Of a stretch of DNA of 64,000 nt, positions 1 to 64,000 are shown one piece after another (the first letter of the stretch is position 1; every line of letters starts with the position of its first letter). The stretch spans positions 160,001 through 224,000 of the forward strand of contig JBDONT010000043.1 in NCBI GenBank assembly GCA_039831155.1. The letters run 5' to 3'. A program made the translations under genes and the position numbers. The notes beneath the pieces are model-generated. The model searched no databases. It had not been told where the DNA came from and saw only the letters and a list, made by a program, of their open reading frames with translations. Source of the DNA: Nautiliaceae bacterium (GTDB lineage Bacteria; Campylobacterota; Campylobacteria; Campylobacterales; Nautiliaceae).

Positions 1-1
1 A

Positions 2-364
2 GGTGGGGGGAGTATTATTTCTCTTAGTTCGACGGGAAACTTGGTTTACACTCCAAACTACGCAGGGCATGGTTCTTCTAAAGCCGCAGTTGAAACAATG
101 GTAAAATACGCAGCTGCAGAGCTTGGAAAATGGGGTATTAGAGTTAATGCCGTGAGCGGAGGTCCTATTGATACGGACGCCCTTAAAGCTTTTCCTAATT
201 ATGAAGAAGTAAAAGCTGAAGTTGAAAAAAGAAGCCCGCTTAATAGAATGGGTGAGCCTAAAGATTTAGCCGGTATTACTTACTTTTTGTGTACGGACGA
301 AGCTAGTTGGATTACCGGACAAACTTTTATTGTCGATGGTGGAACAACGTTTGGTGGGGCTTAG
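2..364 (+). CDS. Short-chain dehydrogenase/reductase (enoyl-ACP reductase FabL/HdhA-like), 5' end outside the window
   Basis: SDR C-terminal motifs YAGHGSSK, IRVNAVSGGPIDTD and ITGQTFIVDGG; frame is open to the window edge. Confidence 0.8.
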   Translation, partial: GGGSIISLSSTGNLVYTPNYAGHGSSKAAVETMVKYAAAELGKWGIRVNAVSGGPIDTDALKAFPNYEEVKAEVEKRSPLNRMGEPKDLAGITYFLCTDEASWITGQTFIVDGGTTFGGA

Positions 365-366
365 AA

Positions 367-960
367 GTGATAGTAACGGAAGACGGAATAAAATTTTATA
401 GATATGAACGTTGGAAAAAAAGATTAAAAAACGTTCCTAATATTTTGGCTTTTATTAGGATTTTACTTGCGTTTTTGATGTATTTTTTTTTAGTCAATAG
501 AGATTTATTCGAAGGGATTCATCCTTCCTGGCTTGATTATTTTGCAGCTTTAATTTTTGTAATTGCAAGTGTTACCGATTTTTTTGACGGATATATAGCA
601 AGAAACTTTGATGCCAGCAGTAAGCTAGGGGAAATACTTGACCCACTTGCCGATAAAATGCTTACTTTAGGGGCTTTTTTGGGGCTTTTGTATTTGCATA
701 GGGCAAATGCCTGGGCTATATATCTTATAATGGTAAGAGAGTTTTTTATTACTGCTCTTAGAATAGCTATGGTCCAAGAGGGACTTAGCGTAAAAGCGAG
801 TATGGCCGGGAAAGTAAAAACCGTTTCTCAAATGGGGGCTATAGGGTTTTTGCTTATGAATTGGCCGTGTGGAGAGTGTCTTTTGTGGATAGCTGTTTTT
901 CTGACTCTTTATAGTGGTTTTGAATATGTAAAAGTTTATGTGAAAGCTCAATATGATTAG
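367..960 (+). CDS. pgsA: CDP-diacylglycerol--glycerol-3-phosphate 3-phosphatidyltransferase
   Basis: CDP-alcohol phosphotransferase motif TDFFDGYIAR...GEILDPLADK; start moved to the GTG at 367, just after the upstream stop. Confidence 0.93.
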   Translation: MIVTEDGIKFYRYERWKKRLKNVPNILAFIRILLAFLMYFFLVNRDLFEGIHPSWLDYFAALIFVIASVTDFFDGYIARNFDASSKLGEILDPLADKMLTLGAFLGLLYLHRANAWAIYLIMVREFFITALRIAMVQEGLSVKASMAGKVKTVSQMGAIGFLLMNWPCGECLLWIAVFLTLYSGFEYVKVYVKAQYD

Positions 961-1996
961 TGCTATTTTAATATTATCGTTTTTAATTTTTTTTCACGAA
1001 CTAGGTCATTTTTTAATGGCAAGACTTGTAGGTGTTAAGGTTGAAGTTTTTAGTATAGGTTTTGGAAAAAAGCTTTTATGCAAAAAATTTGGTAATACGA
1101 ACTGGTGTATTAGTGCCGTGCCTCTTGGTGGGTATGTGCAGATGAAAGGGCAGGATGATACTACTCCTACACTAAAAAGCAACGACCCCGATTCTTATAC
1201 CGCAAAGTCTCCTTGGCAAAGGATTTTGATTCTTCTTGGAGGTCCCGGATTTAACTTTTTATTGGCTTTTTTGATTTATCTTTTTATAACGTTTAGCGGA
1301 TGGACTAAATTAGCTCCCGTTATAGGAAAAACAATACCGAATACACCGGCTGCTAAAGTATTTAAGTCGGGAGATAAGATTTTAGAAATTAATGGCATAC
1401 AAATACGTGCTTGGGATGAAATTCCTTCTATCATTCAAAAATCAAGCGATTTAAACGTAGTTATAAAAAGAGGCAATAAGATTTTAACCGTTCATATAAA
1501 GCCTAAAATAGAGATAATGAAAAATATCTTTAATGAAGAGATAAAAAGAAAAATTTTAGGAATTGTACCTAGTGGGGATGTAGTAAAAGTGCATTACGGA
1601 TTTTTGGAGGCTTTTAAAATAGCCTGGGATAAATTCGTTTATGATACGACTTTGATAGTAAAAGGCGTTCAAAAGCTAATTACGGGAGCAGTGGGGCTTA
1701 ATACCATCAGTGGACCGATAGGAATAGTGGACGTAACAGCTAAGGTAGCTGATTACGGATGGCAACCTTTGCTTTTATTAGCCGCTCTTTTGAGTGTGAA
1801 TCTTGGGGTTTTGAATCTACTTCCCATACCGGCACTTGATGGTGGGCATATAATGTTTAATTTATATGAAGCTATATTTAAAAAAGAGATAAGTGCAGAG
1901 ATAATGATAAAACTTACCATCGCTGGATGGGTTATTCTGGGGTCTTTAATGATAGTAGGTATTTTTAACGATTTACATAGATTAATAGGAGGGTAA
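953..1996 (+). CDS. rseP: Site-2 intramembrane zinc metalloprotease with PDZ domain
   Basis: HELGH, PLGGYV and NLLPIPALDGG motifs. Confidence 0.95.
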   Translation: MISAILILSFLIFFHELGHFLMARLVGVKVEVFSIGFGKKLLCKKFGNTNWCISAVPLGGYVQMKGQDDTTPTLKSNDPDSYTAKSPWQRILILLGGPGFNFLLAFLIYLFITFSGWTKLAPVIGKTIPNTPAAKVFKSGDKILEINGIQIRAWDEIPSIIQKSSDLNVVIKRGNKILTVHIKPKIEIMKNIFNEEIKRKILGIVPSGDVVKVHYGFLEAFKIAWDKFVYDTTLIVKGVQKLITGAVGLNTISGPIGIVDVTAKVADYGWQPLLLLAALLSVNLGVLNLLPIPALDGGHIMFNLYEAIFKKEISAEIMIKLTIAGWVILGSLMIVGIFNDLHRLIGG

Positions 1997-2661
1997 TGAT
2001 GACTTTAGACGAACTGATTCAAAGAGTCGAAGCAGCAAGGCTTAGAAGAAGTGAGCATTTAATAGTGCAAATAGTGGCAGTTACTAAGTACACTAAAGAT
2101 ATAGAACCTTTAAAAAGACTATACGCAGAAGGTCAAAGAGCTTTTGGGGAAAACAGGGTTCAGGATATGGAAGATAAGGTAAAAGCATTGGAGGATTTGC
2201 CGATAGAGTGGCATTTTATAGGTAACTTACAAAAAAATAAAATCAATAAACTTTTAAAGCTTAATCCTTTTATGATTCAGTCTATTAATTCGTATGAATT
2301 GGCAGAAGCCATAAACAAAAGAACAGATAAGCCCGTTCGATGTCTGCTTGAAATTAATTCGGCAAAAGAAGAGACAAAACACGGTCTTCAGCCGGAATTG
2401 GCAGTTGATACGTATTTAAAAATTAAAGAAAATTTAAAGCATATTAATTTACAAGGTGTTATGACGATAGGGGCTCACGTTGATGATGAAGAAGAGATTA
2501 GAAAGAGTTTTAGGTTGACTTATAAAATATTTGAAGAACTAAAACCTTACGGTGCTAAGATTTGTTCTATGGGAATGAGTAATGATTTTGAAATAGCCAT
2601 AGAAGAGGGTAGTAATATGATAAGAATCGGTAGTGCACTTTTAAATTCTTATATGCAGTAA
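1996..2661 (+). CDS. yggS: PLP homeostasis protein (YggS family)
   Basis: AVTK, FGENRVQ, WHFIGNLQKNK and SMGMSND motifs. Confidence 0.93.
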   Translation: MMTLDELIQRVEAARLRRSEHLIVQIVAVTKYTKDIEPLKRLYAEGQRAFGENRVQDMEDKVKALEDLPIEWHFIGNLQKNKINKLLKLNPFMIQSINSYELAEAINKRTDKPVRCLLEINSAKEETKHGLQPELAVDTYLKIKENLKHINLQGVMTIGAHVDDEEEIRKSFRLTYKIFEELKPYGAKICSMGMSNDFEIAIEEGSNMIRIGSALLNSYMQ

Positions 2662-2728
2662 AAATATTATGTTAACTGGTAAGTCATCCAAATAACTTCT
2701 CCATTAAAGACAAAACGGTAAAACAAAA

Positions 2729-3955
2729 TTATCCTTTAATAAGTTTTACCGTTACGCTTTTGTCGAAATATTTTTTTATATCTTCTACGTCTTCACAAGA
2801 GAGGGAGTTTATTTTCTCTTCATATTGAAGTAGGGGAGTTATGTCGCCTTTTGCAAAATAGTCCCCGTATATGTTGCTAACACCGGATGAACTTTCAAGG
2901 TGAGTTAAAAAGTCCATTTTTGTTTGATTTTTTACTTTTTTAAGGGCTTTTTTAGTAATTTTTGTATTTAAAATCTCTTTTTTAAGTTCTTTTTCAACTA
3001 TATCGGGATTTACACCTGGATTACATATGGCAAGGGCTAAGAAAACTCCCGGGTCTATTAATTCCATATTATATGCATAGACTTCGCTAACAAGCGATTT
3101 TTTGTTTATAAGCTTTTCTCTTAAACTTCCACTTTTTCCTCCACTTAAAATTTCACTGTAAGCACTTAATGCAAACTGGTCTTCGTGTTTAAAATTTGGA
3201 ATTCTATAAGCTATAGCTATTACGTTTACTTCGGTGTCTCTTTTTATTACTATTTCTTTGTCTCCGTCAAGTGGAGGTTCAACGGTATGGATTTGAGGAA
3301 TTTTTTTTCTGTTTTTTATATGGGAGAAATATTTTTCGGCACTTTCAAAAACCTCATTAGGGTCTATATCCCCGGCTACTAAAATAAAAGCGTTTTTAGG
3401 CTGATAAAAAGTTTTATGAAATTTTCTTATATCTTGAATAGTCCAATTTAGAATATCCTCTTTAAATCCTATCGGAGTCCAGTGGTAAGGATGATAAATA
3501 AAAGTGTTGTTAAAAAGTCTAAAATAGAGGTATCCTATCGGATTATTATCCGTTCTCCATAGTCTCTCTTCGTATACGACTTTTCTTTCACGTTGAAATT
3601 CGTCGTCGTTTAGATTTAGATTTTCCATAACTTCACTAAATAGCTCTAGGGTTTTGTCAAGATAACTGCTGGATGTTTTTATATAATAATGAGTATAATC
3701 AAACCCGGTTGACGCGTTATCTACACCACCTAGGCTTTTTACTATTTTATCAAACTCTCCTTCTTTTAGGTTTTTTGTGGATTTGAAGTTCATATGTTCA
3801 AGCATATGAGCTATTCCGGTTTTTCCCATAGCTTCGTTTCTGCTTCCGACTTTATAAAAAATATTGCTCGTAATTACATTTGAGCCTTTATTCATCGGAA
3901 TTGTTATAACTTCAAGAGAGTTTTTTAGTTTATGAGTATAAAATCTGTGAAGCAT
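2729..3955 (-). CDS. M16 family zinc peptidase (PqqE-like)
   Basis: Inverted zinc motif HMLEHM; NASTGFDYTHY. Confidence 0.92.
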   Translation of the reverse strand: MLHRFYTHKLKNSLEVITIPMNKGSNVITSNIFYKVGSRNEAMGKTGIAHMLEHMNFKSTKNLKEGEFDKIVKSLGGVDNASTGFDYTHYYIKTSSSYLDKTLELFSEVMENLNLNDDEFQRERKVVYEERLWRTDNNPIGYLYFRLFNNTFIYHPYHWTPIGFKEDILNWTIQDIRKFHKTFYQPKNAFILVAGDIDPNEVFESAEKYFSHIKNRKKIPQIHTVEPPLDGDKEIVIKRDTEVNVIAIAYRIPNFKHEDQFALSAYSEILSGGKSGSLREKLINKKSLVSEVYAYNMELIDPGVFLALAICNPGVNPDIVEKELKKEILNTKITKKALKKVKNQTKMDFLTHLESSSGVSNIYGDYFAKGDITPLLQYEEKINSLSCEDVEDIKKYFDKSVTVKLIKG

Positions 3956-3989
3956 TGACCACCTTTTTTTTGTATTATCATATCATATT

Positions 3990-4310
3990 TTAAAAATTAA
4001 AAACGGCTGCCATAAAAGGATATACGTTAATAAAAATAAAAAACAAAATCATTCCCAAAGCTATGGCGTTTATCATTCTTAATAAACCGTTGGGTAAAAG
4101 GTCTTTAATAAAAGAAGTAATCAAAGAAGCTATTACCCAAAACGGAGTTGCAAAAAGAGTTGAAATTAAAGCTCCTTGAATATATTCGTATCTTACCGGG
4201 TTGGTGTAATCCAAAAAATAATTCATAGTATAAAATAATCCCATTCCTAAAAGAGCAACTCCTATCGTTAAAAATAATAAAAATATAAAAATTAATAAAA
4301 ATTTTTTCAT
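3990..4310 (-). CDS. Small hypothetical membrane protein (about 3 TM helices)
   Basis: 106-aa hydrophobic ORF whose start overlaps the pyrD stop. Confidence 0.65.
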   Translation of the reverse strand: MKKFLLIFIFLLFLTIGVALLGMGLFYTMNYFLDYTNPVRYEYIQGALISTLFATPFWVIASLITSFIKDLLPNGLLRMINAIALGMILFFIFINVYPFMAAVFNF

Positions 4311-5368
4311 TATTTTAAATCGGCTCCTACAGCTTCGCTTATATGACTAAATCCGTCTCTTTTGAGAAGTTCTATAAGTCCTAAATTTATATCTCTTGCC
4401 ACAAAAGGACCTTTGTAAACTATAGCCGTATAGATTTGAAGTAAAGAAGCTCCAGCTTTTATACGTTTATACGCTTCTTGTGCCGAATCGATACCACCTA
4501 CGCTTACGATAGGAACTTTTGAAAAGACCTCTTTTGCGACTATTTGTAAGACTTCATAACTTCTTTTTGCCAAAGGTTTCCCTGAAATTCCTCCTTTTTT
4601 AATAGGAGAATTTACCAAATCGTAATTAACGGTAGTGTTTGTAACGATTATACCGTCTGCTTTGTTTTCTACGCTTAAGTTGGCTAAATTTCTAATCATA
4701 TCGTCTTGCATATCCGGGGAAAATTTTATAAGAATAGATTTTCGGGTTAGGGTTTTTAGCTCTTTAAAAAGAGTTGAGATAAAAGTTTCGTTTAGTAAAT
4801 CTCTAAGTCCCGGAGTGTTCGGAGAAGAGATATTTACTACGAAAAAGTCCACTACGTCGTTTAGTTCTTTTACTAAAATTTTATAATCTTCTATCGCTTT
4901 GTCTTCCGGGGTGCTTTTGTTTTTGCCTATGTTAGCACCGATAGGAAGTATGAAAGGGTGGATTTTAGAGAGTCTTTTTTTCATTACCTCAACGCCTTCG
5001 TTATTAAATCCGTAAGCGTTTTGAACGGCTTGATACTCTATATGTCTCCAGGCTCTTGGTTTTTCGTTACCTGGTTGAGGCTTTGGAGTAACGGCTCCCA
5101 CTTCTCCCCACCCAAAACCCAGTGCAGGCCACGCCGATATCATTTTTGCGTGTTTATCAAATCCGGCGGCAACTCCTATAGGGTTTTTAAATTCAAGATT
5201 CCATATCTTTTGGTTTAAAATAGGGTCGTCTATAAAATTTCTTTGGATTAAAGGATTAAAAAAAAGAGGACATCTTCTAGCCGTACTTAGGGCTAGTTCT
5301 GCTAAATTGTGAGCTAATTCCGGGTCTGTTTTGTAAATTAAAGGTTTTATCTTCTCAAAAAAACTCAT
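4310..5368 (-). CDS. pyrD: Quinone-dependent dihydroorotate dehydrogenase (class 2)
   Basis: AAGFDK, GANIGKNK, NISSPNTPGLR and GGISGKP motifs. Confidence 0.96.
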   Translation of the reverse strand: MSFFEKIKPLIYKTDPELAHNLAELALSTARRCPLFFNPLIQRNFIDDPILNQKIWNLEFKNPIGVAAGFDKHAKMISAWPALGFGWGEVGAVTPKPQPGNEKPRAWRHIEYQAVQNAYGFNNEGVEVMKKRLSKIHPFILPIGANIGKNKSTPEDKAIEDYKILVKELNDVVDFFVVNISSPNTPGLRDLLNETFISTLFKELKTLTRKSILIKFSPDMQDDMIRNLANLSVENKADGIIVTNTTVNYDLVNSPIKKGGISGKPLAKRSYEVLQIVAKEVFSKVPIVSVGGIDSAQEAYKRIKAGASLLQIYTAIVYKGPFVARDINLGLIELLKRDGFSHISEAVGADLK

Positions 5369-5369
5369 T

Positions 5370-6767
5370 TTATACCTTTTCCCATAAAGTTCCGTTTGGA
5401 GTGTCTTGTATCTGAATTCCCATATTTTTCAGTTCGTCTCTTATTTTATCTGCAAGTTCGTAATTTTTTTCTTTTTTAGCTTCGTTTCTTTTTTCGATAA
5501 GTTCGTTTATTTTCTTTTTAGTCTCTTCATCTATTCCGGCTTGGAAATACTCATACGCATCACTTCCACCGACTCCTAAAAGCGAATCTATAAACTCTAT
5601 ATTGTTTACGATTTTTTGTTTCAAGGCTTTGTCTTTAGGATTTTTATCCAGGTTTTCGTTTACTTCGTTTATAAATTCATCAACCGTTGCAAGTGCTTTT
5701 GAGATGTTTAGGTCGTCTTTTAGTGCGTTTAACAGTTTTTCTTCAAACTCTTTGTCTTTTTGTTTTTTACTAATTCCGTATACTCTTTTTTTGAGACGAT
5801 AAAGTTTATCGAGTCTTTTTTTGCTTGCGATTAAATCCTCTTCACTAAAATTCAGTGGGGCTCTGTAATGAGTACTCATAAGATAAAACCTTAAAACTTC
5901 TCCCGGGTAGTGTTTTAAGGCGTCTTTTACAAAAAAACTGTTTCCGAGTGATTTACTCATCTTTTCGCCGTTGATTTGTACAAATCCGTTATGCATCCAG
6001 TATTTTGCCAGGTGGGTGTCGTAAGCACAATAAGTTTGAGCCTCTTCGTTTTCGTGGTGAGGGAAAAAGAGGTCTGCTCCTCCCCCGTGGATGTCTATTT
6101 GATAAGGGGTATTATCGTAGGCTATATGTTTTTTAATCATAGCACTACACTCTATATGCCACCCCGGTCTTCCTTTTCCAAAAGGCGAATTAAAACATAC
6201 GTCATCTTCTCCTTTGCACGCTTTCCATAATGCGAAATCCGCCGGGTTTTTTTTACCTTCCGTATCTACTCTGTGAACGACTTCGCCCTCTTGACACTTG
6301 TTTGAGAGTTTGCAATACTCTTTGTCTTTGCTGGTATCAAAATAGATATCTCCGTTTTCCAGTTTGTAAGCGTACCCTTTTTGTAGGAGTTTATCGATTA
6401 ATTCGAACATAGCTTCAAGGGATTCGGTGGCTTTCGGTTCTATATCGGCTCTTTTTACGTTTAAAGCTTCCATATCTTTTAAATAAGAATCAATATAATA
6501 TTCGGTAATTTCTTTTAGACTCTTACCGGTTTGATTCATTTTTTTTATGATTTTATCGTCGATGTCAGTGAAGTTTTTTACGAAAGTTACGTTATAGCCT
6601 AATGCTTTTAGGGTACGTCTTAGTAAATCGAAACTTATAGAACTTCTAGCGTGTCCTAAGTGTGCGTCGTCGTATACCGTAGGTCCGCATACGTAAATTT
6701 TTACCTCTTTTTCTTTTAGGGGGATAAATTTAATTTTTTCTTTTAAATGTGAATCGTAGATTTTCAT
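5370..6767 (-). CDS. cysS: Cysteine--tRNA ligase
   Basis: CGPTVY, HLGH, GRPGWHIEC and KMSKS motifs. Confidence 0.97.
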   Translation of the reverse strand: MKIYDSHLKEKIKFIPLKEKEVKIYVCGPTVYDDAHLGHARSSISFDLLRRTLKALGYNVTFVKNFTDIDDKIIKKMNQTGKSLKEITEYYIDSYLKDMEALNVKRADIEPKATESLEAMFELIDKLLQKGYAYKLENGDIYFDTSKDKEYCKLSNKCQEGEVVHRVDTEGKKNPADFALWKACKGEDDVCFNSPFGKGRPGWHIECSAMIKKHIAYDNTPYQIDIHGGGADLFFPHHENEEAQTYCAYDTHLAKYWMHNGFVQINGEKMSKSLGNSFFVKDALKHYPGEVLRFYLMSTHYRAPLNFSEEDLIASKKRLDKLYRLKKRVYGISKKQKDKEFEEKLLNALKDDLNISKALATVDEFINEVNENLDKNPKDKALKQKIVNNIEFIDSLLGVGGSDAYEYFQAGIDEETKKKINELIEKRNEAKKEKNYELADKIRDELKNMGIQIQDTPNGTLWEKV

Positions 6768-6776
6768 ATTTCTCCT

Positions 6777-8174
6777 TTATATGATTAAAAGAATTAAATT
6801 TTTAAAAACAACTGCTAAAATTATACTTGCTAATATTACCAAAATAGAATAAAAAATATATTTTTTTTCAAAAAACTCTGCAAATTTACCAAAACCGAAC
6901 TCTTTTATTATTAAAAAGAGTTTAACCGCTTCCCCTATACTTGTAGCAAGTGCCAAGCCGTAAAATTTTAAAGGCATAATAAGAGTCAACGAAAAGAAAA
7001 TATTAACTCCTAAAGATATAGCCGAAATTTTTGCGGCTTTTAAGTGTCTGTGGGTTGCAAAAAGATAGCTTGATAATAGTTTGTTAAGACCGGCTGGGAT
7101 TAATCCTATCATATACATAATTAAAGTAACGGACGTATAAAGGGTGTCTTGTTTAGTGAAGGCTCCGTGTTCGAAAAGCAAAGTTATTATCTCTTTACTT
7201 GAAATTACGGCTACTATTGTTGCTAAGGTGAGGATATAAAAAAGAATCCAAAACATCTTTTTTAAAATTTCAAAAGCCTCTTTGTGTTGGTTTTTATTTA
7301 GGCGTTTGTTTATTTCCGGGAAAATTACACTGCTTGTAGCAAGTGCGAAAAGAGCGAACGGAAGTTGGAAAAGTCTGTTTGCATACCATAAATAACTAAT
7401 ACTTCCACTTGCCAAAAACGTAGCGAGCCACGTATCTATAAAAGAGCTTATTTGAGAAGTGGAGTTTCCGAAAACAGAAGGTAAAAAATGCTTTTTAAAA
7501 GTTGATAGGTCTTCTTGTTTTTTGCTTTTTGCCCCTATGCAGAGGAGTTTTAATACGTTGTGTTTTTTTGCAGAGTATAAAATCGCCAGAACCTGGGCTA
7601 TTCCTCCGAAAATCACTCCTAAGCTTAAATACCATATGATTTGTTCTTTTGGTAAGTCTTTGGAGATTAAAAGGGCTGCTATAAATGCGATATTCAATAA
7701 AACCGGAGTAAAAGCACTCATAAAAACCTGTTTTTTATGCTGAAGTAAAGATGAAAAAAAGGTCACTATAAATATTAAATCCAAATACCAAAAATTAATC
7801 GCTACCAGGGGAGAAGCGAGTTTTTTAGCCTCTTCACTAAATCCTGGAGCCAGTAAATCGGTAATTAGATTTGAAAATAGGGTTACAATTACCGATAAAA
7901 TAAGTATAATTATAAATAACTTTTTAAACACAAGCCACGCAAAGGCCGGTTTGTTTTTTGCTTTTAAGAAGCTTGGAAGAAAACTTTGGGCAAAAGCACC
8001 TTCGGCGAAAATTCGTCTGAAAAGATTAGGGAATTTAAAAGCGACGAAAAAAATGTCCGAATATACGTTTGCACCGAGAATCGAAGCACTTAACAAATCT
8101 CTGATAAATCCCAGGATTCTTGAAGTTAAAGTTCCTAGGGATGTGATGCCTATTAGTTTTAGTATGGATAACAT
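6777..8174 (-). CDS. murJ: Lipid II flippase
   Basis: SRILGFIRD, FRRIFAEGAF and ANRLFQLP motifs. Confidence 0.94.
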   Translation of the reverse strand: MLSILKLIGITSLGTLTSRILGFIRDLLSASILGANVYSDIFFVAFKFPNLFRRIFAEGAFAQSFLPSFLKAKNKPAFAWLVFKKLFIIILILSVIVTLFSNLITDLLAPGFSEEAKKLASPLVAINFWYLDLIFIVTFFSSLLQHKKQVFMSAFTPVLLNIAFIAALLISKDLPKEQIIWYLSLGVIFGGIAQVLAILYSAKKHNVLKLLCIGAKSKKQEDLSTFKKHFLPSVFGNSTSQISSFIDTWLATFLASGSISYLWYANRLFQLPFALFALATSSVIFPEINKRLNKNQHKEAFEILKKMFWILFYILTLATIVAVISSKEIITLLFEHGAFTKQDTLYTSVTLIMYMIGLIPAGLNKLLSSYLFATHRHLKAAKISAISLGVNIFFSLTLIMPLKFYGLALATSIGEAVKLFLIIKEFGFGKFAEFFEKKYIFYSILVILASIILAVVFKNLILLII

Positions 8175-8201
8175 AAAACGTATTTTACCAAAAGGATTGA
8201 T

Positions 8202-10067
8202 TTGGGTCTATTTGATTTTTTAAAAAAAGAGGAAAAAAAATCTCTTCCTATAAGAGTTAAGGTCGATAACGTAGCAAAAGCCCTTGTTGAAGTTTCAAAG
8301 GAGAGTGGGGTTTTGATATCTTCTTTGGATTTTGAGATTGTGGATTTTAAGACTTATATTAAAATGGAAGGTGATGAAGAATTTATAGAACTTGACGAAA
8401 TCAGCAGACCTTTAATTGGGAGTGAAGAGTTTTTGCTAAACGAAAAAAACGAAATAAAGCAGGTTTACGACATAATAATAGATAGGATTAAATTTGACGA
8501 TAATTTTGAAATTATAGGGGAGATGAAACTTAATAAACATCTCACAAAAGCGGAGTTTGTTTTAAAAAACGAGTCGTTTTTGGTTTATACGCCGGATATC
8601 GAAGAGAAACTTTTAAAAGAACTTAATAAAAAAAAGCTTAAAAACTCCCTTTTAATCTCTATTTTCGATAAAGAACTTAAAGAAGATGTTAAAGAGGTCG
8701 TAAAAACCTTAAAAGTTAATAATAAACTTTTAGAAGATAAAACCGTAAGGCTTTGTCGTGGGCTTGACGCGGTAGAGAGTATAGAAGGGAAGGTTATTTA
8801 TCACTATCTTTTAAAAAGAACTCATAAAAAAGAGCTTATTTTCCCGGTAAAAAAAGGGGATGTTTTAATAGAAATAATTAAACCGAAACCGGGGAAAAAC
8901 GGAAGAGACTGCCGTGGAAAAATTATAAAACCTCAAAACGTTTCTCATTTTAAAATGCCTAATATCTTGTATGAAGAGAGTGATATTGAAAAACAAGAAG
9001 ATGATGAAAAGATTTTGTTTATAGCCTTAAAAGACGGATATGTCCATAAAGATAAAGATTTTTACAGTATAAGAGACGAAATGGAAGTTAAGCAGATTAA
9101 TTTAAAAACGGGAGACGTCAGTGGGGCTACGGACTCAAACGTTAAGATTAACATAAGTGAATCGGACGCCTTAAAAGAAGCCATAGCCGATAATATGAAG
9201 GTTGAGACTACGTTTTTGGTTGTAAGGGGAAATGTAGGAAATTCGGCTAAGATAGTATCTAAAGAGTTAAGGGTTGAGGGGCAGACTCATCAAAAGTCTA
9301 AAATCAAATCCGGCAGTGCTTACGTAAATATACATAAAGGATACCTTGAGGGAAAAGATGTTGAGGTTAATAGGCTAGAAGGTGGAGTTATAAGAGGTAA
9401 AAACGTCAAAGTAAAACAAGCTATAGGAGGAAAAATATTCGCTCATAATGTTGAGGTTGAGATTTTAGGTTCTCATGTGGAAATTCACGCACTTAACGAA
9501 ATAAAAATCAAAAGTTTAAAAGGCAGTGAAAATAAACTTATAATATCCCCTAAAGAAGTGCTTGGCGTAAAGGGAAGTGCCGAAGAGATTGAGAAAAAAA
9601 TAGAAGAGATAAAAAGACATCTTGAGATAAAAATATTAAACTATAATAAAAGAAAGCAGGTAATTGCCAAAAACAAACCGGTTATTCAAAAGCTTTTTAA
9701 AGAATATACCGAAAATAAAAAAAGAGGCCTTAAAACACCGGCTTTAACTTTAAAAAAGATAAAAGAGTTTAACGACTTTAAAGAAAAAACCATTGAATTA
9801 AAAGAACAGATTAAACATCTTCAAGAGGAGATTAAAGAGTTAAAAGAACATTTGCAAGAGTATCAAATAGCTATTTTTAATGCTAAAATTATATCCTTTT
9901 CGCCTTGGAAGGCTTTTAATAGGATAGTATTTGACATGATAGAACCTCCTATTTCTTTAGTGTATGATACCAAAGGCGATGAGGGGGTTTGTGGATTTAA
10001 GCTAAAAGATTTGGGAGATACTTACAAAATAGTAAAAATAAAGGTAAAAGATGATAGCGGCTCTTAA
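8202..10067 (+). CDS. Flagellar assembly protein A-like (FapA/DUF342) protein
   Basis: KPKPGKNGRDCRG segment, beta-helix-like repeats and C-terminal coiled coil; lies between murJ and ruvA as in other Campylobacterota. Confidence 0.75.
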   Translation: MGLFDFLKKEEKKSLPIRVKVDNVAKALVEVSKESGVLISSLDFEIVDFKTYIKMEGDEEFIELDEISRPLIGSEEFLLNEKNEIKQVYDIIIDRIKFDDNFEIIGEMKLNKHLTKAEFVLKNESFLVYTPDIEEKLLKELNKKKLKNSLLISIFDKELKEDVKEVVKTLKVNNKLLEDKTVRLCRGLDAVESIEGKVIYHYLLKRTHKKELIFPVKKGDVLIEIIKPKPGKNGRDCRGKIIKPQNVSHFKMPNILYEESDIEKQEDDEKILFIALKDGYVHKDKDFYSIRDEMEVKQINLKTGDVSGATDSNVKINISESDALKEAIADNMKVETTFLVVRGNVGNSAKIVSKELRVEGQTHQKSKIKSGSAYVNIHKGYLEGKDVEVNRLEGGVIRGKNVKVKQAIGGKIFAHNVEVEILGSHVEIHALNEIKIKSLKGSENKLIISPKEVLGVKGSAEEIEKKIEEIKRHLEIKILNYNKRKQVIAKNKPVIQKLFKEYTENKKRGLKTPALTLKKIKEFNDFKEKTIELKEQIKHLQEEIKELKEHLQEYQIAIFNAKIISFSPWKAFNRIVFDMIEPPISLVYDTKGDEGVCGFKLKDLGDTYKIVKIKVKDDSGS

Positions 10068-10596
10068 AGGGAAAGTTTTTGAAAAGATAGAAGGAAAAGT
10101 TTTATTGGACGTAAACGGAGTTGTTTATGAAATAAACGTTAGTATGATAACGTTTTCGGAAGTAAAAGATGATGTGCTTTTTTATATAACCGAAATAATA
10201 AAAGAAAACGAATATACCCTTTACGGATTTATAGATAAAAACGAAAAAAAACTTTTTGACAGTTTAATTAAACTAAACGGAGTGGGACCTAAAGTGGCTC
10301 TTGCGATATGTTCTACCTATACGCCTCAAACTTTTATGGATATAATTTCAAATCAGGATATAAACGCTTTAAAAAAAGTACCCGGAATAGGACCTAAGGG
10401 AGCTAAGAGAATTTTAATGGAAATGAGCGAATTTGATATTGAAATATCAAATCCTACCTTAAATCAAGCTTTACTTGCTTTGGAAAACTTAGGCTTTAAT
10501 AAGCAAGATATTTTAAAAGCTATTAACGGGCTTGAGGGTAGTGTGGAAGAGGTTATAAAAGAAGCTTTGAAAAGATTGAGTAAAGGAGTTAAATGA
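10051..10596 (+). CDS. ruvA: Holliday junction branch migration protein RuvA
   Basis: LYGF, HhH motifs GVGPK and GIGPK, C-terminal ALENLGF. Confidence 0.95.
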   Translation: MIAALKGKVFEKIEGKVLLDVNGVVYEINVSMITFSEVKDDVLFYITEIIKENEYTLYGFIDKNEKKLFDSLIKLNGVGPKVALAICSTYTPQTFMDIISNQDINALKKVPGIGPKGAKRILMEMSEFDIEISNPTLNQALLALENLGFNKQDILKAINGLEGSVEEVIKEALKRLSKGVK

Positions 10597-11624
10597 AATT
10601 TTTAGTACTATTTGGAGGAAACAGTTTCGAACACGAAATATCTATAGTAAGTGCTATAACCCTAAAAGACAAAATCAAAAAACACGAACTTGTATTTGTT
10701 TATGTGGATGATGAAAGGGATTTTTATTTAATTAAAAAAGAGAATATGAAAAGCAAATATTTTTCTACGAGAGAGTATAAAAAAGCTACAAAACTTGAAA
10801 TTACAAAAGGTGGTTTTAGATATTTTAAAGGACTTTTAAAGAAATGTTATTATGTTAACTTTGATGTAACAATAAACCTAATTCACGGAAAAGACGGAGA
10901 AGACGGAAAAATACCATCGCTACTTGAATTTTTTAATATAAAAGCAATTACACCTAATGTAGAAGCAAGTGTAATAAGCTATAATAAAGTTTTAACAAAA
11001 GCCTATGCAAAAGAAGTGGGGGTGGATGTAATTGATTATGAGGTTATAAACTCTCCTAAAACAAGATTTTCTTTTCCGGTAATTGTAAAACCGGCAAGAC
11101 TTGGGAGCAGTATAGGGGTTAGTGTGGCTAAAAATCAAGATGAACTTAATTATGCTTTTGATGTGGCTAGAGAGTTTGACGATTTGATAATCGTAGAACC
11201 TTTTATAGAGGGAATAGAGGAGTATAATTTAGCTGGATTTCTAGCTGATGAGTTTGTGTTTTCTAATGTTGAAAAAATTGAGAAAAAAGAGTATTTGGAT
11301 TTTGAGAAAAAATATATGGACTTTAGTAGAAAGAATATTATGTTAAGTAATATTGATAAATCAATAGAGAAAAACCTAAAAGAAGCATTTAAAAAAATAT
11401 ACAACTCAACTTTCAAAAACGCCCTTATAAGATGTGACTTTTTTGTAAAAGAGGGCAAAGTATATTTAAACGAAATTAATCCTATACCCGGAAGTATGGC
11501 TAATTATTTGTTTGACGATTTTGATTTGGTATTGGAAAAATTAGCCTCTTCTTTAAAGGAAGAGCGTAAAATAAAAGTGGACTTTAGCTATATAAATAAA
11601 ATTCAGATGGCAAAAGGAAAGTAG
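10593..11624 (+). CDS. ddl: D-alanine--D-alanine ligase
   Basis: FGGNSFEHEIS, HGKDGEDG, GSSIGV and NEINPIPG motifs. Confidence 0.95.
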   Translation: MKFLVLFGGNSFEHEISIVSAITLKDKIKKHELVFVYVDDERDFYLIKKENMKSKYFSTREYKKATKLEITKGGFRYFKGLLKKCYYVNFDVTINLIHGKDGEDGKIPSLLEFFNIKAITPNVEASVISYNKVLTKAYAKEVGVDVIDYEVINSPKTRFSFPVIVKPARLGSSIGVSVAKNQDELNYAFDVAREFDDLIIVEPFIEGIEEYNLAGFLADEFVFSNVEKIEKKEYLDFEKKYMDFSRKNIMLSNIDKSIEKNLKEAFKKIYNSTFKNALIRCDFFVKEGKVYLNEINPIPGSMANYLFDDFDLVLEKLASSLKEERKIKVDFSYINKIQMAKGK

Positions 11625-11896
11625 TGCAAACCCATAAATTTATAATAAAAGGTAAAGTCCAGGGAGTTTGGTATAGAAAATTTGTAAGTGAGAGTGCCAA
11701 AGAAGAAGGTTTTAAAGGTTACATAAGAAATTTGCCTAATAAGAGTGTTGAAGCTGTGGTTAATATAAAAGATGAAAGTGAATTAAAGAGGTTTATCGAA
11801 ATTTTAAAAAAGGGCTCTCCTTACAGTGAAGTTAAAGAAATTAATTATCAAAAAACAGAAAATCAAAACTTTGAAGATTTTGAGATAAGGTATTAA
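11624..11896 (+). CDS. acyP: Acylphosphatase
   Basis: GKVQGVWYR and GYIRN signature; GTG start. Confidence 0.9.
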   Translation: MQTHKFIIKGKVQGVWYRKFVSESAKEEGFKGYIRNLPNKSVEAVVNIKDESELKRFIEILKKGSPYSEVKEINYQKTENQNFEDFEIRY

Positions 11897-12553
11897 ATGG
11901 CTAACTTTTCAACTCATATAAACGTAGCTGCATTTGTAAGTGCGACGACGACCTGGAGCTTTTATCATCTCTCTTTGGTTTCAAAAGAGGACGCTCCTAT
12001 CTATTTTTTAGCAGGAATAATAGGAGGTATACTTCCCGATATAGACCATGACAACTCAACGCCTCTTAAAATAATGCAGTTTTTGTTTGCCAATATTTTC
12101 GCTTTTTTGAGTATTTATAAATTTATAGGTAAACTTCCCATTTTAAATTTAGCACTCATTTGGATAGGCAGTTATCTTGTATGCAATATAATATTTTTTA
12201 TTTTCAAAAAAATTACAAAACACAGAGGGATTATCCACTCAATCCCGACTGCTTTTATTTTGTGGTTTTTAAGTACGGTTTACTCTTACTATTTTATGAA
12301 TTTAGGAGTGGTTAAAAGCTATCTTATAGGATTTTTTCTGTTTTTAGGTTATATTACCCATCTTGTGCTTGATGAAATTTATGCTGTGGATATAGCCGGT
12401 AACAGACTTAAAAACTCTTTTGGAAGTGCACTTAAACTATTCGGAAGAAACTCAAAAATCAATATAGTAGTTTATATGATTTTAGGGGCTTTAATTATTG
12501 CACTGCCTCATAAGGAAGTTTTGATAAATATTTTTCAAAGGGTTATTAAATGA
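11897..12553 (+). CDS. Membrane metal-dependent hydrolase (YdjM-like)
   Basis: TH, LPDIDH, HRGIIHS and SHLVLD-type motifs with TM helices. Confidence 0.8.
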   Translation: MANFSTHINVAAFVSATTTWSFYHLSLVSKEDAPIYFLAGIIGGILPDIDHDNSTPLKIMQFLFANIFAFLSIYKFIGKLPILNLALIWIGSYLVCNIIFFIFKKITKHRGIIHSIPTAFILWFLSTVYSYYFMNLGVVKSYLIGFFLFLGYITHLVLDEIYAVDIAGNRLKNSFGSALKLFGRNSKINIVVYMILGALIIALPHKEVLINIFQRVIK

Positions 12554-13950
12554 ACTTAATTGTAAATTTTATAACGGTTTATCTGTTGGCGTTTTATCTT
12601 ATTACCGTATTGCAGTGGTATAACTATAAATTAAGTAGAATCGTTTTTCATTTTCATAAACCGATTTGGCATTTGATTTATTTTGTAATTCCTATACTAA
12701 CTTATACGGTTGCGTATAAATTTTTTTGGATATATTTGTTTTTCGGGCTTTTGCCGGCTTTGATTTTGTGGTATAGAAGAGTTAAAGGGCTTGTTTTTAC
12801 CTCCAGGGTTAAAAGATTTTTGACAATAGTGGGGATTTTAGAAACCATAAATTTAGTTTTTTTAAATAAACTTCATTATAATCCCGGAATTGCGGCTTTA
12901 GTGGTATTGGTTTTGAGCGTTTTAATTTCCGAATCGATAGAGTACGTTTTATTTTTGAAATACAAATCTATGGCTAAAAAAAGATTAAAAGAGATATCTC
13001 CTCAAATAGTGGTAATTACTGCAAGCTACGGAAAAACTTCTATAAAAAACTTCTTAGCACAACTGCTCCCCAACGCTTATAAAACACCAAGAAGCGTAAA
13101 TACCTTAAAAGGAATTATAAAAGATATAAATACCGATATGCCTTCAAACACCAAAATCTATATAGCCGAAGCCGGTGCAAGAGAGAAGGGCGATATACTT
13201 GAGATTGTAAAATTCTTAGAAAACGAATATTCTATTTTGGGTAAAATAGGTCCTCAACATATCGAATATTTTAAAAGTTTGGAAAATATCAAAAATACGA
13301 AACTTGAAGTTTTTAAAACCCCTAATTTAAAAAAAGGTTTTTCTTATGAAGTGCCTTATAACGAAAAGGTGGAAGTTATAAAAGATAAAATATCAGATAT
13401 AAAAGCTTCTTTAGACGGGCTTGAGTGGAATTTGAAAATAGGGGATGATATTCATCATTTTAAATGTAACTTACTTGGTGGATTTAACGCTATGAATATT
13501 TCACTGGCTGTTTTCCAGGCTTTGGAACTGGGAGAAGATATTGAAAAAATTAAAACGAAAGTGGAAAAACTCCAGGCAATACCTCACAGACTTCAAAAAA
13601 TAGAAGTTGGAGGAAAAATTATAATAGACGATAGTTTTAACGGTAATTTAGAGGGGATGATTGAATCTTATAATCTCGTAAAAGAGTACCCGGGTAGAAA
13701 AATACTCATAACCCCTGGAATCGTAGAAGCTACAAAAGAACAAAATATAAAATTGGCTAAAAAAATAGACGAAGTTTTTGATTTGGTAATTATAACCGGA
13801 GAAGTTAATAAAAAAGTATTGAACGAAAACATACTAAACAGTGAGAAGATTATGTTAACTAATAAGCAAAAATTAGAAAAAATCCTACAAGAAACAACAA
13901 AAGCAAAAGACTTAATACTATTTAGCAACGATACCCCAAACTACTTATAA
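12550..13950 (+). CDS. murF: Mur ligase (MurF-type) with N-terminal membrane anchor
   Basis: ITASYGKTS P-loop, GPQHIEYF, HRLQ and IDDSFNGN motifs. Confidence 0.85.
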   Translation: MNLIVNFITVYLLAFYLITVLQWYNYKLSRIVFHFHKPIWHLIYFVIPILTYTVAYKFFWIYLFFGLLPALILWYRRVKGLVFTSRVKRFLTIVGILETINLVFLNKLHYNPGIAALVVLVLSVLISESIEYVLFLKYKSMAKKRLKEISPQIVVITASYGKTSIKNFLAQLLPNAYKTPRSVNTLKGIIKDINTDMPSNTKIYIAEAGAREKGDILEIVKFLENEYSILGKIGPQHIEYFKSLENIKNTKLEVFKTPNLKKGFSYEVPYNEKVEVIKDKISDIKASLDGLEWNLKIGDDIHHFKCNLLGGFNAMNISLAVFQALELGEDIEKIKTKVEKLQAIPHRLQKIEVGGKIIIDDSFNGNLEGMIESYNLVKEYPGRKILITPGIVEATKEQNIKLAKKIDEVFDLVIITGEVNKKVLNENILNSEKIMLTNKQKLEKILQETTKAKDLILFSNDTPNYL

Positions 13951-13959
13951 GGAGAAAAA

Positions 13960-14544
13960 ATGGAAATCGTTTTAGAGTGTTTGTCAAATATTTCCCAACA
14001 TTTAGATATCGTAATTTTAGTTACGATGGTAAATGTTTTTATTTTTTCTTTAAATATAGTTACCATAAGTAAAATCACTAAATTTTTTATGTTTTTATCA
14101 GTTATAGCTTTAATTTCTTTAACTCTTTTAGTAAGTTACGATGTAATTATGAGGAAGTTTTTTCACGGGGGAAGTATAGCTTTACAAGAGCTTGAATGGC
14201 ATCTTTTTGATATAGTGTTTCTTTTTTCTATCGCTTACACCTTAAGCCACGACAAACACGTAAGAGTCGATATCTTTTACGATAAGTTTCCTACCAAGGT
14301 AAAAGCGATAATTCAAATTATTACCGTTTTATTTTTCGTAGTGCCTCTTTCTACTTTAATTGTGGTTGAGGCTATTCCTTTTGTACAAATGAGTTACGCT
14401 ATGCACGAACAATCCGGTGACCCGGGTGGACTTTGTTGCAGATGGATTATTAAAAGTTCTATGATATTTGCGTTTTTAGTTGTGATTTTGCAATCTGTTT
14501 TAGAATTAAAAAAAGCTTATTTTAAACTAAAAGGACAAAAATGA
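13960..14544 (+). CDS. TRAP transporter small permease (DctQ family)
   Basis: ELEWHLF, HVRVDIFY and SGDPGGL motifs. Confidence 0.88.
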   Translation: MEIVLECLSNISQHLDIVILVTMVNVFIFSLNIVTISKITKFFMFLSVIALISLTLLVSYDVIMRKFFHGGSIALQELEWHLFDIVFLFSIAYTLSHDKHVRVDIFYDKFPTKVKAIIQIITVLFFVVPLSTLIVVEAIPFVQMSYAMHEQSGDPGGLCCRWIIKSSMIFAFLVVILQSVLELKKAYFKLKGQK

Positions 14545-15833
14545 CGGGAATTATTTTATTTGTTGCTGCTTTTGTTTTGTTAATGCTGGGTATTCCAGTT
14601 GCTTTTGCTTTTGGGGCTAGTGCTATATTTGCAGTGCTTTTAGACCCAAATATGGACTTAAGCGTATTTGGATTTTTGCCTTATAGAATATACGGGATTA
14701 TGCAAAATGTAACCTTAATGGCAGTGCCTCTTTTTATTTTTATGGGATTTATCTTAGAAAAAAGTAAAATAGCCGAAAATATGCTCGAATCTATAGGAGA
14801 GCTTTTCGGTCCTATTAGGGGAGGGCTTGCCATAGCTATTGTTATAGTAGGGGCTATTCTTGCGGCTTCTACCGGTATTGTAGGGGCAAGTGTCGTTATG
14901 ATGACTATTATTTCTTTACCTATTATGTTAAAACACGGTTACTCTCCTAAATTGGCAGGAGGAGTAATAGCAGCCAGTGGGACACTAGGACAACTTATTC
15001 CTCCTAGTATCGTTTTGATTATTTTAGGGGATAGAATGAATATCAGTGTAGGGGATTTGTTTAAAGCGGCTTTGATTCCGGGATTTATTATAGTCGGTTT
15101 ATATATTCTTTATATTTTGATAATAGCATTTTTAAAGCCTCAAATCGTACCTCCTATAAAAACCGATAAACCTTATAAAGAAGTATTTTTAAAAGCCCTA
15201 AAATCGTTGGTAGCTCCTTTTATATTAATAATAGTGGTACTTGGTAGTATTTTTGCAGGGTTTGCCACACCTACGGAATCTGCTGCGATAGGGGCTTTGG
15301 GTGCTGTTATTTTAACCATTTTTTATAGAACTTTTAGTTTTGAGCTTTTAAGATACGCAAGTATTGAAACGGTAAAAATAACTGCTATGATTTTTATGAT
15401 TTTAATAGGGGCTACGGCTTTTTCTTTGGTGTTTAACGAATCCGGAGCCGGAGATATTATTACTCAATTTTTCACCGATACCATTTCAAATAAATATATC
15501 TTTATAGCCATTTCTATGGTTTTAATTTTTATTTTAGGATTCTTTATCGATTTTATTGAAATTACTTTTATCGTTATTCCTATTTTACTGCCTATAGTTC
15601 AAGAGCTTGGAATAGACCCTTTATGGTTCGCACTTTTAATTGCCATAAATTTACAGACTTCATTTTTAACGCCACCGTTTGGATTTAGTCTGTTTTATTT
15701 AAAAGGTGCCGCCGGAGATAAAATCAAAACGAAAGATTTATACGTAGGAATTATTCCTTTTATTATTATGCAGCTTATTACGCTTTTAATAGTTCTGTTT
15801 ATACCTAAACTCGTATACGTATTCGTAAACTAG
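14541..15833 (+). CDS. TRAP transporter large permease (DctM family)
   Basis: AVPLFIFMG, GTLGQLIPPS, ATPTESA and LTPPFG motifs. Confidence 0.92.
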   Translation: MTGIILFVAAFVLLMLGIPVAFAFGASAIFAVLLDPNMDLSVFGFLPYRIYGIMQNVTLMAVPLFIFMGFILEKSKIAENMLESIGELFGPIRGGLAIAIVIVGAILAASTGIVGASVVMMTIISLPIMLKHGYSPKLAGGVIAASGTLGQLIPPSIVLIILGDRMNISVGDLFKAALIPGFIIVGLYILYILIIAFLKPQIVPPIKTDKPYKEVFLKALKSLVAPFILIIVVLGSIFAGFATPTESAAIGALGAVILTIFYRTFSFELLRYASIETVKITAMIFMILIGATAFSLVFNESGAGDIITQFFTDTISNKYIFIAISMVLIFILGFFIDFIEITFIVIPILLPIVQELGIDPLWFALLIAINLQTSFLTPPFGFSLFYLKGAAGDKIKTKDLYVGIIPFIIMQLITLLIVLFIPKLVYVFVN

Positions 15834-15913
15834 GGAGTCTTAAAGGTTCTCTAGGAGAAAAAACAAAATGTAGAGAATATACATTATGTTAACTAAGATA
15901 TATTAAAAAAAAA

Positions 15914-16072
15914 TCAAAAAAGCTTATTTAATAAATCTTTATTATCTTCTAAGTATTTATCAATAAGCTTTCGTAACTCTTTACTGGAATCTGAATGTTT
16001 GAGTTTTGCTATTTTTTTAAACGCTTCCCACTTAGATTTTTCCACCTTAAAATTTGCGTTTTTCATTTCCAT
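15914..16072 (-). CDS. 52-aa ribbon-helix-helix (CopG/Arc-like) protein, absent from the ORF track
   Basis: Manual translation MEMKNANFKVEKSKWEAFKKIAKLKHSDSSKELRKLIDKYLEDNKDLLNKLF; AAGG upstream; strand-helix-helix pattern. Confidence 0.7.
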   Translation of the reverse strand: MEMKNANFKVEKSKWEAFKKIAKLKHSDSSKELRKLIDKYLEDNKDLLNKLF

Positions 16073-16153
16073 ATCAAAGCCTTTTAATGTTTTTGTGAAA
16101 TTTTATTTAAATTTTCTCTTTTTTGCTATACTTTCAGCTAAAAAAGGTAAAAA

Positions 16154-16684
16154 ATGAACAAAAAAGAGATTTTCCAAAGAACGAACAATAAATGCGAACT
16201 TTGTGAGAGTGAAGATAATTTAAGCGTATATGAAGTTTTTAAAAGTGAAGATAACGACGGATATGCCCTATTATGTAAAAAATGTTTTTCTCAAATAGAA
16301 TCTCAAAACTTTGATGAAACTCATTTTAACTGCTTAAACAACGCTATGTGGAGCGAAGTACCGGCAGTTAAAATCTTAAGCTACAAAATATGGAAAGCTC
16401 TAGGCAGAAGTGATATGACGGATATGATGTATTTAACGGATGAAGAACTTGCAATAGCAAACAAAGAAGAGGAAATTATCAAAGACTCAAACGGCAATAT
16501 ATTAAAAGCCGGAGACAATGTAAGCGTAATTAAAGATTTAGAAGTTAAAGGTGCCGGAAAAACAATCAAAAGAGGAACGGTTGTTAAAAACATAAGAATG
16601 TGCGATGTACCGGGTCACGTATCTTGTAAAGTGGATGGAATCGGTCAAGTTTATTTAAAAACCGAATTTTTAAAGAAAATTTAA
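16154..16684 (+). CDS. PhnA/YjdM-domain zinc-ribbon protein
   Basis: CELC and CKKC; KDSNGNILKAGD...IKDLEVKG...LKTEFLKK C-terminal domain; TGCTATACT extended -10 at 16124-16132. Confidence 0.85.
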   Translation: MNKKEIFQRTNNKCELCESEDNLSVYEVFKSEDNDGYALLCKKCFSQIESQNFDETHFNCLNNAMWSEVPAVKILSYKIWKALGRSDMTDMMYLTDEELAIANKEEEIIKDSNGNILKAGDNVSVIKDLEVKGAGKTIKRGTVVKNIRMCDVPGHVSCKVDGIGQVYLKTEFLKKI

Positions 16685-17847
16685 CTCTCCACTCGGTTTT
16701 TTCCTCCATTCTTAGCTTTATAAAGAGCTTTGTCGGCTTTTTCTACAAGTTTATAAAAATCTTTACTGTCATTTAAATGTATACATCCTACCCCGAAACT
16801 ACAAGTAACTTTATCTATTTTTTCAAAATTGTGAGAGGCTATTTTTTGTCTTAGAATTTCTGCAACTTTTGCTGCTTCTGTAGAATTCTCCACACTATCT
16901 AAAATAACCAAAAACTCCTCCCCTCCCCATCTAATTACAATATCACTTTTTCTAAGGGAATTTTTTACTATTTGGCTTAATGTTTTAAGTATTTCATCCC
17001 CTACGTTATGCCCTAATCTGTCATTAATCTGTTTAAAGTTGTCTATATCGAATAAAATTACACATTTTTTAAATCTGATAAAGCTAGAAAGAACCTTTTC
17101 TAAAATTTTTCTATTATAAAGCCCGGTAAGAGAATCTGTTAAAATCTCTTTTTCAAAATCGCTAATATCGTTTAATACAATCAAAGTATAATTTTTATTG
17201 ATGTTTTGAATATTTACATCAAAAGTTATTTTTTTATCGTTTAAAGAAACGGTAATTTCTTGGTAATCTTTACTTAAGTCGATAGGAATTTTCTCTATCA
17301 ATTCTTCAAACGTTTTTATGTTAGGAAACATAAGACTAAAAGCTTTATTTATTAATTTAATTTTTCTGTTTTCTAAAAGAACTGAGGGATTTGGTTGTTT
17401 GTTAAAAACTTCCTGTAATAGATTCATAAGTTCTTTAATTTCTTTTTTTTGTTTTAAAAATTCAGCTAAAGAGTTTAATTTTTTCAGAAGTTTTTGTTTA
17501 TCGATAGGTTTTGTAAGATAGCCTTCCACTCCTAAATCGATGGCTTCTTTTAAATACTCCACATCGGCAAAAGCCGTTATAAATATAACAAATTCATAAT
17601 GGTTTTTTTCTTTTATTTTTTTTACCATCTCTATGCCGTTCATTATAGGCATTCTGATATCCGAAATTACAATATCGGGTTTAAACTCTTCATATTTTTC
17701 AAGCCCCTCTTTTCCGTTTGAGGCTATTATCACTTCTTTAAAGTATCTTTTTATCATAAAAGCAAAAGACTCTCTAATAAACTCATCATCTTCTACATAT
17801 AAACAAACTAATTTTTTTAAAAATTCCGAAGGTTTGACTTTATTCAT
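16681..17847 (-). CDS. Response regulator receiver-GGDEF diguanylate cyclase
   Basis: VEDD...SDIRMP...KP receiver; DSLTGLYNR, DIDNFK, RKSD I-site and GGEEF; start could be 17877. Confidence 0.92.
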   Translation of the reverse strand: MNKVKPSEFLKKLVCLYVEDDEFIRESFAFMIKRYFKEVIIASNGKEGLEKYEEFKPDIVISDIRMPIMNGIEMVKKIKEKNHYEFVIFITAFADVEYLKEAIDLGVEGYLTKPIDKQKLLKKLNSLAEFLKQKKEIKELMNLLQEVFNKQPNPSVLLENRKIKLINKAFSLMFPNIKTFEELIEKIPIDLSKDYQEITVSLNDKKITFDVNIQNINKNYTLIVLNDISDFEKEILTDSLTGLYNRKILEKVLSSFIRFKKCVILFDIDNFKQINDRLGHNVGDEILKTLSQIVKNSLRKSDIVIRWGGEEFLVILDSVENSTEAAKVAEILRQKIASHNFEKIDKVTCSFGVGCIHLNDSKDFYKLVEKADKALYKAKNGGKNRVES

Positions 17848-17928
17848 TTTTCCCCATTCTTTTATTTTATGATTCACAGAAATTTAATATAATTCTATCA
17901 AAATTTTATTTTGTAAAAGGCATCAAAA

Positions 17929-18294
17929 ATGACGAACAAATTAAAATTACTTTTTGTGGAAGATGATAAAACCACAAGAGAAATTATGAATGTTTTTTTA
18001 GAAGAATATTTCGCTCATATAGAAATAGCCGTAGACGGACTTGATGCTTTGGAAAAATATCAAGATAATAAATTCGACGTAATTATTTCCGATATAAATA
18101 TGCCTAATATGAGCGGATTGGAATTATTTAAAATAATCAGAGAAAAAGATAAAAACGTTATTTTAATTTTAACAACGGCTTATAATGATGATTCTTTTAT
18201 CAAAAAAAGTCAAGAAATAGGTATAAACGGATATTTTGCAAAACCTATAGATATAGACAAATTAATACTTACCTTACAAGAGGTGGTGTATTAA
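17929..18294 (+). CDS. Single-domain response regulator
   Basis: VEDD, SDINMP, TTA and KP receiver motifs. Confidence 0.9.
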   Translation: MTNKLKLLFVEDDKTTREIMNVFLEEYFAHIEIAVDGLDALEKYQDNKFDVIISDINMPNMSGLELFKIIREKDKNVILILTTAYNDDSFIKKSQEIGINGYFAKPIDIDKLILTLQEVVY

Positions 18295-18305
18295 GAAGGT
18301 ATTAA

Positions 18306-19934
18306 ATGAAATATTTACAGATTATAATGTTGGCCTTGCTATATTTTTTATCCGCTAATATAAGATTTAAATCTCTACTTTCTCACGATATTATAAGTAC
18401 TATAATTTTTCCATCCGAAGGTATAGGTTTAGCTTTTATTTTGTATTTCGGAAAACATTTATGGCCCGGTGTTTTCATAGGGCAATTTCTTTTAGCTTTA
18501 TCAAAATCCATTCCGTTCATTCCTGCTTTTTTGACTGCCGTAATAAGCTCGACGGAAATGTTGTTGGGATATTATATTTTTAAAAAACTTAAATTAAACC
18601 CTAAATTGGAAAATTTTAGAGATTTAATAATATTGGGACTTATAATAGTATTCGTATTACAACCGTTTAACGCCCTATTCTCAAATTTTATATTTTTAAA
18701 ATTCGGAATAATTCAAAAATATGAATTTTGGGTATCCATTTATTCTTGGTGGTTCGGAAACGTTATGGGAGAACTCTTATATACTCCTACCGTTTTAATG
18801 TTTTTTAAATATTATAAAAAAAATAATATTTTAGATTTTTTATTCGTCGGCTTATCTTTCGGTATTATAAGTTATTTAACTATATATTTATTAAATATTC
18901 ATAGTGCATTACTCCTTTTAAGCGTAACATTACCTGTTATAGTGATAATGGTCTATGAAAAAAACTTAAGTTACGGATTATTTATGATAGTTACCTTATC
19001 TTATGCCATATTTTTCGCAATTCATAATTCAAGCGGACCTTTTATAGATACAATATACGGTATTAATATTATGGATTATAATCTTTTTTTACTAACTTCT
19101 TTAATAATCGTATTAACAGTCGGAATATTTTTTGAAAAGCATAAAGAATTTGAAATACAACTACAAAAAGCGATAAAAAAAGCCCTGGAAAGAAATAAAC
19201 AACAACAACTTTTAATGCTTCAACAAAATAAACACGCTCAAATGGGAGAAATGATAAGTATGATTGCTCATCAATGGAGACAACCTTTAAATAATATTTC
19301 TTTATTGAATCAATTAATTACAAAAAAATATTTTTCAGGAACATTAAATGAAGAGTTCATTAGATATTTCGATAAAAATTCCAAAAAACAAATAGAACTT
19401 ATGTCTAAAACCATCGATGATTTTAGAAATTTTTTTAAACCGGGAGAAACAAAAGAAGAATTCGAACTACATAAAGTAATATTGAGAATAATTTATATGG
19501 TAAAAGATATTTATGCACAAAAAGGTATCAGTATAGAATTTAAAGATAACAATATAAAATGTAAATGTTTCGGTTTTCCCAACTCACTTTCTCACGCAGT
19601 CTTAAATATTATGAATAATTCTAAAGATATTTTAATAGAAAAAAACATCTCGGATAAAAAAATAACGATAGAACTTAAAAAAATGGGTCGTAAGATTTTA
19701 ATAATCATTAAAGATAACGGAGGCGGTATAGATAAAAAAGTTATAGATAAAATTTTTGATCCTTACTTCTCAACAAAAAAAGAAAAAAACGGAACGGGAT
19801 TAGGTCTTTATATGACTAAAATTATTATTAAAGAACATATGCAATCGGATATTTTAGTAAATAATAATAAAAAGGGAGCGGTTTTTACCATTATATTAAA
19901 TGAAAAAATTTGTTCCGCTATAAATAATTTTTAG
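18306..19934 (+). CDS. MASE1-domain sensor histidine kinase
   Basis: Multi-TM N-terminus (FPSEGIGLA, WWFGNVMG); AHQWRQPL H-box; DNGGG and GTGLGLY ATP-binding boxes. Confidence 0.9.
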   Translation: MKYLQIIMLALLYFLSANIRFKSLLSHDIISTIIFPSEGIGLAFILYFGKHLWPGVFIGQFLLALSKSIPFIPAFLTAVISSTEMLLGYYIFKKLKLNPKLENFRDLIILGLIIVFVLQPFNALFSNFIFLKFGIIQKYEFWVSIYSWWFGNVMGELLYTPTVLMFFKYYKKNNILDFLFVGLSFGIISYLTIYLLNIHSALLLLSVTLPVIVIMVYEKNLSYGLFMIVTLSYAIFFAIHNSSGPFIDTIYGINIMDYNLFLLTSLIIVLTVGIFFEKHKEFEIQLQKAIKKALERNKQQQLLMLQQNKHAQMGEMISMIAHQWRQPLNNISLLNQLITKKYFSGTLNEEFIRYFDKNSKKQIELMSKTIDDFRNFFKPGETKEEFELHKVILRIIYMVKDIYAQKGISIEFKDNNIKCKCFGFPNSLSHAVLNIMNNSKDILIEKNISDKKITIELKKMGRKILIIIKDNGGGIDKKVIDKIFDPYFSTKKEKNGTGLGLYMTKIIIKEHMQSDILVNNNKKGAVFTIILNEKICSAINNF

Positions 19935-20400
19935 AGATTTTTTTTATCTCTTCATATATTTTATCAAAATCCGCACTATAAACTCTTGTTTCGAATATAG
20001 TTGTCATCATATTCGTATCTCTTTTAAATCGGGGTACTAAATGTAAATGAATATGCTCCGGTATCCCCGCCCCCGCATCAAACCCTAAATTCCAACCCAT
20101 ATTTATACCATCCGCTCCGAAATCTTTAAGTATTTTACAACCTATTTGAGCCATTTTGGCTATATGACAAACTTCTTTTTCCGTTAAATTTTCATAATTG
20201 CCAATATGTCTATTCGGAATAATCATAAAATGGCCCGGATTATAAGGAAATTTATTCATTACAAAAAAACATATGTCATCTCTATAAAATACGTGATTTT
20301 CTTTATCAAATTGAAAATTTTTTGCTATTTCGCAAAACGGACATTCGTTTGTTTTTTTTGTGTGGTACTCTCTTCTCCAAGGTGCATATAGTTTTTGCAA
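19918..20400 (-). CDS. HIT family nucleotide hydrolase
   Basis: APWR, CPFC, NKFPYNPGH and the HIHLH triad. Confidence 0.92.
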   Translation of the reverse strand: MQKLYAPWRREYHTKKTNECPFCEIAKNFQFDKENHVFYRDDICFFVMNKFPYNPGHFMIIPNRHIGNYENLTEKEVCHIAKMAQIGCKILKDFGADGINMGWNLGFDAGAGIPEHIHLHLVPRFKRDTNMMTTIFETRVYSADFDKIYEEIKKISKNYL

Positions 20401-20432
20401 TGTTTTTTCCTTTCAAAATTAACATAATAATC

Positions 20433-20744
20433 TTACTTATTCATTTTACCTATCTTTTTTTCAATAGATTCAATTTTTTGCTTCATTCTATTGCTTTTGT
20501 TTTTTCTAATATCCATTTTTATTGTAGTATAAACTCTATTACAATCCGGTTCTAATTGTTTATAAGCATTATTTATAATCTTCGTAGCTTCTTCAATTGT
20601 ATTTACTTCAAAAATCGTTCCCATAGGAGTCAACTGATAATTAATTTTACTTTCTTTAAACATTTTAATAATTCTACTTACATATTCGCTAACACTTTCA
20701 CCTTTATCCGTCGGAAACATAGCAAATTCAACTAAGACTGACAT
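20433..20744 (-). CDS. MTH1187 family thiamine-binding protein
   Basis: SVSEYV, LTPMGT and RVYTTIKMDIR; AAGGAG upstream of the ATG at 20744. Confidence 0.88.
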   Translation of the reverse strand: MSVLVEFAMFPTDKGESVSEYVSRIIKMFKESKINYQLTPMGTIFEVNTIEEATKIINNAYKQLEPDCNRVYTTIKMDIRKNKSNRMKQKIESIEKKIGKMNK

Positions 20745-20890
20745 ACTTTCTCCTTTTTTATTATACTCTAAAATTGAGTCAATTAGTAACATTTTACTAT
20801 TTTTTATAGTTTCTTAAGTATTTTATAAGTAAAAAGCAGTATAATTCCATCAGTTTTTCTTTCCTTGAATTTTACTTAAAGGTAAAGTTA

Positions 20891-22750
20891 ATGTTTAGTT
20901 CGAATCCTCTTTCTTTGTTGTTCGTTTTTTTAATCTTGCTCGGAGTAATTCCGAATCTTTTTTATATGGCGGGATATTTGTCTCACATAAAAAGAAAAAC
21001 GCATTTTTTAATCCATTATTTTACGTTCATTTTTTCAATGACAGGTGTCGTTTTATCAAACGAAATTCTGCCGTTTTTGTTTTTCTGGGAGCTTATGAGC
21101 CTTGCAAGCTGGCAGCTTATTTTAACCGAACCTACTGACGAAGCCATTAAAGCCGCAAGGTTTTACTTTTTTATAACGCATTTCGGATTTGTTTTTATTC
21201 TGCTTTTCTTTTTAATGCTCGGGGGAGATTCTTTATTTACGGATTTTGAAACTTTAAAAGAGTTGGCGGCTGGTTTTAAATACCCTACTCTTTTATTTTT
21301 ACTTATAACCATAGGATTTTTAAGTAAAGCCGGTGCCGTACCGCTTCATGTATGGCTTCCGTATGCCCATCCGGCGGCACCTTCTCCGGTATCCGCCCTT
21401 ATGAGCGGAATTATGCTGAAAATTGCAATTTATGCGTTTTTGAGATTTCTTTTTATTATCCCAAACTGGCAGATTGAATGGGGGGTTATTATTTTAGTGC
21501 TCGGGGCTGTTTCATCTCTCGTCGGGGTATTGTATGCCATTGCAAGCCACAATATAAAAGCCCTGCTTGCAAACCATTCTATTGAAAATATAGGGATTAT
21601 TCTTATCGGTATCGGGGTCGGTATAATTTTTACATACCTTAAACTCCCCGCCCTTGCGGCGTTTGCATTTATTGCCGCACTTTATCATACGTTTAACCAT
21701 ATGAGTTTTAAATCCCTGCTTTTTATGAGTGCGGGAAGCGTACTTTATTCAACACACACAAAGCACATAGAAAATTACGGAGGACTTATAAAACTTATGC
21801 CGGTTACCGCTTTTATGTTTTTAATCGCTGCGGTTTCCATCTCCGCCCTCCCTCCCACAAACGGATTTTTGAGCGAATGGATGATATTCCAGAGTATGCT
21901 CAGCTCAAACGGTATTGACAATCTTGTGCTTAAACTTTCTTTCCCTTTTGCGATTTTCGCCCTGGCTCTTACCGGCGGGCTTGCGATTGCCTGCTTTGTA
22001 AAAGCGTTCGGTATTACGTTTTTAGGACTTGCAAGAAGCGAAAACGCAAAACACGCAAAAGAGGTAAACAAATTAATGCTAACAGGTCAGATTCTGATGG
22101 CTGCGGTTGTAATTTCACTTATGCTTTTTATGCCGTTTTTTATAAAAATTATTAACCGTTCATTGCCGATTACGGATATTTATCATAAACTTTTCCAAAA
22201 TATCTGGGTTATGCATTCGCTCAATTCAAATGGTGCGGTTGCCCCTCTTTTGATTTTAGGAGGGCTTATAACAGTTGTTTTTGCAATATTCGCGTTTTAC
22301 AAATACTTAAACCCGAAAATCAGAATCCACCGCACATGGGCCTGCGGATACAACACCACTCCTAAAAGCCAGTATTCAGCCACAGGATTCGCGGGACCTA
22401 TAAGAAGGTTTTTCGAATGGCTCTACCGCCCGAAAATTCATACCCATACTCAAACTATTGCCGGACACAAAACCAAATTTTCGTCATCTCTTTATGAAGT
22501 GCATATCAAACCGCTTTTTGAAAAAACCTTATACGACAATGTTGTAAAAGGGCTTAATTATCTAAGTTATTTCGTATACAAACTTTCTCATTTTGAGAGA
22601 AACAGATATTCAAGCCTTATTTTTATGCTTTTGATATTCGCTCTGTTTAGTTTCAGGGTTTTTTACAAAGAATATAACTGGGGAAATATCTTACTTGAAA
22701 TCATCGTAATGGCGATATTTTACAAATTCCTGTTCGGAGAGGAAAAATGA
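20891..22750 (+). CDS. Ehr/hydrogenase-4 antiporter-like subunit (HyfB-like)
   Basis: FFWELMS, KAGAVPLHVWLPYAHPAAPSPVSALMSG and WACGY motifs. Confidence 0.9.
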   Translation: MFSSNPLSLLFVFLILLGVIPNLFYMAGYLSHIKRKTHFLIHYFTFIFSMTGVVLSNEILPFLFFWELMSLASWQLILTEPTDEAIKAARFYFFITHFGFVFILLFFLMLGGDSLFTDFETLKELAAGFKYPTLLFLLITIGFLSKAGAVPLHVWLPYAHPAAPSPVSALMSGIMLKIAIYAFLRFLFIIPNWQIEWGVIILVLGAVSSLVGVLYAIASHNIKALLANHSIENIGIILIGIGVGIIFTYLKLPALAAFAFIAALYHTFNHMSFKSLLFMSAGSVLYSTHTKHIENYGGLIKLMPVTAFMFLIAAVSISALPPTNGFLSEWMIFQSMLSSNGIDNLVLKLSFPFAIFALALTGGLAIACFVKAFGITFLGLARSENAKHAKEVNKLMLTGQILMAAVVISLMLFMPFFIKIINRSLPITDIYHKLFQNIWVMHSLNSNGAVAPLLILGGLITVVFAIFAFYKYLNPKIRIHRTWACGYNTTPKSQYSATGFAGPIRRFFEWLYRPKIHTHTQTIAGHKTKFSSSLYEVHIKPLFEKTLYDNVVKGLNYLSYFVYKLSHFERNRYSSLIFMLLIFALFSFRVFYKEYNWGNILLEIIVMAIFYKFLFGEEK

Positions 22751-23667
22751 CAAACTATATACTGACAGTCCTTATAATCTTTTTAATCGCTCCGTTTTTA
22801 CTCGGGCTTACCAAATCGATAAAAATGTTTCTGCTTTTTAAAAAGCCGGCAAATCCTTTTCAGCCGTATATCGATTTTGCAAAACTTATCAATAAAGAGC
22901 TCATTTACGCAAAGGAATCAAGCGTTATCAGTAAAATTGCGGTATTTATGATTTTATCACCCATTGTCGTGACGGTGTTTTTAATGCCGCCGGTTTTTAA
23001 AGGAAGTTTTTACATTTCATTCATCGACGCATTTACGATAACGGGTCTTTTGTCGCTTTCGACTTTTTTTTTAATGCTTTTGGGACTGGATTCGGCAAGT
23101 GCGTTCGGAGGAATAGGCAGCAGCCGTGAAGCGTTTATTTCGGCACTTGTCGAACCGGCTATGATTTTAACGATTTTCAGCATTTCACTGATTGGAAAAA
23201 GCATAGGAATCAGTGAAGCCGTGTTAAATTTAAACAACAGTTTCGATATAAACCACGCCGCAAGTTTTGTTTTGGCGGCAATCAGCTTTTTTATTATCTT
23301 AATTGCGGAAAACGGAAGAATTCCAGTTGACAACCCGGAGACCCACCTTGAGCTAACTATGGTGCACGAAGCTATGATTCTTGAGAGTACAGGTGCCGAT
23401 TTGGCGTTAATCGAAATGGCAAGTGCACTTAAATTTGCGGTTTTTTCAACACTTTTTGTAAGTCTTTTTCTGCCTTTCGGGGTGAACCTCTGCTGGTGTT
23501 TAGCCGTTTTGGTGTTTATTGCAAAACTTGTTTTAGTTTCAATCGCCGTAGCTCTTATTGAAGTAAATACGGCAAAACTGAGACTCTTTAAAGTCCCTAA
23601 TCTTCTTGGAATTGCGATAATTTTCGGATTTTTGTCACTATTTATCTATTACGTGGTGGGAGTTTAA
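22747..23667 (+). CDS. Ehr membrane subunit (HyfC/HycD/NuoH-like)
   Basis: QPYIDFAKL, GSSRE and AENGRIPVDNPETHLELTMVHE motifs. Confidence 0.9.
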   Translation: MTNYILTVLIIFLIAPFLLGLTKSIKMFLLFKKPANPFQPYIDFAKLINKELIYAKESSVISKIAVFMILSPIVVTVFLMPPVFKGSFYISFIDAFTITGLLSLSTFFLMLLGLDSASAFGGIGSSREAFISALVEPAMILTIFSISLIGKSIGISEAVLNLNNSFDINHAASFVLAAISFFIILIAENGRIPVDNPETHLELTMVHEAMILESTGADLALIEMASALKFAVFSTLFVSLFLPFGVNLCWCLAVLVFIAKLVLVSIAVALIEVNTAKLRLFKVPNLLGIAIIFGFLSLFIYYVVGV

Positions 23668-23668
23668 A

Positions 23669-24256
23669 ATGATAAACGTTTTAATAGGCTTTTTTACGGC
23701 GACACTAATTACCTCTCTTTTTACAAACCGCCTTTTCAGGCTCTATTTATGGTATGGTATAAACTCTTTAATTTTAGGGTTAATAGGCATACTTATAGGG
23801 AAAATTTATAACTTAAACGAACTTGTAATTATGGGTATAATTACAATAGTTATAAAATTTTTAATAATTCCGTTTGCACTAAAAAAAATCACTTTTCGTT
23901 TTAAAATTTCAAGAGACATCACCCCGATTATCAAAATCCAGTACCTTACCATTTTAGTGCCGGTTGTATTGGTATTTACCTACTACCTCATCACGCCCGT
24001 ATTAAAAACGTTTCAAACGCATCCTAATTTTGTTGCGATTTCAATAAGTTCACTTTTTCTTTCACTTCTTTTGATAATGGAACACAAAAAAATGATTGCA
24101 AAAATTATGGGGTTTTTGTTTATTGAAAATTCTCTGTTTTTACTCGGAATCGTAGCGACACACGGAATGCCCTCACTCATTGAGCTCGGGGTGTTTTTTG
24201 ATTTGATGATGTTTATTTTGATTATAAATTTACTTTTTAAATATCAAGGAGAATAG
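23669..24256 (+). CDS. Ehr membrane subunit (HyfE-like)
   Basis: KFLIIP, GFLFIENS and ELGVFFD motifs. Confidence 0.85.
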   Translation: MINVLIGFFTATLITSLFTNRLFRLYLWYGINSLILGLIGILIGKIYNLNELVIMGIITIVIKFLIIPFALKKITFRFKISRDITPIIKIQYLTILVPVVLVFTYYLITPVLKTFQTHPNFVAISISSLFLSLLLIMEHKKMIAKIMGFLFIENSLFLLGIVATHGMPSLIELGVFFDLMMFILIINLLFKYQGE

Positions 24257-25636
24257 ATGGAATTTCTTTTCATACCGCCTGTTTTAATTTTTATATTAAG
24301 TTATTTTAAAATAAGCAGAACGCTTATGGCGGCGATTGCCTCTTTAATATTTTTCGCTGTTTTATACACAATCAGCAATCCGTTTGTAAACAAATACTTT
24401 TTTGTAGATAAACTTTCAGGATTTGTACTTTCCGTCTCTTCAATAGTAGCGGTGGCAATTTTCGTATCCATGATAGATTTGCCAAAAAGGATAAATCTAA
24501 AAGAACATTCGATTAAAAGATTTTACAGATTCTTTGCGGTATTCTGGATAGGAATTATCATTTCAATTCTTTCAAACAACATGGGGCTTTACTGGGTGGG
24601 GCTTGAATTTGCGACTTTATCAACAGTATATATGATAAAAGTAAAAGTTTCAAAAGATGCGGATATTGAAGCTTGGAGATATTTAATAGTGGGAGCAATT
24701 GCAATTTCTTTGATACTTTTCGGAATTATTTTAATATACGCATCAAGCAAAAGCGTACTCGGCGATTATGCCATGAATTTTTATTCGTTAATCAACAATA
24801 CGCAAAAAATAAACAGTTATCTTTTCGAGCTCGGATTTATATTTGTAATGATCGGAATGTTTATTAAAATGGGATTTTTCCCTATGAATTTATGGTTGGC
24901 AGACATTGAGAGGGCATCAATCTATCAGGTGGGGGCACTTTTTAGCGGAATACTCGAAAGTGCCATTATTTTAGGATTTTTTAGATTCAGTGAAATAGAA
25001 AAACATATAAACTATTCACATCTGATCGGTATAGGTTATACATATATTTTAATTACCCTCTTTTTTGTAAGCTTTTTAATTTACAGGGCAAAAGATTTCG
25101 TGCGTCTTTTTTCACTTTCTGGAATTGAACATATGGGGCTTATTGCTCTTTTTTGGGTAAGCGGGGGATATTTTGCGGCTCTGCTTCATTTTGCAGCACA
25201 CGCTTTTATGAAACCGGCACTTTTTATAAGCTCCCAGATTTTAGAACAAAACAAAAAATACCTTTTCAAAGGCGTACTTAAAAACATAAATAAATTCGCC
25301 GCATTTTTAATAGAGGCAATGTTTTTAGGAGTAATTTCCCTTCCTCCAAGTCCGATGTTTTTCAGTGAAATATACGGATTTAAAGCAATGATAGATGTCG
25401 CTAAAGATTCAAACTATTTCTTTTTAATGATTGGAGCCGTTTTTGTCCTTTTAATGTTACTTAGCATAATATTTTACAGATTCGTTCATATTTATCAGGA
25501 TATGCTATATGCAGGAGATGAAAAAGAAAAAAAAGTTTATAAAAGCGAAATAGTTGCCATATTGATTCTTTTTATTTCAACCGCACTTCTTTTACTTCCT
25601 CAAAGTTTTGAATTTATAGAAGGGATTATGAAATGA
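24257..25636 (+). CDS. Ehr antiporter-like subunit (HyfF-like)
   Basis: WVGLEFATL, EAWRY, KMGFFPMNLWL and SGIEHMG motifs. Confidence 0.88.
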   Translation: MEFLFIPPVLIFILSYFKISRTLMAAIASLIFFAVLYTISNPFVNKYFFVDKLSGFVLSVSSIVAVAIFVSMIDLPKRINLKEHSIKRFYRFFAVFWIGIIISILSNNMGLYWVGLEFATLSTVYMIKVKVSKDADIEAWRYLIVGAIAISLILFGIILIYASSKSVLGDYAMNFYSLINNTQKINSYLFELGFIFVMIGMFIKMGFFPMNLWLADIERASIYQVGALFSGILESAIILGFFRFSEIEKHINYSHLIGIGYTYILITLFFVSFLIYRAKDFVRLFSLSGIEHMGLIALFWVSGGYFAALLHFAAHAFMKPALFISSQILEQNKKYLFKGVLKNINKFAAFLIEAMFLGVISLPPSPMFFSEIYGFKAMIDVAKDSNYFFLMIGAVFVLLMLLSIIFYRFVHIYQDMLYAGDEKEKKVYKSEIVAILILFISTALLLLPQSFEFIEGIMK

Positions 25637-26997
25637 GACTGATAGCAAGATTTGCACTCGATAATACCGACTATTTTGAAATTATAGACGTTTTTGACAA
25701 GGAAATACTCCGTCAAAAAATCGATAAACAAAATCCAGCAGTAAAATCCATTATGCCTAAATACCCCGCAGCCATTTGGATGGAAAGAAAAATAAAAGAC
25801 GAATTCGGCATAGAATTTGAAGGGGCGTTTGATAAAAGACCTCTTGTTAAACATGAAAGGTTTCCAAAACATATTTATCCTTTAAGAAAGGATTTTAAAA
25901 AAAATGAGATTGATTTTAGCGTATTTAAGCCTTATAAATATGAAGAAATCGAGGGTGAGAGCACTTTTGTAGTACCTGTTGGCCCGATTCACGCCGGAAT
26001 TATAGAACCCGGTCATTTTCACTTTTCTCAGGCCGGTGAAGAGATACTTCACTTAGAAGTTAGGCACTATTATAAATACCGCGGCATTGAAAAAATGGTT
26101 GAAGGAAAAAAACCGCAGGGAATTAAAAAAATAATTGAAAGAATAAGCGGAAATGAATCTATTGCCTATCAAATCGCCTTTATAGATATTTTAACCCAGG
26201 CAAGCGAAAAAGAAATTCCAAATTCACTAAAACAGAAATATTTTACTTTGCTTGAGCTTGAGAGGATAATCCATCATTTAACCGACCTCGGATTTATACC
26301 AAACGACGCTGGATTTAGTGCGGCACTTTCTTTTATGAGTAAACTTACAGAAGAGACAAGAAGAATCATGGCAAAAATTACGGGACACAGATTCGGATTT
26401 GGTGCCATAAAAGAAGAAGTTGAAATTGATTATAAAACGCTTATTGATTTTGTAAATTACCTGAAAAAAGAAGTTGAGTTTTTTGAAGAATGGACGGATG
26501 ATATCGCAAGTTTGTGGGACAGATACAACACAACGGGAGCATTGAGTAAACAAAAGGCTGTAAAATACGGCGTTGTTGGAGCGGCCGCAAGGGCAAGCGG
26601 AATTAAACTTGATGTAAGAAACAATATTTTTTACAAAAATTTTGGCTATGAAATGCAACTTGGAGAAAAAGGAGAAGTCGGAGACAGGTTTAAAGTGAGA
26701 ATCAAAGAAGTGCTAAATTCAATTGAAATGATTAAAAACTTCAAAACGGACAAAAAAGAAAAACTGATATTAACCGAATTTAAAGACGGGGAATATATGA
26801 GTTTTGTTGAAAGTTCTATCGGAGAACTTTTTATGTATATGAAAATTAAAAACGGGGTAATTGACAGATTTTACGTACGTGACCCATCACACATAAACTG
26901 GCAGGCGTTTCACACGACGATTTATAAAGACATTATTGCGGATTTTCCGCTTATTAATAAAAGTTTTGATTTAAGTTATGCAGGTAATGATTTGTAA
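25633..26997 (+). CDS. Ehr large subunit (HyfG/HycE/NuoCD-like) lacking NiFe-binding CxxC motifs
   Basis: VGPIHAGIIEPGHFHF, YRGIEK, ELERI; L1 motif reads ERISGNES and L2 reads DLSYAGNDL; the protein contains no Cys. Confidence 0.9.
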   Translation: MRLIARFALDNTDYFEIIDVFDKEILRQKIDKQNPAVKSIMPKYPAAIWMERKIKDEFGIEFEGAFDKRPLVKHERFPKHIYPLRKDFKKNEIDFSVFKPYKYEEIEGESTFVVPVGPIHAGIIEPGHFHFSQAGEEILHLEVRHYYKYRGIEKMVEGKKPQGIKKIIERISGNESIAYQIAFIDILTQASEKEIPNSLKQKYFTLLELERIIHHLTDLGFIPNDAGFSAALSFMSKLTEETRRIMAKITGHRFGFGAIKEEVEIDYKTLIDFVNYLKKEVEFFEEWTDDIASLWDRYNTTGALSKQKAVKYGVVGAAARASGIKLDVRNNIFYKNFGYEMQLGEKGEVGDRFKVRIKEVLNSIEMIKNFKTDKKEKLILTEFKDGEYMSFVESSIGELFMYMKIKNGVIDRFYVRDPSHINWQAFHTTIYKDIIADFPLINKSFDLSYAGNDL

Positions 26998-27002
26998 TGA
27001 AC

Positions 27003-27258
27003 ATTATTTTTTTATTAAAAGCACTCAACAAGAGTGCAGATTTTAGCCATTTCAAAAAAGCTAAAAAGTGCAAACGGGAGAGCCGTTAAAAAAACGACAA
27101 CTGCTTGTCGTTTTTAGGCTCGCACGGCGATGAAAATGTGTAAACTTGCACTTCATACGCCTGTAAAGCGCCCTTCGGGTTTAGTGCACTTTTTTATACG
27201 CTTTTTTTCATTAAAATCTGCAATTGTTTCGCTTTATTTAATAAAAAATAAAAATAAT
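27003..27258. repeat. About 250-bp nested palindrome (MITE/REP-like or structured RNA) between the Ehr large and small subunit genes
   Basis: Inverted pairs 27008-27019/27237-27248 (12 bp), 27035-27045/27212-27222 (11 bp), 27063-27072/27185-27194 (10 bp) and 27090-27100/27105-27115 (11 bp, 4-nt loop). Confidence 0.75.
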
Positions 27259-27281
27259 TTCCTATTTAAAAGGACTGAAAA

Positions 27282-27782
27282 ATGCTCAGATTTTGGGAAA
27301 AAAGATTTAAAACCGGAATAGTTACCGAAAATTTGGAATTAGATAAAGAACTTGAAAAAATAAAAAAAGAGATAAAAGACAAAGTCAAAAAACACTTTGC
27401 CGGAAGTCTGGCAATAAGAATGGTTGACAGCGGAAGCTGTAACGCATGCGAAGCCGAATGCAACGCCTTATCAAATCCGTATTACGACCTTGAAAGACTC
27501 GGAATTCATTTTGTTGCAAGTCCGAGACACGCGGATGTTATATTTTTAAGCGGGGTTATGACTGTGAATATGTACCACCATGCAATAGACTGCTACAATC
27601 AGATACCCTCCCCCAAATGGGTAATAGCTATAGGTGACTGTGTAAAAGATTTGGGAGTGTTTGAAAAAACATACGCAATAAAAGGCAACGGTTTAAAAAT
27701 AGATTATTATATCCCCGGATGTCCTCCAACCCCGAAAGAGATAATAAAGGGGATTTTGGAGTTTTTAAAAACTCTTGATTAA
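27282..27782 (+). CDS. Ehr small Fe-S subunit (HyfI/HycG/NuoB-like)
   Basis: SGSCNACEAE, SPRHAD, AIGDC and IPGCPP motifs. Confidence 0.92.
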   Translation: MLRFWEKRFKTGIVTENLELDKELEKIKKEIKDKVKKHFAGSLAIRMVDSGSCNACEAECNALSNPYYDLERLGIHFVASPRHADVIFLSGVMTVNMYHHAIDCYNQIPSPKWVIAIGDCVKDLGVFEKTYAIKGNGLKIDYYIPGCPPTPKEIIKGILEFLKTLD

Positions 27783-28504
27783 TCTCCTAGATATTTTAAA
27801 ATTTTTTTTTCTATTTGTTTTTTATTTTCTTTTTTTAGAAAAAAATAATGTTCTCCACTTAACATAATATTTTCACTATTTAATAATTTTGATTGAATCT
27901 CCACTGCCTTTGGAGGTACTGCCGTGTCGTTATTTGCTCCAAATATTATTACTTTTCCTCTATAATTTCTAAAAATTTCTCTAAAATCCTCATCTACTAC
28001 ATTTTTAAACGTTTTATACATATTTTCACTCATTCCTTTTACATCTTCACTTACAAATAAGCTTCTAAACTTAGAAAGCCCCAATTTTTTTAAAAGTTTA
28101 AAAAGTTTTATCTTTAATTTTACACTGAATTTTTTAGGCATTACTATTCCGGCACTTGCCAAAAGAACCAAAATTTGAGGCTTTAAAAGCGTAGCAACCT
28201 TACCACCGAAACTATGTCCTATTATTATGTATTTATCCGCTTTAATTTCACTCAAAAATTTATCCACAATTTTTGCATACTCTTTGGTAGTAAGCACATA
28301 ATCATTACTGCTTTTTCCAAACCCCGGCATATCTACATAAATATGCCTAAAATCTTTAAAACTGTCCTTAAAAGCGTTTTTCATAATCTCTTTATTACTC
28401 CCCCACCCGTGCAAAAACACAATATCCTTTTTATTTGAAGGATTTAAAATATCGTAAGAAATATCGAAAACTTTTCCCTCCACCTCAACTCTTCTAAGAG
28501 CCAC
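27779..28504 (-). CDS. Alpha/beta fold hydrolase
   Basis: LHGWG, DMPGFG and GHSFGG nucleophile elbow; probable GTG start at 28504. Confidence 0.9.
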   Translation of the reverse strand: MALRRVEVEGKVFDISYDILNPSNKKDIVFLHGWGSNKEIMKNAFKDSFKDFRHIYVDMPGFGKSSNDYVLTTKEYAKIVDKFLSEIKADKYIIIGHSFGGKVATLLKPQILVLLASAGIVMPKKFSVKLKIKLFKLLKKLGLSKFRSLFVSEDVKGMSENMYKTFKNVVDEDFREIFRNYRGKVIIFGANNDTAVPPKAVEIQSKLLNSENIMLSGEHYFFLKKENKKQIEKKILKYLGD

Positions 28505-28880
28505 TTTTTTCTCCGTATTTAGGAATAAATACAAGGCTTGTAGAATTTATACAGTATCTTATCCCAGTAGGTGCCGGCCCGTCTCCGAAAATATGTCCTA
28601 AATGAGCTTTGCATTTTCCACACATAGCTTCAATCCTTACCATTCCTCCACTAAAATCCGGTGTTTCCAAAATCTCCCCTATAGGTATATAAAAACTAGG
28701 CCAACCGGTTCCACTATCAAACTTATGCTCACTGCTAAAAAGCACAGCCCCACAACATTTACATTTATAAACTCCCGGAGTCTTATTATCCCAATATTCA
28801 TTATCAAAAGCTCTTTCGGTACCTTTTTGACAAATTACATATCTTTCAAATTCACTTAACTCATTTTTACAATCGCACAT
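28494..28880 (-). CDS. msrB: Peptide methionine-(R)-sulfoxide reductase
   Basis: GTERAF, KFDSGTGWPSF, HLGHIF and RYCINS motifs; two CxxC. Confidence 0.95.
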   Translation of the reverse strand: MCDCKNELSEFERYVICQKGTERAFDNEYWDNKTPGVYKCKCCGAVLFSSEHKFDSGTGWPSFYIPIGEILETPDFSGGMVRIEAMCGKCKAHLGHIFGDGPAPTGIRYCINSTSLVFIPKYGEKSGS

Positions 28881-28929
28881 ACCTTTCCTTTGATATAATT
28901 TCGAAAATTTTATCCAAAATAGGAGTCAA

Positions 28930-29493
28930 ATGAAAGACTTAAGCTCAATAAACAAACTAATAGAAGCTTTAGAAGAGTTACCAAGTATCGGCAAAAAATC
29001 GGCAACAAGACTAGCCCTTAGCTTAGCAAAAGATAAATTTAAAGCCTTAAAACTTATAAACGCCATAGAAGATGTGGTAACCCATATAAAAGAGTGTGAA
29101 ATATGCGGCAACTTCAGCGAACACGAAATATGTGATATATGTGCCGATGAAAATAGAGAGAAAATATTAGCCGTAGTAGAAAACTCAAAAGATATCTTAA
29201 CCATAGAAGAGTCCGGAAGCTACAGGGGGTATTATTTTGTGTTAAACCATTTAGACGATGAAAACATTCAAAAACTTAGGGAAATCATCCGAGAAAAAAA
29301 CATTAAAGAAATTATTTTCGCTTTTCCTCCTAGTGTTGAGAGTGAAGCCAGAAGTTTATATTTAGAAGACAAACTAAAGGATTTAAACATTGAATTTTCT
29401 CAAATAGCCCAAGGAGTACCGACAGGAGTTCATTTTGAAAATGTAGATATAAACTCTCTCGCAAGTGCTATAAAAAAAAGAGTTAAATTTTAA
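28930..29493 (+). CDS. recR: Recombination mediator RecR
   Basis: LPSIGKKSA, CEICGN...CDIC zinc finger, IAQGVPTG; TGATATAAT at 28891-28899. Confidence 0.94.
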   Translation: MKDLSSINKLIEALEELPSIGKKSATRLALSLAKDKFKALKLINAIEDVVTHIKECEICGNFSEHEICDICADENREKILAVVENSKDILTIEESGSYRGYYFVLNHLDDENIQKLREIIREKNIKEIIFAFPPSVESEARSLYLEDKLKDLNIEFSQIAQGVPTGVHFENVDINSLASAIKKRVKF

Positions 29494-29508
29494 CCTCATT
29501 TACAAATT

Positions 29509-29893
29509 TTATACCCCATTAACATAATACCACTTATCTTCTTTTAAAAACCTACTCCTCTCTTTCATCACATAATCATCAATATAAGCTCTAAACTCAA
29601 CAAAAGCATCTTTTTCTCCATCAATAAATTCTACAATTTCAAGCTTTTTAAAATTACTATTGCTAAATTCTTTTATAGATTTTTTCCATTCATTGACATC
29701 CGATTTATTATGAAATGAGGAAAAGTTTTATGAGTGGTTTTTAATCGGCGTTTCCTATAGCATAAGCAGAAAACCTATTTTTCATAAGAAGTAAAGCATT
29801 TGGAGCAGTGCCTAGTTTATGCCACTTAAAACAACACTCTTTATATTTTTTCCCACTTCCACAAGGGCATTTTGAATTTTTAGAAATTTTCAT
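29509..29893 (-). pseudogene. YchJ / SEC-C motif protein pseudogene
   Basis: Manual translation MKISKNSKCPCGSGKKYKECC...LMKNRFSAY..GNAD*, then two frame changes to KTTH and ...FVEFRAY...ERSRF...WYYVNGV*. Confidence 0.85.
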
Positions 29894-30429
29894 TTTCCTA
29901 CAAACACTTTCAATCTAAAATAAAACTTATCATCCGAAATAGGCACAAACTCATAATTAATTCTCTCACTTCTTGTCGCTATTTCATAAAACCCTATTCC
30001 TCCACCCTTTGCGTGAGTGTTTTTTCCACTTCTTCTGGCTTCTCTGTACATTTTTTTAATCTCTTCTTTAGTGGATGAGGTAATTTCTTTTAGTTTTTGT
30101 TCAATTTTTATCTTATCGTTTTTATCTATAATGTTTTGACTAAAAACATAATAACACCCAAACTCTTCTTTTCCCACAACTATAAACCCTTTCGGGTCAA
30201 ATCCCTCTTTTTCTTTTTGTTTTGAATAATTCATCATATTTTGGGCAAGCTCTATAAAAATAATAAAAATCCTATTGGCAAGTCTCATAGAAAGTTCTGA
30301 AGTTTGAGTTTCTTTCTCCAACGCTTCCGTCATCCCCACAATCAAAGACTGGGTTAAAAACCCTCCGTACGTTAAAAAAACTATCCCGTCGTCTTTTAAA
30401 ATTTTTTCCAAATTTTTTATATCTTACAT
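29890..30429 (-). pseudogene. SiaB family (DUF6272) kinase-like gene with a stop at codon 2; a TTG restart at 30411 is possible
   Basis: IFIELAQNMMNYS and KGGGIGFYEIA motifs; GAGG-spaced ATG at 30429 is followed immediately by TAA, in frame with the 173-aa ORF. Confidence 0.65.
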
Positions 30430-30443
30430 TTTAACCTCTTAAT

Positions 30444-31206
30444 CTAGGTATCGGCAATTGCCATAATTCTAGCCGGAATAGGTAAATCCTCTTTTTTTAA
30501 TTTTCTAGGATACCCGTCTCCTATTAACGTTTCGTGGTGAGCCCCGGCATAAAGAGGAACGTTTTTTAAATTTTTAGGAAACGGCAACTGTTCTAACATC
30601 TTAATAGTCATCATTACGTGTTCTTGAATTTTAAAAAACTCCTCTTTAGGTCTTGGGATGACTTGTTCTAATTTCGTGGATTCTGTTGTAGATTGTTTCA
30701 AGTTTAGTAGCTTTATCTAAGACAAACTCGGGAGTTACAACCTTAATACAGTCGTGAAGCCAAGCAGGTTCTGCCAACATAATGGCAATTTCGGGTACCC
30801 TTTTACAATGCCCTCCGGTATAAGTGCTTTTAGCGTCAATCACATCGACTATTATTTTTATAAAAGAATCCAAAAGCTTCTTTTGAGCTAATTGCAGCTC
30901 TTTCACTTCTTTTAATTTTCTCTGAAGCTCGTCATACTCTTTTTTTTGCCTTTTATCGGCTCTTGCCATAATTTTTTCATGACGTTTTATATCTTTTATA
31001 AGCTTTTCCATCAAAGATGAAAAGCTTTCGCTTCCATTTTCTTTTTCTTTATCCTTATCTACCAATACAACAAGTCTGATATCCAAATCCTCTATAAAGT
31101 CCTCTCCGGCTTCCTTTGCACTTTCATTTTCTTCATCATAAATCCAGTTAACCACTATTTTATGTTTGTCTTTATATTCATCCAGCAAATCAAAAAAATC
31201 TAAAAA
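30444..31206 (-). pseudogene. Fused remnants of a SiaC (DUF1987) C-terminus and an internally deleted HD-GYP phosphodiesterase
   Basis: FFDLLDE...VNWIYDEENE..EAGEDFIED (SiaC-like); DAKSTYTGGHCKRV, WLHDC, DKATKLETIYNRIHEIRT, HHETLIGDGYP, ARIMAIAD* (HD-GYP with gaps, a frameshift and a truncation). Confidence 0.8.
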
Positions 31207-31289
31207 GAGGGGAAAAATTATATAAATAATTAATCTAAATTGTAAACAAATATGTCACTGATTTGTCATAAACTAAGAAGAAAGAGTCC

Positions 31290-32144
31290 TTATTGAGACT
31301 CTTTTGATTCTTTTGTAGGCATTTTTGTAGGAGTTTTAGGTCTGTTGAATTTAACCATAATAGTAGATAATTTCTCTTTTAAAGCAGCGAATACGTCTTT
31401 TGTAGATTCATCACCACTTAAGATTTTTTCAAGTTTTTCAATCTCCTCATATAAGTCTTTATAATCGATTTCAACTTTTCCGTATCCTAACGTTTGAGCT
31501 AGTTCTAATTGCTCTTTTGCGTAAGCTAAAAGCTCTTTTAATTCGTCTTTATTCGGATTTTCTTTATTAGCAAGTTCATTTGCTTTTATAATAGTTTGTT
31601 CCGCTCTTAAAATAGGTAGAGGAATTACTATTTTTTCAACTACCAAAGTTTCTAACGCTTCAATCAACAAAACCTTAGCTTCATCAAATTTTTCAGCTTC
31701 AATTAAAGAAATAATAGCTTTTAATACTACCGGATACGTTCCTATAGGAAGTGCAGTTACGTAAATATCCATTTCACTTGCAAGCTGAAGCATTAAATCT
31801 CTTGCAAGCTGAACCTCATCCTCTTTTATCAATCTAACGATTTCACTTTTTACAACTTCAATATCTTCAGGAGTTCCGGGATAATCTACAACTTGTTCTT
31901 TTACATCCACAGGAACCGCTTGTAAATTAGGGTCTCTTGCAATTAAAACCTCTAATTTTCCCAAAGCTTTTGCAATTTCATCAAGAGCTTTATCTTTTTC
32001 TTTTTTATCCAAAAGTCCTATAATATCGGATACCATTTTAATAGTATCTACCGCTTCTTGAGTTATTTTTTTAACTCTCTCATCTAAATATTGGTCTTGT
32101 GCTTTTGAAACCTCTTTTGTTACTTCTTTGTTTTCTGTTGCCAT
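31290..32144 (-). CDS. YfdX family protein
   Basis: GKLEVLIARDP...PVDV, VQLARDLM..LASE, LPIGTYP, PLPILRA and LGYG patterns. Confidence 0.8.
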   Translation of the reverse strand: MATENKEVTKEVSKAQDQYLDERVKKITQEAVDTIKMVSDIIGLLDKKEKDKALDEIAKALGKLEVLIARDPNLQAVPVDVKEQVVDYPGTPEDIEVVKSEIVRLIKEDEVQLARDLMLQLASEMDIYVTALPIGTYPVVLKAIISLIEAEKFDEAKVLLIEALETLVVEKIVIPLPILRAEQTIIKANELANKENPNKDELKELLAYAKEQLELAQTLGYGKVEIDYKDLYEEIEKLEKILSGDESTKDVFAALKEKLSTIMVKFNRPKTPTKMPTKESKESQ

Positions 32145-32177
32145 TTCACCCTCCTTAAAGTTTTTTTAAGCAATAGA

Positions 32178-32207
32178 ATTATATATTATTTTAGCTAATC
32201 CTGTCAA
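32178..32207 (-). promoter_or_regulatory. Sigma70-type promoter TTGACA-N18-TATAAT upstream of the YfdX gene
   Basis: Consensus -35 at 32202-32207 and -10 at 32178-32183 on the minus strand. Confidence 0.6.
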
Positions 32208-32232
32208 GATATTTTACATGAATTCACTCAAC

Positions 32233-33132
32233 TTATTTGATAAGCCTTTGTCTTAAGAAATTAACCTCCTCTATAATTCCCTCTTTATTAACTTTTCTTT
32301 CTATAAAATTAAGCATTCTGTTTACGATATTGCAAAGTCCTCTTGATTCTTTAATTTTTTCTATCTCTTCGTCAATTCTTTCAAGTAAAGTTAAAACAAA
32401 CAATATATTGTTGTTATTTATTTCTCTTTTCAATAAAATTTCCAAATTAGGATATTTCTCATTATAAATAAATTCATATTTTTTCTTCTGCTTATCAAGT
32501 TCTTCTTGTTCGAAATCAACAATTTTTCTCTTATCCAAAGAATATTCAACATAATGTTTACTTCTAAAACTAGGTCTTTTTTTATACTCTTCAAAAATTT
32601 TCATAGCTTCCACTATTTTAAATAAATCGTAATATTCCGACAAAAAAATCATTTTAAAAATATCCATTTCGTCAAATTCCCCCGTTTCCGGATTAAAATA
32701 AGGAACTTTTTTTAAATTTCTAATATCTTTCATTTGAGCTTCGTTTAACAAACCTATTATTTTATTATCCTGTAATGTAAAAAAGGGAGAAATTTTATTT
32801 ATTAAAAACCCCAAAACGAATTTTTGCCTATTTTCGTCGAAATCCGCATTTACTATAACCAAATATCCGTTTTGAATATTTTTAGCAATCTCTACAAAAC
32901 TTTCAAACTTCAACGCGTTATTTTCATCATAAAAACTATCTTTAATACTTTTATGCTCCAATTTAGCAATCGTTTTTAAAAGTTTTAATTTAAAAATTTC
33001 TTTTTTACTTTTTTCTATCTTACAATGTTTAAAAAGCTCTAAAATTTCTTCTCTAACTTTTAAATCTTTTTCTTTTATTTTTTCAAGTTCGGCTTCCAAT
33101 TCTTTAATTTTTCGAAGCAGTAAATTAACCAT
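32233..33132 (-). CDS. Hypothetical protein (coiled-coil rich)
   Basis: 299-aa ORF overlapping the recN stop; no family recognised. Confidence 0.65.
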   Translation of the reverse strand: MVNLLLRKIKELEAELEKIKEKDLKVREEILELFKHCKIEKSKKEIFKLKLLKTIAKLEHKSIKDSFYDENNALKFESFVEIAKNIQNGYLVIVNADFDENRQKFVLGFLINKISPFFTLQDNKIIGLLNEAQMKDIRNLKKVPYFNPETGEFDEMDIFKMIFLSEYYDLFKIVEAMKIFEEYKKRPSFRSKHYVEYSLDKRKIVDFEQEELDKQKKKYEFIYNEKYPNLEILLKREINNNNILFVLTLLERIDEEIEKIKESRGLCNIVNRMLNFIERKVNKEGIIEEVNFLRQRLIK

Positions 33133-34675
33133 TCTTTTCCTTTAATAACTCTTTTGCATATTCTATAGCTTTGTCGGAAATCTCTTTTCCTCCTATAATT
33201 CTAGCTATCTCTTTGACTCTTTCATCTTTTGAGAGTTCTTTTACTATGCTTTTTCCATCTTTTTTGGTTACTAAAAAGTGCTTATCGGCTTTACTCGCCA
33301 GTTGAGGTTGGTGAGAAATGGCAAACACCTGATACCTGGTTGATAAATATTTCAAAACTTCAGCTACACTCATAGACTCTTCTCCACTTAAATTGGCATC
33401 AATTTCATCTAAAAAAAGAGTCTTTTCTTCATCCTCGTACTCTAATCTGCTAGCAAGCATAGCCACCCTTAGTCTGTTAAACTCTCCCGTTGAAATGGTG
33501 TCTATGTCTATATCGTTTACCACAATCTCCACATAATCAATCCCCAGTTCGTTTAATTCGTTTTCATAAAACACTATATCGGCATTCGGCATATAAAGTT
33601 TCAAGAGATAATAGTTTAATTTTTCTTTCAGTTTCAAAGAAGCTTCCCGTCTTTTTTGAGAAATGATTTTAGCTTTTTCTTTCAAAAACTCTTTTAAGGT
33701 TTTTATATCTTTTTGAATATGTTCTTTTTCAAATTCCAAATTTTCAAGTTCTAAGAGTTCTTTTTGTTTTTCTTTAGCATACTCCAACGCTTCCTCTATA
33801 GAACCGTATCTTCTAATCAATTCTTGAAGCATAGAGAGTCTTTGAAGAATCTCTTCAATATCCACCGTTTCAAGATATTCGGCTTTTTCATAAGCATTAT
33901 CTATAGCTATTCTAAGCTCGTTCATAGCGTTTGAAAAAAACTCACTCTCTTCCCCTATCATATCCAAAAACTCATAAACGCTATGTTCAAACTCAAAAAT
34001 CTTCTCAACTTCAAAAATTTTTTCTTTAAGCTTTTCTATTTTGCTTAAATCTTTTTTTATTTTCATAAGCTCTTCAAATTCCCCCTCTTTAGGAGAAATG
34101 TTTTCTATTTTTTCAAGTTCGAACTTTAAAAACTCCTTCTTCTCTTTAGCCTCTTTCTCCAAAGCCGTAAGCCTGTTAAGCTCTTTTTTTAGCTTTTCAT
34201 ATTTTTTAAACTCCTCTTTATACTCTTTTAGTAACTTTTTATAATCACTCTCTTCAATCATACTATCTAAAACCTTAATAACCTCTTCGTTTTCAAACTC
34301 TTTAATCTCCCTTAAAGACAAATAGCTAATAATTTTACTCGCTATCTCCCTTACCATTTTTTTACTTACGGCCTGGTTATTGATAAAAAACCTGTTTTTG
34401 GTCTTTTTTATCTGACGAAAAATAATTACATCCTCTTTATCCAGCCCGAACTCCTCTAAATCCAAATTAGAATCGACAACAGCCTCCCCCACTTTCGCAT
34501 TCAAATCAAAATACCCGAAAATCGATAAAATACCTCTCATTAAAACCGACTTCCCGGCACCACTAGGACCGGTAAAAACTATAAGCCCTTTGCTAAATTC
34601 AAGTTCAATTTCGCTAAACTCAAGCTCAACCTCATCAAACGTTACATACTCTTTTAAATAAACCCTCTCAATCAT
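33125..34675 (-). CDS. recN: DNA repair protein RecN
   Basis: GPSGAGKS Walker A, STGE signature, LDEID Walker B, ISHQPQ and EIARIIGG. Confidence 0.93.
   Translation of the reverse strand: MIERVYLKEYVTFDEVELEFSEIELEFSKGLIVFTGPSGAGKSVLMRGILSIFGYFDLNAKVGEAVVDSNLDLEEFGLDKEDVIIFRQIKKTKNRFFINNQAVSKKMVREIASKIISYLSLREIKEFENEEVIKVLDSMIEESDYKKLLKEYKEEFKKYEKLKKELNRLTALEKEAKEKKEFLKFELEKIENISPKEGEFEELMKIKKDLSKIEKLKEKIFEVEKIFEFEHSVYEFLDMIGEESEFFSNAMNELRIAIDNAYEKAEYLETVDIEEILQRLSMLQELIRRYGSIEEALEYAKEKQKELLELENLEFEKEHIQKDIKTLKEFLKEKAKIISQKRREASLKLKEKLNYYLLKLYMPNADIVFYENELNELGIDYVEIVVNDIDIDTISTGEFNRLRVAMLASRLEYEDEEKTLFLDEIDANLSGEESMSVAEVLKYLSTRYQVFAISHQPQLASKADKHFLVTKKDGKSIVKELSKDERVKEIARIIGGKEISDKAIEYAKELLKEKNG
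34592..34633 (-). repeat. Imperfect 21-bp tandem duplication inside recN (EVELEFS-EIELEFS)
   Basis: GCTAAATTCAAGTTCAATTTC / GCTAAACTCAAGCTCAACCTC, 4 mismatches. Confidence 0.85.
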
Positions 34676-35502
34676 TACCTAGCCTCTCCCCAGTTAAGTT
34701 TTTCCCTTAAAACCTCAAAATAGTTCCTCTCAAGTCTGTGAATGAGTTTTGCCGGGTTTTTTGCTTTTTTTATTTTAATTTTATCTTTTAAGTTAAAAAT
34801 CTCCTGCCCGTCTATTATAAGTTTTGCTATATTCTCTTCGACTTTAAGCTCAAGCTTAAAATGACTCGGCAACACAAGAGGTCTTTGAGTAAGAGAGTGA
34901 GGACATATTGGAGTTAAAATAAAACTCTCCGTTAACGGATAAACAACCGGACCTCCGGCACTTAAATTATAAGCAGTCGAACCGGTGGGAGTTGAGATAA
35001 TAAGCCCGTCTCCGTAATATCTGTTTAAATGAGATTCATTCGTATCCACATCTATATGAATCATTGAAGATATCGTATCTTTAGTAACTACAACGTCATT
35101 AAAAGCGTAAAGTTTAGTTGAATTGTATTCAATCTCTATTACCATTCTCTCATCGATTCTGTATTCGCCCTTTAAAAATTTATCCAAAAACTCATCTATA
35201 TTTTCCGGATTTATATCCGTCAAAAACCCAAGTTTCCCGGCATTTATACCAAGAATCGGCTTATCGTATTTATAACTTCTACGAGCCAAGGAAATTAACG
35301 TCCCGTCTCCACCAAGAGCGACTAAAAAATCGACACTCTTACACATCTGTTCAAAATCCATTCCCAAAATCCCTACAAGTTTGGCAGAAGTTACATCAAT
35401 ATAAACTTCAATACTCTCTTTTTCGAAAATCTTCTTTATTTTAAAAAAAAGCTCTTTTAATTTATCATCCACTATCGGTTTTAAAACAAAGCCGGCTTTC
35501 AC
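34675..35502 (-). CDS. nadK: NAD(+)/NADH kinase
   Basis: GGDGT, GKLGFL, ND and DGLIISTPTGSTAYNLSAGGP motifs. Confidence 0.95.
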   Translation of the reverse strand: MKAGFVLKPIVDDKLKELFFKIKKIFEKESIEVYIDVTSAKLVGILGMDFEQMCKSVDFLVALGGDGTLISLARRSYKYDKPILGINAGKLGFLTDINPENIDEFLDKFLKGEYRIDERMVIEIEYNSTKLYAFNDVVVTKDTISSMIHIDVDTNESHLNRYYGDGLIISTPTGSTAYNLSAGGPVVYPLTESFILTPICPHSLTQRPLVLPSHFKLELKVEENIAKLIIDGQEIFNLKDKIKIKKAKNPAKLIHRLERNYFEVLREKLNWGEAR

Positions 35503-35589
35503 TTTTTACCTTTTTTTTCATAATTATACCAATTATTAAATATTAGTTTTTCTTATAAGAAACCCTCTCCTTACAAAATTAACGCTTTT

Positions 35590-35598
35590 TGGTATAAT
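35590..35598 (+). promoter_or_regulatory. Extended -10 promoter (TGGTATAAT) of the aspS operon
   Basis: TGnTATAAT about 20 nt upstream of the aspS ATG, with AAGGA SD in between. Confidence 0.65.
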
Positions 35599-35618
35599 TT
35601 CGACAAAAAAGGAAATTA

Positions 35619-37385
35619 ATGAGAACTCATTACTGTGCCGAAGTAAACGAAAACCTAGTAGGCCAAAAGGTTGAATTAGTAGGATGGGTTAACTCTCACA
35701 GAGACCACGGGGGAGTAATTTTTATAGATTTAAGAGACAGAAGTGGAATAGTTCAGATAGTTGCCGACCCGGCTGATAGCAAAAAAGCTCACAAAGTTGC
35801 AGAAGAGATAAAAGATGAGTATGTATTGAAAGTAAAAGGGTTAGTAAGATTCAGAGGCGAAGGGCTTGAAAACCCGAAACTAAAAACAGGTAAAATAGAA
35901 GTAGTTGCAGAAGAGATAACAATAGAAAACAAAAGCGAAGTTTTACCTTTTCAAATCGGAGATAAAAACGTAAACGAAGAATTAAGACTCAAATACAGAT
36001 ACTTAGACCTAAGAAGTCCAGATATGCTTGAAACTTTTGTTTTAAGAAGTAAAGTTACAAAAGCAATAAGAGACTATTTTGACAAAAACGGATTTATAGA
36101 TGTAGAAACTCCCGTACTTACAAAATCTACACCAGAAGGAGCAAGAGATTATTTAGTTCCAAGCAGGGTTCACCCTGGAGAATTTTATGCACTTCCTCAA
36201 TCACCTCAGCTTTTTAAACAAATCCTAATGGTAGCAGGATTTGACAAATACTATCAAATTGCAAAGTGTTTTAGAGACGAAGACCTAAGAGCAGAGAGAC
36301 AACCAGAGTTCACACAAGTTGATATTGAGATGAGTTTTGTTGAAGAAGACGATGTAATTGAAACAATTGAAGGAATGGTAAAAGAAGCGTTTAAAGTTGC
36401 AGGAATTGACGTAACTCTTCCAATTAAAAGAATGACTTATGCAGAAGCTATGGAGAAATACGGAAGCGATAAGCCAGATTTAAGATTTGATTTGGCAATG
36501 GTAGATGTAATTGATGAATTTGCAGATTCAAACAACGAAATTTTTAGTGCTATTGCAAAAGACAAAAAAAATAACAGATTCAAAGCCCTAAAAGTACCGG
36601 GTGGAGATAAGTTTTACAGCAGAAAAATGCTAAAAGAACTTGAAAATTTTGTTAGAAAATTCGGAGCAAAAGGTCTTGCATATATTCAAGTAAAAGAAGA
36701 AGGATTAAAAGGTCCTATTCTTAAATTTATGAGTGAAAATTCTTTAAATAGGCTAATTGAAAAAGTAAACCCACAAGTTGGAGATATCATCTTTTTTGGT
36801 GCGGGAGATAAAAAAACAGTTCTTGATTATATGGGAAGATTAAGAGTTAAAATTGCAAAAGATATGGGACTTATTAACGAAAATGAGTATAATTTCGTAT
36901 GGATTGTAGATTTTCCTATGTTTGAAAAAGACGACCAAGGCAATCCAACTCCACTTCATCACCCATTCACAATGCCGGATATGGAGACTTGGGATGAAGA
37001 AAACTTTGAAGATATTCAATCAATTGCATACGATTTAGTATGTAACGGATACGAAATCGGTGGTGGAAGTATCAGGATTCATAAAGAAGAGATTCAAGAA
37101 AAAGTATTTAAATTTCTTGGAATTGATGAGATGGAAGCAAGAGAAAAATTTGGATTTTTACTTGATGCATTAAAATTCGGTGCACCACCTCACGGTGGAT
37201 TTGCACTTGGACTTGATAGAGTTATTATGCTTATGAGAAAAACTGATAACATAAGAGATGTTATAGCATTCCCTAAAACTCAAAAAGCTCAGTGTCTATT
37301 AACAGGTGCACCAAGTGAAGTTGACAAATCCCAAATAAAAGAACTTCACATCAGAATCAAAAAACCAAAAGCGGATAATGAATAA
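35619..37385 (+). CDS. aspS: Aspartate--tRNA(Asp/Asn) ligase
   Basis: [28 protein letters not shown] and GAPPHGG motifs. Confidence 0.97.
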
Positions 37386-37635
37386 ACAAGTTACGTTAAC
37401 GTTAGCTAATTTAAAAAAAAACGACGTTTTTAAAATTGTAGGATTTGATGAAAGTTGTGGAAATTTTAAACAAAGACTAAATGATTTGGGTTTAGCAAAA
37501 GGTCAAATCGGACAGATTATCAACAAATCTCTTTTCGGTCCGATTGAAATCGACATAGAGGGAAGAAAACTCGCCCTCGGAAGAGGTATGAGTAAAAAAA
37601 TAAAAGTAAAAAAATTTGAATGTCCAATACTATAA
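37378..37635 (+). CDS. FeoA family protein
   Basis: RLNDLGL...[21 protein letters not shown]3-like pattern. Confidence 0.85.
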
Positions 37636-37646
37636 AAGGAGTCACG

Positions 37647-38225
37647 ATGAAAAAACTGTTTTTAATCATAGGAGCACCGGGAAGTGGAAAAACAACCGAC
37701 GCAGAGCTTATCGCAGAGAGAAACTCTGATAAAATAGTTCACTACTCAACCGGAGATTTACTAAGAGCAGAAGTTGCAAGTGGAAGTGAACTGGGTAAAA
37801 CTATCAAAAGCTACATAGACAACGGGAACTTAGTACCACTTGAAATTGTAATTAACACAATTAAAAGTGCAATTGAAAAAGCACCTAAAGATATCGTTTT
37901 AATTGACGGTTTTCCAAGAAGTGTAGAACAGATGAAAGCACTTGACGAAATGCTTAAAACCAGTGACGATATAGAACTTGTAAGCGTAATTGAAGTTGAG
38001 GTTAGCGAAGACGTAGCACGTGAGAGAGTTTTAGGACGTGCAAGAGGGGCTGATGATAATGAAGAAGTGTTTAATAACAGAATGAAAGTATTTTTAGAAC
38101 CCCTAAAAGATATCGAAGAGTTTTACACTGCCCAAAACAAACTAATTAAAATCAACGGTGAAAGAACTATAGAAGAGATTGTTGAAGAGATGGAAAAAAT
38201 TATTAAAGAAAAAGCAGGAATTTAA
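37647..38225 (+). CDS. adk: Adenylate kinase (short lid)
   Basis: [21 protein letters not shown] and RGADD; AAGGAG upstream of the ATG at 37647. Confidence 0.95.
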
Positions 38226-38944
38226 TGAAAATTTTTCAAGTTATAATCGGAACCGAAATATTAAACGGTAGAAGAGAAGATAAACATTTTCAATTTTTAA
38301 AAGAAACTTTATTAAAAAGAGGCTATGAACTTTTTGCCTCTTTTATAGTAAAAGACGATCCGAATCTACTTGAAAACATTTTTTCTATTATCAAAAACAC
38401 TCCCGAGTCTATGCTTTTTTGTTATGGTGGAATAGGAGCTACTCCGGATGACTTTACAAGAGAAACAGCCGCAAAAATATTTACAAACGGATTAATGGAA
38501 TATAATTCGGAATTTAAAAATCTCCTAGATAAAAAATTTCCAAATGAAGATAATACCAAAAAATATCTTTTAGCTTACTGGCCTAAAAATGCAAAACCTT
38601 TAAAAAACAATCCCGTAAACGATTATCCCGGATTTTATATAGAAAATAGATATTTTTTTATGCCCGGATTTCCTCAAATGGCACATCCTATGACAAAAGA
38701 AGCAATCGAAAAATTTCTACCTCAAAAAGAAATAAAAAAGCGTTACACCTTAATAGCATATGCTAAAGAATCGGAAATGTTGGATATTATGAAAAAAATA
38801 CCTAAAGAAATAGAATTCTCCACTCTTCCTAAATTAGATTATCAATCTGAAATTTCTTTTGCGGGAGAAAACGCCCTAAAAGCATATGAGTGGTTTAAAA
38901 AAGAACTTATATCTCATTCTATAAAATTTAAAGAGATAAAATGA
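38225..38944 (+). CDS. CinA-like molybdopterin-binding domain protein
   Basis: IGTEILNG, GGIGATPDDFT and MPGFP motifs. Confidence 0.85.
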   Translation: MKIFQVIIGTEILNGRREDKHFQFLKETLLKRGYELFASFIVKDDPNLLENIFSIIKNTPESMLFCYGGIGATPDDFTRETAAKIFTNGLMEYNSEFKNLLDKKFPNEDNTKKYLLAYWPKNAKPLKNNPVNDYPGFYIENRYFFMPGFPQMAHPMTKEAIEKFLPQKEIKKRYTLIAYAKESEMLDIMKKIPKEIEFSTLPKLDYQSEISFAGENALKAYEWFKKELISHSIKFKEIK

Positions 38945-39393
38945 TATATTACATTATTTTATTAATATCTTTATCAATAATTTCCATAACCTTATATAAT
39001 TTCTTCAAAGCTTCAAAAGTTGAAAAAAATTTTGATAACTATCTGTTTTTAATAACCACGGAAAGAGGTTATTATATAGGTACTGTTCTTTTTTCTTTGA
39101 GTTTAATGACTATAGCAGCATTTCAAGCAATGCCGTTTGTATTTGATTTAAGAGTTTTTAGTATTATCTTTTTCTTTTTTTCAGTGTTTTTACTTTCATT
39201 GTCTCATCTTGTATATCATAACAGTATCAAAAAAAAGTGCAGTGATTATAAAGAGTTTTTTAAAGAGTTTGAAATAGACTTAAACAATAAATGTCAAAGA
39301 CTTATGCTAAAACATATCCATGATAAAGAAAAAGATTTAAATAAAGTAAAAGAGATTTTTAAAAGAAACAAACATCTTTGCAAAGAAGATTAA
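38941..39393 (+). CDS. Hypothetical membrane protein
   Basis: 150-aa ORF with 3 hydrophobic segments; ATGA-type overlap with the upstream gene. Confidence 0.65.
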   Translation: MIYYIILLISLSIISITLYNFFKASKVEKNFDNYLFLITTERGYYIGTVLFSLSLMTIAAFQAMPFVFDLRVFSIIFFFFSVFLLSLSHLVYHNSIKKKCSDYKEFFKEFEIDLNNKCQRLMLKHIHDKEKDLNKVKEIFKRNKHLCKED

Positions 39394-39812
39394 TTTTTTT
39401 CTATCTTCTTTACTTCGATAATCTCAACGTCAATAATTTCATCATCTCCGTAATGAGTATGATGATAATACTTGTGAGAGGGAAAAAGTTTTTTAGCAAA
39501 AAATCTAGCAACTCCTTCAAACATCAATAAAACACCTAAAATATCACTAAAAACCCCCGGTATAAAAAGAAGTATTCCTCCTATTAACCTAAACAACCCT
39601 ATGGACAAAAACTCCTCTTCACTCATTTCTCTTCTTAAAACTCTTTGCATACTTTCAGCCAAAGAAAAATTCAAACTTCTAATTACACTTATACCTATAA
39701 TAGCAGTTAATAAAACTTCCAAAAAAAGCCCAAAAGGCGTAAAAACTTTTGCGAACTCATAAGAAAAAATAATTTCCAAAAACAGATACGCTAAAAAATA
39801 AATTAGTCCCAT
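39390..39812 (-). CDS. fxsA: FxsA family membrane protein
   Basis: LEI, GGILLFIPGVFSDILG and acidic IIDVE tail. Confidence 0.85.
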   Translation of the reverse strand: MGLIYFLAYLFLEIIFSYEFAKVFTPFGLFLEVLLTAIIGISVIRSLNFSLAESMQRVLRREMSEEEFLSIGLFRLIGGILLFIPGVFSDILGVLLMFEGVARFFAKKLFPSHKYYHHTHYGDDEIIDVEIIEVKKIEKN

Positions 39813-39817
39813 AATTT

Positions 39818-40213
39818 TTACCTTTTTAGAAGAACTAAATCCTCAACTTTTTTAAATCCGGATTTTTCATAAAAACCTATCATTTCATCTTTACAGTAAA
39901 GCTCGAATGTTTTTACGTTTTTTAGTTCTTTATGATTTAATATTTCATTCATAAGTATTTTAGCATAACCTTTGTTTCTAAAATCCTCTTTAACTATAAC
40001 ATCAAAAATAAAAGCTTTATAAACCCTGTCGCTTAAAACCCTGCTAAAAGCAACAAGTTCATCATTTTCAACAATTCCAAAAACTAAAGTGGTGTTTTGA
40101 AGCATTTTAATAACTTCTTCCTTGCTTCTATTTTTAGTCCACCACTCGTTTTTGTAAAGATTCATTAAATCATCAATGTAATTATCCGCGTTATATACTA
40201 TTTCCATTTCCAC
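39818..40213 (-). CDS. GNAT family N-acetyltransferase
   Basis: DVIVKEDFRNKGYAK acetyl-CoA motif and FYEKSGF. Confidence 0.88.
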   Translation of the reverse strand: MEMEIVYNADNYIDDLMNLYKNEWWTKNRSKEEVIKMLQNTTLVFGIVENDELVAFSRVLSDRVYKAFIFDVIVKEDFRNKGYAKILMNEILNHKELKNVKTFELYCKDEMIGFYEKSGFKKVEDLVLLKR

Positions 40214-40219
40214 TTTTCG

Positions 40220-40243
40220 CTAAAAAATCCAAAGATTTTTTAG
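40220..40243 (-). terminator. 10-bp stem hairpin directly after proS
   Basis: CTAAAAAATC-caaa-GATTTTTTAG; AT-rich, so the function is uncertain. Confidence 0.4.
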
Positions 40244-40247
40244 TGTA

Positions 40248-41972
40248 TTATTTGTTTATTAATTCCATAATTTTCTCAAGAGCCATATCTTTATCAACTT
40301 CAAACTTATCACCCGTTTTTCTGTCCCTAATTTCAACTTTACCACTTTTAAGTTTTTTACCCACAATCACCCCAATAGGAAAACCAACAAGCTCAAAATC
40401 TGCAATTTTTGGACCAAATCTTTCACTTCTATCATCAAGAATAGTTTTAACTCCCGCTTTTTTAAGCTCTTCATATAAATTTGTAGCAAAATCTAATTGC
40501 TCTTCTTTTTTAACATCTCCTACAATTATATCAACCACAAAAGGTGCTATCTCTTTTGGCCAAATTATCCCTTTATCATCGTGATTTTGCTCAATTGCCG
40601 CAGCAATAAGTCTTGATACCCCAATTCCATAACATCCCATAATAAAAGGCTTAGCTTTTCCATTCTCATCAAGAAAAGTTGCATTCATAGGTTCAGAGTA
40701 AACCGTACCAAGCTTAAAGATATGTCCAACTTCAATTCCTTTTGTAATTTTTAAAGGCTTCCCACATTTTGGACACAAATCCCCCTCTTTCACAGCTGCA
40801 ATATCTCTATAAATCGTTAAATTCCCAAGTAGATTTGCATCAAGAAGTCCTGCTCCTTTTATATGATAATCTTTTTTATTTGCTCCACAAACTAACTCTT
40901 CTGCCATTCTTAAATCATCATCAATTACATACTTAATATTGCTTGGAAGTCCAAAAGGTCCAATAAATCCAGGCACAAGTCCCACTTTTTCAAGCTCATC
41001 TTCACTTGCATCAACAAGCTCCAAGGCTCCAACTGCATTTTTTGCTTTTGTCTCTTCTAATGTATCAGTTCCCCTTACAAAAAATACAACTATCTCCTCT
41101 TCTCCATTATCATAAATAGCCTTTTTAGCAACAGCTTTAATACTAAAATAAGGGTCAATTCCTAAAAACTCACAAACTTCTTCTATACTCTTTTTATCCG
41201 GAGTATACACTTCTTCGATTATTTCTGTTTTAATTGGATTTTCTCTTTTTTCGTTTTTTCTTTTTGCAACTTCAATATTTGCCGCATAATTACACTCACT
41301 GCAAACTACTATATCATCTTCTCCTGTATCAGCTAAAACCATAAACTCTTTACTACCTTTTCCACCAATAGCACCGCTATCAGCCTCAACTACTCTAAAA
41401 TCAAGCCCCATTCTTTTAAAAATTTCACTATAAGTCTCTTCCATTAAGTTAAATTCTCTATCCAAATCCTCTTTTGTAGCGTGAAAAGAGTAAGCGTCTT
41501 TCATTATAAATTCACGCCCTCTAAGAAGCCCAAATCTCGGTCTTGCTTCATCTCTAAATTTAAGATTTATTTGATATAAATTAACCGGAAGCTGTTTATA
41601 ACTTTTAATAGTCCCTCTTACTAAATCAACTACACTTTCTTCATTTGTAGGTGAAAGTACAAACTTTTGCCCTTTTCTATCTTCAATTCTTAAAAGCTCA
41701 TCACCATATTTTTTAGCCCTTCCTGTCTCTTCCCATAATTCATATGGAGTAACAAAACTTAGCATCACTTCCTGAGCCCCTGCTTTATCCATCTCTTCTT
41801 TAATTATTGCTCTTATATTATCAAGCACCATCTTCCCAAGAGGTGCAAAATCGTATATTCCGGCTGCGACTTGTTTTATATATCCACCTCTAACTAAATA
41901 TTTATGACTCGGCGTTACTGCATCTTTTGGTGCTTCTTTTAATGTATAAGCAAAAAATCTAGACCATCTCAT
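40248..41972 (-). CDS. proS: Proline--tRNA ligase (with editing domain)
   Basis: PTNEE, FRDEARPRFGLLRGREF, IEVGHIFKLG and MGCYGIGVSR; ATG at 41972 in a TGATG overlap. Confidence 0.97.
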   Translation of the reverse strand: MRWSRFFAYTLKEAPKDAVTPSHKYLVRGGYIKQVAAGIYDFAPLGKMVLDNIRAIIKEEMDKAGAQEVMLSFVTPYELWEETGRAKKYGDELLRIEDRKGQKFVLSPTNEESVVDLVRGTIKSYKQLPVNLYQINLKFRDEARPRFGLLRGREFIMKDAYSFHATKEDLDREFNLMEETYSEIFKRMGLDFRVVEADSGAIGGKGSKEFMVLADTGEDDIVVCSECNYAANIEVAKRKNEKRENPIKTEIIEEVYTPDKKSIEEVCEFLGIDPYFSIKAVAKKAIYDNGEEEIVVFFVRGTDTLEETKAKNAVGALELVDASEDELEKVGLVPGFIGPFGLPSNIKYVIDDDLRMAEELVCGANKKDYHIKGAGLLDANLLGNLTIYRDIAAVKEGDLCPKCGKPLKITKGIEVGHIFKLGTVYSEPMNATFLDENGKAKPFIMGCYGIGVSRLIAAAIEQNHDDKGIIWPKEIAPFVVDIIVGDVKKEEQLDFATNLYEELKKAGVKTILDDRSERFGPKIADFELVGFPIGVIVGKKLKSGKVEIRDRKTGDKFEVDKDMALEKIMELINK

Positions 41973-41985
41973 CAAATCTCCTTTA
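41971..41985. repeat. 15-bp direct repeat, proS-side copy (ATCAAATCTCCTTTA)
   Basis: Identical to 45781-45795; the flanking bases differ on both sides. Confidence 0.95.
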
Positions 41986-44017
41986 AATTAATTTCTAATT
42001 CATCACTTAAAAATTCTTTATATTCTTCAAAATCATATCCAAAATAATCACAATATGTTTTTAAAACTTCTTTATCTTCAAAGTTTTCTAAAATATTTAC
42101 ATTACCATCATAAACCTCCCTAGATATTTCCTCTGCTTTTTTTGTAAAATCTTCTTTTAAGTCTCTTTTTTTTAAATATAAAATTACAGTAGTTGTGCCT
42201 GTTTTTCCAAATGTGTTTGTTGGAAGCTTTACAATAGCTTTTATTTCAAAATATTTTAATAAAAGCTCTCTTGTTTTAATAAATAAAGCTGAATTTGTCT
42301 TATCTAAAATGGAAATTGGCAAAATTATAGCAGCTAAACCTTTATCTTTTAATATATGTTTCGTTTTTTCAACAAAAAAACACTCTATTGAATTATTAGT
42401 AGAATATTGTTTAACATCTACAAATTTTGAAAGCTCAAATTTTTCTGTATCTTCTTTTTTTAACGTTTCTAAAAACCCTTTAACACTATAAGGAGGATTT
42501 GAAATTAATACTTCAAATTCATCCTTAACTACATCTTTTTTTAAAGCGTCATCATAAATTATCTCAACTTCATTTCCATACATAAATGAACTTACCTTTG
42601 CCACTTTACTTAATCTATACTCTTTTTCAATACCTACTACTTTTGCTTGTTTATGATTTTTTGCAAATTCATTTAAAAAATGCCCCGCCCCACAAGCATA
42701 ATCTATCATAGACTTATACTCTTTTTTAGGAAGAGATGAGACAATAAACTTAACTATCGGCATTGGTGTAAAAAATTGCCCTTCGTTTTGTTTGATACCC
42801 TGGTCTAAAAAGCCCTCAAACAAATCCCCTAAAAATTGATTTTCTTCGGAATTTGTTAGATAAATATCTTGAAAAAGCAAAACAATTTTTCTTAACACCT
42901 CAAAATTTTGATAAAAAAGCTTTTCATTATGAACTTCAATAAAAGCAAAATCGTTTGTAGTAAAAAATTTTAGTTTTTTAATAGCTTCTTTTACTTTTTC
43001 TTTTATCGTTTCAATCTCAAAAGATTTAAAATATTTTTCTATATCTTGATTATCTATATAGGTAATATCTTCATTCAAAAACTCTTTCATACCCTCTTTA
43101 TAAAGCTTTTGTAATCTATCCTGAAACGAAAACGGGTCATCTATTGCAAAACCTCTCCAAAAAAATTGTAAATTATCAGGATTTTCTTTTTCATCTACTA
43201 TTTTACACAACAAAAGATTTACAAGCTTATCAAACGCATTTTCCCTACCACTTACATTATGAGCTCTTAAAACAGTAGCGAATTTATGATAAATTCCACT
43301 TATATCTTCCTCTTTTACAATTTTTAAATCTTTTAAGGAAAAAACACTCTTTTCAAGTTCATAAGCCCTAAATTCATCATCAAAAAGCCCTCTAATACCC
43401 TCTTTTTTATAAACTTCACTCCAAACTTCAAACAAAGCTTTTGCAATATCTCCAAGCTCTCCTTTTCTAGCTTTTTCATAATTTTTCTCTTTATCTAAAT
43501 TTTCCTCAACATCAATAAGCTTTATTAAAAAATATTTATAATCTAAATTTTCATTACTCGTATAAAGACTTATATATTTAGCACCACTATTAGCAGCATA
43601 AGAGAAAATCTGTCCCCCATCAAGTTGAGTTAATTTCAAAGCTTTTTCATATTCAGCTCCCCATGTCTTACATTCAATAATTACTAACGTTTTATCTTCA
43701 TTATCCTTTATAGCAATATCAGCTTTTCCACTTTTATCAAGGTGCCCTAATCTCCATTCCGGTTCAAGTTCAATATGTTTTGGTAAATACCCTTTATTAA
43801 GCAATCTATAAACGCACTCAAACACTACAAAATTTTCCGGTTTTGAAAAATTTGAGGTGGTTAAGTCATTTACTTTCAATTCATTCGGATAAATAAGCTT
43901 TTCATTGTTAAAATCTGCTTTTAACTCAAAATCTCCAAACTTTTTTATAAAAACATTATCTTTTTCTTCAAAATTAAGTTTTCTTAATACATTTTTAAAA
44001 TTTTCTTTTGTTATCAT
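41972..44017 (-). CDS. Endonuclease plus N6-adenine methyltransferase half of a type IIG/IIB (CjeI/Cj1051c-like) R-M-S enzyme
   Basis: KADIAIKD...IIECK nuclease motif; GQFFTP, DYACGAGHFL and SNPPY MTase motifs. Confidence 0.9.
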   Translation of the reverse strand: MITKENFKNVLRKLNFEEKDNVFIKKFGDFELKADFNNEKLIYPNELKVNDLTTSNFSKPENFVVFECVYRLLNKGYLPKHIELEPEWRLGHLDKSGKADIAIKDNEDKTLVIIECKTWGAEYEKALKLTQLDGGQIFSYAANSGAKYISLYTSNENLDYKYFLIKLIDVEENLDKEKNYEKARKGELGDIAKALFEVWSEVYKKEGIRGLFDDEFRAYELEKSVFSLKDLKIVKEEDISGIYHKFATVLRAHNVSGRENAFDKLVNLLLCKIVDEKENPDNLQFFWRGFAIDDPFSFQDRLQKLYKEGMKEFLNEDITYIDNQDIEKYFKSFEIETIKEKVKEAIKKLKFFTTNDFAFIEVHNEKLFYQNFEVLRKIVLLFQDIYLTNSEENQFLGDLFEGFLDQGIKQNEGQFFTPMPIVKFIVSSLPKKEYKSMIDYACGAGHFLNEFAKNHKQAKVVGIEKEYRLSKVAKVSSFMYGNEVEIIYDDALKKDVVKDEFEVLISNPPYSVKGFLETLKKEDTEKFELSKFVDVKQYSTNNSIECFFVEKTKHILKDKGLAAIILPISILDKTNSALFIKTRELLLKYFEIKAIVKLPTNTFGKTGTTTVILYLKKRDLKEDFTKKAEEISREVYDGNVNILENFEDKEVLKTYCDYFGYDFEEYKEFLSDELEINLKEI

Positions 44018-44026
44018 TTAAAGCCT

Positions 44027-45781
44027 TTATAAGTATTTCCTTAAAATCTCTTCTTTTTGAGTTTTAGCAGAATTTATAATCTCTTCATTAGCCCTAATTC
44101 TTTTTTCAAGTTTTTCAATCTGTTTTACTATTTCTTGTTGAACTTCAATAGGTGGAAGAGGGATTTTTAGGTTTTCATAAAAATTTATTGGTACTCTTTT
44201 ATGACCACTTGCACCAGTCATAACCTGTTGAGCTTGTTTGCGTATTTGTTCTCTATTTAGAAAATAAAACAAATATCCATTATCCAAATCATTATCTTTT
44301 ACTCTAAAAACATGAAACTCGCTACTTCCAAAAGCTATATTGTTTTTTAAATTTCTAGCAATGGCACATTTTCCATTTTCCATAGAGGGAGTAATTTTTG
44401 CAATAATTATGTCGTTTTCTCTAAAATATGTATAACTTCCCTTTTTTAATTCTTTTAATTTTTTAATATCTTGCTTTTTTATATATCCATTTTCACTAAC
44501 ATATTCCATCGGTATAAAAGAAACTTCTAAATTCTCATCTAAATTAGCTATCTCTTTTTTAGAAGGATTAAATAATACTAAATCTTTTAATAAAACACTT
44601 TTTTCTTTTACATTATTTATTATTTCTTCAATTTCTCTTTTTAATTTAACATTTTCTTCTTTTAACTTTTCAACTTTTTCATCGATTTCACTGCACTCTT
44701 TTACTATATTTTCTTGGATTTTTCTTTCTACTAAAGGTATTTGAATATTCAAATAATCATCCATCTGCAAATTTTTTATATTACTCATACCTGTTTGCAT
44801 ATCAAAAGTAAATCCTTGATTGTAAACATAATCTAAAAGCAAAAACAAAAATTTACTCTTAAATCTATTATTTTTTAGTCTCAGTCTAACCATAAAGTTT
44901 GAAAATGTATATCCCTTCTCTTTTAAATCAAAATACATTACCCTACCAACTGCCTGATGAGAGCTACCACCTGACTTTTCTAAAATAATATCACCCTCTT
45001 TTAACTCCCTATTTCTAAACTGCTTTTCTTCTACTTGCAACCCTTTTACATCTGAAAAATCTATATTATTAGAAGTATCTCCAAAATTGGTATTTCTTAA
45101 AACTTTTGCCTTAATAAAAGGAGGCTTTTTACCTTCCCATAATCCTCCTATTGTATCTACAATATTACCAAGCTTTATATTTTGATATTTTTCGCTTAAT
45201 TTAACTACAACTTTTGGTTTTAACCTAATAACCTTATTAAATTCACTCTCTTTAATATCAAGCATATCGGTTAGATTATAAACTTTTACAAATTTTTGCA
45301 AATCTTCACTAATTCTAAACTCTTTATCTTCTAAAAAGTTCCTGATTATTACGTTTAATTTATTCTCATCATCTAAATTTTTCGGATTATATAGAGGAGT
45401 TTGGATATTGTTTATACTTTTTATATTTTGAAGGGTTCTTTTCTCATCTTCATCAAGTTCTTCTTTAATCTCTACGTTAGAGATATATTTTATTCCCTCA
45501 TTTCCCTTCGCACTACTCCACTCATACCCTAAAAATTTTTTTATCTCATTTGTTTTATTAGGTGAATTTATTACTAATGTTTTTTGATTGTAAGTTAATA
45601 AAAAGTATAAAAATTTTTCTCTTTCTCTCTCTTTTACAAACTTCCTAAACTCTTTATTTTCTATTTTTTCTTGCTCTTCTTTACTTAGTTCTTTATATTT
45701 TTTTCTACTTCTTCTATCTTTTGTAGATTTTAAATTTTCAAATTTTTTTTTATACTCCTTCAACATATCTTTAAAACCCAA
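44027..45781 (-). CDS. Specificity half: MTase C-terminal helical/linker region plus two HsdS-like TRDs
   Basis: KKFLGYEWS..KGNEGIK linker typical of fused IIG enzymes; two TRDs ending IPLVERKIQ and IPLPPIEVQ; TTG start with AAGGAG upstream. Confidence 0.88.
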   Translation of the reverse strand: MGFKDMLKEYKKKFENLKSTKDRRSRKKYKELSKEEQEKIENKEFRKFVKEREREKFLYFLLTYNQKTLVINSPNKTNEIKKFLGYEWSSAKGNEGIKYISNVEIKEELDEDEKRTLQNIKSINNIQTPLYNPKNLDDENKLNVIIRNFLEDKEFRISEDLQKFVKVYNLTDMLDIKESEFNKVIRLKPKVVVKLSEKYQNIKLGNIVDTIGGLWEGKKPPFIKAKVLRNTNFGDTSNNIDFSDVKGLQVEEKQFRNRELKEGDIILEKSGGSSHQAVGRVMYFDLKEKGYTFSNFMVRLRLKNNRFKSKFLFLLLDYVYNQGFTFDMQTGMSNIKNLQMDDYLNIQIPLVERKIQENIVKECSEIDEKVEKLKEENVKLKREIEEIINNVKEKSVLLKDLVLFNPSKKEIANLDENLEVSFIPMEYVSENGYIKKQDIKKLKELKKGSYTYFRENDIIIAKITPSMENGKCAIARNLKNNIAFGSSEFHVFRVKDNDLDNGYLFYFLNREQIRKQAQQVMTGASGHKRVPINFYENLKIPLPPIEVQQEIVKQIEKLEKRIRANEEIINSAKTQKEEILRKYL

Positions 45782-45795
45782 TCAAATCTCCTTTA
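45781..45795. repeat. 15-bp direct repeat, S4-gene-side copy (ATCAAATCTCCTTTA)
   Basis: Identical to 41971-41985. Confidence 0.95.
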
Positions 45796-46033
45796 CGTAT
45801 TCTGTTTTTCTACTCTTTGGAATAGTCTTAGTCTCCGGTATTCGCAATACTTCGTATTTTTTAACGCCGCTTAAATAGTGAATTTCTATTATATCACCTA
45901 CTTTTACATCTTTAGCCGGTTTTGCTTTTTTTCCATTTATAAAAACAACGCCCTCTTTACACATCTCATCGGCTATTGAGCGTCTTTTTACGATATTAAC
46001 CGCATTTAAAAACTTATCTATCCTCAAACTCAT
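45782..46033 (-). CDS. S4-domain RNA-binding protein (Hsp15/RqcP-like)
   Basis: RIDKFL...KRRSIA...KPAKDVKVGD motif. Confidence 0.9.
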   Translation of the reverse strand: MSLRIDKFLNAVNIVKRRSIADEMCKEGVVFINGKKAKPAKDVKVGDIIEIHYLSGVKKYEVLRIPETKTIPKSRKTEYVKEI

Positions 46034-46044
46034 CCTTTTTTAGA

Positions 46045-46068
46045 AATTATATCAAATTTGATATAATT
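46045..46068. promoter_or_regulatory. Perfect 24-bp palindrome made of two back-to-back TGATATAAT extended -10 boxes (bidirectional promoter)
   Basis: AATTATATCAAA|TTTGATATAATT between the divergent S4 and Uma2 genes. Confidence 0.75.
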
Positions 46069-46085
46069 AAATAGAAAGGTTTTTT

Positions 46086-46625
46086 ATGTGTGCAATTGAA
46101 TATTACACTTATGAGGATTATAAAAAGTGGGAGGGGGATTGGGAGTTAATTGATGGTATCCCTCTTGCAATGGCACCAGCACATCTTCCTACTCATCAAT
46201 TTATAACATTTCAAATATCACATCAACTAAACTCTCAATTAGAAGAGTATTTAGAGTGTGCAGTTTTAGGAGAAGTTGACTATAAAATAGATGAAGAGAA
46301 TGTCCTAAGACCAGATTTAGTTTTAACTTGCGAAAAATTAAATAAACCTTACCTGTCACTTGCACCAGAAATAGTATTTGAAATAGTTTCCCCATCAACT
46401 GCTAGAAGAGATGAAAAGTTTAAATTTGAATTATATGAAAAAGAAAAAGTTAAATATTATGTTTTGGTATACCCAAACGATAAAAAAGCAAAAGTTTATA
46501 AACTCAATAACTCCAAATATGAAAAAGAGGGAGACATCATAACAAAGTATGAATTTAAAGAAACAAAGTGTAAAGTTAGTGTAGATTTTGAGAAAATCTT
46601 TAAAAGACTTAGTATAATTACATAA
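46086..46625 (+). CDS. Uma2 (DUF820) family PD-(D/E)XK endonuclease-like protein
   Basis: [24 protein letters not shown]...K...Y and V..Y.LV.P pattern. Confidence 0.9.
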
Positions 46626-46638
46626 AAAAAGGACTAAG

Positions 46639-47841
46639 ATGAAAGTAGTATTAGCTTACTCCGGAGGACTTGATACGAGTATTATTCTTAAATGGTTACA
46701 AGATACTTACAATGCGGAAGTTGTAACATTTACAGCCGATATAGGTCAAGGTGAAGAGGTTGAAGAAGCAAGAGAAAAAGCATTAAAACTTGGAGTAAAA
46801 CCAGAAAATATATTTATTGAAGATCTGAAAGAAGAATTTGTAAGAGATTACGTATTCCCGATGTTTAGAGCAAACGCTATTTATGAAGGGGAATACCTGC
46901 TTGGTACATCAATTGCAAGACCTCTAATTGCAAAAAGACAAATTGAAATAGCTAGACTTGTAGGAGCTGAGGCAGTAGCACACGGAGCAACCGGTAAAGG
47001 AAACGACCAGGTAAGATTTGAACTTGGATATTATGCTCTAAAACCGGATATTAAAGTAATTGCCCCTTGGAGAGAGTGGGATTTAAATAGTAGAGAAAAA
47101 CTTCTTGCATATGCAGAAAAACACGGAATTCCAATCAACAGACACGGAAAAAAATCTCCTTACTCAATGGATGCAAATCTTTTACACATCTCATATGAAG
47201 GTGGAATATTAGAAGACCCTTGGGCAGAACCTGAAGAAGATATGTGGAGATGGACGGTAGCTCCTGAAAAAGCTCCTGATAAACCTGAATATATCGAAAT
47301 TGAGTTTGAAAAAGGAGATGCCGTAGCAATTAACGGTAGCAAAATGACACCTGCTCAAATTCTTGAAACTTTAAACGAATACGGGAAAAAACACGGAATC
47401 GGTAGACTTGATATAGTAGAAAACAGATTTGTTGGAATGAAAAGTAGAGGTTGTTATGAAACACCAGGTGGAACAATTTTACTAAAAGCACACAGAGCAA
47501 TTGAATCCATTACACTTGATAAAGGTGAAGCTCATCTTAAAGATGAAATAATGCCAAAATATGCTGAACTAATCTATAACGGATTTTGGTTTGCACCGGA
47601 AAGAGAAGCATTACAAGCATTAATTGATAAAACTCAAGAAAACTGCGAAGGAACGGTAAGACTTAAACTTTACAAAGGAAACGTAACGGTTGTGGGAAGA
47701 AAATCTCCAAAATCTCTATTTAGTCCGGAATTTGCAACATTTGAGGAAGATAGTGTATATAACCAAAAAGATGCAGAAGGATTTATTAAACTAAATGCCC
47801 TAAGATTTATAATCGAAGGGTATGTAAGAGGAAAAAAATAA
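46639..47841 (+). CDS. argG: Argininosuccinate synthase
   Basis: [23 protein letters not shown] and [10 protein letters not shown] motifs. Confidence 0.97.
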
Positions 47842-47846
47842 CCCTC

Positions 47847-48503
47847 TTACGTACAATTCCACCATTTTACAACTGCGAAACGATTATTTCCAAATACCGG
47901 CTTTACCTCGTGTGCAAAAAGTCCATGACTTGGAAAGACTATCATCTCCCCTGCTTTTGGTTTATGAACAACTCTTTTTCCGTCTGAAAATCTTAAATGA
48001 CAAAATTCAACTTCTCCACCTTCATACTCATCATTTAAAAATAAAAGTGTTGTTAGTTTTCTCTCGGGCTTTACGACTTTGTATCCTGCTAATTTGCCAT
48101 TTTTTACAATCTCACTCGCATTATCGGAATGACATTTGTAAAATCCACCCTCTTTATACTCAAGCACTTGAAGTTCAGTTCCTTTAATAAAACTAACGCC
48201 ATAAAATTTTTCAATTTTATCTTTTACATTATAAAAAGCCTTTTCAAAAATTTCTCTTATCTTTGATGTTGGAGAGTGAATAATAGTTTTTCTAATATCT
48301 TCATTAACTCCACCACCAACAAGCCCGGCTTTATAATCACACTTTCCAAGAGATAAAATAGCTTCTTTACACTCCTCTTTTGAGAGCAAATTTTCAAAAA
48401 CCCAAAAAGGATACTCATTATAAAAACTTGCCATTGGATATTTTTCAAAATCCATCTCCCAAATTTCATCTAAAGCATAAATTTTTTGACTAATAGGCAC
48501 CAT
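47847..48503 (-). CDS. 2-oxoglutarate/Fe(II) oxygenase (prolyl-4-hydroxylase-like)
   Basis: HSD...H facial triad (CHSDN, AHEVKPV), RKLT, YEGGE and the RFAVVKW Arg. Confidence 0.85.
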   Translation of the reverse strand: MVPISQKIYALDEIWEMDFEKYPMASFYNEYPFWVFENLLSKEECKEAILSLGKCDYKAGLVGGGVNEDIRKTIIHSPTSKIREIFEKAFYNVKDKIEKFYGVSFIKGTELQVLEYKEGGFYKCHSDNASEIVKNGKLAGYKVVKPERKLTTLLFLNDEYEGGEVEFCHLRFSDGKRVVHKPKAGEMIVFPSHGLFAHEVKPVFGNNRFAVVKWWNCT

Positions 48504-48516
48504 TGCCCCTCCTTAG

Positions 48517-50151
48517 TCAAATCTCATAGTAAGCATTTTTCCCTTTTGCTTTTAAAACTTTATTTATCTCACTTCCACCTTTTGCAAATATTATATCTTT
48601 TGGCAAACTAAAATCATATTTTATCACTTTTTCATCAAAATTTCTTTTTATCCAATTTAACATAATAATATTACTCCCAGGATTTATATAAATACTCTCA
48701 TCCCTTATAAATTGAGAATTAAGAGCGTTTTGATGTTTTGCTGTTACTATCTCAAACTCTTTTTCTTCTCTTTCAAACCTCTCGGCTAAAAATTTAAATT
48801 TCTTATTATTTGTAAAAAAACCTTCACTATATGGAGGCTTTTTAAAAACTTTTTTTATATATAAAGAATCATTTACCCTCTCAACCTCATCTCCTAAAAT
48901 CTCATCAATATACTCACTTTCACTTCTAAGATTATCAAATCCAAACTCATCCATTAAATACTTAGTCAGTTCATATTCACTTATACCCTCACACTTCTTT
49001 ACTTCTTTATTTACCATTACATATTCATTAAAATAGCTCCCCCTTATATTCTTTTTACAATAAAAATCTTTTGTAGGAATAAAAAGAGTAGCTATTTTTG
49101 CTGTTTCATCCATATACTTACCAAAAACGATTGTAGTTTTTTCTCTTAACTTCTCCCACTCCCTTCCAACAAAACTAACAAGAGGATTTGCCCCTTGAAT
49201 AAAAACAACATCAAATTCATCTAAATTCACATCAAAAAGAGGAACTTGATTTTTATGATTAAAACTAAAAGGATTATTAAGCCCATACCCGCTACTTCCA
49301 AGAAAAGCTACTCCTCTATCACTCTTACCAAAATAATCAAGCATATAAAAAAGAGAATCAATCGCCCAGGTAGTTTTATAGCACTCCTTGCATTTTGCAA
49401 TCCCAAGTCCCGTTAGTACAACTGCTCCTTCTTTTATTATTTCAAATAGTTTCATTGAATTTTCATTACTAAGACCACATTTCTTCATTAAATATTCTTT
49501 ATTGTAAGAAAACACAAACTTTTTAAACTCTTCAAAATTATCACTTGTTTTATAACTACCATTTTCAATTACCATTTGAGAAAGCAGTATTGCCAAATAA
49601 TAATCACTATTTGGTTTTACCTGAATAAAAATGTTTGAATTTTTAGCTGTTTTTGTTTTAATTACATCAATTGTAGCAACATATTTATTTTTTATAAGAG
49701 GCAAAAGATTAGTGTTTGTAACATATGGATTTCTGCCCCAAATTAATACATTTTTAGCATTTTTTATTATCCAGGTTGGAAGTATAAGAGATTTTCCTCT
49801 TGCTTTCTTTATTCCTTTCTCACCAATTCCATCACAAGTAGAACCAACTGCAAAAGTAGCACCAAAACGTTCAAAAAAGAGTTTTGTTACATTTTGCATA
49901 ATTCCCATATTTCCAGAGCCTTTTATAAATAACACTCTTTTGGGATTAGTGTTTTTTAAGATGTAGGTCAGTTTTTTAAGAGCTTCATTTAACATAATAT
50001 TATTACCATTAAATTTAGCAGATATCTTCCGAGGAAAATTAAAATAATTATTCAATTTCCAGCAAAGATAAGGAGTTGGCTCTAAGCCTATAAATTTATT
50101 TTCTACTAATTGCAGATTACAACTATCCCAACAATCAAGAGGGCAAAACAT
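48517..50151 (-). CDS. Molybdopterin-dependent oxidoreductase-like protein (compact)
   Basis: CPLDCWDSC...CWK Fe-S motif, GSTC putative metal ligand, WGRNP, GANP, DETAKIA and LNSQF. Confidence 0.78.
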   Translation of the reverse strand: MFCPLDCWDSCNLQLVENKFIGLEPTPYLCWKLNNYFNFPRKISAKFNGNNIMLNEALKKLTYILKNTNPKRVLFIKGSGNMGIMQNVTKLFFERFGATFAVGSTCDGIGEKGIKKARGKSLILPTWIIKNAKNVLIWGRNPYVTNTNLLPLIKNKYVATIDVIKTKTAKNSNIFIQVKPNSDYYLAILLSQMVIENGSYKTSDNFEEFKKFVFSYNKEYLMKKCGLSNENSMKLFEIIKEGAVVLTGLGIAKCKECYKTTWAIDSLFYMLDYFGKSDRGVAFLGSSGYGLNNPFSFNHKNQVPLFDVNLDEFDVVFIQGANPLVSFVGREWEKLREKTTIVFGKYMDETAKIATLFIPTKDFYCKKNIRGSYFNEYVMVNKEVKKCEGISEYELTKYLMDEFGFDNLRSESEYIDEILGDEVERVNDSLYIKKVFKKPPYSEGFFTNNKKFKFLAERFEREEKEFEIVTAKHQNALNSQFIRDESIYINPGSNIIMLNWIKRNFDEKVIKYDFSLPKDIIFAKGGSEINKVLKAKGKNAYYEI

Positions 50152-50191
50152 ACAATCTCCCTTAAAATATTTGGGAGATTATAACAGATTT

Positions 50192-50596
50192 TTATTTTTT
50201 ATCAACAAATTTAACTGCCACCCCTTCTACACAAGCTTTTTTTGTCCAAGGTCCAAGTCCTGGCAAAATATATAAAGCAAACCAACCCCATTGCTCTTCA
50301 CAAGTAGGAGTCAAAACTTTACCATCATCTGTATACCAAGAAACCTTAATAACTCCATCTCCACCCAATATTTTAGCTTTTTCATTTAATCTAACTAAAG
50401 CTTTATCGACTAATTGAGCACAATCCGTCCAAATAAATCCAGAAACGCAAACCTTTACTGGCCCTATCTCTTTATACTCTCTATTTCCTCCTAAATTTTG
50501 AGAATAAACATTATAATCACTATACTTTACTGTTGCAGTTTTGTATGTACATCCTGTCAATATAAGTAGTGATATTAAAAAAAACCATTTTTTCAC
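50192..50596 (-). CDS. Putative lipoprotein (YbjQ-like fold)
   Basis: GGAG plus GTG at 50596; LTGC lipobox; EKAKILGGDGVI pattern. Confidence 0.7.
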   Translation of the reverse strand: MKKWFFLISLLILTGCTYKTATVKYSDYNVYSQNLGGNREYKEIGPVKVCVSGFIWTDCAQLVDKALVRLNEKAKILGGDGVIKVSWYTDDGKVLTPTCEEQWGWFALYILPGLGPWTKKACVEGVAVKFVDKK

Positions 50597-50626
50597 AATC
50601 TCTCCTATAAAAAAATTATAGAAAAA

Positions 50627-50653
50627 ATTATACTCTCTCTCTTTGCATGTCAA
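50627..50653 (-). promoter_or_regulatory. TTGACA-N15-TATAAT promoter with (AG)5 in the spacer
   Basis: -35 at 50648-50653, -10 at 50627-50632, dinucleotide run at 50633-50642, second TATAAT at 50615-50620. Confidence 0.5.
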
Positions 50654-50718
50654 GATTAAATTAATATTAATTATTTTTTTTGCTTATTTTGATATAATAA
50701 AAACAAAAAGACTTTTTG

Positions 50719-50994
50719 ATGAGATTATCAAAAAAAGAAGTTGAATTTATTAAAAACACTATAAAAAACATATTAAAGACGCAAAGATTTATCTCTTTGG
50801 CAGTATTTTAAAAGATGAAATAAAAGGTGGAGACCGTTGATATTTACATCATTACCTCACAAAAGATAGATTTCTCTACAAAAGCTTTAATTAAATTTAA
50901 ACTTCAAAACTATCTCTATCGTGTAAATTTAGTATTTCATAAAGACTTCAATTTAGATATAGAAAAAGAAGTAAAAAAAGGAATTAAGATTTAA
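50719..50994 (+). pseudogene. Minimal nucleotidyltransferase (MNT antitoxin-like) pseudogene
   Basis: Manual translation MRLSKKEVEFIKNTIK / HIKDAKIYLFGS...KGGD / VDIY...KKGIKI*, with a -1 shift in the A6 run at 50763-50768 and a +1 shift after GGD; TGATATAAT at 50690-50698. Confidence 0.82.
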
Positions 50995-51817
50995 TCTTAA
51001 CTACCCCGTTTTCTTGAATAATTTTTTCTTCTTTAATAAGTTCGTTAATAGCTGATTTAAATGCTTTTTTACTTACTTTGAAATATTTTTTAATTTCATC
51101 GGGAGATGATTTCGTAGTTATATTAATTTTCCCCCACTCTTTAATTGTTTTATAAACTTTTTCTTTAACATCATCACGAGAGCCGACTTTTTGTAAGCTC
51201 AAATCAAGTTTTCCATCACTTCTTACATTTTTAATATACGCTTTTTTAATATCCCCTACTTTTATATTCTCAAAAATTTCATTATCAAAAAGCATTCCCT
51301 CATACATATTATCAACAATACATTTATATCCAAGAGGAGTTTTTGCAATTATAAGAACTTTTACTTCATCGTTTATTTCATAGTTTTTAGCTTTTTTAAG
51401 ATTACGCGATAGTTTTGCATCCAAAAGAAGCCTATCGCTTTTTTCATCATAAACGATTTTACCAATAACTTTATCACCGATTTTTAGGTTTTTGTTTGTA
51501 TTTCCAAAAGGCAAAAACAAGTCTTTTTCCATTCCAAAATCAACAAAATATCCAAAATCGGTCTTTCCTATTACCTCAAAAATTCCAAACTCTCCATATT
51601 CATATTTTGGCTTTTTAGTAGTTGCTACATATCTATCTTCCGAATCATTTACAATAAAAACTTCTATCTCATCCCCAATTTTCATATTATCTTCTACATA
51701 CCTATTCGGAAGTAAAACCATATCCCCATCAAGAGCCTCAAGATATAATCCTTGAGGAGTTTTTTTTGATATTTTTAATCTATTTAAAGAACCAAGCTTT
51801 AAATACTCTTCAATCAT
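50984..51817 (-). CDS. CvfB family S1-domain RNA-binding protein
   Basis: VLLPNRY, DSEDRYVAT, EKDLFLP, DGKLDLSL and winged-helix SKKAFK. Confidence 0.88.
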   Translation of the reverse strand: MIEEYLKLGSLNRLKISKKTPQGLYLEALDGDMVLLPNRYVEDNMKIGDEIEVFIVNDSEDRYVATTKKPKYEYGEFGIFEVIGKTDFGYFVDFGMEKDLFLPFGNTNKNLKIGDKVIGKIVYDEKSDRLLLDAKLSRNLKKAKNYEINDEVKVLIIAKTPLGYKCIVDNMYEGMLFDNEIFENIKVGDIKKAYIKNVRSDGKLDLSLQKVGSRDDVKEKVYKTIKEWGKINITTKSSPDEIKKYFKVSKKAFKSAINELIKEEKIIQENGVVKIKS

Positions 51818-52908
51818 ACATTAAACCTAAAATGCATAATATCTCCATCTTGCACTACATAATCTTTACCTTCAAGCCTCATCTTACCAGCCTCTTTTGC
51901 ACCCTGTTCTCCTCCATACTTGATAAAATCATCATAACTTATCACCTCAGCTCTAATAAACCCTTTTTCAAAATCTGTATGAATAACCCCGGCAGCCTGA
52001 GGAGCCTTTGTGCCTTTTTTAATAGTCCAGCTTCTAACTTCAATTTTTCCAGCAGTAAAATAGCTTATTAAATCAAGCTTTTCATACGCTTTTTTAATAA
52101 TTTGGTCTAGTCCACTCTCACTTGCCCCCATACTCTCTAAAAACTCTTTTCTCTCTTCATCACTCATATCTACCATCTCTTCTTCAATCTTAGCACATAG
52201 CTTAATTACTTCTCTTCCGTGTTTTTTTGCATACTCTTTTAAGGCTTTTACATACTCATTATCTTCAGCCAATCCCTCTTCATCAACATTTGCCCCATAA
52301 AAAATCTCTTTATTCGTAAGAAAATTAAGCTCTCTTTCAAGCACTTTAAAAGTTTCTTCATCCTTTTTTGGAAAAGTTCTAACAGGATTTCCATCAGCCA
52401 GCCACTCCATAAGCTCATTTGCAAGTTCAAGCTGAGCTTTTGCTTCTTTAGAGCCTTTTGCTTGTTTAGTTAGTTTTGCAATTCTTTTTTCAAGAGTTTG
52501 CATATCTGCATATAAAAGTTCTTGCTCAATTATCTCAACATCTCTTATCGGGTCAACACTATTTTCAACGTGAATAACATTTGGGTCATCAAAACATCTT
52601 ACCATATGTAAAATTATATCCGTCTCTCTAATATTTGCCAAAAACTGATTTCCAAGCCCTTCACCTTTACTTGCACCTTTTACAAGCCCTGCAATATCAA
52701 CAAACTCAATTGTTGAGTATTGAATTCTCTCAGGATTTACAATCTTAGCAAGCTCCTCTATTCTCTCATCCGGAACCGGTACAACCGCTTTATTGGGCTC
52801 AATCGTACAAAACGGAAAGTTTGCAGCCTCTGCATTTTGAGTTTTAGTTAAAGCGTTAAATGTAGTAGATTTTCCAACATTTGGAAGTCCGACAATACCA
52901 ACTTTCAT
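51814..52908 (-). CDS. ychF: Redox-regulated ATPase YchF
   Basis: GLPNVGKST, FCTIEPN, DIAGLV and TGS domain GVIHTDFEKGFI. Confidence 0.97.
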   Translation of the reverse strand: MKVGIVGLPNVGKSTTFNALTKTQNAEAANFPFCTIEPNKAVVPVPDERIEELAKIVNPERIQYSTIEFVDIAGLVKGASKGEGLGNQFLANIRETDIILHMVRCFDDPNVIHVENSVDPIRDVEIIEQELLYADMQTLEKRIAKLTKQAKGSKEAKAQLELANELMEWLADGNPVRTFPKKDEETFKVLERELNFLTNKEIFYGANVDEEGLAEDNEYVKALKEYAKKHGREVIKLCAKIEEEMVDMSDEERKEFLESMGASESGLDQIIKKAYEKLDLISYFTAGKIEVRSWTIKKGTKAPQAAGVIHTDFEKGFIRAEVISYDDFIKYGGEQGAKEAGKMRLEGKDYVVQDGDIMHFRFNV

Positions 52909-53124
52909 TTTATTTTTCTCCTTATTTTCGGGATTTTCTCAATTTTGGTTACAAGTTTGTGGTTGCAATTTAAACGAAAAAACTACGAAACATAACCAAA
53001 AAAGAGAATTCGTTATTTTATATACAATATAAATTATGTGGAATTATACCTTAAAACTATTAGTTTTTATTTTTACAACCGGAGTAATAAAAATTTTATA
53101 CTAAAAACAACTTCGATAAACTTC

Positions 53125-53994
53125 TTATTTGAATTTATCCATATAACCAAATATCAATAACGGTTTAATCTTAAATTGCAATGATGTAGGGTCCGGTGTA
53201 CCTCCTTTTCTTTGCATTACTATACCATTACTAAGCTGTAGACTTGCTTTCCTTTTTTTAGTTAATTTCACGTCTCCTATTTGAAAGCAATCCAAAGCCG
53301 TATTAATATTTGTTAAAACCCATTTCGTTTCATTTTTATCCGGGTCGTATCTTACCACCATTAACCATTCTGCAGCTAAAGCTCCTCGCCCTTTTATAAT
53401 ATCAAGTAAAATTTGAAACTTTTTTTCGCTAAAAAATTTAATTATTTTTTCTAAATATTTTGGCTTTAAATAATTTAGATAAATTCTTCTACAATCTTCA
53501 AGTTCTTCCGCTGTCATCCCACAATATTTACATAGTAAGTCAGGGTGTTTTACCGGTTCTATTTCTCCGGTAAATAATTTTAATATCGTCGCAATTTCGT
53601 CATCAAACTTCCATATTTTTTGATACCTGTCTACTTTTCTCTTGTCTACTTGATTATAATTTGCATTTTTATTTGCTTTCTTAACAGAAATATTTTCTCT
53701 TTTTATAACCCCATTACTTAAAATAACCGTAATTTGAACCTGTAAGTCTGCTTTTTTAAATTGCAAATCTTCATCGTTTTCCAATCCGAGACTTCTTGCA
53801 AATTCTTTGTTTATTTGTGGTGGAATCCCAATTGCCCTTACCTCTTTAATATCTTCTAATCTACAACCGAGTATTTTTAACCAAACCTGTGCTTCTTTAT
53901 CGTTTTTCCAATTATTAAATTTCTCAACCACTTTGTCTTCAGATGCGAAACCTCCTTTTGCCGTTGAAGAACCAAATTCAAAATCATACGCCAT
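53125..53994 (-). CDS. Type II restriction endonuclease, HinP1I/MspI-like
   Basis: GSSTAKGGF..E...FNNWK...AQVWL, NQVDK, FTGE, DIIKGRGALAAEW and MQRKGG...LQFKI match the HinP1I family pattern. Confidence 0.82.
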   Translation of the reverse strand: MAYDFEFGSSTAKGGFASEDKVVEKFNNWKNDKEAQVWLKILGCRLEDIKEVRAIGIPPQINKEFARSLGLENDEDLQFKKADLQVQITVILSNGVIKRENISVKKANKNANYNQVDKRKVDRYQKIWKFDDEIATILKLFTGEIEPVKHPDLLCKYCGMTAEELEDCRRIYLNYLKPKYLEKIIKFFSEKKFQILLDIIKGRGALAAEWLMVVRYDPDKNETKWVLTNINTALDCFQIGDVKLTKKRKASLQLSNGIVMQRKGGTPDPTSLQFKIKPLLIFGYMDKFK

Positions 53995-54024
53995 TTTAAA
54001 ACTCCTTATAAAACATCAAATAAA

Positions 54025-54048
54025 ACCGATTGTTCTACCGATTGTTCT
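54025..54048. repeat. 12-bp tandem repeat ACCGATTGTTCT x2 between the M and R genes
   Basis: Exact copies at 54025-54036 and 54037-54048, followed by short TCTA repeats. Confidence 0.85.
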
Positions 54049-54060
54049 ATCTATCTATTT

Positions 54061-55023
54061 TTATTTAAAAATATTTTTAAATATAGGATTTATTACGGCT
54101 TTAACAACGTTTACAGGAACGCTGTTTCCAAATAAAGAAATAGCTTTATTATAAGACACATCTTTTATTTCATAAGAATCAGGAAACCCGAAAAGCTTTT
54201 TAACTTCGTTTACGGTTAATTTTCGGATTCCTTCCGGAGTTTTATAAGCCCCTGTTTTTGAAAACACTCCCCCTGTACTATGGGAAATAGTTACCGAAGT
54301 TCCTTTAATACTATAAATTCTCTCTCCTTGTCTTCCTTTTTTAACTTTAGCTATTTGATAAGGTCCGTGGATTCTTTTGTCGGTTTCTTCTTTTATTATT
54401 TCATAATCTCCATCATAAAATAAAGTTGCGTCAACTTCTTTTTCAATAATATCTTCAAGAACAACTACATTGCAATTCTTTTTTGCGTCTTCTTTTAATT
54501 TTTTAAAATCGTAAGTAAAATCATAATCTTTATGAATAGCGACTATAAAAACTCTTTCTCTACTTTGTGCTAAATTAAAAAATTTAGAATTTAAAATATC
54601 CGCATAAACATTATAGTCAAGTTCTTCAAGTAATCTTTTTACCGTGATAAAAGTATTTCCACTATCATGAGTTAAAAAATTTCTAACATTCTCCAACACC
54701 AACACCGGAGGTCTTTTAACTTCTACAATATCCCTAATATAAAAAAATAAATTTCCGTTTTTTTCGTCTTCAAAACCTTTCCTCTTTCCCGCTACGCTAA
54801 AAGGCTGACAAGGAAATCCGGCAAACAAAATATCAAAATCAGGAATATCTTCTGGGTTGATTTTTGTTATATCGGGATAAGGCTCATCTTTAAAATTATC
54901 TTTGTATACCTTTTTGGCGTTTTTTTCTATTTCACAACTAAAAACGCAGTCTCCTCCTAATTCTTCAGCAGCAATTCTAAATCCTCCGATTCCGGCAAAC
55001 AAATCAACAAACTTAACACTCAT
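54061..55023 (-). CDS. DNA (cytosine-5)-methyltransferase, M.HhaI-like
   Basis: DLFAGIGG, GFPCQPFS, ENV, QSRER and GNSV motifs; TRD QGERIYS..G...T...GGVFSKTGAY resembles M.HhaI. Confidence 0.92.
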   Translation of the reverse strand: MSVKFVDLFAGIGGFRIAAEELGGDCVFSCEIEKNAKKVYKDNFKDEPYPDITKINPEDIPDFDILFAGFPCQPFSVAGKRKGFEDEKNGNLFFYIRDIVEVKRPPVLVLENVRNFLTHDSGNTFITVKRLLEELDYNVYADILNSKFFNLAQSRERVFIVAIHKDYDFTYDFKKLKEDAKKNCNVVVLEDIIEKEVDATLFYDGDYEIIKEETDKRIHGPYQIAKVKKGRQGERIYSIKGTSVTISHSTGGVFSKTGAYKTPEGIRKLTVNEVKKLFGFPDSYEIKDVSYNKAISLFGNSVPVNVVKAVINPIFKNIFK

Positions 55024-55043
55024 AAAAAAACTTAAAAAAAGAG

Positions 55044-56411
55044 TTACCCTTGAAGAAGAGAAACTATCGTATCAACTCCAAATCCACTAGCTCCATAAGG
55101 GTTATAGCCCCACTCTTTTTCCACAAACGCCGGCCCGGCTATATCAAAATGAGTCCATTTATCCAAATTCTCTTCTTCTATAAAGTTACTAAGGAAAAGT
55201 CCGGCAGTCAACGCTCCTCCATATCTGCTTGAAGCAATGTTACAAATATCTGCTACATTACTTTTTAAAAGTTTTGGTAAGTATTTATTAAATGGAAGAT
55301 ATGCAAAGTTTTCACCTCTTTTCTCTCCTACTTCAATAGCTCTATTTATCGTATTTTTATTGTATCCCATAACACCTGCCGTATATTCTCCAAGCCCAAC
55401 TACACAAGCTCCCGTTAAAGTTGCAAAATCCATTATATAATCAAAATCTTTTATATTCTCTTGAGCGTAACATAAAGAGTCTGCCAAAACAAGTCTACCT
55501 TCAGCATCTGTATTTCTCACTTCAATTGTTTTTCCGTTTTTTACTTTTAGTACGTCATCCGGCTTATAAGCGTTACCTCCTATCATATTCTCAGCCGCAC
55601 CTAATATTGCGTGAACCTCAACATCAAGTTTTAGTTCGCTTATAGCTTTTATAATTCCAAGTACCGTTACGGCTCCTGATTTATCACTTTTCATAGTTAC
55701 CATAAAGTCACTTGGTTTTAAACTAAGTCCTCCACTATCATATGTAAGACCTTTACCTACAAGCACCACTTTTTTCTTAGCGTTTTTCGGTTTATAAGCT
55801 AGATGAATAAGTCTTGGAGGATTGGCACTCGCTTTTCCTACTGCATAAAACGCCCCGTATCCGTTTTCTCTTAGCCACTCTTCATTATAAACTTTACATT
55901 CAAGCTTATTCTCTTTTGCAATTTCTTCAGCAATTGCCGCAAGTTTTGCAGGTGTGATTTCATCCGGCATTGAATTTATTATATCTCTTACGAAATTTAT
56001 TGCATTTGCTCTAATTTTAGCTTCTTTTATAATTTCGTCAAAATCTCTTTTTGAGTTAATAGCAATAGTTTTAATAGGATGTTTCGCTTTTTCACTTTTA
56101 TATTTGTCAAACTCATAATCCCCTAATATAAACCCTTCAAAAAAACTTAAAAGCAAATCTTTATCTTTTGTATTAGGTGGAGTAATTTCGACACTTTCGA
56201 ACTTATATTTTTTAAGTGCTTTAATAATCGTAGCAGTTGCCGTTTTTAAATTTTCGCTGTTTATTTCATCAATTCCCACATAAACTCTTTTCTTCTCCGG
56301 TAATACCAAAACTTCTCTATCTTTTCCACTAAATCCGTATTCTTCGAATTTTTTAGCCCCGTTTACAATAATTTCTGCTTTAACTTGACCTTTACATTTA
56401 ATAAACTTCAT
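55044..56411 (-). CDS. pepA: Leucyl aminopeptidase (M17)
   Basis: VGKGLTYDSGG, MKSD, NTDAEGRL and ATLTGA motifs. Confidence 0.96.
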   Translation of the reverse strand: MKFIKCKGQVKAEIIVNGAKKFEEYGFSGKDREVLVLPEKKRVYVGIDEINSENLKTATATIIKALKKYKFESVEITPPNTKDKDLLLSFFEGFILGDYEFDKYKSEKAKHPIKTIAINSKRDFDEIIKEAKIRANAINFVRDIINSMPDEITPAKLAAIAEEIAKENKLECKVYNEEWLRENGYGAFYAVGKASANPPRLIHLAYKPKNAKKKVVLVGKGLTYDSGGLSLKPSDFMVTMKSDKSGAVTVLGIIKAISELKLDVEVHAILGAAENMIGGNAYKPDDVLKVKNGKTIEVRNTDAEGRLVLADSLCYAQENIKDFDYIMDFATLTGACVVGLGEYTAGVMGYNKNTINRAIEVGEKRGENFAYLPFNKYLPKLLKSNVADICNIASSRYGGALTAGLFLSNFIEEENLDKWTHFDIAGPAFVEKEWGYNPYGASGFGVDTIVSLLQG

Positions 56412-56420
56412 AAATCCTCC

Positions 56421-57059
56421 TTAACTTTCTTCTTTTTTATTTATATACCACAAAACACCCCACAAAAACAACACAAACAAAATCCCCACATACCAATGGG
56501 CTTTTAACCATTTTAAAATATTTAACAACTCTTCTCCGAAATAATAAGCCGGAATTATAGTAACGGATGCCCAAATAAAAGCAGAAATTAAATTTATCAA
56601 AGCATATTTTCTAGGGTCATATCCACTAACACCTATAGCCATCGGAATAATAGTTCTCATTCCGTAAATAAATCTTTGAATAAATATAACCCATCCCCCG
56701 TATTTTCTAAGAAGAAGTCTTGCTTTTGCAAACTTACGCCTATGGGCGTCAAGTTCTTTTAAAAGCCACGTTTTATTAATTCTACCTAAATAAAAATATA
56801 TCTGATCTCCGATAAAGCCTCCAAGAGCAGCCACCAAAATGGCAAGCCACAAATTCATATCTCCGGTATGAGACAAAATCCCGGCCATTATAAGGCCGGT
56901 TTCCCCCTCAAAAATAGACCAGACAAATAAAATTATATATCCGTACTCTTTTAAAAGATTAACTAAATTATCTTCGTTAAAAAATTCTTTAAACGAGCTA
57001 AAATCAAACCAGTACAAAAAACTTACAAATAAAACTGCTAATATTACCCACTTTTTCAT
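56421..57059 (-). CDS. DedA family membrane protein
   Basis: EGETG, GDQIYFYLGR and RFIYGMR motifs. Confidence 0.9.
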   Translation of the reverse strand: MKKWVILAVLFVSFLYWFDFSSFKEFFNEDNLVNLLKEYGYIILFVWSIFEGETGLIMAGILSHTGDMNLWLAILVAALGGFIGDQIYFYLGRINKTWLLKELDAHRRKFAKARLLLRKYGGWVIFIQRFIYGMRTIIPMAIGVSGYDPRKYALINLISAFIWASVTIIPAYYFGEELLNILKWLKAHWYVGILFVLFLWGVLWYINKKEES

Positions 57060-57068
57060 ATCTACTCT

Positions 57069-57650
57069 TTAAAATTCAAATTTTGAACCTATTTTTATCA
57101 TAAACGAATCAAAATCCCAATTGGCGTTTTCACTAACACTTTTACTTACAGAGTCTTTTACCGAGTGCATTTCATAACCAAAAGATATATCATAACTAAC
57201 TTTAGGATAATTAACCAAATACATACTCTCTCCTACAAAAGCTCCCAAATAAAGACCCTCTTTAGATTCATCGTATTTACCACTCCCTAGAGAATTCATT
57301 TTATCATACCCTAAACATAAATCAACAAAAAAGTCCATCTTAGCAACTTTATAAACTTTAGAAGCAAAAACTCCCAAATAACCGGCACCAAAAACATTAT
57401 AATTATGAATATCCATATTTTCAGTTTTGGGATTTATTTGACCCCTTTGGTAAAATATATAATATTTTCCGTTTTGAATATAAATTTTAGCTCCATAACT
57501 AGCTATATCGTTCGAATCCTCAAAAGGACTTGTTTCATAAGAAGAGTCTTTAATTTTAACATCACCTTTTATACCTCCCATTAATTGAATACCTACATAA
57601 CTCTTAGCAAATAACAAACTTCCAAAAATCAAAAAAAACAGTTTTTTCAA
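57069..57650 (-). CDS. Putative outer-membrane beta-barrel protein
   Basis: TTG start with signal peptide (KKLFFL...LFA), alternating strands and C-terminal Phe (KFEF). Confidence 0.65.
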   Translation of the reverse strand: MKKLFFLIFGSLLFAKSYVGIQLMGGIKGDVKIKDSSYETSPFEDSNDIASYGAKIYIQNGKYYIFYQRGQINPKTENMDIHNYNVFGAGYLGVFASKVYKVAKMDFFVDLCLGYDKMNSLGSGKYDESKEGLYLGAFVGESMYLVNYPKVSYDISFGYEMHSVKDSVSKSVSENANWDFDSFMIKIGSKFEF

Positions 57651-57660
57651 CTTATTCCCT

Positions 57661-58857
57661 TTAACTAAAATCAAGCAAGTTTTTAGCTTGCATCATATCC
57701 TTATCTCCACGTCCGGAAAGGTTTACTATTACAAGTTTGTTTTCGATACCTTTTAATTTTCTAAGATACGCTACTGCATGTGAACTTTCAAACGCAGGAA
57801 TTATTCCCTCTTTTTGACTTAGCCATACAAATGCTTCAAGTGCTTCTTTGTCGGTTATATAATCATACTTGACGTTTCCTTTTTCAAAATGAAAAGCGTG
57901 TTCCGGTCCAATACCCGGATAATCAAGCCCGGCACTGATACTATGAGCTTCAAGAATTTGACCGTCTTCATCTTGAAGCAAATAACTCATTTGTCCGTGA
58001 AGCACCCCGGGGCTTCCGGCATTAAGACTAGCTCCGTGTTTTCCACTCTCAATCCCAAGTCCCCCAGCTTCAATTCCTATACACTCTACACTCTCTTCTT
58101 CTAAAAAGTGAGAAAAAATCCCCATTGCGTTACTTCCACCACCGATACATGCTATCACGTAATCCGGGAGACGATTTTCTTTTTTAAGTATTTGAGCTTT
58201 CGCTTCATATCCTATTATCGCTTGAAAATCTCTTACCATCATAGGATAAGGATGAGGTCCGGCAACCGTTCCTATCACATAAAAAGTATCCCTTGCATTA
58301 GTTACCCAATATCTTATCGCTTCATTCATAGCATCTTTAAGCGTTCTACTCCCACTTTTTACCGGATGAACTTTTGCTCCTAAAAGCTTCATTCTAAATA
58401 CGTTAAGCTCTTGTCTTTTTACGTCTTTTTCACCCATAAATATCTCACACTCAAGCCCAAGAAGTGCCGCGGCCGTTGCCGTCGCAACCCCGTGTTGACC
58501 GGCTCCCGTTTCTGCGATTACTCTTTTTTTACCCATCTTTTTGGCAAGTAAAACTTGACCTATTGTATTATTTACTTTATGAGCACCCGTGTGATTTAAA
58601 TCTTCTCTTTTTAAGTAAATTTTTGCATTAAGTTCTTTGCTTAAATTAGGAGCAAAATAAAGCCCCGTCGGGCGACCTATGTACTCTTTATAATAATAAT
58701 CCATCTCACGCCAAAATTCCTCGCTAAAACGAACGTTTTTATAAAATTCTTCCAATTCAAGTAAAACCGGCATAAGAGTTTCGGGTACGTATCTTCCCCC
58801 GAATTTATCAAAATGTCCTCTCTCATCCGGGTCAAAAATCGGTTTTGGTATATACAT
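57661..58857 (-). CDS. trpB: Tryptophan synthase beta chain
   Basis: [30 protein letters not shown] and SGRGDKD motifs. Confidence 0.97.
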
Positions 58858-58866
58858 CATATTCCT

Positions 58867-59397
58867 TTAATATTCAACTAAACTATCAACTTTTACGCCT
58901 AGTTTTTCAAGTTTTTCTTTTCCGTCAAGAAACTCAAGCTCAATCAAAAACAAAGCGGCTTTAACATCTGCTCCCAATTTTTGAATAAGCTTAACGGCAG
59001 CTTCAGCCGTCCCACCGGTTGCTATCAAATCATCTACAAGCAAAACTTTTGGATTTTTTTTGTTATTAAAAGCGTCTATATGAATTTCGATTTCATCAAA
59101 GCCGTACTCAAGTGCATATCTTTCGGCAACGGTAGTATAAGGAAGTTTACCTTTTTTTCTTATAGGCACAAACCCTTTTTTTATCTTAGATGCTATAGCC
59201 GAAGCAAATATAAAACCGCGAGATTCTATTCCACACACAAAATCTACATCTTTATATTTTTCGCTCCAAAAATCAATTACCTCACTAAAAAGTTCTCCGT
59301 TATTTAAAAAAGTGGTAATATCCTTAAAAACAATACCTTTTTGAGGAAAGTCCGGAATATCGCGAATAGCAAATTTTACTCTTGTAGCTAGGTCCAT
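58867..59397 (-). CDS. apt: Adenine phosphoribosyltransferase
   Basis: FKDIT, ESRGF, RKKGKLP and [10 protein letters not shown] motifs. Confidence 0.96.
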
Positions 59398-59424
59398 TTT
59401 ATCTCCTTAAAAATAAAAAGGAGA

Positions 59425-59988
59425 TTATTTAACTTTTTCTAAATAATCTCCAGTTCTTGTATCCACTTTGATTTTATCCCCTTCAAGTATATGACACGGC
59501 ACGGTTACAACGGCACCGGTTTCAAGCTTAGCCGGTTTTCTACAAGCCCCACTTCTATCTCTGTTACTTACCGGTTGAGTTTCAACAACCTCAAGTTCTA
59601 CTGTTAAAGGAAGTTCAACTCCTATTACTTTTCCGTTATGGAAAAGTACGTCAACATTCATACCTTCAAGTAAAAATCCTTTTGATTCTTCAAAAATCTT
59701 AACGTCAATAGGAATCATCTCAAACGTTTCGTTATCCATAAAATAGTAAATATCCCCCTCATTATAAGAGTATTGATATTTACGTCTTTCAAGATTCGGC
59801 TCATCTGCTTTATCACCGGCATGGAATGTTTTTTCAATTACTCTTCCGTCGATTAAGTTTTTAAGTTTTGTTCTAACAAACGCCGCACCTTTTCCCGGTT
59901 TTACGTGATGATATTCAACAATTTTATATGGAATTCCGTCAAGTTCAATATTTAGATATTTTTTTAAATCACTCATACTATATGCCAT
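59425..59988 (-). CDS. efp: Elongation factor P
   Basis: VKPGKGAAF, FMDNETFE, KPAKLETGA and KVDTRTG motifs. Confidence 0.95.
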   Translation of the reverse strand: MAYSMSDLKKYLNIELDGIPYKIVEYHHVKPGKGAAFVRTKLKNLIDGRVIEKTFHAGDKADEPNLERRKYQYSYNEGDIYYFMDNETFEMIPIDVKIFEESKGFLLEGMNVDVLFHNGKVIGVELPLTVELEVVETQPVSNRDRSGACRKPAKLETGAVVTVPCHILEGDKIKVDTRTGDYLEKVK

Positions 59989-60002
59989 AATTTCTCCTTC
60001 AA

Positions 60003-61571
60003 TTAAATTTCTGCATACCCTACACTTAGGGCTGCTTTTAGGTGTCTTAATTCGTTTAGTACGTTTTCGTTTACATCGTTATCTACAATAATAACAGCCA
60101 TTGCCTGATTTTCTTTATTTCTACCAAGTCTAAAGTCTGCTATATTGATATTATGTTTTGCAAGAGTCATACCAACTTCTCCGATAACTCCCGGTACATC
60201 AGTGTTTTTAAAGAAAATCATTTTCCCTTTAGGTTCGAATTCCAAATCAAACCCTTTAAACTCAACGATTCTAGGATGATTTTCAAGCATTGTCCCACTT
60301 ATTGAATACTCTCCCTCATCCGTAATCACTTTAATATTTACAAGGTTTTTATAAGTTTCGTTTTTAATCTCTTTCGTTTCGGTAACGATACCTTTTTCGG
60401 TAGCTAAAAACTCTGCATTTACGTAATTTACGTTATCTGTGATATTTTTAAGAAGCCCTACCAAACTAAACGTAAGAACAGATTTGTTTTCTTTGCTGAT
60501 ATCTCCACTAAGAGCTACTTTTACTTTTTTAATAGGTTTATTGATAATCTGACTCAAAATATATCCCATTTTTTGAGAAAGTTCTAAATATTTAATTACC
60601 CATTCAGGGGTATTTGCAGTGTTTATCGGAAGATTTAAAGCATTCGGATAACTACTTCCTCTTAGTGCTTCAATAATAGCTTCAGCAGCTTGAATAGCTA
60701 TTCTCTCTTGAGATTCGCGAGTATTAGCTCCTATATGAGGTGTAACGGAAGTGTTTTCAAGCTCAAAGAAAGGATGTTCCGTTAAAGGTTCTTTATTAAA
60801 TACATCTATACCAAGCCACGCTATTTTTCCGGATTTAAGCCCTTCTGCTACGTCTTCTTCGTTATAAAGCCCACCTCTTGCACAGTTAATTAAAACAACA
60901 CCGTCTTTCATTTTTTCAATCTCTTTTTTTGTAATCATATTGATAGTTTCTGGTGTTTTAGGAGTGTGGATTGTAATAAAATCACATTTTAAAATCTCTT
61001 CAAAATCCGTCGTATATTTACACCCAAGGTCAGTGGCTTTGCTAGGGTCAATGTACGGGTCGTATGCAATTACGTCCATTTCAAGTGCTTTAGCTCTAAT
61101 CCCTACACGGCTACCGATATTACCAAACCCTATAATCCCCAGTTTTTTACCGGCAAGTTCGATTCCAAGCCATTTTTCCCTATTCCATTCGTGTTCTTTT
61201 TTAAGATTCCATACGGCATTAGTAAAACTTCTCGCAGCCGTAAGTAAATGAGCCATAGTAAGTTCCACTGCCGCTAAAGTATTGGCAGTAGGTACGTTCA
61301 TTACAATTACCCCTCTTTTACTTGCAGCTTCCATATCTACATTATCAACACCGACTCCGGCTCTTACCACGGCTTTTAGTCTTTTAGCGTGAGATAGGAA
61401 TTTTTCATCTACAGGAGTAGGACTTCTTGTAATTACCCCGTCTGCATCTTCGATAACTTTTAATAACTCGTCTTTTGGAGTTCTGCTTGCGTCTACAAGT
61501 TCTATATCTTTAGCTTTTTTTAAAATTTCAAATCCAGCTTCGTGAATCGGGTCACATACTACTATTTTCAT
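60003..61571 (-). CDS. serA: D-3-phosphoglycerate dehydrogenase (ASB and ACT domains)
   Basis: RAGVGVDN, GFGNIG, NCARGG, TPHIGA and ACT DVPGVIG. Confidence 0.96.
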   Translation of the reverse strand: MKIVVCDPIHEAGFEILKKAKDIELVDASRTPKDELLKVIEDADGVITRSPTPVDEKFLSHAKRLKAVVRAGVGVDNVDMEAASKRGVIVMNVPTANTLAAVELTMAHLLTAARSFTNAVWNLKKEHEWNREKWLGIELAGKKLGIIGFGNIGSRVGIRAKALEMDVIAYDPYIDPSKATDLGCKYTTDFEEILKCDFITIHTPKTPETINMITKKEIEKMKDGVVLINCARGGLYNEEDVAEGLKSGKIAWLGIDVFNKEPLTEHPFFELENTSVTPHIGANTRESQERIAIQAAEAIIEALRGSSYPNALNLPINTANTPEWVIKYLELSQKMGYILSQIINKPIKKVKVALSGDISKENKSVLTFSLVGLLKNITDNVNYVNAEFLATEKGIVTETKEIKNETYKNLVNIKVITDEGEYSISGTMLENHPRIVEFKGFDLEFEPKGKMIFFKNTDVPGVIGEVGMTLAKHNINIADFRLGRNKENQAMAVIIVDNDVNENVLNELRHLKAALSVGYAEI

Positions 61572-62006
61572 TTAAATCCTTTTTACTATTTTTTCTATTT
61601 TTACGTTAAAACGATAACTTTTAAAAAGTTTAATAATCCTATCAGCTTGTGAAAGTGATTTAAACAATATAAAAACTTCTGCCTCTTTATTCTCAATTAA
61701 AGAATACGGAATATTCTCATTTTCCAAAATCGATTTAATGTTAAACAAAGCAAATTTATCGTTTGCTTTTATTACTATTTTATAAAGGATAACGTTTTTA
61801 TACTCTCTAAAATCAATTTTAATAAATAATTCTCTTGCCGGAAAATTAAAAGTTTTAAAAGAGAGCTTAAACCCTTCTTTTTTTGTTTCCGATGAAAAAT
61901 TCATCTCTTTTTTTACAACCGGAAAATCCGGTTGCGAAATTTTATCATAAGTAATAACCATTGCTGCAATAATAATTAAAATAAAAAACGAAATTAATAT
62001 TTTCAT
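61572..62006 (-). CDS. Conserved hypothetical exported/membrane-anchored protein
   Basis: N-terminal TM helix and FPARE motif; lies between rpsA and serA as in Campylobacter. Confidence 0.7.
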   Translation of the reverse strand: MKILISFFILIIIAAMVITYDKISQPDFPVVKKEMNFSSETKKEGFKLSFKTFNFPARELFIKIDFREYKNVILYKIVIKANDKFALFNIKSILENENIPYSLIENKEAEVFILFKSLSQADRIIKLFKSYRFNVKIEKIVKRI

Positions 62007-63163
62007 TCAGCAAGTTTTACTCTCTCTCCGTTAATTTCTATAATCTTACCTTTAAAAACATCCCCTATATTGTATTCGTTTTCAAAATCTTCTTTTCTAA
62101 CAAGTGCTTCAATATCCCCAAGGTCTATAAACATCCCGAAATCCGTTACATACTTCACTTTACCTTCCACTTCGTCCCCTACGTTATGAGTTTGAGCAAA
62201 ACTGTCGTAAGGATTCGGCATAGCGTCTTTCCTTGAAACTATAACTTTATTTTCTTCAGGAGAAATAGTAATAATCTTAAATTGCAGTCTATCTCCTATA
62301 TTAAATACGTCGCTGGCTTTTTCTCCTTTTTTATAAGAAGCGAATTTATTAGGTAAAAGTGTACTAATTCCGTCAATTTCCACAAACGCCCCTACATTTA
62401 TAAATTTCGTAATAACACCTTCAACCACATCCCCGACTTCGTGAGTTTGAGCAAAAATTACAGCAGGTTTAGTTAAAAGATTCTTTCTGCTAACTCTAAG
62501 TTTTTCTTCTTCCGGATTAATCTCAACAATCTCCACCTCAATTTCATCTCCAAGCGTCAAGTCGTTAATCCCGTCCCAGTTAATTTCACTAATATGTAAA
62601 AATCCTTCAACTCCGTTTCCTAAATCCACAAACGCTCCGTAATCGGTAATATGGGATACGCTTACCTTTACAACATCACCGATATTAAGTTCTTTTACTT
62701 CATCCCAAGGATTAGGAAGCGTCTTTTTAATAGAAAAAATTCTTCTAACAGGGTCTATTAATTTTACTTGAACTTCATCACCTTCGCTTATATATTGACG
62801 ATGGTCTATCTTTTTATAAAAAATTTCATCTTTAGGAACAAATCCACTGATACCGTCAACATCAATAACCAAACCTTTAGGTTTCACCTTTGTTACCACA
62901 GCCGTTAAAACTTCATCGGCTTTACTTTCCAATTTCTCTTTTACTTCGTTTAAATAAGCTTTTCTGTCAACCACCACAGAGTTTTGTTTAAACTCTTTTA
63001 CTTTTGCTTTAACAACTTTACCTATTACGCTTTCATCTTCTTTCAATCCACTTAAACTTTTAGGCAAGAAAATCTCTTGCCCGTCAACATAACCGACAAA
63101 ACCACCTTTGATTAATTTGTCGATTTTAAACTCAACCACATCACCTATTTTTAATTCACTCAT
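62003..63163 (-). CDS. rpsA: Ribosomal protein S1, short 5-domain form
   Basis: Five S1 repeats (KGGF..IFLPKS; GFVP; DYGAFV..GVEGFLHISE; VGAFV; DFGMFI); ispH-rpsA-hyp-serA-efp synteny. Confidence 0.85.
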   Translation of the reverse strand: MSELKIGDVVEFKIDKLIKGGFVGYVDGQEIFLPKSLSGLKEDESVIGKVVKAKVKEFKQNSVVVDRKAYLNEVKEKLESKADEVLTAVVTKVKPKGLVIDVDGISGFVPKDEIFYKKIDHRQYISEGDEVQVKLIDPVRRIFSIKKTLPNPWDEVKELNIGDVVKVSVSHITDYGAFVDLGNGVEGFLHISEINWDGINDLTLGDEIEVEIVEINPEEEKLRVSRKNLLTKPAVIFAQTHEVGDVVEGVITKFINVGAFVEIDGISTLLPNKFASYKKGEKASDVFNIGDRLQFKIITISPEENKVIVSRKDAMPNPYDSFAQTHNVGDEVEGKVKYVTDFGMFIDLGDIEALVRKEDFENEYNIGDVFKGKIIEINGERVKLAE

Positions 63164-63993
63164 GCTAATTCCTTTATCTTTGAGATTATTTTTTTAACCA
63201 ACCATTCAGGCGTGGATGCACCGGCACTTATACCACAGTGCTTTTTACCTTCGAACCACTCTTTTTTCAACTCTTCTTCACTCTCTACCAAATAAGCCTC
63301 GCTATATTCGCTTGCTATATTATACAACTGTTTTGTATTTGATGAGTTTTTACCACCTATTATTATCATAATATCGGCTCTTTTAGCCAATTCCCTTACT
63401 GCGTCTTGATTTTCAAAAGTAGCGTTACATATAGTATTAAATACTCTCACTTCTTTATGGTTTCTGATAAGATAATCGGTTATTTTTAAATAATCGTTTA
63501 TTTTTCTAGTGGTTTGAGCTACGGTCGCTATTTTTTCTTTTAATTTTATATTTTTAAGCTCTTCTTCACTTAAAACAACATAAACCCTATTATGAACGGA
63601 ATAACTCATAACCCCTTTTATTTCCGGATGGTTTTTATCACCGAAAATAACAATATCATACCCCAAAGAACTCATCTCCTCTACAATCTCTTGAGGTTTT
63701 TTTACAAAAGGACAGGTAGCATCTATTATTTCTATACTTTTGGATTTAAGCTTTTCTAGCTTATCTTTTGGAATACCGTGAGTTCTTACTATCACTCTTT
63801 TTACGTTTTCGTCTATATCTTCCAGAGAATCCACATATTTAACATTATAATTTTCAGCCAAACGGTTAATCTCAAGAGGATTATGAATAAGAGGACCGAG
63901 AGTTACGGCGTTTTTGGAGTTTTCTGCAATTTCAACGGCTCTTTTTACCCCAAAACAAAATCCGTAACTCTTAGCTTTTTCAATTATCATCAC
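63160..63993 (-). CDS. ispH: 4-hydroxy-3-methylbut-2-enyl diphosphate reductase
   Basis: GFCFGVKRA, IHN, DATCPFV, TICNAT, SSNT and AGASTP motifs. Confidence 0.96.
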   Translation of the reverse strand: MMIIEKAKSYGFCFGVKRAVEIAENSKNAVTLGPLIHNPLEINRLAENYNVKYVDSLEDIDENVKRVIVRTHGIPKDKLEKLKSKSIEIIDATCPFVKKPQEIVEEMSSLGYDIVIFGDKNHPEIKGVMSYSVHNRVYVVLSEEELKNIKLKEKIATVAQTTRKINDYLKITDYLIRNHKEVRVFNTICNATFENQDAVRELAKRADIMIIIGGKNSSNTKQLYNIASEYSEAYLVESEEELKKEWFEGKKHCGISAGASTPEWLVKKIISKIKELA

Positions 63994-64000
63994 TTATCCT

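Follow-up and report, generated by a model that had tools for sequence, protein, structure and literature searches.

Results and Discussion

Gene Organization of the Locus

The window, that is, the whole stretch of DNA that was analysed, comprises 64,000 nt of a Nautiliaceae bacterium (GCA_039831155.1 JBDONT010000043.1:160001-224000) and carries an R-M block on the minus strand. ORF and Pfam analyses confirmed the gene order given in the original prediction: on the minus strand, an S4-domain gene is followed by a 584-aa ORF (linker and two TRDs), 9 nt, a 681-aa ORF (nuclease and N6-adenine methyltransferase) and proS. The features, with the evidence for each, are as follows.

45782-46033, minus strand: S4-domain gene, 83 aa (ORF and PF01479 S4, 43 bits)
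45781-45795, minus strand: left copy of the 15-bp target duplication (exact repeat; single-copy version at the empty site of relatives)
41986-45780, minus strand: insert proper, 3795 nt, a whole R-M-S unit circularly permuted (length, open tail-to-head frame, colinearity with fused homologues, low G+C)
44027-45781, minus strand: S ORF, 584 aa, TTG start (ORF, Pfam, invariant columns, Type I S-subunit structures)
44018-44026, minus strand: 9-nt spacer separating the S stop (TAA) from the RM ATG, the former tail-to-head joint (sequence; same joint in the independent metagenome contig L023)
41972-44017, minus strand: RM ORF, 681 aa (ORF, Pfam, invariant columns, structural relative RM.BsaXI)
41971-41985, minus strand: right copy of the 15-bp target duplication (exact repeat)
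From 41972/41975 down to 40248, minus strand: proS, prolyl-tRNA synthetase (ORF; neighbours at the loci of relatives)

The final 14 nt of the S4-domain gene lie inside the left 15-mer copy, and its TGA stop directly abuts, in the same frame, the TTG of the S ORF; besides the end of the S4 gene, this copy contains an AAGGAG Shine-Dalgarno sequence and the first T of the TTG start. The right copy supplies the last four codons and the stop of the RM ORF, a Shine-Dalgarno sequence and, for proS, the first two bases of its ATG; the proS start and the RM stop overlap in the same way as the proS start and the S4 gene stop do at the empty site. Between the two ORFs, the TAA and AGG of the spacer serve both as stop and as ribosome-binding site.

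The G+C content of the R-M block was 0.23-0.29, compared with 0.33-0.35 for proS. The 3.8-kb insert is filled by the two sense-strand ORFs; apart from them, ORFs of 60 aa or more are limited to one 98-aa antisense frame. No integrase or transposase was matched among the Pfam hits of the two insert ORFs, promoter-like sites were not in excess (22 versus 22.7 expected), and no minus-strand terminator-like site was found in the insert.

Flanking Repeat and Length of the Insert

The perfect flanking repeat that had been claimed, TAAAGGAGATTTGAT, was exact at both 41971-41985 and 45781-45795. No other exact copy exists in the 1,530,382-base genome (four further places match with one mismatch), and the count of the real sequence was reached by none of 100 shuffles. 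The repeat stays at 15 bp, as the flanks do not lengthen the match. No microhomology beyond about 1 nt was detected at either junction, and neither terminal inverted repeats nor a recombinase were present in the insert.

The 3795 nt between the repeats correspond to 1265 codons, i.e., 1261 codons plus the stop and the 9-nt spacer. Read tail-to-head from the RM ATG, they were open for 1261 codons, in agreement with the stop-free rejoined ORF expected from the original prediction; with one 15-mer copy retained, the same reading stopped after residue 681. The inner joint shares TAAAGG and ATGA with the 15-mer and was considered as a relic of the junction repeat; this was rejected, the context being that of an ordinary stop and ribosome site. 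The window has 12 occurrences of TAAAGG-N5-9-ATG, and 10 of them precede ORFs of at least 90 aa.

Domains and Catalytic Residues

Pfam assigned Methylase_S (PF01420, 81 bits) to two stretches of the 584-aa S ORF, residues 398-571 and an earlier one. The TRDs carry conserved helices, and residues 432-580 matched Type I S-subunit structures. The first 190 or so residues correspond to what comes after the methyltransferase in single-chain enzymes, and include an invariant K81..G96 motif at 45494-45541; as had been proposed for the start of this ORF, residues 1-200 were matched internally by 453 longer proteins.

The 681-aa RM ORF gave N6_Mtase (PF02384, 108 bits) and Eco57I (PF07669, 36.8 bits) hits, and a score of 24.8 bits against HSDR_N_2, for which the cut-off is 25. 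Its N-terminal part is a PD-(D/E)XK-type nuclease with D100 and E115-C116-K117 (43667-43720), all four residues being invariant across 46 aligned sequences. The gamma-type N6-adenine methyltransferase has motif I at 42677-42703 and N507-P508-P509-Y510 at 42488-42499; across the same alignment N507-P508-P509 are invariant and Y510 is almost so. All invariant catalytic columns are retained in the RM ORF. Its nearest solved relative by sequence is RM.BsaXI (8w0p, E 4e-25).

Colinearity with Fused Homologues

All 120 longer homologues (1033-1326 aa) among the matches listed contain the RM half ahead of the S half. In 106 of them the RM half runs to residue 677, followed by one shared Leu codon and the S half from residue 2, with neither gap nor overlap; the other 14 are off by −25 to +35 residues at the joint. 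In the MAFFT alignment RM Leu678 and residue 1 of the S ORF share one column, occupied by L or I in the fused proteins, and the fused locus of Campylobacter jejuni is exactly colinear with the two ORFs. The gapless fit that had been proposed for single-chain enzymes is therefore borne out. The RM part was 47-72% identical to fused relatives, the C. jejuni locus included, and even the closest one (P0005) reached only about 72%.

In a census of other species restricted to the best 80 of 421 loci, the gene was fused in one ORF at 74; three loci lay at contig edges and three had in-frame stops, explained by nonsense mutation, a TGA-recoded genome or an edge effect. Forty-five of the 74 fused loci were colinear to the codon. 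A native split with S upstream, looked for as an alternative to the permutation, was found at none of these best 80 loci. The fused form is spread over many phyla, most of the top 150 representatives having 1050-1350 aa. Among 81 S-only proteins listed, two start within 5 residues of the break (P0287 and P0324), four about 20-24 residues before it (P0288, P0301, P0323 and P0339) and one 36 residues before it (P0330), and of 101 RM-only proteins examined, five end within 10 residues of the break. These proteins may include further S-upstream forms.

The S4|proS Junction in Relatives

Comparison of the S4-proS junction in relatives, as had been suggested, revealed an empty site in 10 of 18 loci, where the S4 gene adjoins proS (0-3 nt apart) with one junction copy. 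In two of these empty sites (L003 and L008) the 15-mer is identical and leads into the proS start. A second, similar junction copy was present in all seven insertion alleles examined at the junction.

S4|proS insertion alleles, each with a second junction copy: window, L023, G005, G001, L006, L012, L013

G005 has a third junction copy, and in L011 two junction copies lie 57 bp apart. The G001 insert (7.7 kb) carries radC, Type I hsdM/S/R and an AAA_13 ATPase, that of L006 an antitoxin and PIN, and that of L012 an antitoxin and a RelE-like gene. The inserted ORFs begin at the ATG of the junction and finish in its stop. By these sequence comparisons, the S4|proS junction is a recurrent insertion hotspot for R-M and toxin-antitoxin genes. 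Insertion there separates two housekeeping genes that are translationally coupled, so that expression of an essential tRNA synthetase runs through the insert.

Copies in Other Assemblies, Age and Selection

Misassembly had been named as a possible source of the arrangement. It was rejected, since L023 has the same left junction, right junction and inner joint upstream of the RM ATG, and G005/L027 (another species) and L024 (another metagenome contig) have the same order and outer junctions in a remnant with four internal deletions. The permuted order is thus common to four independent assemblies. Short, imperfect repeats (about 5-9 nt) lie at the remnant deletions. Of the three other copies, two were counted as broken, with a disrupted S gene in L023 and the remnant in G005/L024; therefore, the system is dispensable.

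Identity between the window and L023 was 89-95% in the insert versus 78-85% in the flanks, with a gradual step on the proS side, and dS was 0.38-0.50 in the insert versus 1.2-1.4 in the flanks; the dS of the insert may have been lowered by its extreme A+T bias. The dN/dS values for the same pair were 0.069 for RM (680 codons) and 0.070 for S (first 331 codons), indicating that both ORFs are under purifying selection. The TTG start of the S ORF is kept in L023 and the downstream ATG is not. Judged by these divergences, with a dS of about 0.4-0.5, the permuted arrangement has existed long enough for its copies to diverge and for decay to occur in two lineages. It is restricted to a single locus within one genus-level group.

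Predicted Assembly of the Two Subunits

Complex prediction with RM 300-681 and S 1-584 gave a score of 0.87, a mark reached by 58 of 80 solved complexes and by two of 110 mismatched pairs; the best control gave 0.00. The runs agreed in at least 85% of contacts, with a partner pLDDT of at least 81, and the predicted interface places S 1-187 against RM 418-431 and 561-681. The pass reflects likeness to the fused fold and is not proof of binding, because the partners are halves of a split gene, both alignments come from the same fused homologues and the related BsaXI complex has been solved. Taking together a dN/dS of about 0.07 and a complex prediction that passed its controls, the split enzyme is probably functional, with an activity that we infer from selection and modelling.

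Origin of the Permuted Unit

The exact unit length and the one target duplication argue for one insertion event, with a template that was permuted beforehand. The reading that we consider likely is that a unit-length permuted copy, made from a circle or a head-to-tail template, was inserted with a 15-bp target duplication and gave rise to a two-subunit enzyme encoded as S then RM. The source would have been a single-chain Type IIB/IIG R-M-S gene, AloI/CjeI-like and of about 1260 codons, and the entry point the overlapping stop/start junction of the S4-domain gene and proS. The simplest template would be a gene-sized circle or a head-to-tail copy with its joint 9 nt upstream of the ATG, opened within one Leu codon at the methyltransferase/linker boundary and joined into the target, which would have been left duplicated for 15 bp. 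Such a duplication would let the S4 gene retain its end while the linker and TRD half acquired a Shine-Dalgarno sequence and a TTG start; it would also supply the nuclease and methyltransferase half with four codons and a stop, and leave proS its ribosome site and coupled start. The product would be a translationally coupled S-then-RM operon, whose two polypeptides most likely re-associate via contacts that are intramolecular in the fused enzyme, and the resulting enzyme would methylate and cut at a bipartite site.

The remnant deletions at short repeats, together with the common TAAAGG at gene boundaries, mean that short direct repeats were available to loop out or duplicate one gene. No donor, circle or tandem copy was found. 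Plasmids and phages were tried as donors and rejected, the best identity in the plasmid and phage collections being 31% and 27%, respectively, and the fused paralogue of the same genome (contig 35, 1232-aa frame) was rejected as the source at only 41% identity.

A broader scheme for the hotspot is offered tentatively and is, on balance, doubtful. In it, the junction would dock promoterless defence and addiction genes, inserted ORF-precisely with a 13-17 bp duplication by an element-independent host process, either template switching or the capture of taken-up, non-replicating circles. Circles opened anywhere would be accepted, so that one event could split and permute a gene, and the permuted unit would then move between species as a junction-bounded cassette.

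It is unlikely that the 15-mer is instead an att-like recombination site, with S4|proS docking promoterless cassettes that are exchanged within the junction sequence and the repeats marking crossover sites rather than a one-off duplication. The second junction copy in seven of seven insertion alleles, the two copies in L011 and the limits of the inserted ORFs at the junction ATG and stop would fit such a site, as would the higher identity and lower dS of the insert relative to its flanks. The identity step on the proS side is gradual, however, the dS may be depressed by A+T bias, and no recombinase was identified. Duplicated junctions would also be enriched by selection alone, since surviving insertions must keep the S4 gene end and the proS ribosome site. 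Nor does an att-like site by itself explain the permutation: a circle with one 15-mer inside would carry a gene already split.

Permutation by duplication in place is quite unlikely. A fused gene in normal order at S4/proS would have been duplicated in tandem, after which one deletion would have taken away the front half of copy 1 and another the rear half of copy 2. Permuted methyltransferases are classically explained in this way (PMC3320104, PMC2853133); short-repeat deletions are active at the S4|proS locus itself, and repeats flanking an insert could promote unequal exchange. Nevertheless, both deletion end-points would have to coincide to the nucleotide in one codon, each on a copy of the 15-mer, and not even one residue is lost or overlapping at the joint. 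No normal-order or part-duplicated intermediate was present at the site in 18 relatives' loci, 30 family genomes or L023/L024, and no tandem or part-duplicated form was found in the 80 other-species loci or in the same genome.

A native two-gene S-then-RM system from which the fused enzymes derive, or an assembly artefact, is highly improbable: two-subunit Type IIB enzymes such as BcgI and BsaXI exist (PMC3874165, PMC9159934) and a few S-only and RM-only proteins start or end near the break, but the fused form occurs in many phyla and at 74 of the best 80 of 421 loci, the permuted form is found at one locus of one genus-level group with a target duplication and an empty site in relatives, BsaXI (PMC9159934) has its RM gene before S and an RM (911 aa) that retains the C-terminal part, and four independent assemblies share the order.

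Relation to Known Systems

In this natural case, the DNA still records both the splitting and the circular permutation of a multidomain gene. Circular permutation is explained in textbooks either by duplication and deletion in several steps or by fission and fusion as separate events, and intermediates have seldom been caught. The locus is also a natural test of where an AloI/CjeI-type enzyme tolerates a cut and still works, and the cut site bears on the mode of action of enzymes that combine one RM unit with two TRDs.

AloI, CjeI, PpiI and TstI, single-chain Type IIB/IIG enzymes, have the same domains in the same circular order, the two ORFs of the window totalling about 1260 residues; single-chain enzymes of about 1250 aa with two C-terminal TRDs are described in PMC3874165. 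In the window, by contrast, the break in the chain lies behind the methyltransferase core, and the pieces are separate ORFs in swapped order. The system is a derivative of the single-chain AloI/CjeI-like family rather than a member of it in architecture, because it has two ORFs (584 and 681 aa) with the S part first. As in BcgI and BsaXI, of the (RM)2S form, the catalytic RM and the specificity S are on separate polypeptides. In BsaXI, however, the RM gene (911 aa) precedes S, as given in PMC9159934, whereas S comes first in the window; the S ORF of the window carries the segment of about 190 residues that follows the methyltransferase, while the BsaXI RM keeps the C-terminal S-binding part. 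Leaving this segment on the specificity subunit is a solution unlike those of BcgI and BsaXI. In Type I S subunits, according to PMC3874165 and PMC9159934, permutation affects the TRD order inside S, whereas in the window R-M is permuted against S.

Furuta, Abe and Kobayashi (2010; PMC2853133) reported R-M genes without a mobility gene inserted with direct target duplication, for the most part in bacteria with natural competence, among them Campylobacter and Helicobacter, and noted that permuted methyltransferases might arise by gene fusion at these insertions. The window likewise has R-M genes alone in an operon-like cluster, as a 3.8-kb insert (below the 20-kb limit of that class) with no mobility gene and a flanking target duplication. 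It differs in the length of the duplication (15 bp, against more than 30 bp in their definition) and in holding a unit-length permuted gene, where their inserts were normally ordered genes. The models in PMC3320104 (permutation by duplication, fission and fusion, and 'cut and paste') take several steps or separate fission and fusion, whereas the outcome in the window is circular permutation of the domain order together with fission. In the open-access literature, covered by titles, abstracts and some passages, no S-upstream permuted split of a single-chain Type IIB/IIG enzyme was described.

No public run contained half of the words sampled, the best having 0.25. Four runs were compared, all of them noisy metagenome contigs at a likeness of at least 85, and the joints in them are too weak to serve as evidence. 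In two of these runs (X2 and X3), a joint from 42046 to 45530 with eight extra letters resembles a further deleted remnant. A joint from 42000 to 45781 in X2, X3 and X4, with sides of 29-47 letters on equally noisy contigs, resembles a nearly emptied site. A backward joint from 45544 to 42189 on the noisy public contigs is consistent with fused relatives.

Results and Discussion

Organization of the Locus and Position of the Break

Reading of the open reading frames on the minus strand of the window gave the order S4-domain gene, 584-aa ORF, 9 nt, 681-aa ORF and proS.

Features of the locus
45782–46033, minus strand: S4-domain gene, 83 aa (PF01479 match)
44027–45781, minus strand: S ORF, 584 aa, TTG start (ORF call; two Methylase_S stretches)
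41972–44017, minus strand: RM ORF, 681 aa (N6_Mtase/Eco57I methyltransferase match)
ATG overlapping the TGA of the RM ORF, minus strand: proS (sequence)

The TTG of the S ORF directly follows the TGA of the S4 gene in the same frame (45779–45784), and readthrough of this single TGA would yield an S4-domain protein fused to the specificity subunit. The HSDR_N_2 nuclease match of the RM ORF was weak (24.8 bits, cut-off 25); D100, E115-C116-K117, motif I and N507-P508-P509 of this ORF were invariant across an alignment of 46 sequences. G+C is lower in the block (0.23–0.29) than in the neighbouring genes (0.33–0.35).

The 15-mer TAAAGGAGATTTGAT occurs exactly at 41971–41985 and 45781–45795, with no other exact copy in the 1.53-Mb genome, and the observed count was matched in 0 of 100 shuffles. 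Sequence comparison at both ends showed no extension of the repeat into the flanks. The repeats are 3795 nt (1265 codons) apart, and tail-to-head reading from the RM ATG gave 1261 open codons, a stop and then 9 nt, in agreement with the original prediction of a whole fused gene plus a 9-nt spacer inserted tail first.

Residues 1–200 of the S ORF matched 453 longer proteins, and the RM domains lay in front in all 120 of those listed (1033–1326 aa). By BLASTP projection, RM residue 677 and S residue 2 flanked a single Leu, with no residue lost or doubled, in 106 of 120 homologues, the remaining 14 deviating at the joint by −25 to +35 residues. In a MAFFT alignment with the RM and S ORFs entered as separate rows, RM L678 and S residue 1 shared one column, occupied by L or I in fused proteins; the previously proposed gapless fit of the rejoined halves to single-chain enzymes was thus recovered by both methods. 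The RM tail past L678 (three residues and the stop) is supplied by the repeat. On the basis of the projection, the shared column and this repeat-derived tail, the break lies inside one Leu codon, the first base of which stays with the RM half and the last two with the S half; the repeat completes the split codon in both. The fused Campylobacter jejuni locus (L069) was colinear to the residue with the two ORFs of the window.

Other Copies of the Permuted Unit

In a 10-kb metagenome contig (L023) the S part comes directly after the S4 gene, and the left junction is that of the window. The S gene is cut to 335 aa. After it come its tail, then a DUF3800 ORF (318 aa; in the stretch 4859–6108) that is inserted at the S stop and replaces the second TRD, and then the inner joint of the window. 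The RM ORF (6109–8223, 704 aa) contains a 23-residue internal tandem repeat around methyltransferase motif I and precedes proS, the right junction between them matching at 14 of 15 bases. A remnant with the order of the window was found in another species of the genus (G005, locus L027) and in a 200-kb metagenome contig (L024). Five blocks, 87–95% identical to the window, make up this remnant; they are separated by four deletions, each at imperfect short repeats (about 5–9 nt), and a further, third junction copy with a 27-codon ORF lies just before proS. Because these three loci carry the same order, the permuted arrangement is real and shared, and it is decaying in places; the recurrence of both junctions and the inner joint in L023, and of the order in the remnants, speaks against the misassembly considered in the original prediction. 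The G005 assembly has a 100-N gap within the duplicated proS start.

Substitution rates between the window and L023 were calculated by the NG86 method with our own script.

Selection and divergence, window versus L023
RM: dN/dS 0.069, dS 0.38, 680 codons
First part of S: dN/dS 0.070, dS 0.50, 331 codons
S4 gene: dN/dS 0.04, dS 1.4, 81 codons
proS: dN/dS 0.06, dS 1.2, 574 codons

Because the two copies share the permutation, these ratios show that the genes evolved under purifying selection after they had been split. Divergence is lower in the insert than in its flanks (identity of 0.89–0.95 versus 0.78–0.85), the dS of the insert (0.38–0.50) being about one third of that of the S4 gene and proS (1.2–1.4) in the comparison of window 41700–46100 with L023. 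The identity step is distinct at the S4 edge of the insert; towards proS the change is gradual. Lineages may have exchanged the unit at a later time; alternatively, the lower divergence may be an effect of the extreme base composition of the insert.

The S4 Gene/proS Border as an Insertion Hotspot

The S4 gene abuts proS (0–3 nt) in 10 of the 18 loci read from relatives of the same family, and in two of these 10 empty sites the identical 15-mer is present in single copy, followed by the proS start. In a census of 30 family genomes, 23 were matched; the border was contiguous in 12 (one with 57 extra bp) and carried an insertion on one contig in six. Locus L011 has a 57-bp spacer between two junction copies.

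Other inserts at the S4 gene/proS junction
L026 (same-genus genome, G001:C1:1008000-1022400): 7.7-kb insert with radC (opposite strand), Type I hsdM, hsdS, AAA_13 ATPase and hsdR
L006, 299–903: antitoxin and PIN toxin pair
L012, 1002–1488: antitoxin and RelE-like toxin (named by eye)
L013, 1744–2071: decayed remnant

The 7.7-kb insert lies between the S4 gene (14062–14307) and proS (4616–6340) of L026 and is bordered at either end by the junction motif, with 13 of 15 bases in agreement. A second, similar junction copy was present in every insertion allele read; the inserted reading frames start at the ATG of the junction and end at its stop, and in both intact small-insert pairs (L006 and L012) the duplicated junction contains the end of the last ORF. 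The other flank of the S4 gene varies as well: in the window, a putative endonuclease gene of the Uma2 family (46086–46625, plus strand) separates it from argG, and in L023 this place is taken by a different ORF of 133 aa.

Proposed Mechanism

The insert is exactly one unit long and permuted, carries a single target duplication and has neither lost nor doubled a residue, as expected from a circle opened once; a unit cut from a head-to-tail copy would have the same outcome. For a tandem duplication in place with two subsequent deletions, both deletion end-points would have to coincide within a single codon and also fall on the repeat, and no intermediate was found in the 18 relatives' loci, the best 80 other-species loci or the 30 family genomes. 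How the circle or head-to-tail copy arose and was joined in is a matter of inference: a single gene could plausibly have been looped out or unequally exchanged, because a TAAAGG stop and ribosome-site motif is common at gene borders and the locus shows short-repeat deletions. At the junctions, microhomology was no more than about one base, and neither inverted repeats nor a recombinase gene were found. R-M genes that were inserted with target duplication (threshold >30 bp) and lack mobility genes have been described, chiefly from naturally competent bacteria (PMC2853133), and models of circular permutation have been summarised (PMC3320104).

Rarity of the Split and Comparison with Known Systems

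A HMMER search against 1.84 billion representatives gave 3987 matches, and most of the best 150 were of 1050–1350 aa. The top match (708 aa) was rejected as the same split, extending 21–22 residues beyond the break. In a census with one genome per species, a relative was encoded at 421 loci, of which the best 80 were inspected: 74 had a single fused ORF, three reached a contig end and three had in-frame stops (a nonsense codon at residue 345, a genome with 54 in-frame TGA codons and an edge effect). The S part was upstream in none of these best 80 of 421 loci, i.e., the native S-first split in other species that would have spoken against the original prediction was absent from them. The TGA-rich case, a fused Gracilibacteria homologue (L054, 2928–6710), has no other stops, as expected of a genome in which TGA encodes an amino acid. 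Among 81 listed proteins, seven S-only ones start near the break (two within 5 residues, four about 20–24 and one about 36 before it), and among 101 examined, five RM-only proteins end within 10 residues of it, at least one being labelled partial; in some of these systems the S part might also lie upstream. The genome of the window contains a second, normally fused homologue (L022, contig 35, 66150–68156; 1232-aa frame), 41% identical in the RM part.

AloI and CjeI are described as fusions of BcgI-like subunits, about 1250 aa long and with two TRDs (PMC3874165). In BsaXI, RM (911 aa) precedes S (476 aa), and the enzyme retains activity when S is permuted (PMC9159934). In the open-access titles, abstracts and passages searched, no description was found of a single-chain Type IIB/IIG enzyme split and permuted over its unit length with S upstream. 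The S-first order, flanking repeat and unit-length permutation were confirmed, and the interpretation first given to them is supported. The domains and the family are ordinary; an exact gene-level permutation and fission, caught with its insertion scars still present and kept under selection, is not.

Predicted Assembly of the Halves

Complex prediction of RM 300–681 with the whole S ORF scored 0.87, and the best control scored 0.00. Among solved complexes, 58 of 80 attained this mark, as did 2 of 110 mismatched pairs. The runs shared at least 85% of contacts, with partner pLDDT of at least 81. Since the halves derive from a split gene, both alignments come from the same fused proteins and the structure of the related BsaXI, an (RM)2S complex, has been reported (PMC11997821), the prediction shows that the fused fold could re-form, rather than that it does so in the cell. 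The predicted interface joins S 1–187 with RM 418–431 and 561–681, RM 592–597 pairing with S 68–71.

Follow-up and report, generated by a model that had tools for sequence, protein, structure and literature searches.

Insertion of R-M genes with target duplication was reportedly described by Nobusato et al. in 2000. Such insertions are also described by Furuta et al. 2010 (PMC2853133), where the repeats are said to often cover a translation start or stop, and where operon-like clusters are found among the targets as well. The R-M life cycle proposed in that paper consists of amplification between repeats followed by release, and its account of the cycle offers release without experimental evidence (PMC2853133). 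The locus described here resembles these cases in holding an R-M gene alone, with no mobility gene, between direct repeats, and in having an empty site in relatives. The insert has R and M homology, contains no other mobile genes and, at 3.8 kb, is well below the 20 kb allowed by Furuta et al.; the one-copy empty site takes the form of a single 15-mer in two relatives and of a contig joint that skips 3,810 bp. It is unlike these cases in two respects. Its repeat is 15 bp without extension, whereas theirs had to exceed 30 bp, and the present gene is cut and permuted, whereas theirs are whole. A unit-length permuted gene is the trace that would be expected of the released circle that they proposed.

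The enzymes to be compared with this gene are of Type IIB. AloI and CjeI are single-chain enzymes of ~1,250 aa with the order R~M~TRD1~TRD2 (PMC3874165). The gene shares with them the domain order, the two recognition domains and, when its halves are rejoined, the length (1,261 aa), and a model of a homologue has the knob described below. It differs in being two ORFs in swapped order rather than one polypeptide, and it is likened to them by architecture, not by sequence. BcgI and BsaXI have separate RM and S chains, as found here, and BsaXI is the top fold match of the homologue model. In BsaXI, a helical "knob" is inserted between strands 7 and 8 of the methyltransferase (MTase), and single-chain RMS enzymes are predicted to carry it too (PMC11997821). 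However, the RM chain of BsaXI holds the whole knob and strand 8 (PMC11997821), whereas our boundary falls within the knob, ~190 residues before the first recognition domain, and the RM chain does not hold a complete MTase. With the boundary in that place, a 2RM:1S assembly would not be expected.

The locus also differs from elements with enzymes for their own movement. The initial annotation had listed no terminal inverted repeats, transposase or integrase, and this holds: no terminal pair occurs among the 25 longest of 484 inverted-repeat pairs, the two R-M ORFs are the insert's only ORFs of note, and neither enzyme family was matched. The locus is therefore unlike an IS or transposon, and it is unlike an integrase element as well in that the core is surplus to the gene and no recombinase is present in the insert. 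A parallel for the swapped order comes from animals. In the translocations of cattle KIT and tilapia vasa via circular DNA intermediates, swapped order is diagnostic (PMC3420103), and it would arise here in the same way if a circle was opened away from its closure point. The cattle segments, however, are ~500 kb and eukaryotic, whereas the unit here is one bacterial gene, measures 3.8 kb and is flanked by a short target duplication.

R-M insertion with target duplication preserving start and stop signals is already known in kind. What appears to be new is that the R-M gene at this operon junction has unit length and is circularly permuted; it may still be active in the form of two chains. No permuted or circle-derived R-M insert was found in the literature searched, which covered subscription journals thinly. 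R-M genes move without mobile elements, and their travelling form is described in the account cited above as proposed but never seen (PMC2853133). An insert of exactly one gene, opened mid-gene, would be direct sequence evidence for a closed or tandem unit, and it provides a searchable signature, namely swapped halves that rejoin to the family length. If active, the enzyme would represent a natural Type IIB split at a new position and would bear on the assembly of single-chain RMS enzymes.

The host junction and its 15-bp repeat

The window is the whole 64,000-nucleotide stretch of DNA that was analysed, and its source genome (G000) is a 1.53-Mb, 43-contig assembly that is 96.7% complete. All parts of the locus lie on the minus strand, in the order S4-domain gene, repeat, 584-aa ORF, 9 bp, 681-aa ORF, repeat, proS. 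The host S4-domain gene (45782–46033, 83 aa) matches Pfam S4 with an E value of 3.4e-11, has a weak Hsp15 match and is present in 37 of 41 genomes; we take it to be YabO/RqcP-like by name, and also Hsp15-like. The host gene proS (40248–41972), for proline-tRNA ligase, matches NCBIfam PRK09194 and TIGR00409 above cut-off. Between these lies the unique insert of 3,795 bp (41986–45780), made up of 1,262 codons (a 1,261-aa protein and its stop) and a 9-bp spacer, with a G+C content of 24–28% versus 30–35% in proS. The ORF next to the S4-domain gene (44027–45781, 584 aa) matches Methylase_S in two stretches and is read as the back half, or S half, of a permuted gene. The ORF next to proS (41972–44017, 681 aa) matches HSDR_N_2, N6_Mtase and Eco57I and is read as its front half, or R-M half. 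Where they meet (44015–44029), the old gene end is joined to the old gene start as TAA, 9 bp and ATG (TAAAGGCTTTAAATG).

The 15-mer TAAAGGAGATTTGAT (minus strand) is found exactly at 45781–45795 and at 41971–41985, the copies being 3,810 bp apart. The match stops at these 15 bases in both directions, and there are exactly 2 copies in the 1.53-Mb genome; shuffles of the window gave a mean of 0.75 15-mer matches even when 2 mismatches were allowed. The left copy contains the S4 stop, a Shine-Dalgarno (SD) sequence and the initial T of the S-half TTG, and the right copy contains the R-M half stop and the proS SD and start overlap. The initial annotation described this as a portable stop, SD and start module. 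As it said, the repeat closes both the S4 ORF (...YVKEI*) and the R-M half (...NLKEI*) and precedes two starts, the TTG of the S half (584 aa) and the proS ATG. The spacing of AAGGAG, given as 6–7 nt for both starts, is 6 nt to the TTG but 5 nt to the proS ATG. The duplication did supply the R-M half stop and the S-half SD with the first TTG base, and it kept the proS SD, but the word portable has to be dropped, since within the genome the 15-mer is confined to the S4/proS site and is not carried along with the gene. Besides those 2 copies genome-wide, a relaxed pattern gave only 5 matches on 5 separate contigs, none of them paired, and a portable module was rejected. A suggestion that other accessory genes might be flanked by duplicated junctions found no support in two spot checks, on a paralogue on contig C35 and on a HinP1I-like pair, where no clean duplication was seen. 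The 15-mer is the host S4/proS stop–SD–start overlap, duplicated by an insertion; S4/proS sequence was reused at one site rather than carried from site to site. Judging from the reading frames, both halves and the essential neighbour appear to be still translatable through the copied 15 bases.

A host origin by target duplication had been proposed from the reconstructed junction, and the relatives bear it out. Among 29 other family genomes considered, the S4 end and its downstream DNA are readable in 18, and S4 overlaps proS directly in 12 of these 18 (8 by stop-TG overlap and 4 by ATGA). The identical 15-mer is held once in each of two relatives (L003 and L007), as predicted for a single-copy ancestral site. 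Six family genomes have something between S4 and proS, with both states present on two contigs of G020, and proS is located elsewhere in one family genome. Contigs of one vent sample also show an empty allele, in which exactly 3,810 bp are missing and the joint is ambiguous by 15 bases. Two contigs of that sample are informative. X3 bridges the site but belongs to a diverged strain, with 18 of 201 bases different on the S4 side; X1 is closer (3 differences) but has just 21 bases on the proS side. Because the bridging contig is from a diverged strain, the 3,810-bp joint is no evidence for precise excision from the source strain.

The proS SD is embedded in the last codons of the S4-domain gene. 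The usefulness of the repeat is therefore best explained by survival, in that only inserts recreating the proS SD would persist.

A contig from a further strain, X4, has a joint of 42000 to 45781 that links the S4 end to the final 30 bases of the R-M half, the short side being 29 bases. This suggests an allele with nearly all of the insert deleted and both repeats kept. Separately, a Uma2-family putative endonuclease gene lies between the S4 and argG starts (46086–46625, plus strand), with similar TATAATT...AAAGG promoter/SD strings on either side. It is absent from an X4 contig (joint 46041–46638) and from G044, so it is a second accessory insert at duplicated expression signals.

Unit length and swapped order of the insert

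To compare the gene with intact relatives, a query was built from the end of the R-M half and the beginning of the S half, the stop being written as X. It was aligned with each of the 120 best among the 5,881 homologues that exceed 1,192 aa. These are fused R~M~S proteins, nearly all of 1,206–1,302 aa. The join at one repeat copy is exactly 5 residues (15 bp) too long relative to 108 of the 120 intact homologues; the remaining 12 have scattered offsets. The pairwise alignment to P0133, a close intact homologue to whose subfamily both halves match (68% and 48%), also places 5 extra residues in the join, and the DNA of P0133 has no such core at the break. The initial annotation had pointed out that intact homologues might already contain LKEI at this position, which would indicate crossover at a shared core. 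No LKEI occurs at that column, where the consensus is L/I-F-E/K-N/H/Y, and the 15-bp surplus favours target duplication. Since 5 residues equal 15 bp, the whole repeat is surplus, and what is left, 3,795 bp, is a complete in-frame 1,261-aa gene plus the 9-bp spacer. By the same surplus, the final 5 codon positions of the front half derive from the host repeat. Once the repeat is subtracted, the insert amounts to one whole R~M~S gene of the single-chain, Type IIB-like kind, in circularly permuted form, together with 9 bp.

The residues beside the break have drifted from the family consensus, with G and L where most homologues carry F, so the permutation argument is carried by the length match rather than by sequence identity. 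The frame and length of the join would have been beyond selection after the swap, and the length match therefore indicates that the two ends of the donor had been continuous at one time. Such a donor would be either a circle of one gene or a single unit excised from a tandem array. The TAA/ATG joint would then mark the closure point of the donor circle. This joint, TAAAGGCTTTAAATG, is itself a stop/weak-SD/start junction, which would be consistent with closure of the circle between junctions of this kind at a previous site. With 1 mismatch allowed, its only occurrence among 156 loci was that of the window itself. Neither a donor circle nor a tandem array nor a close intact allele came to light: there is no intact allele closer than 74% among the best 120 of 5,881 homologues, and no circle junction among the 15 of 24 contig joints listed. 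A search for a phage carrier yielded 2 viral loci of only 40–41% identity, and the sole return of a scan of the genome collection with the S half was a relic (L136, counted once with G005).

We think it likely that unit-length R~M~S gene DNA, opened in the knob, was joined into the overlap of S4 and proS, with 15 bp of the target being duplicated. The single-chain Type IIB-like gene would have been present as unit-length DNA, one gene plus 9 bp, either as a circle or as an array unit. It would have been opened within the knob-coding region and then joined, without a recombinase of its own, into the overlap, producing the duplication. The insert would have persisted because the duplication preserved the proS SD and start. 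Through the duplication, the front half would also have acquired a stop, and the back half an SD and a TTG. For some time thereafter, the two chains most likely complemented each other as fragments of one working enzyme. The order of the parts, their exact unit length, the host origin of the repeat and the empty sites are observed and form the basis of this reading; from them, we infer that the donor was a circle or array unit and that its joining was illegitimate. It is weighed down by a break that lies inside a folded domain and by lesions in other carriers (G005, P0122 and P0200, see below). No known enzyme here accounts for a 15-bp stagger. The genome encodes Cas1 and a reverse transcriptase, and nothing ties either to the insert; no IS110 family member was found in the genome at its 96.7% completeness, and none of its 4 tyrosine recombinases is on the insert's contig.

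The source genome also has an intact 1,228-aa R~M~S paralogue, ~38% identical, on contig C35 (L031:6031–9717). It is missing from that site in G005, G004 and G001. It starts directly after a shared TTATAAT, with no clean flanking duplication.

The two halves and their other carriers

The position of the break was examined in a structure model of P0123, a homologue that is intact across it (104-row alignment, pLDDT 81). The best fold match of the model is the Type IIB enzyme BsaXI (PDB 8w0p, E 2.2e-12), and knob helices at 215–336 lie between strands at 201–208 and 342–346. The break corresponds to P0123 272/273 and is predicted to fall in a 5-residue helix after a loop, inside the knob. The front half keeps a PD-(D/E)xK-type nuclease region, the SAM-binding and NPPY motifs of an N6-adenine MTase (DYACGAG, NPPY) and the first knob part, and is without the long knob helix and strand 8. 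Those are on the back half, where mapping on the homologue model and the description of BsaXI place the second knob part with its long helix, MTase strand 8 and then both target-recognition domains. Together, the halves have the components of a Type IIB enzyme: a nuclease, a gamma N6-MTase and two TRDs in ~1,250 aa in all. With the knob helix and strand 8 on the back half, activity would require reassembly of the two chains.

The same split is found in a pair of proteins, P0200 (94% identical) and P0122 (91% identical, 97% similar), whose longest contigs are equal in size. P0200 ends in LEISLKEI, that is, in the same KEI, and P0122 has the same first residue as the S half (302 of 331 residues identical and 322 similar). 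A relic in G005 has the halves in the same order with the same junctions. X4 contigs, ~91% identical, span both junction regions, passing the repeats by only 17 and 14 bases, under the 31-base standard, and this fourth strain probably also carries the split. Since the carriers share the split, their divergence arose afterwards, unless unsampled intact alleles recombined in. In R-M half codons 377–421, 5 of 5 differences from G005 are synonymous. The X4 differences listed are the best-supported subset, with 285 further rows outside it; in this subset, 19 differences at 42057–42263, decoded by hand, give 10 synonymous codons and 6 that are not, and 7 of 7 in a conserved stretch, codons 585–609, are synonymous. 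The G005 S stretch is mixed: 4 codons are synonymous and 4 are not, one of these lying at the edge of a deletion. On the whole, substitutions lean synonymous or conservative, and the split enzyme was probably under selection. We lean towards the view that it functioned, by fragment complementation of the two chains. RNA-library contigs overlap parts of both halves; they are no guide to transcription or its level.

Decay is seen in some of the carriers. The G005 relic is deleted, frameshifted and without the S-half TTG, and P0122 stops at 335 aa. In P0200, MTase motif I is duplicated over 24 residues (434–457), the duplication having a divergent tail; this is either a real lesion or an assembly error. 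Decay in 2 of 4 lineages, the TTG not retained in G005 and a knob break that deprives the front half of MTase strand 8 are what would be seen if the same insertion had delivered a permuted gene that was dead on arrival, leaving a decaying pseudogene pair with a stop, SD and TTG that are a by-product of the proS requirement. We consider this unlikely. In G000 neither ORF is interrupted anywhere in the 3.8 kb, the synonymous and conservative bias is seen between lineages that all share the split, and X4 has no listed indel inside the insert.

The relic locus in G005 (L056) has some further features. Behind its R-M end there is a 26-codon ORF (6100–6240) starting MVTEDNYK, loosely like the N-terminus of the R-M half. 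Another SD copy lies between this small ORF and proS, and the proS start is duplicated around an N gap.

Other insertions at the junction and routes of joining

Unrelated genes occupy the S4/proS junction in other members of the family. G001 has radC and a type I hsdM-S-AAA-hsdR block there, flanked by the 15-mer and a 13/14 copy; in G013, a RelE pair lies between exact copies of a 14-mer; G020 has a PIN pair flanked by a 16/17 repeat; and G021 has a decayed RelE-like gene. The left and right copies differ slightly, by A/C in G020 and by G/A in G001. From these comparisons, we regard the junction as a recurrent landing pad for unrelated inserts. Recurrence would follow because the junction admits genes into a transcribed unit while selection purges those that lose the proS SD. 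This survival filter is the simplest reason, and SD-like microhomology may guide some of the insertions.

Several unrelated inserts at one site, with near-copies of a core that are slightly unlike each other in G020 and G001, would also be produced by crossover at a shared SD-like core. This would be a Campbell-type event, through microhomology or one of the 4 tyrosine recombinases in the genome acting in trans, and the donor circle would already have most or all of the 15-mer. The route stays open for the toxin-antitoxin inserts. For the R-M insert it is improbable, since the donor would need 5 extra codons, including an in-frame TGA, whereas 108 of 120 homologues are of precisely the length that results when these codons are left out, the P0133 DNA lacks the core and no recombinase is inside the insert.

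A circle might also be dispensed with altogether, either by a linear fragment taken across a tandem pair of different R-M-S genes or by a native two-gene system of S and RM. Two-subunit Type IIB enzymes do exist (PMC3874165), and the spacer resembles an ordinary operon junction. However, both ends fall at one codon and nothing is gained or lost on balance, an outcome that two independent breaks would seldom produce; known RM subunits end after strand 8; and among the 9 + 12 proteins inspected, just P0122 and P0200 begin or end at the break. This makes an origin without a circle quite improbable. An assembly artefact of the metagenome bin would be easier in a 43-contig assembly lacking a read set across the insert, but it is hardly credible with the same junctions in G005 and in proteins from another contig that are 6–9% divergent.

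We retain the joining of a unit-length gene into the overlap with target duplication, and a broader proposal can be put forward tentatively, its three parts being taken jointly. The locus may be a fossil of the R-M "release" form, a free one-gene circle that was reinserted without a recombinase; its product may be an active permuted two-chain Type IIB enzyme that reassembles across the knob; and stop/SD/start overlaps may serve as recombinase-free landing pads for defence genes in this family.

Tight packing of accessory genes is seen at other sites too. Other RelE/PIN toxin-antitoxin pairs (L199:1297–1816 and L206:1498–2115) are packed tightly between host genes, and the last codons of their toxins encode the SD of the next gene. 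The toxin C-termini vary between copies, as if acquired from each landing site. Within the window, at 53125–55023 on the minus strand, a HinP1I-like endonuclease (by Pfam) and a cytosine-methyltransferase-like gene (by motifs) lie between pepA- and ychF-like genes, with no flanking repeat seen. The start of the cytosine-methyltransferase-like gene is also present in G005, and another gene is found there in G007.
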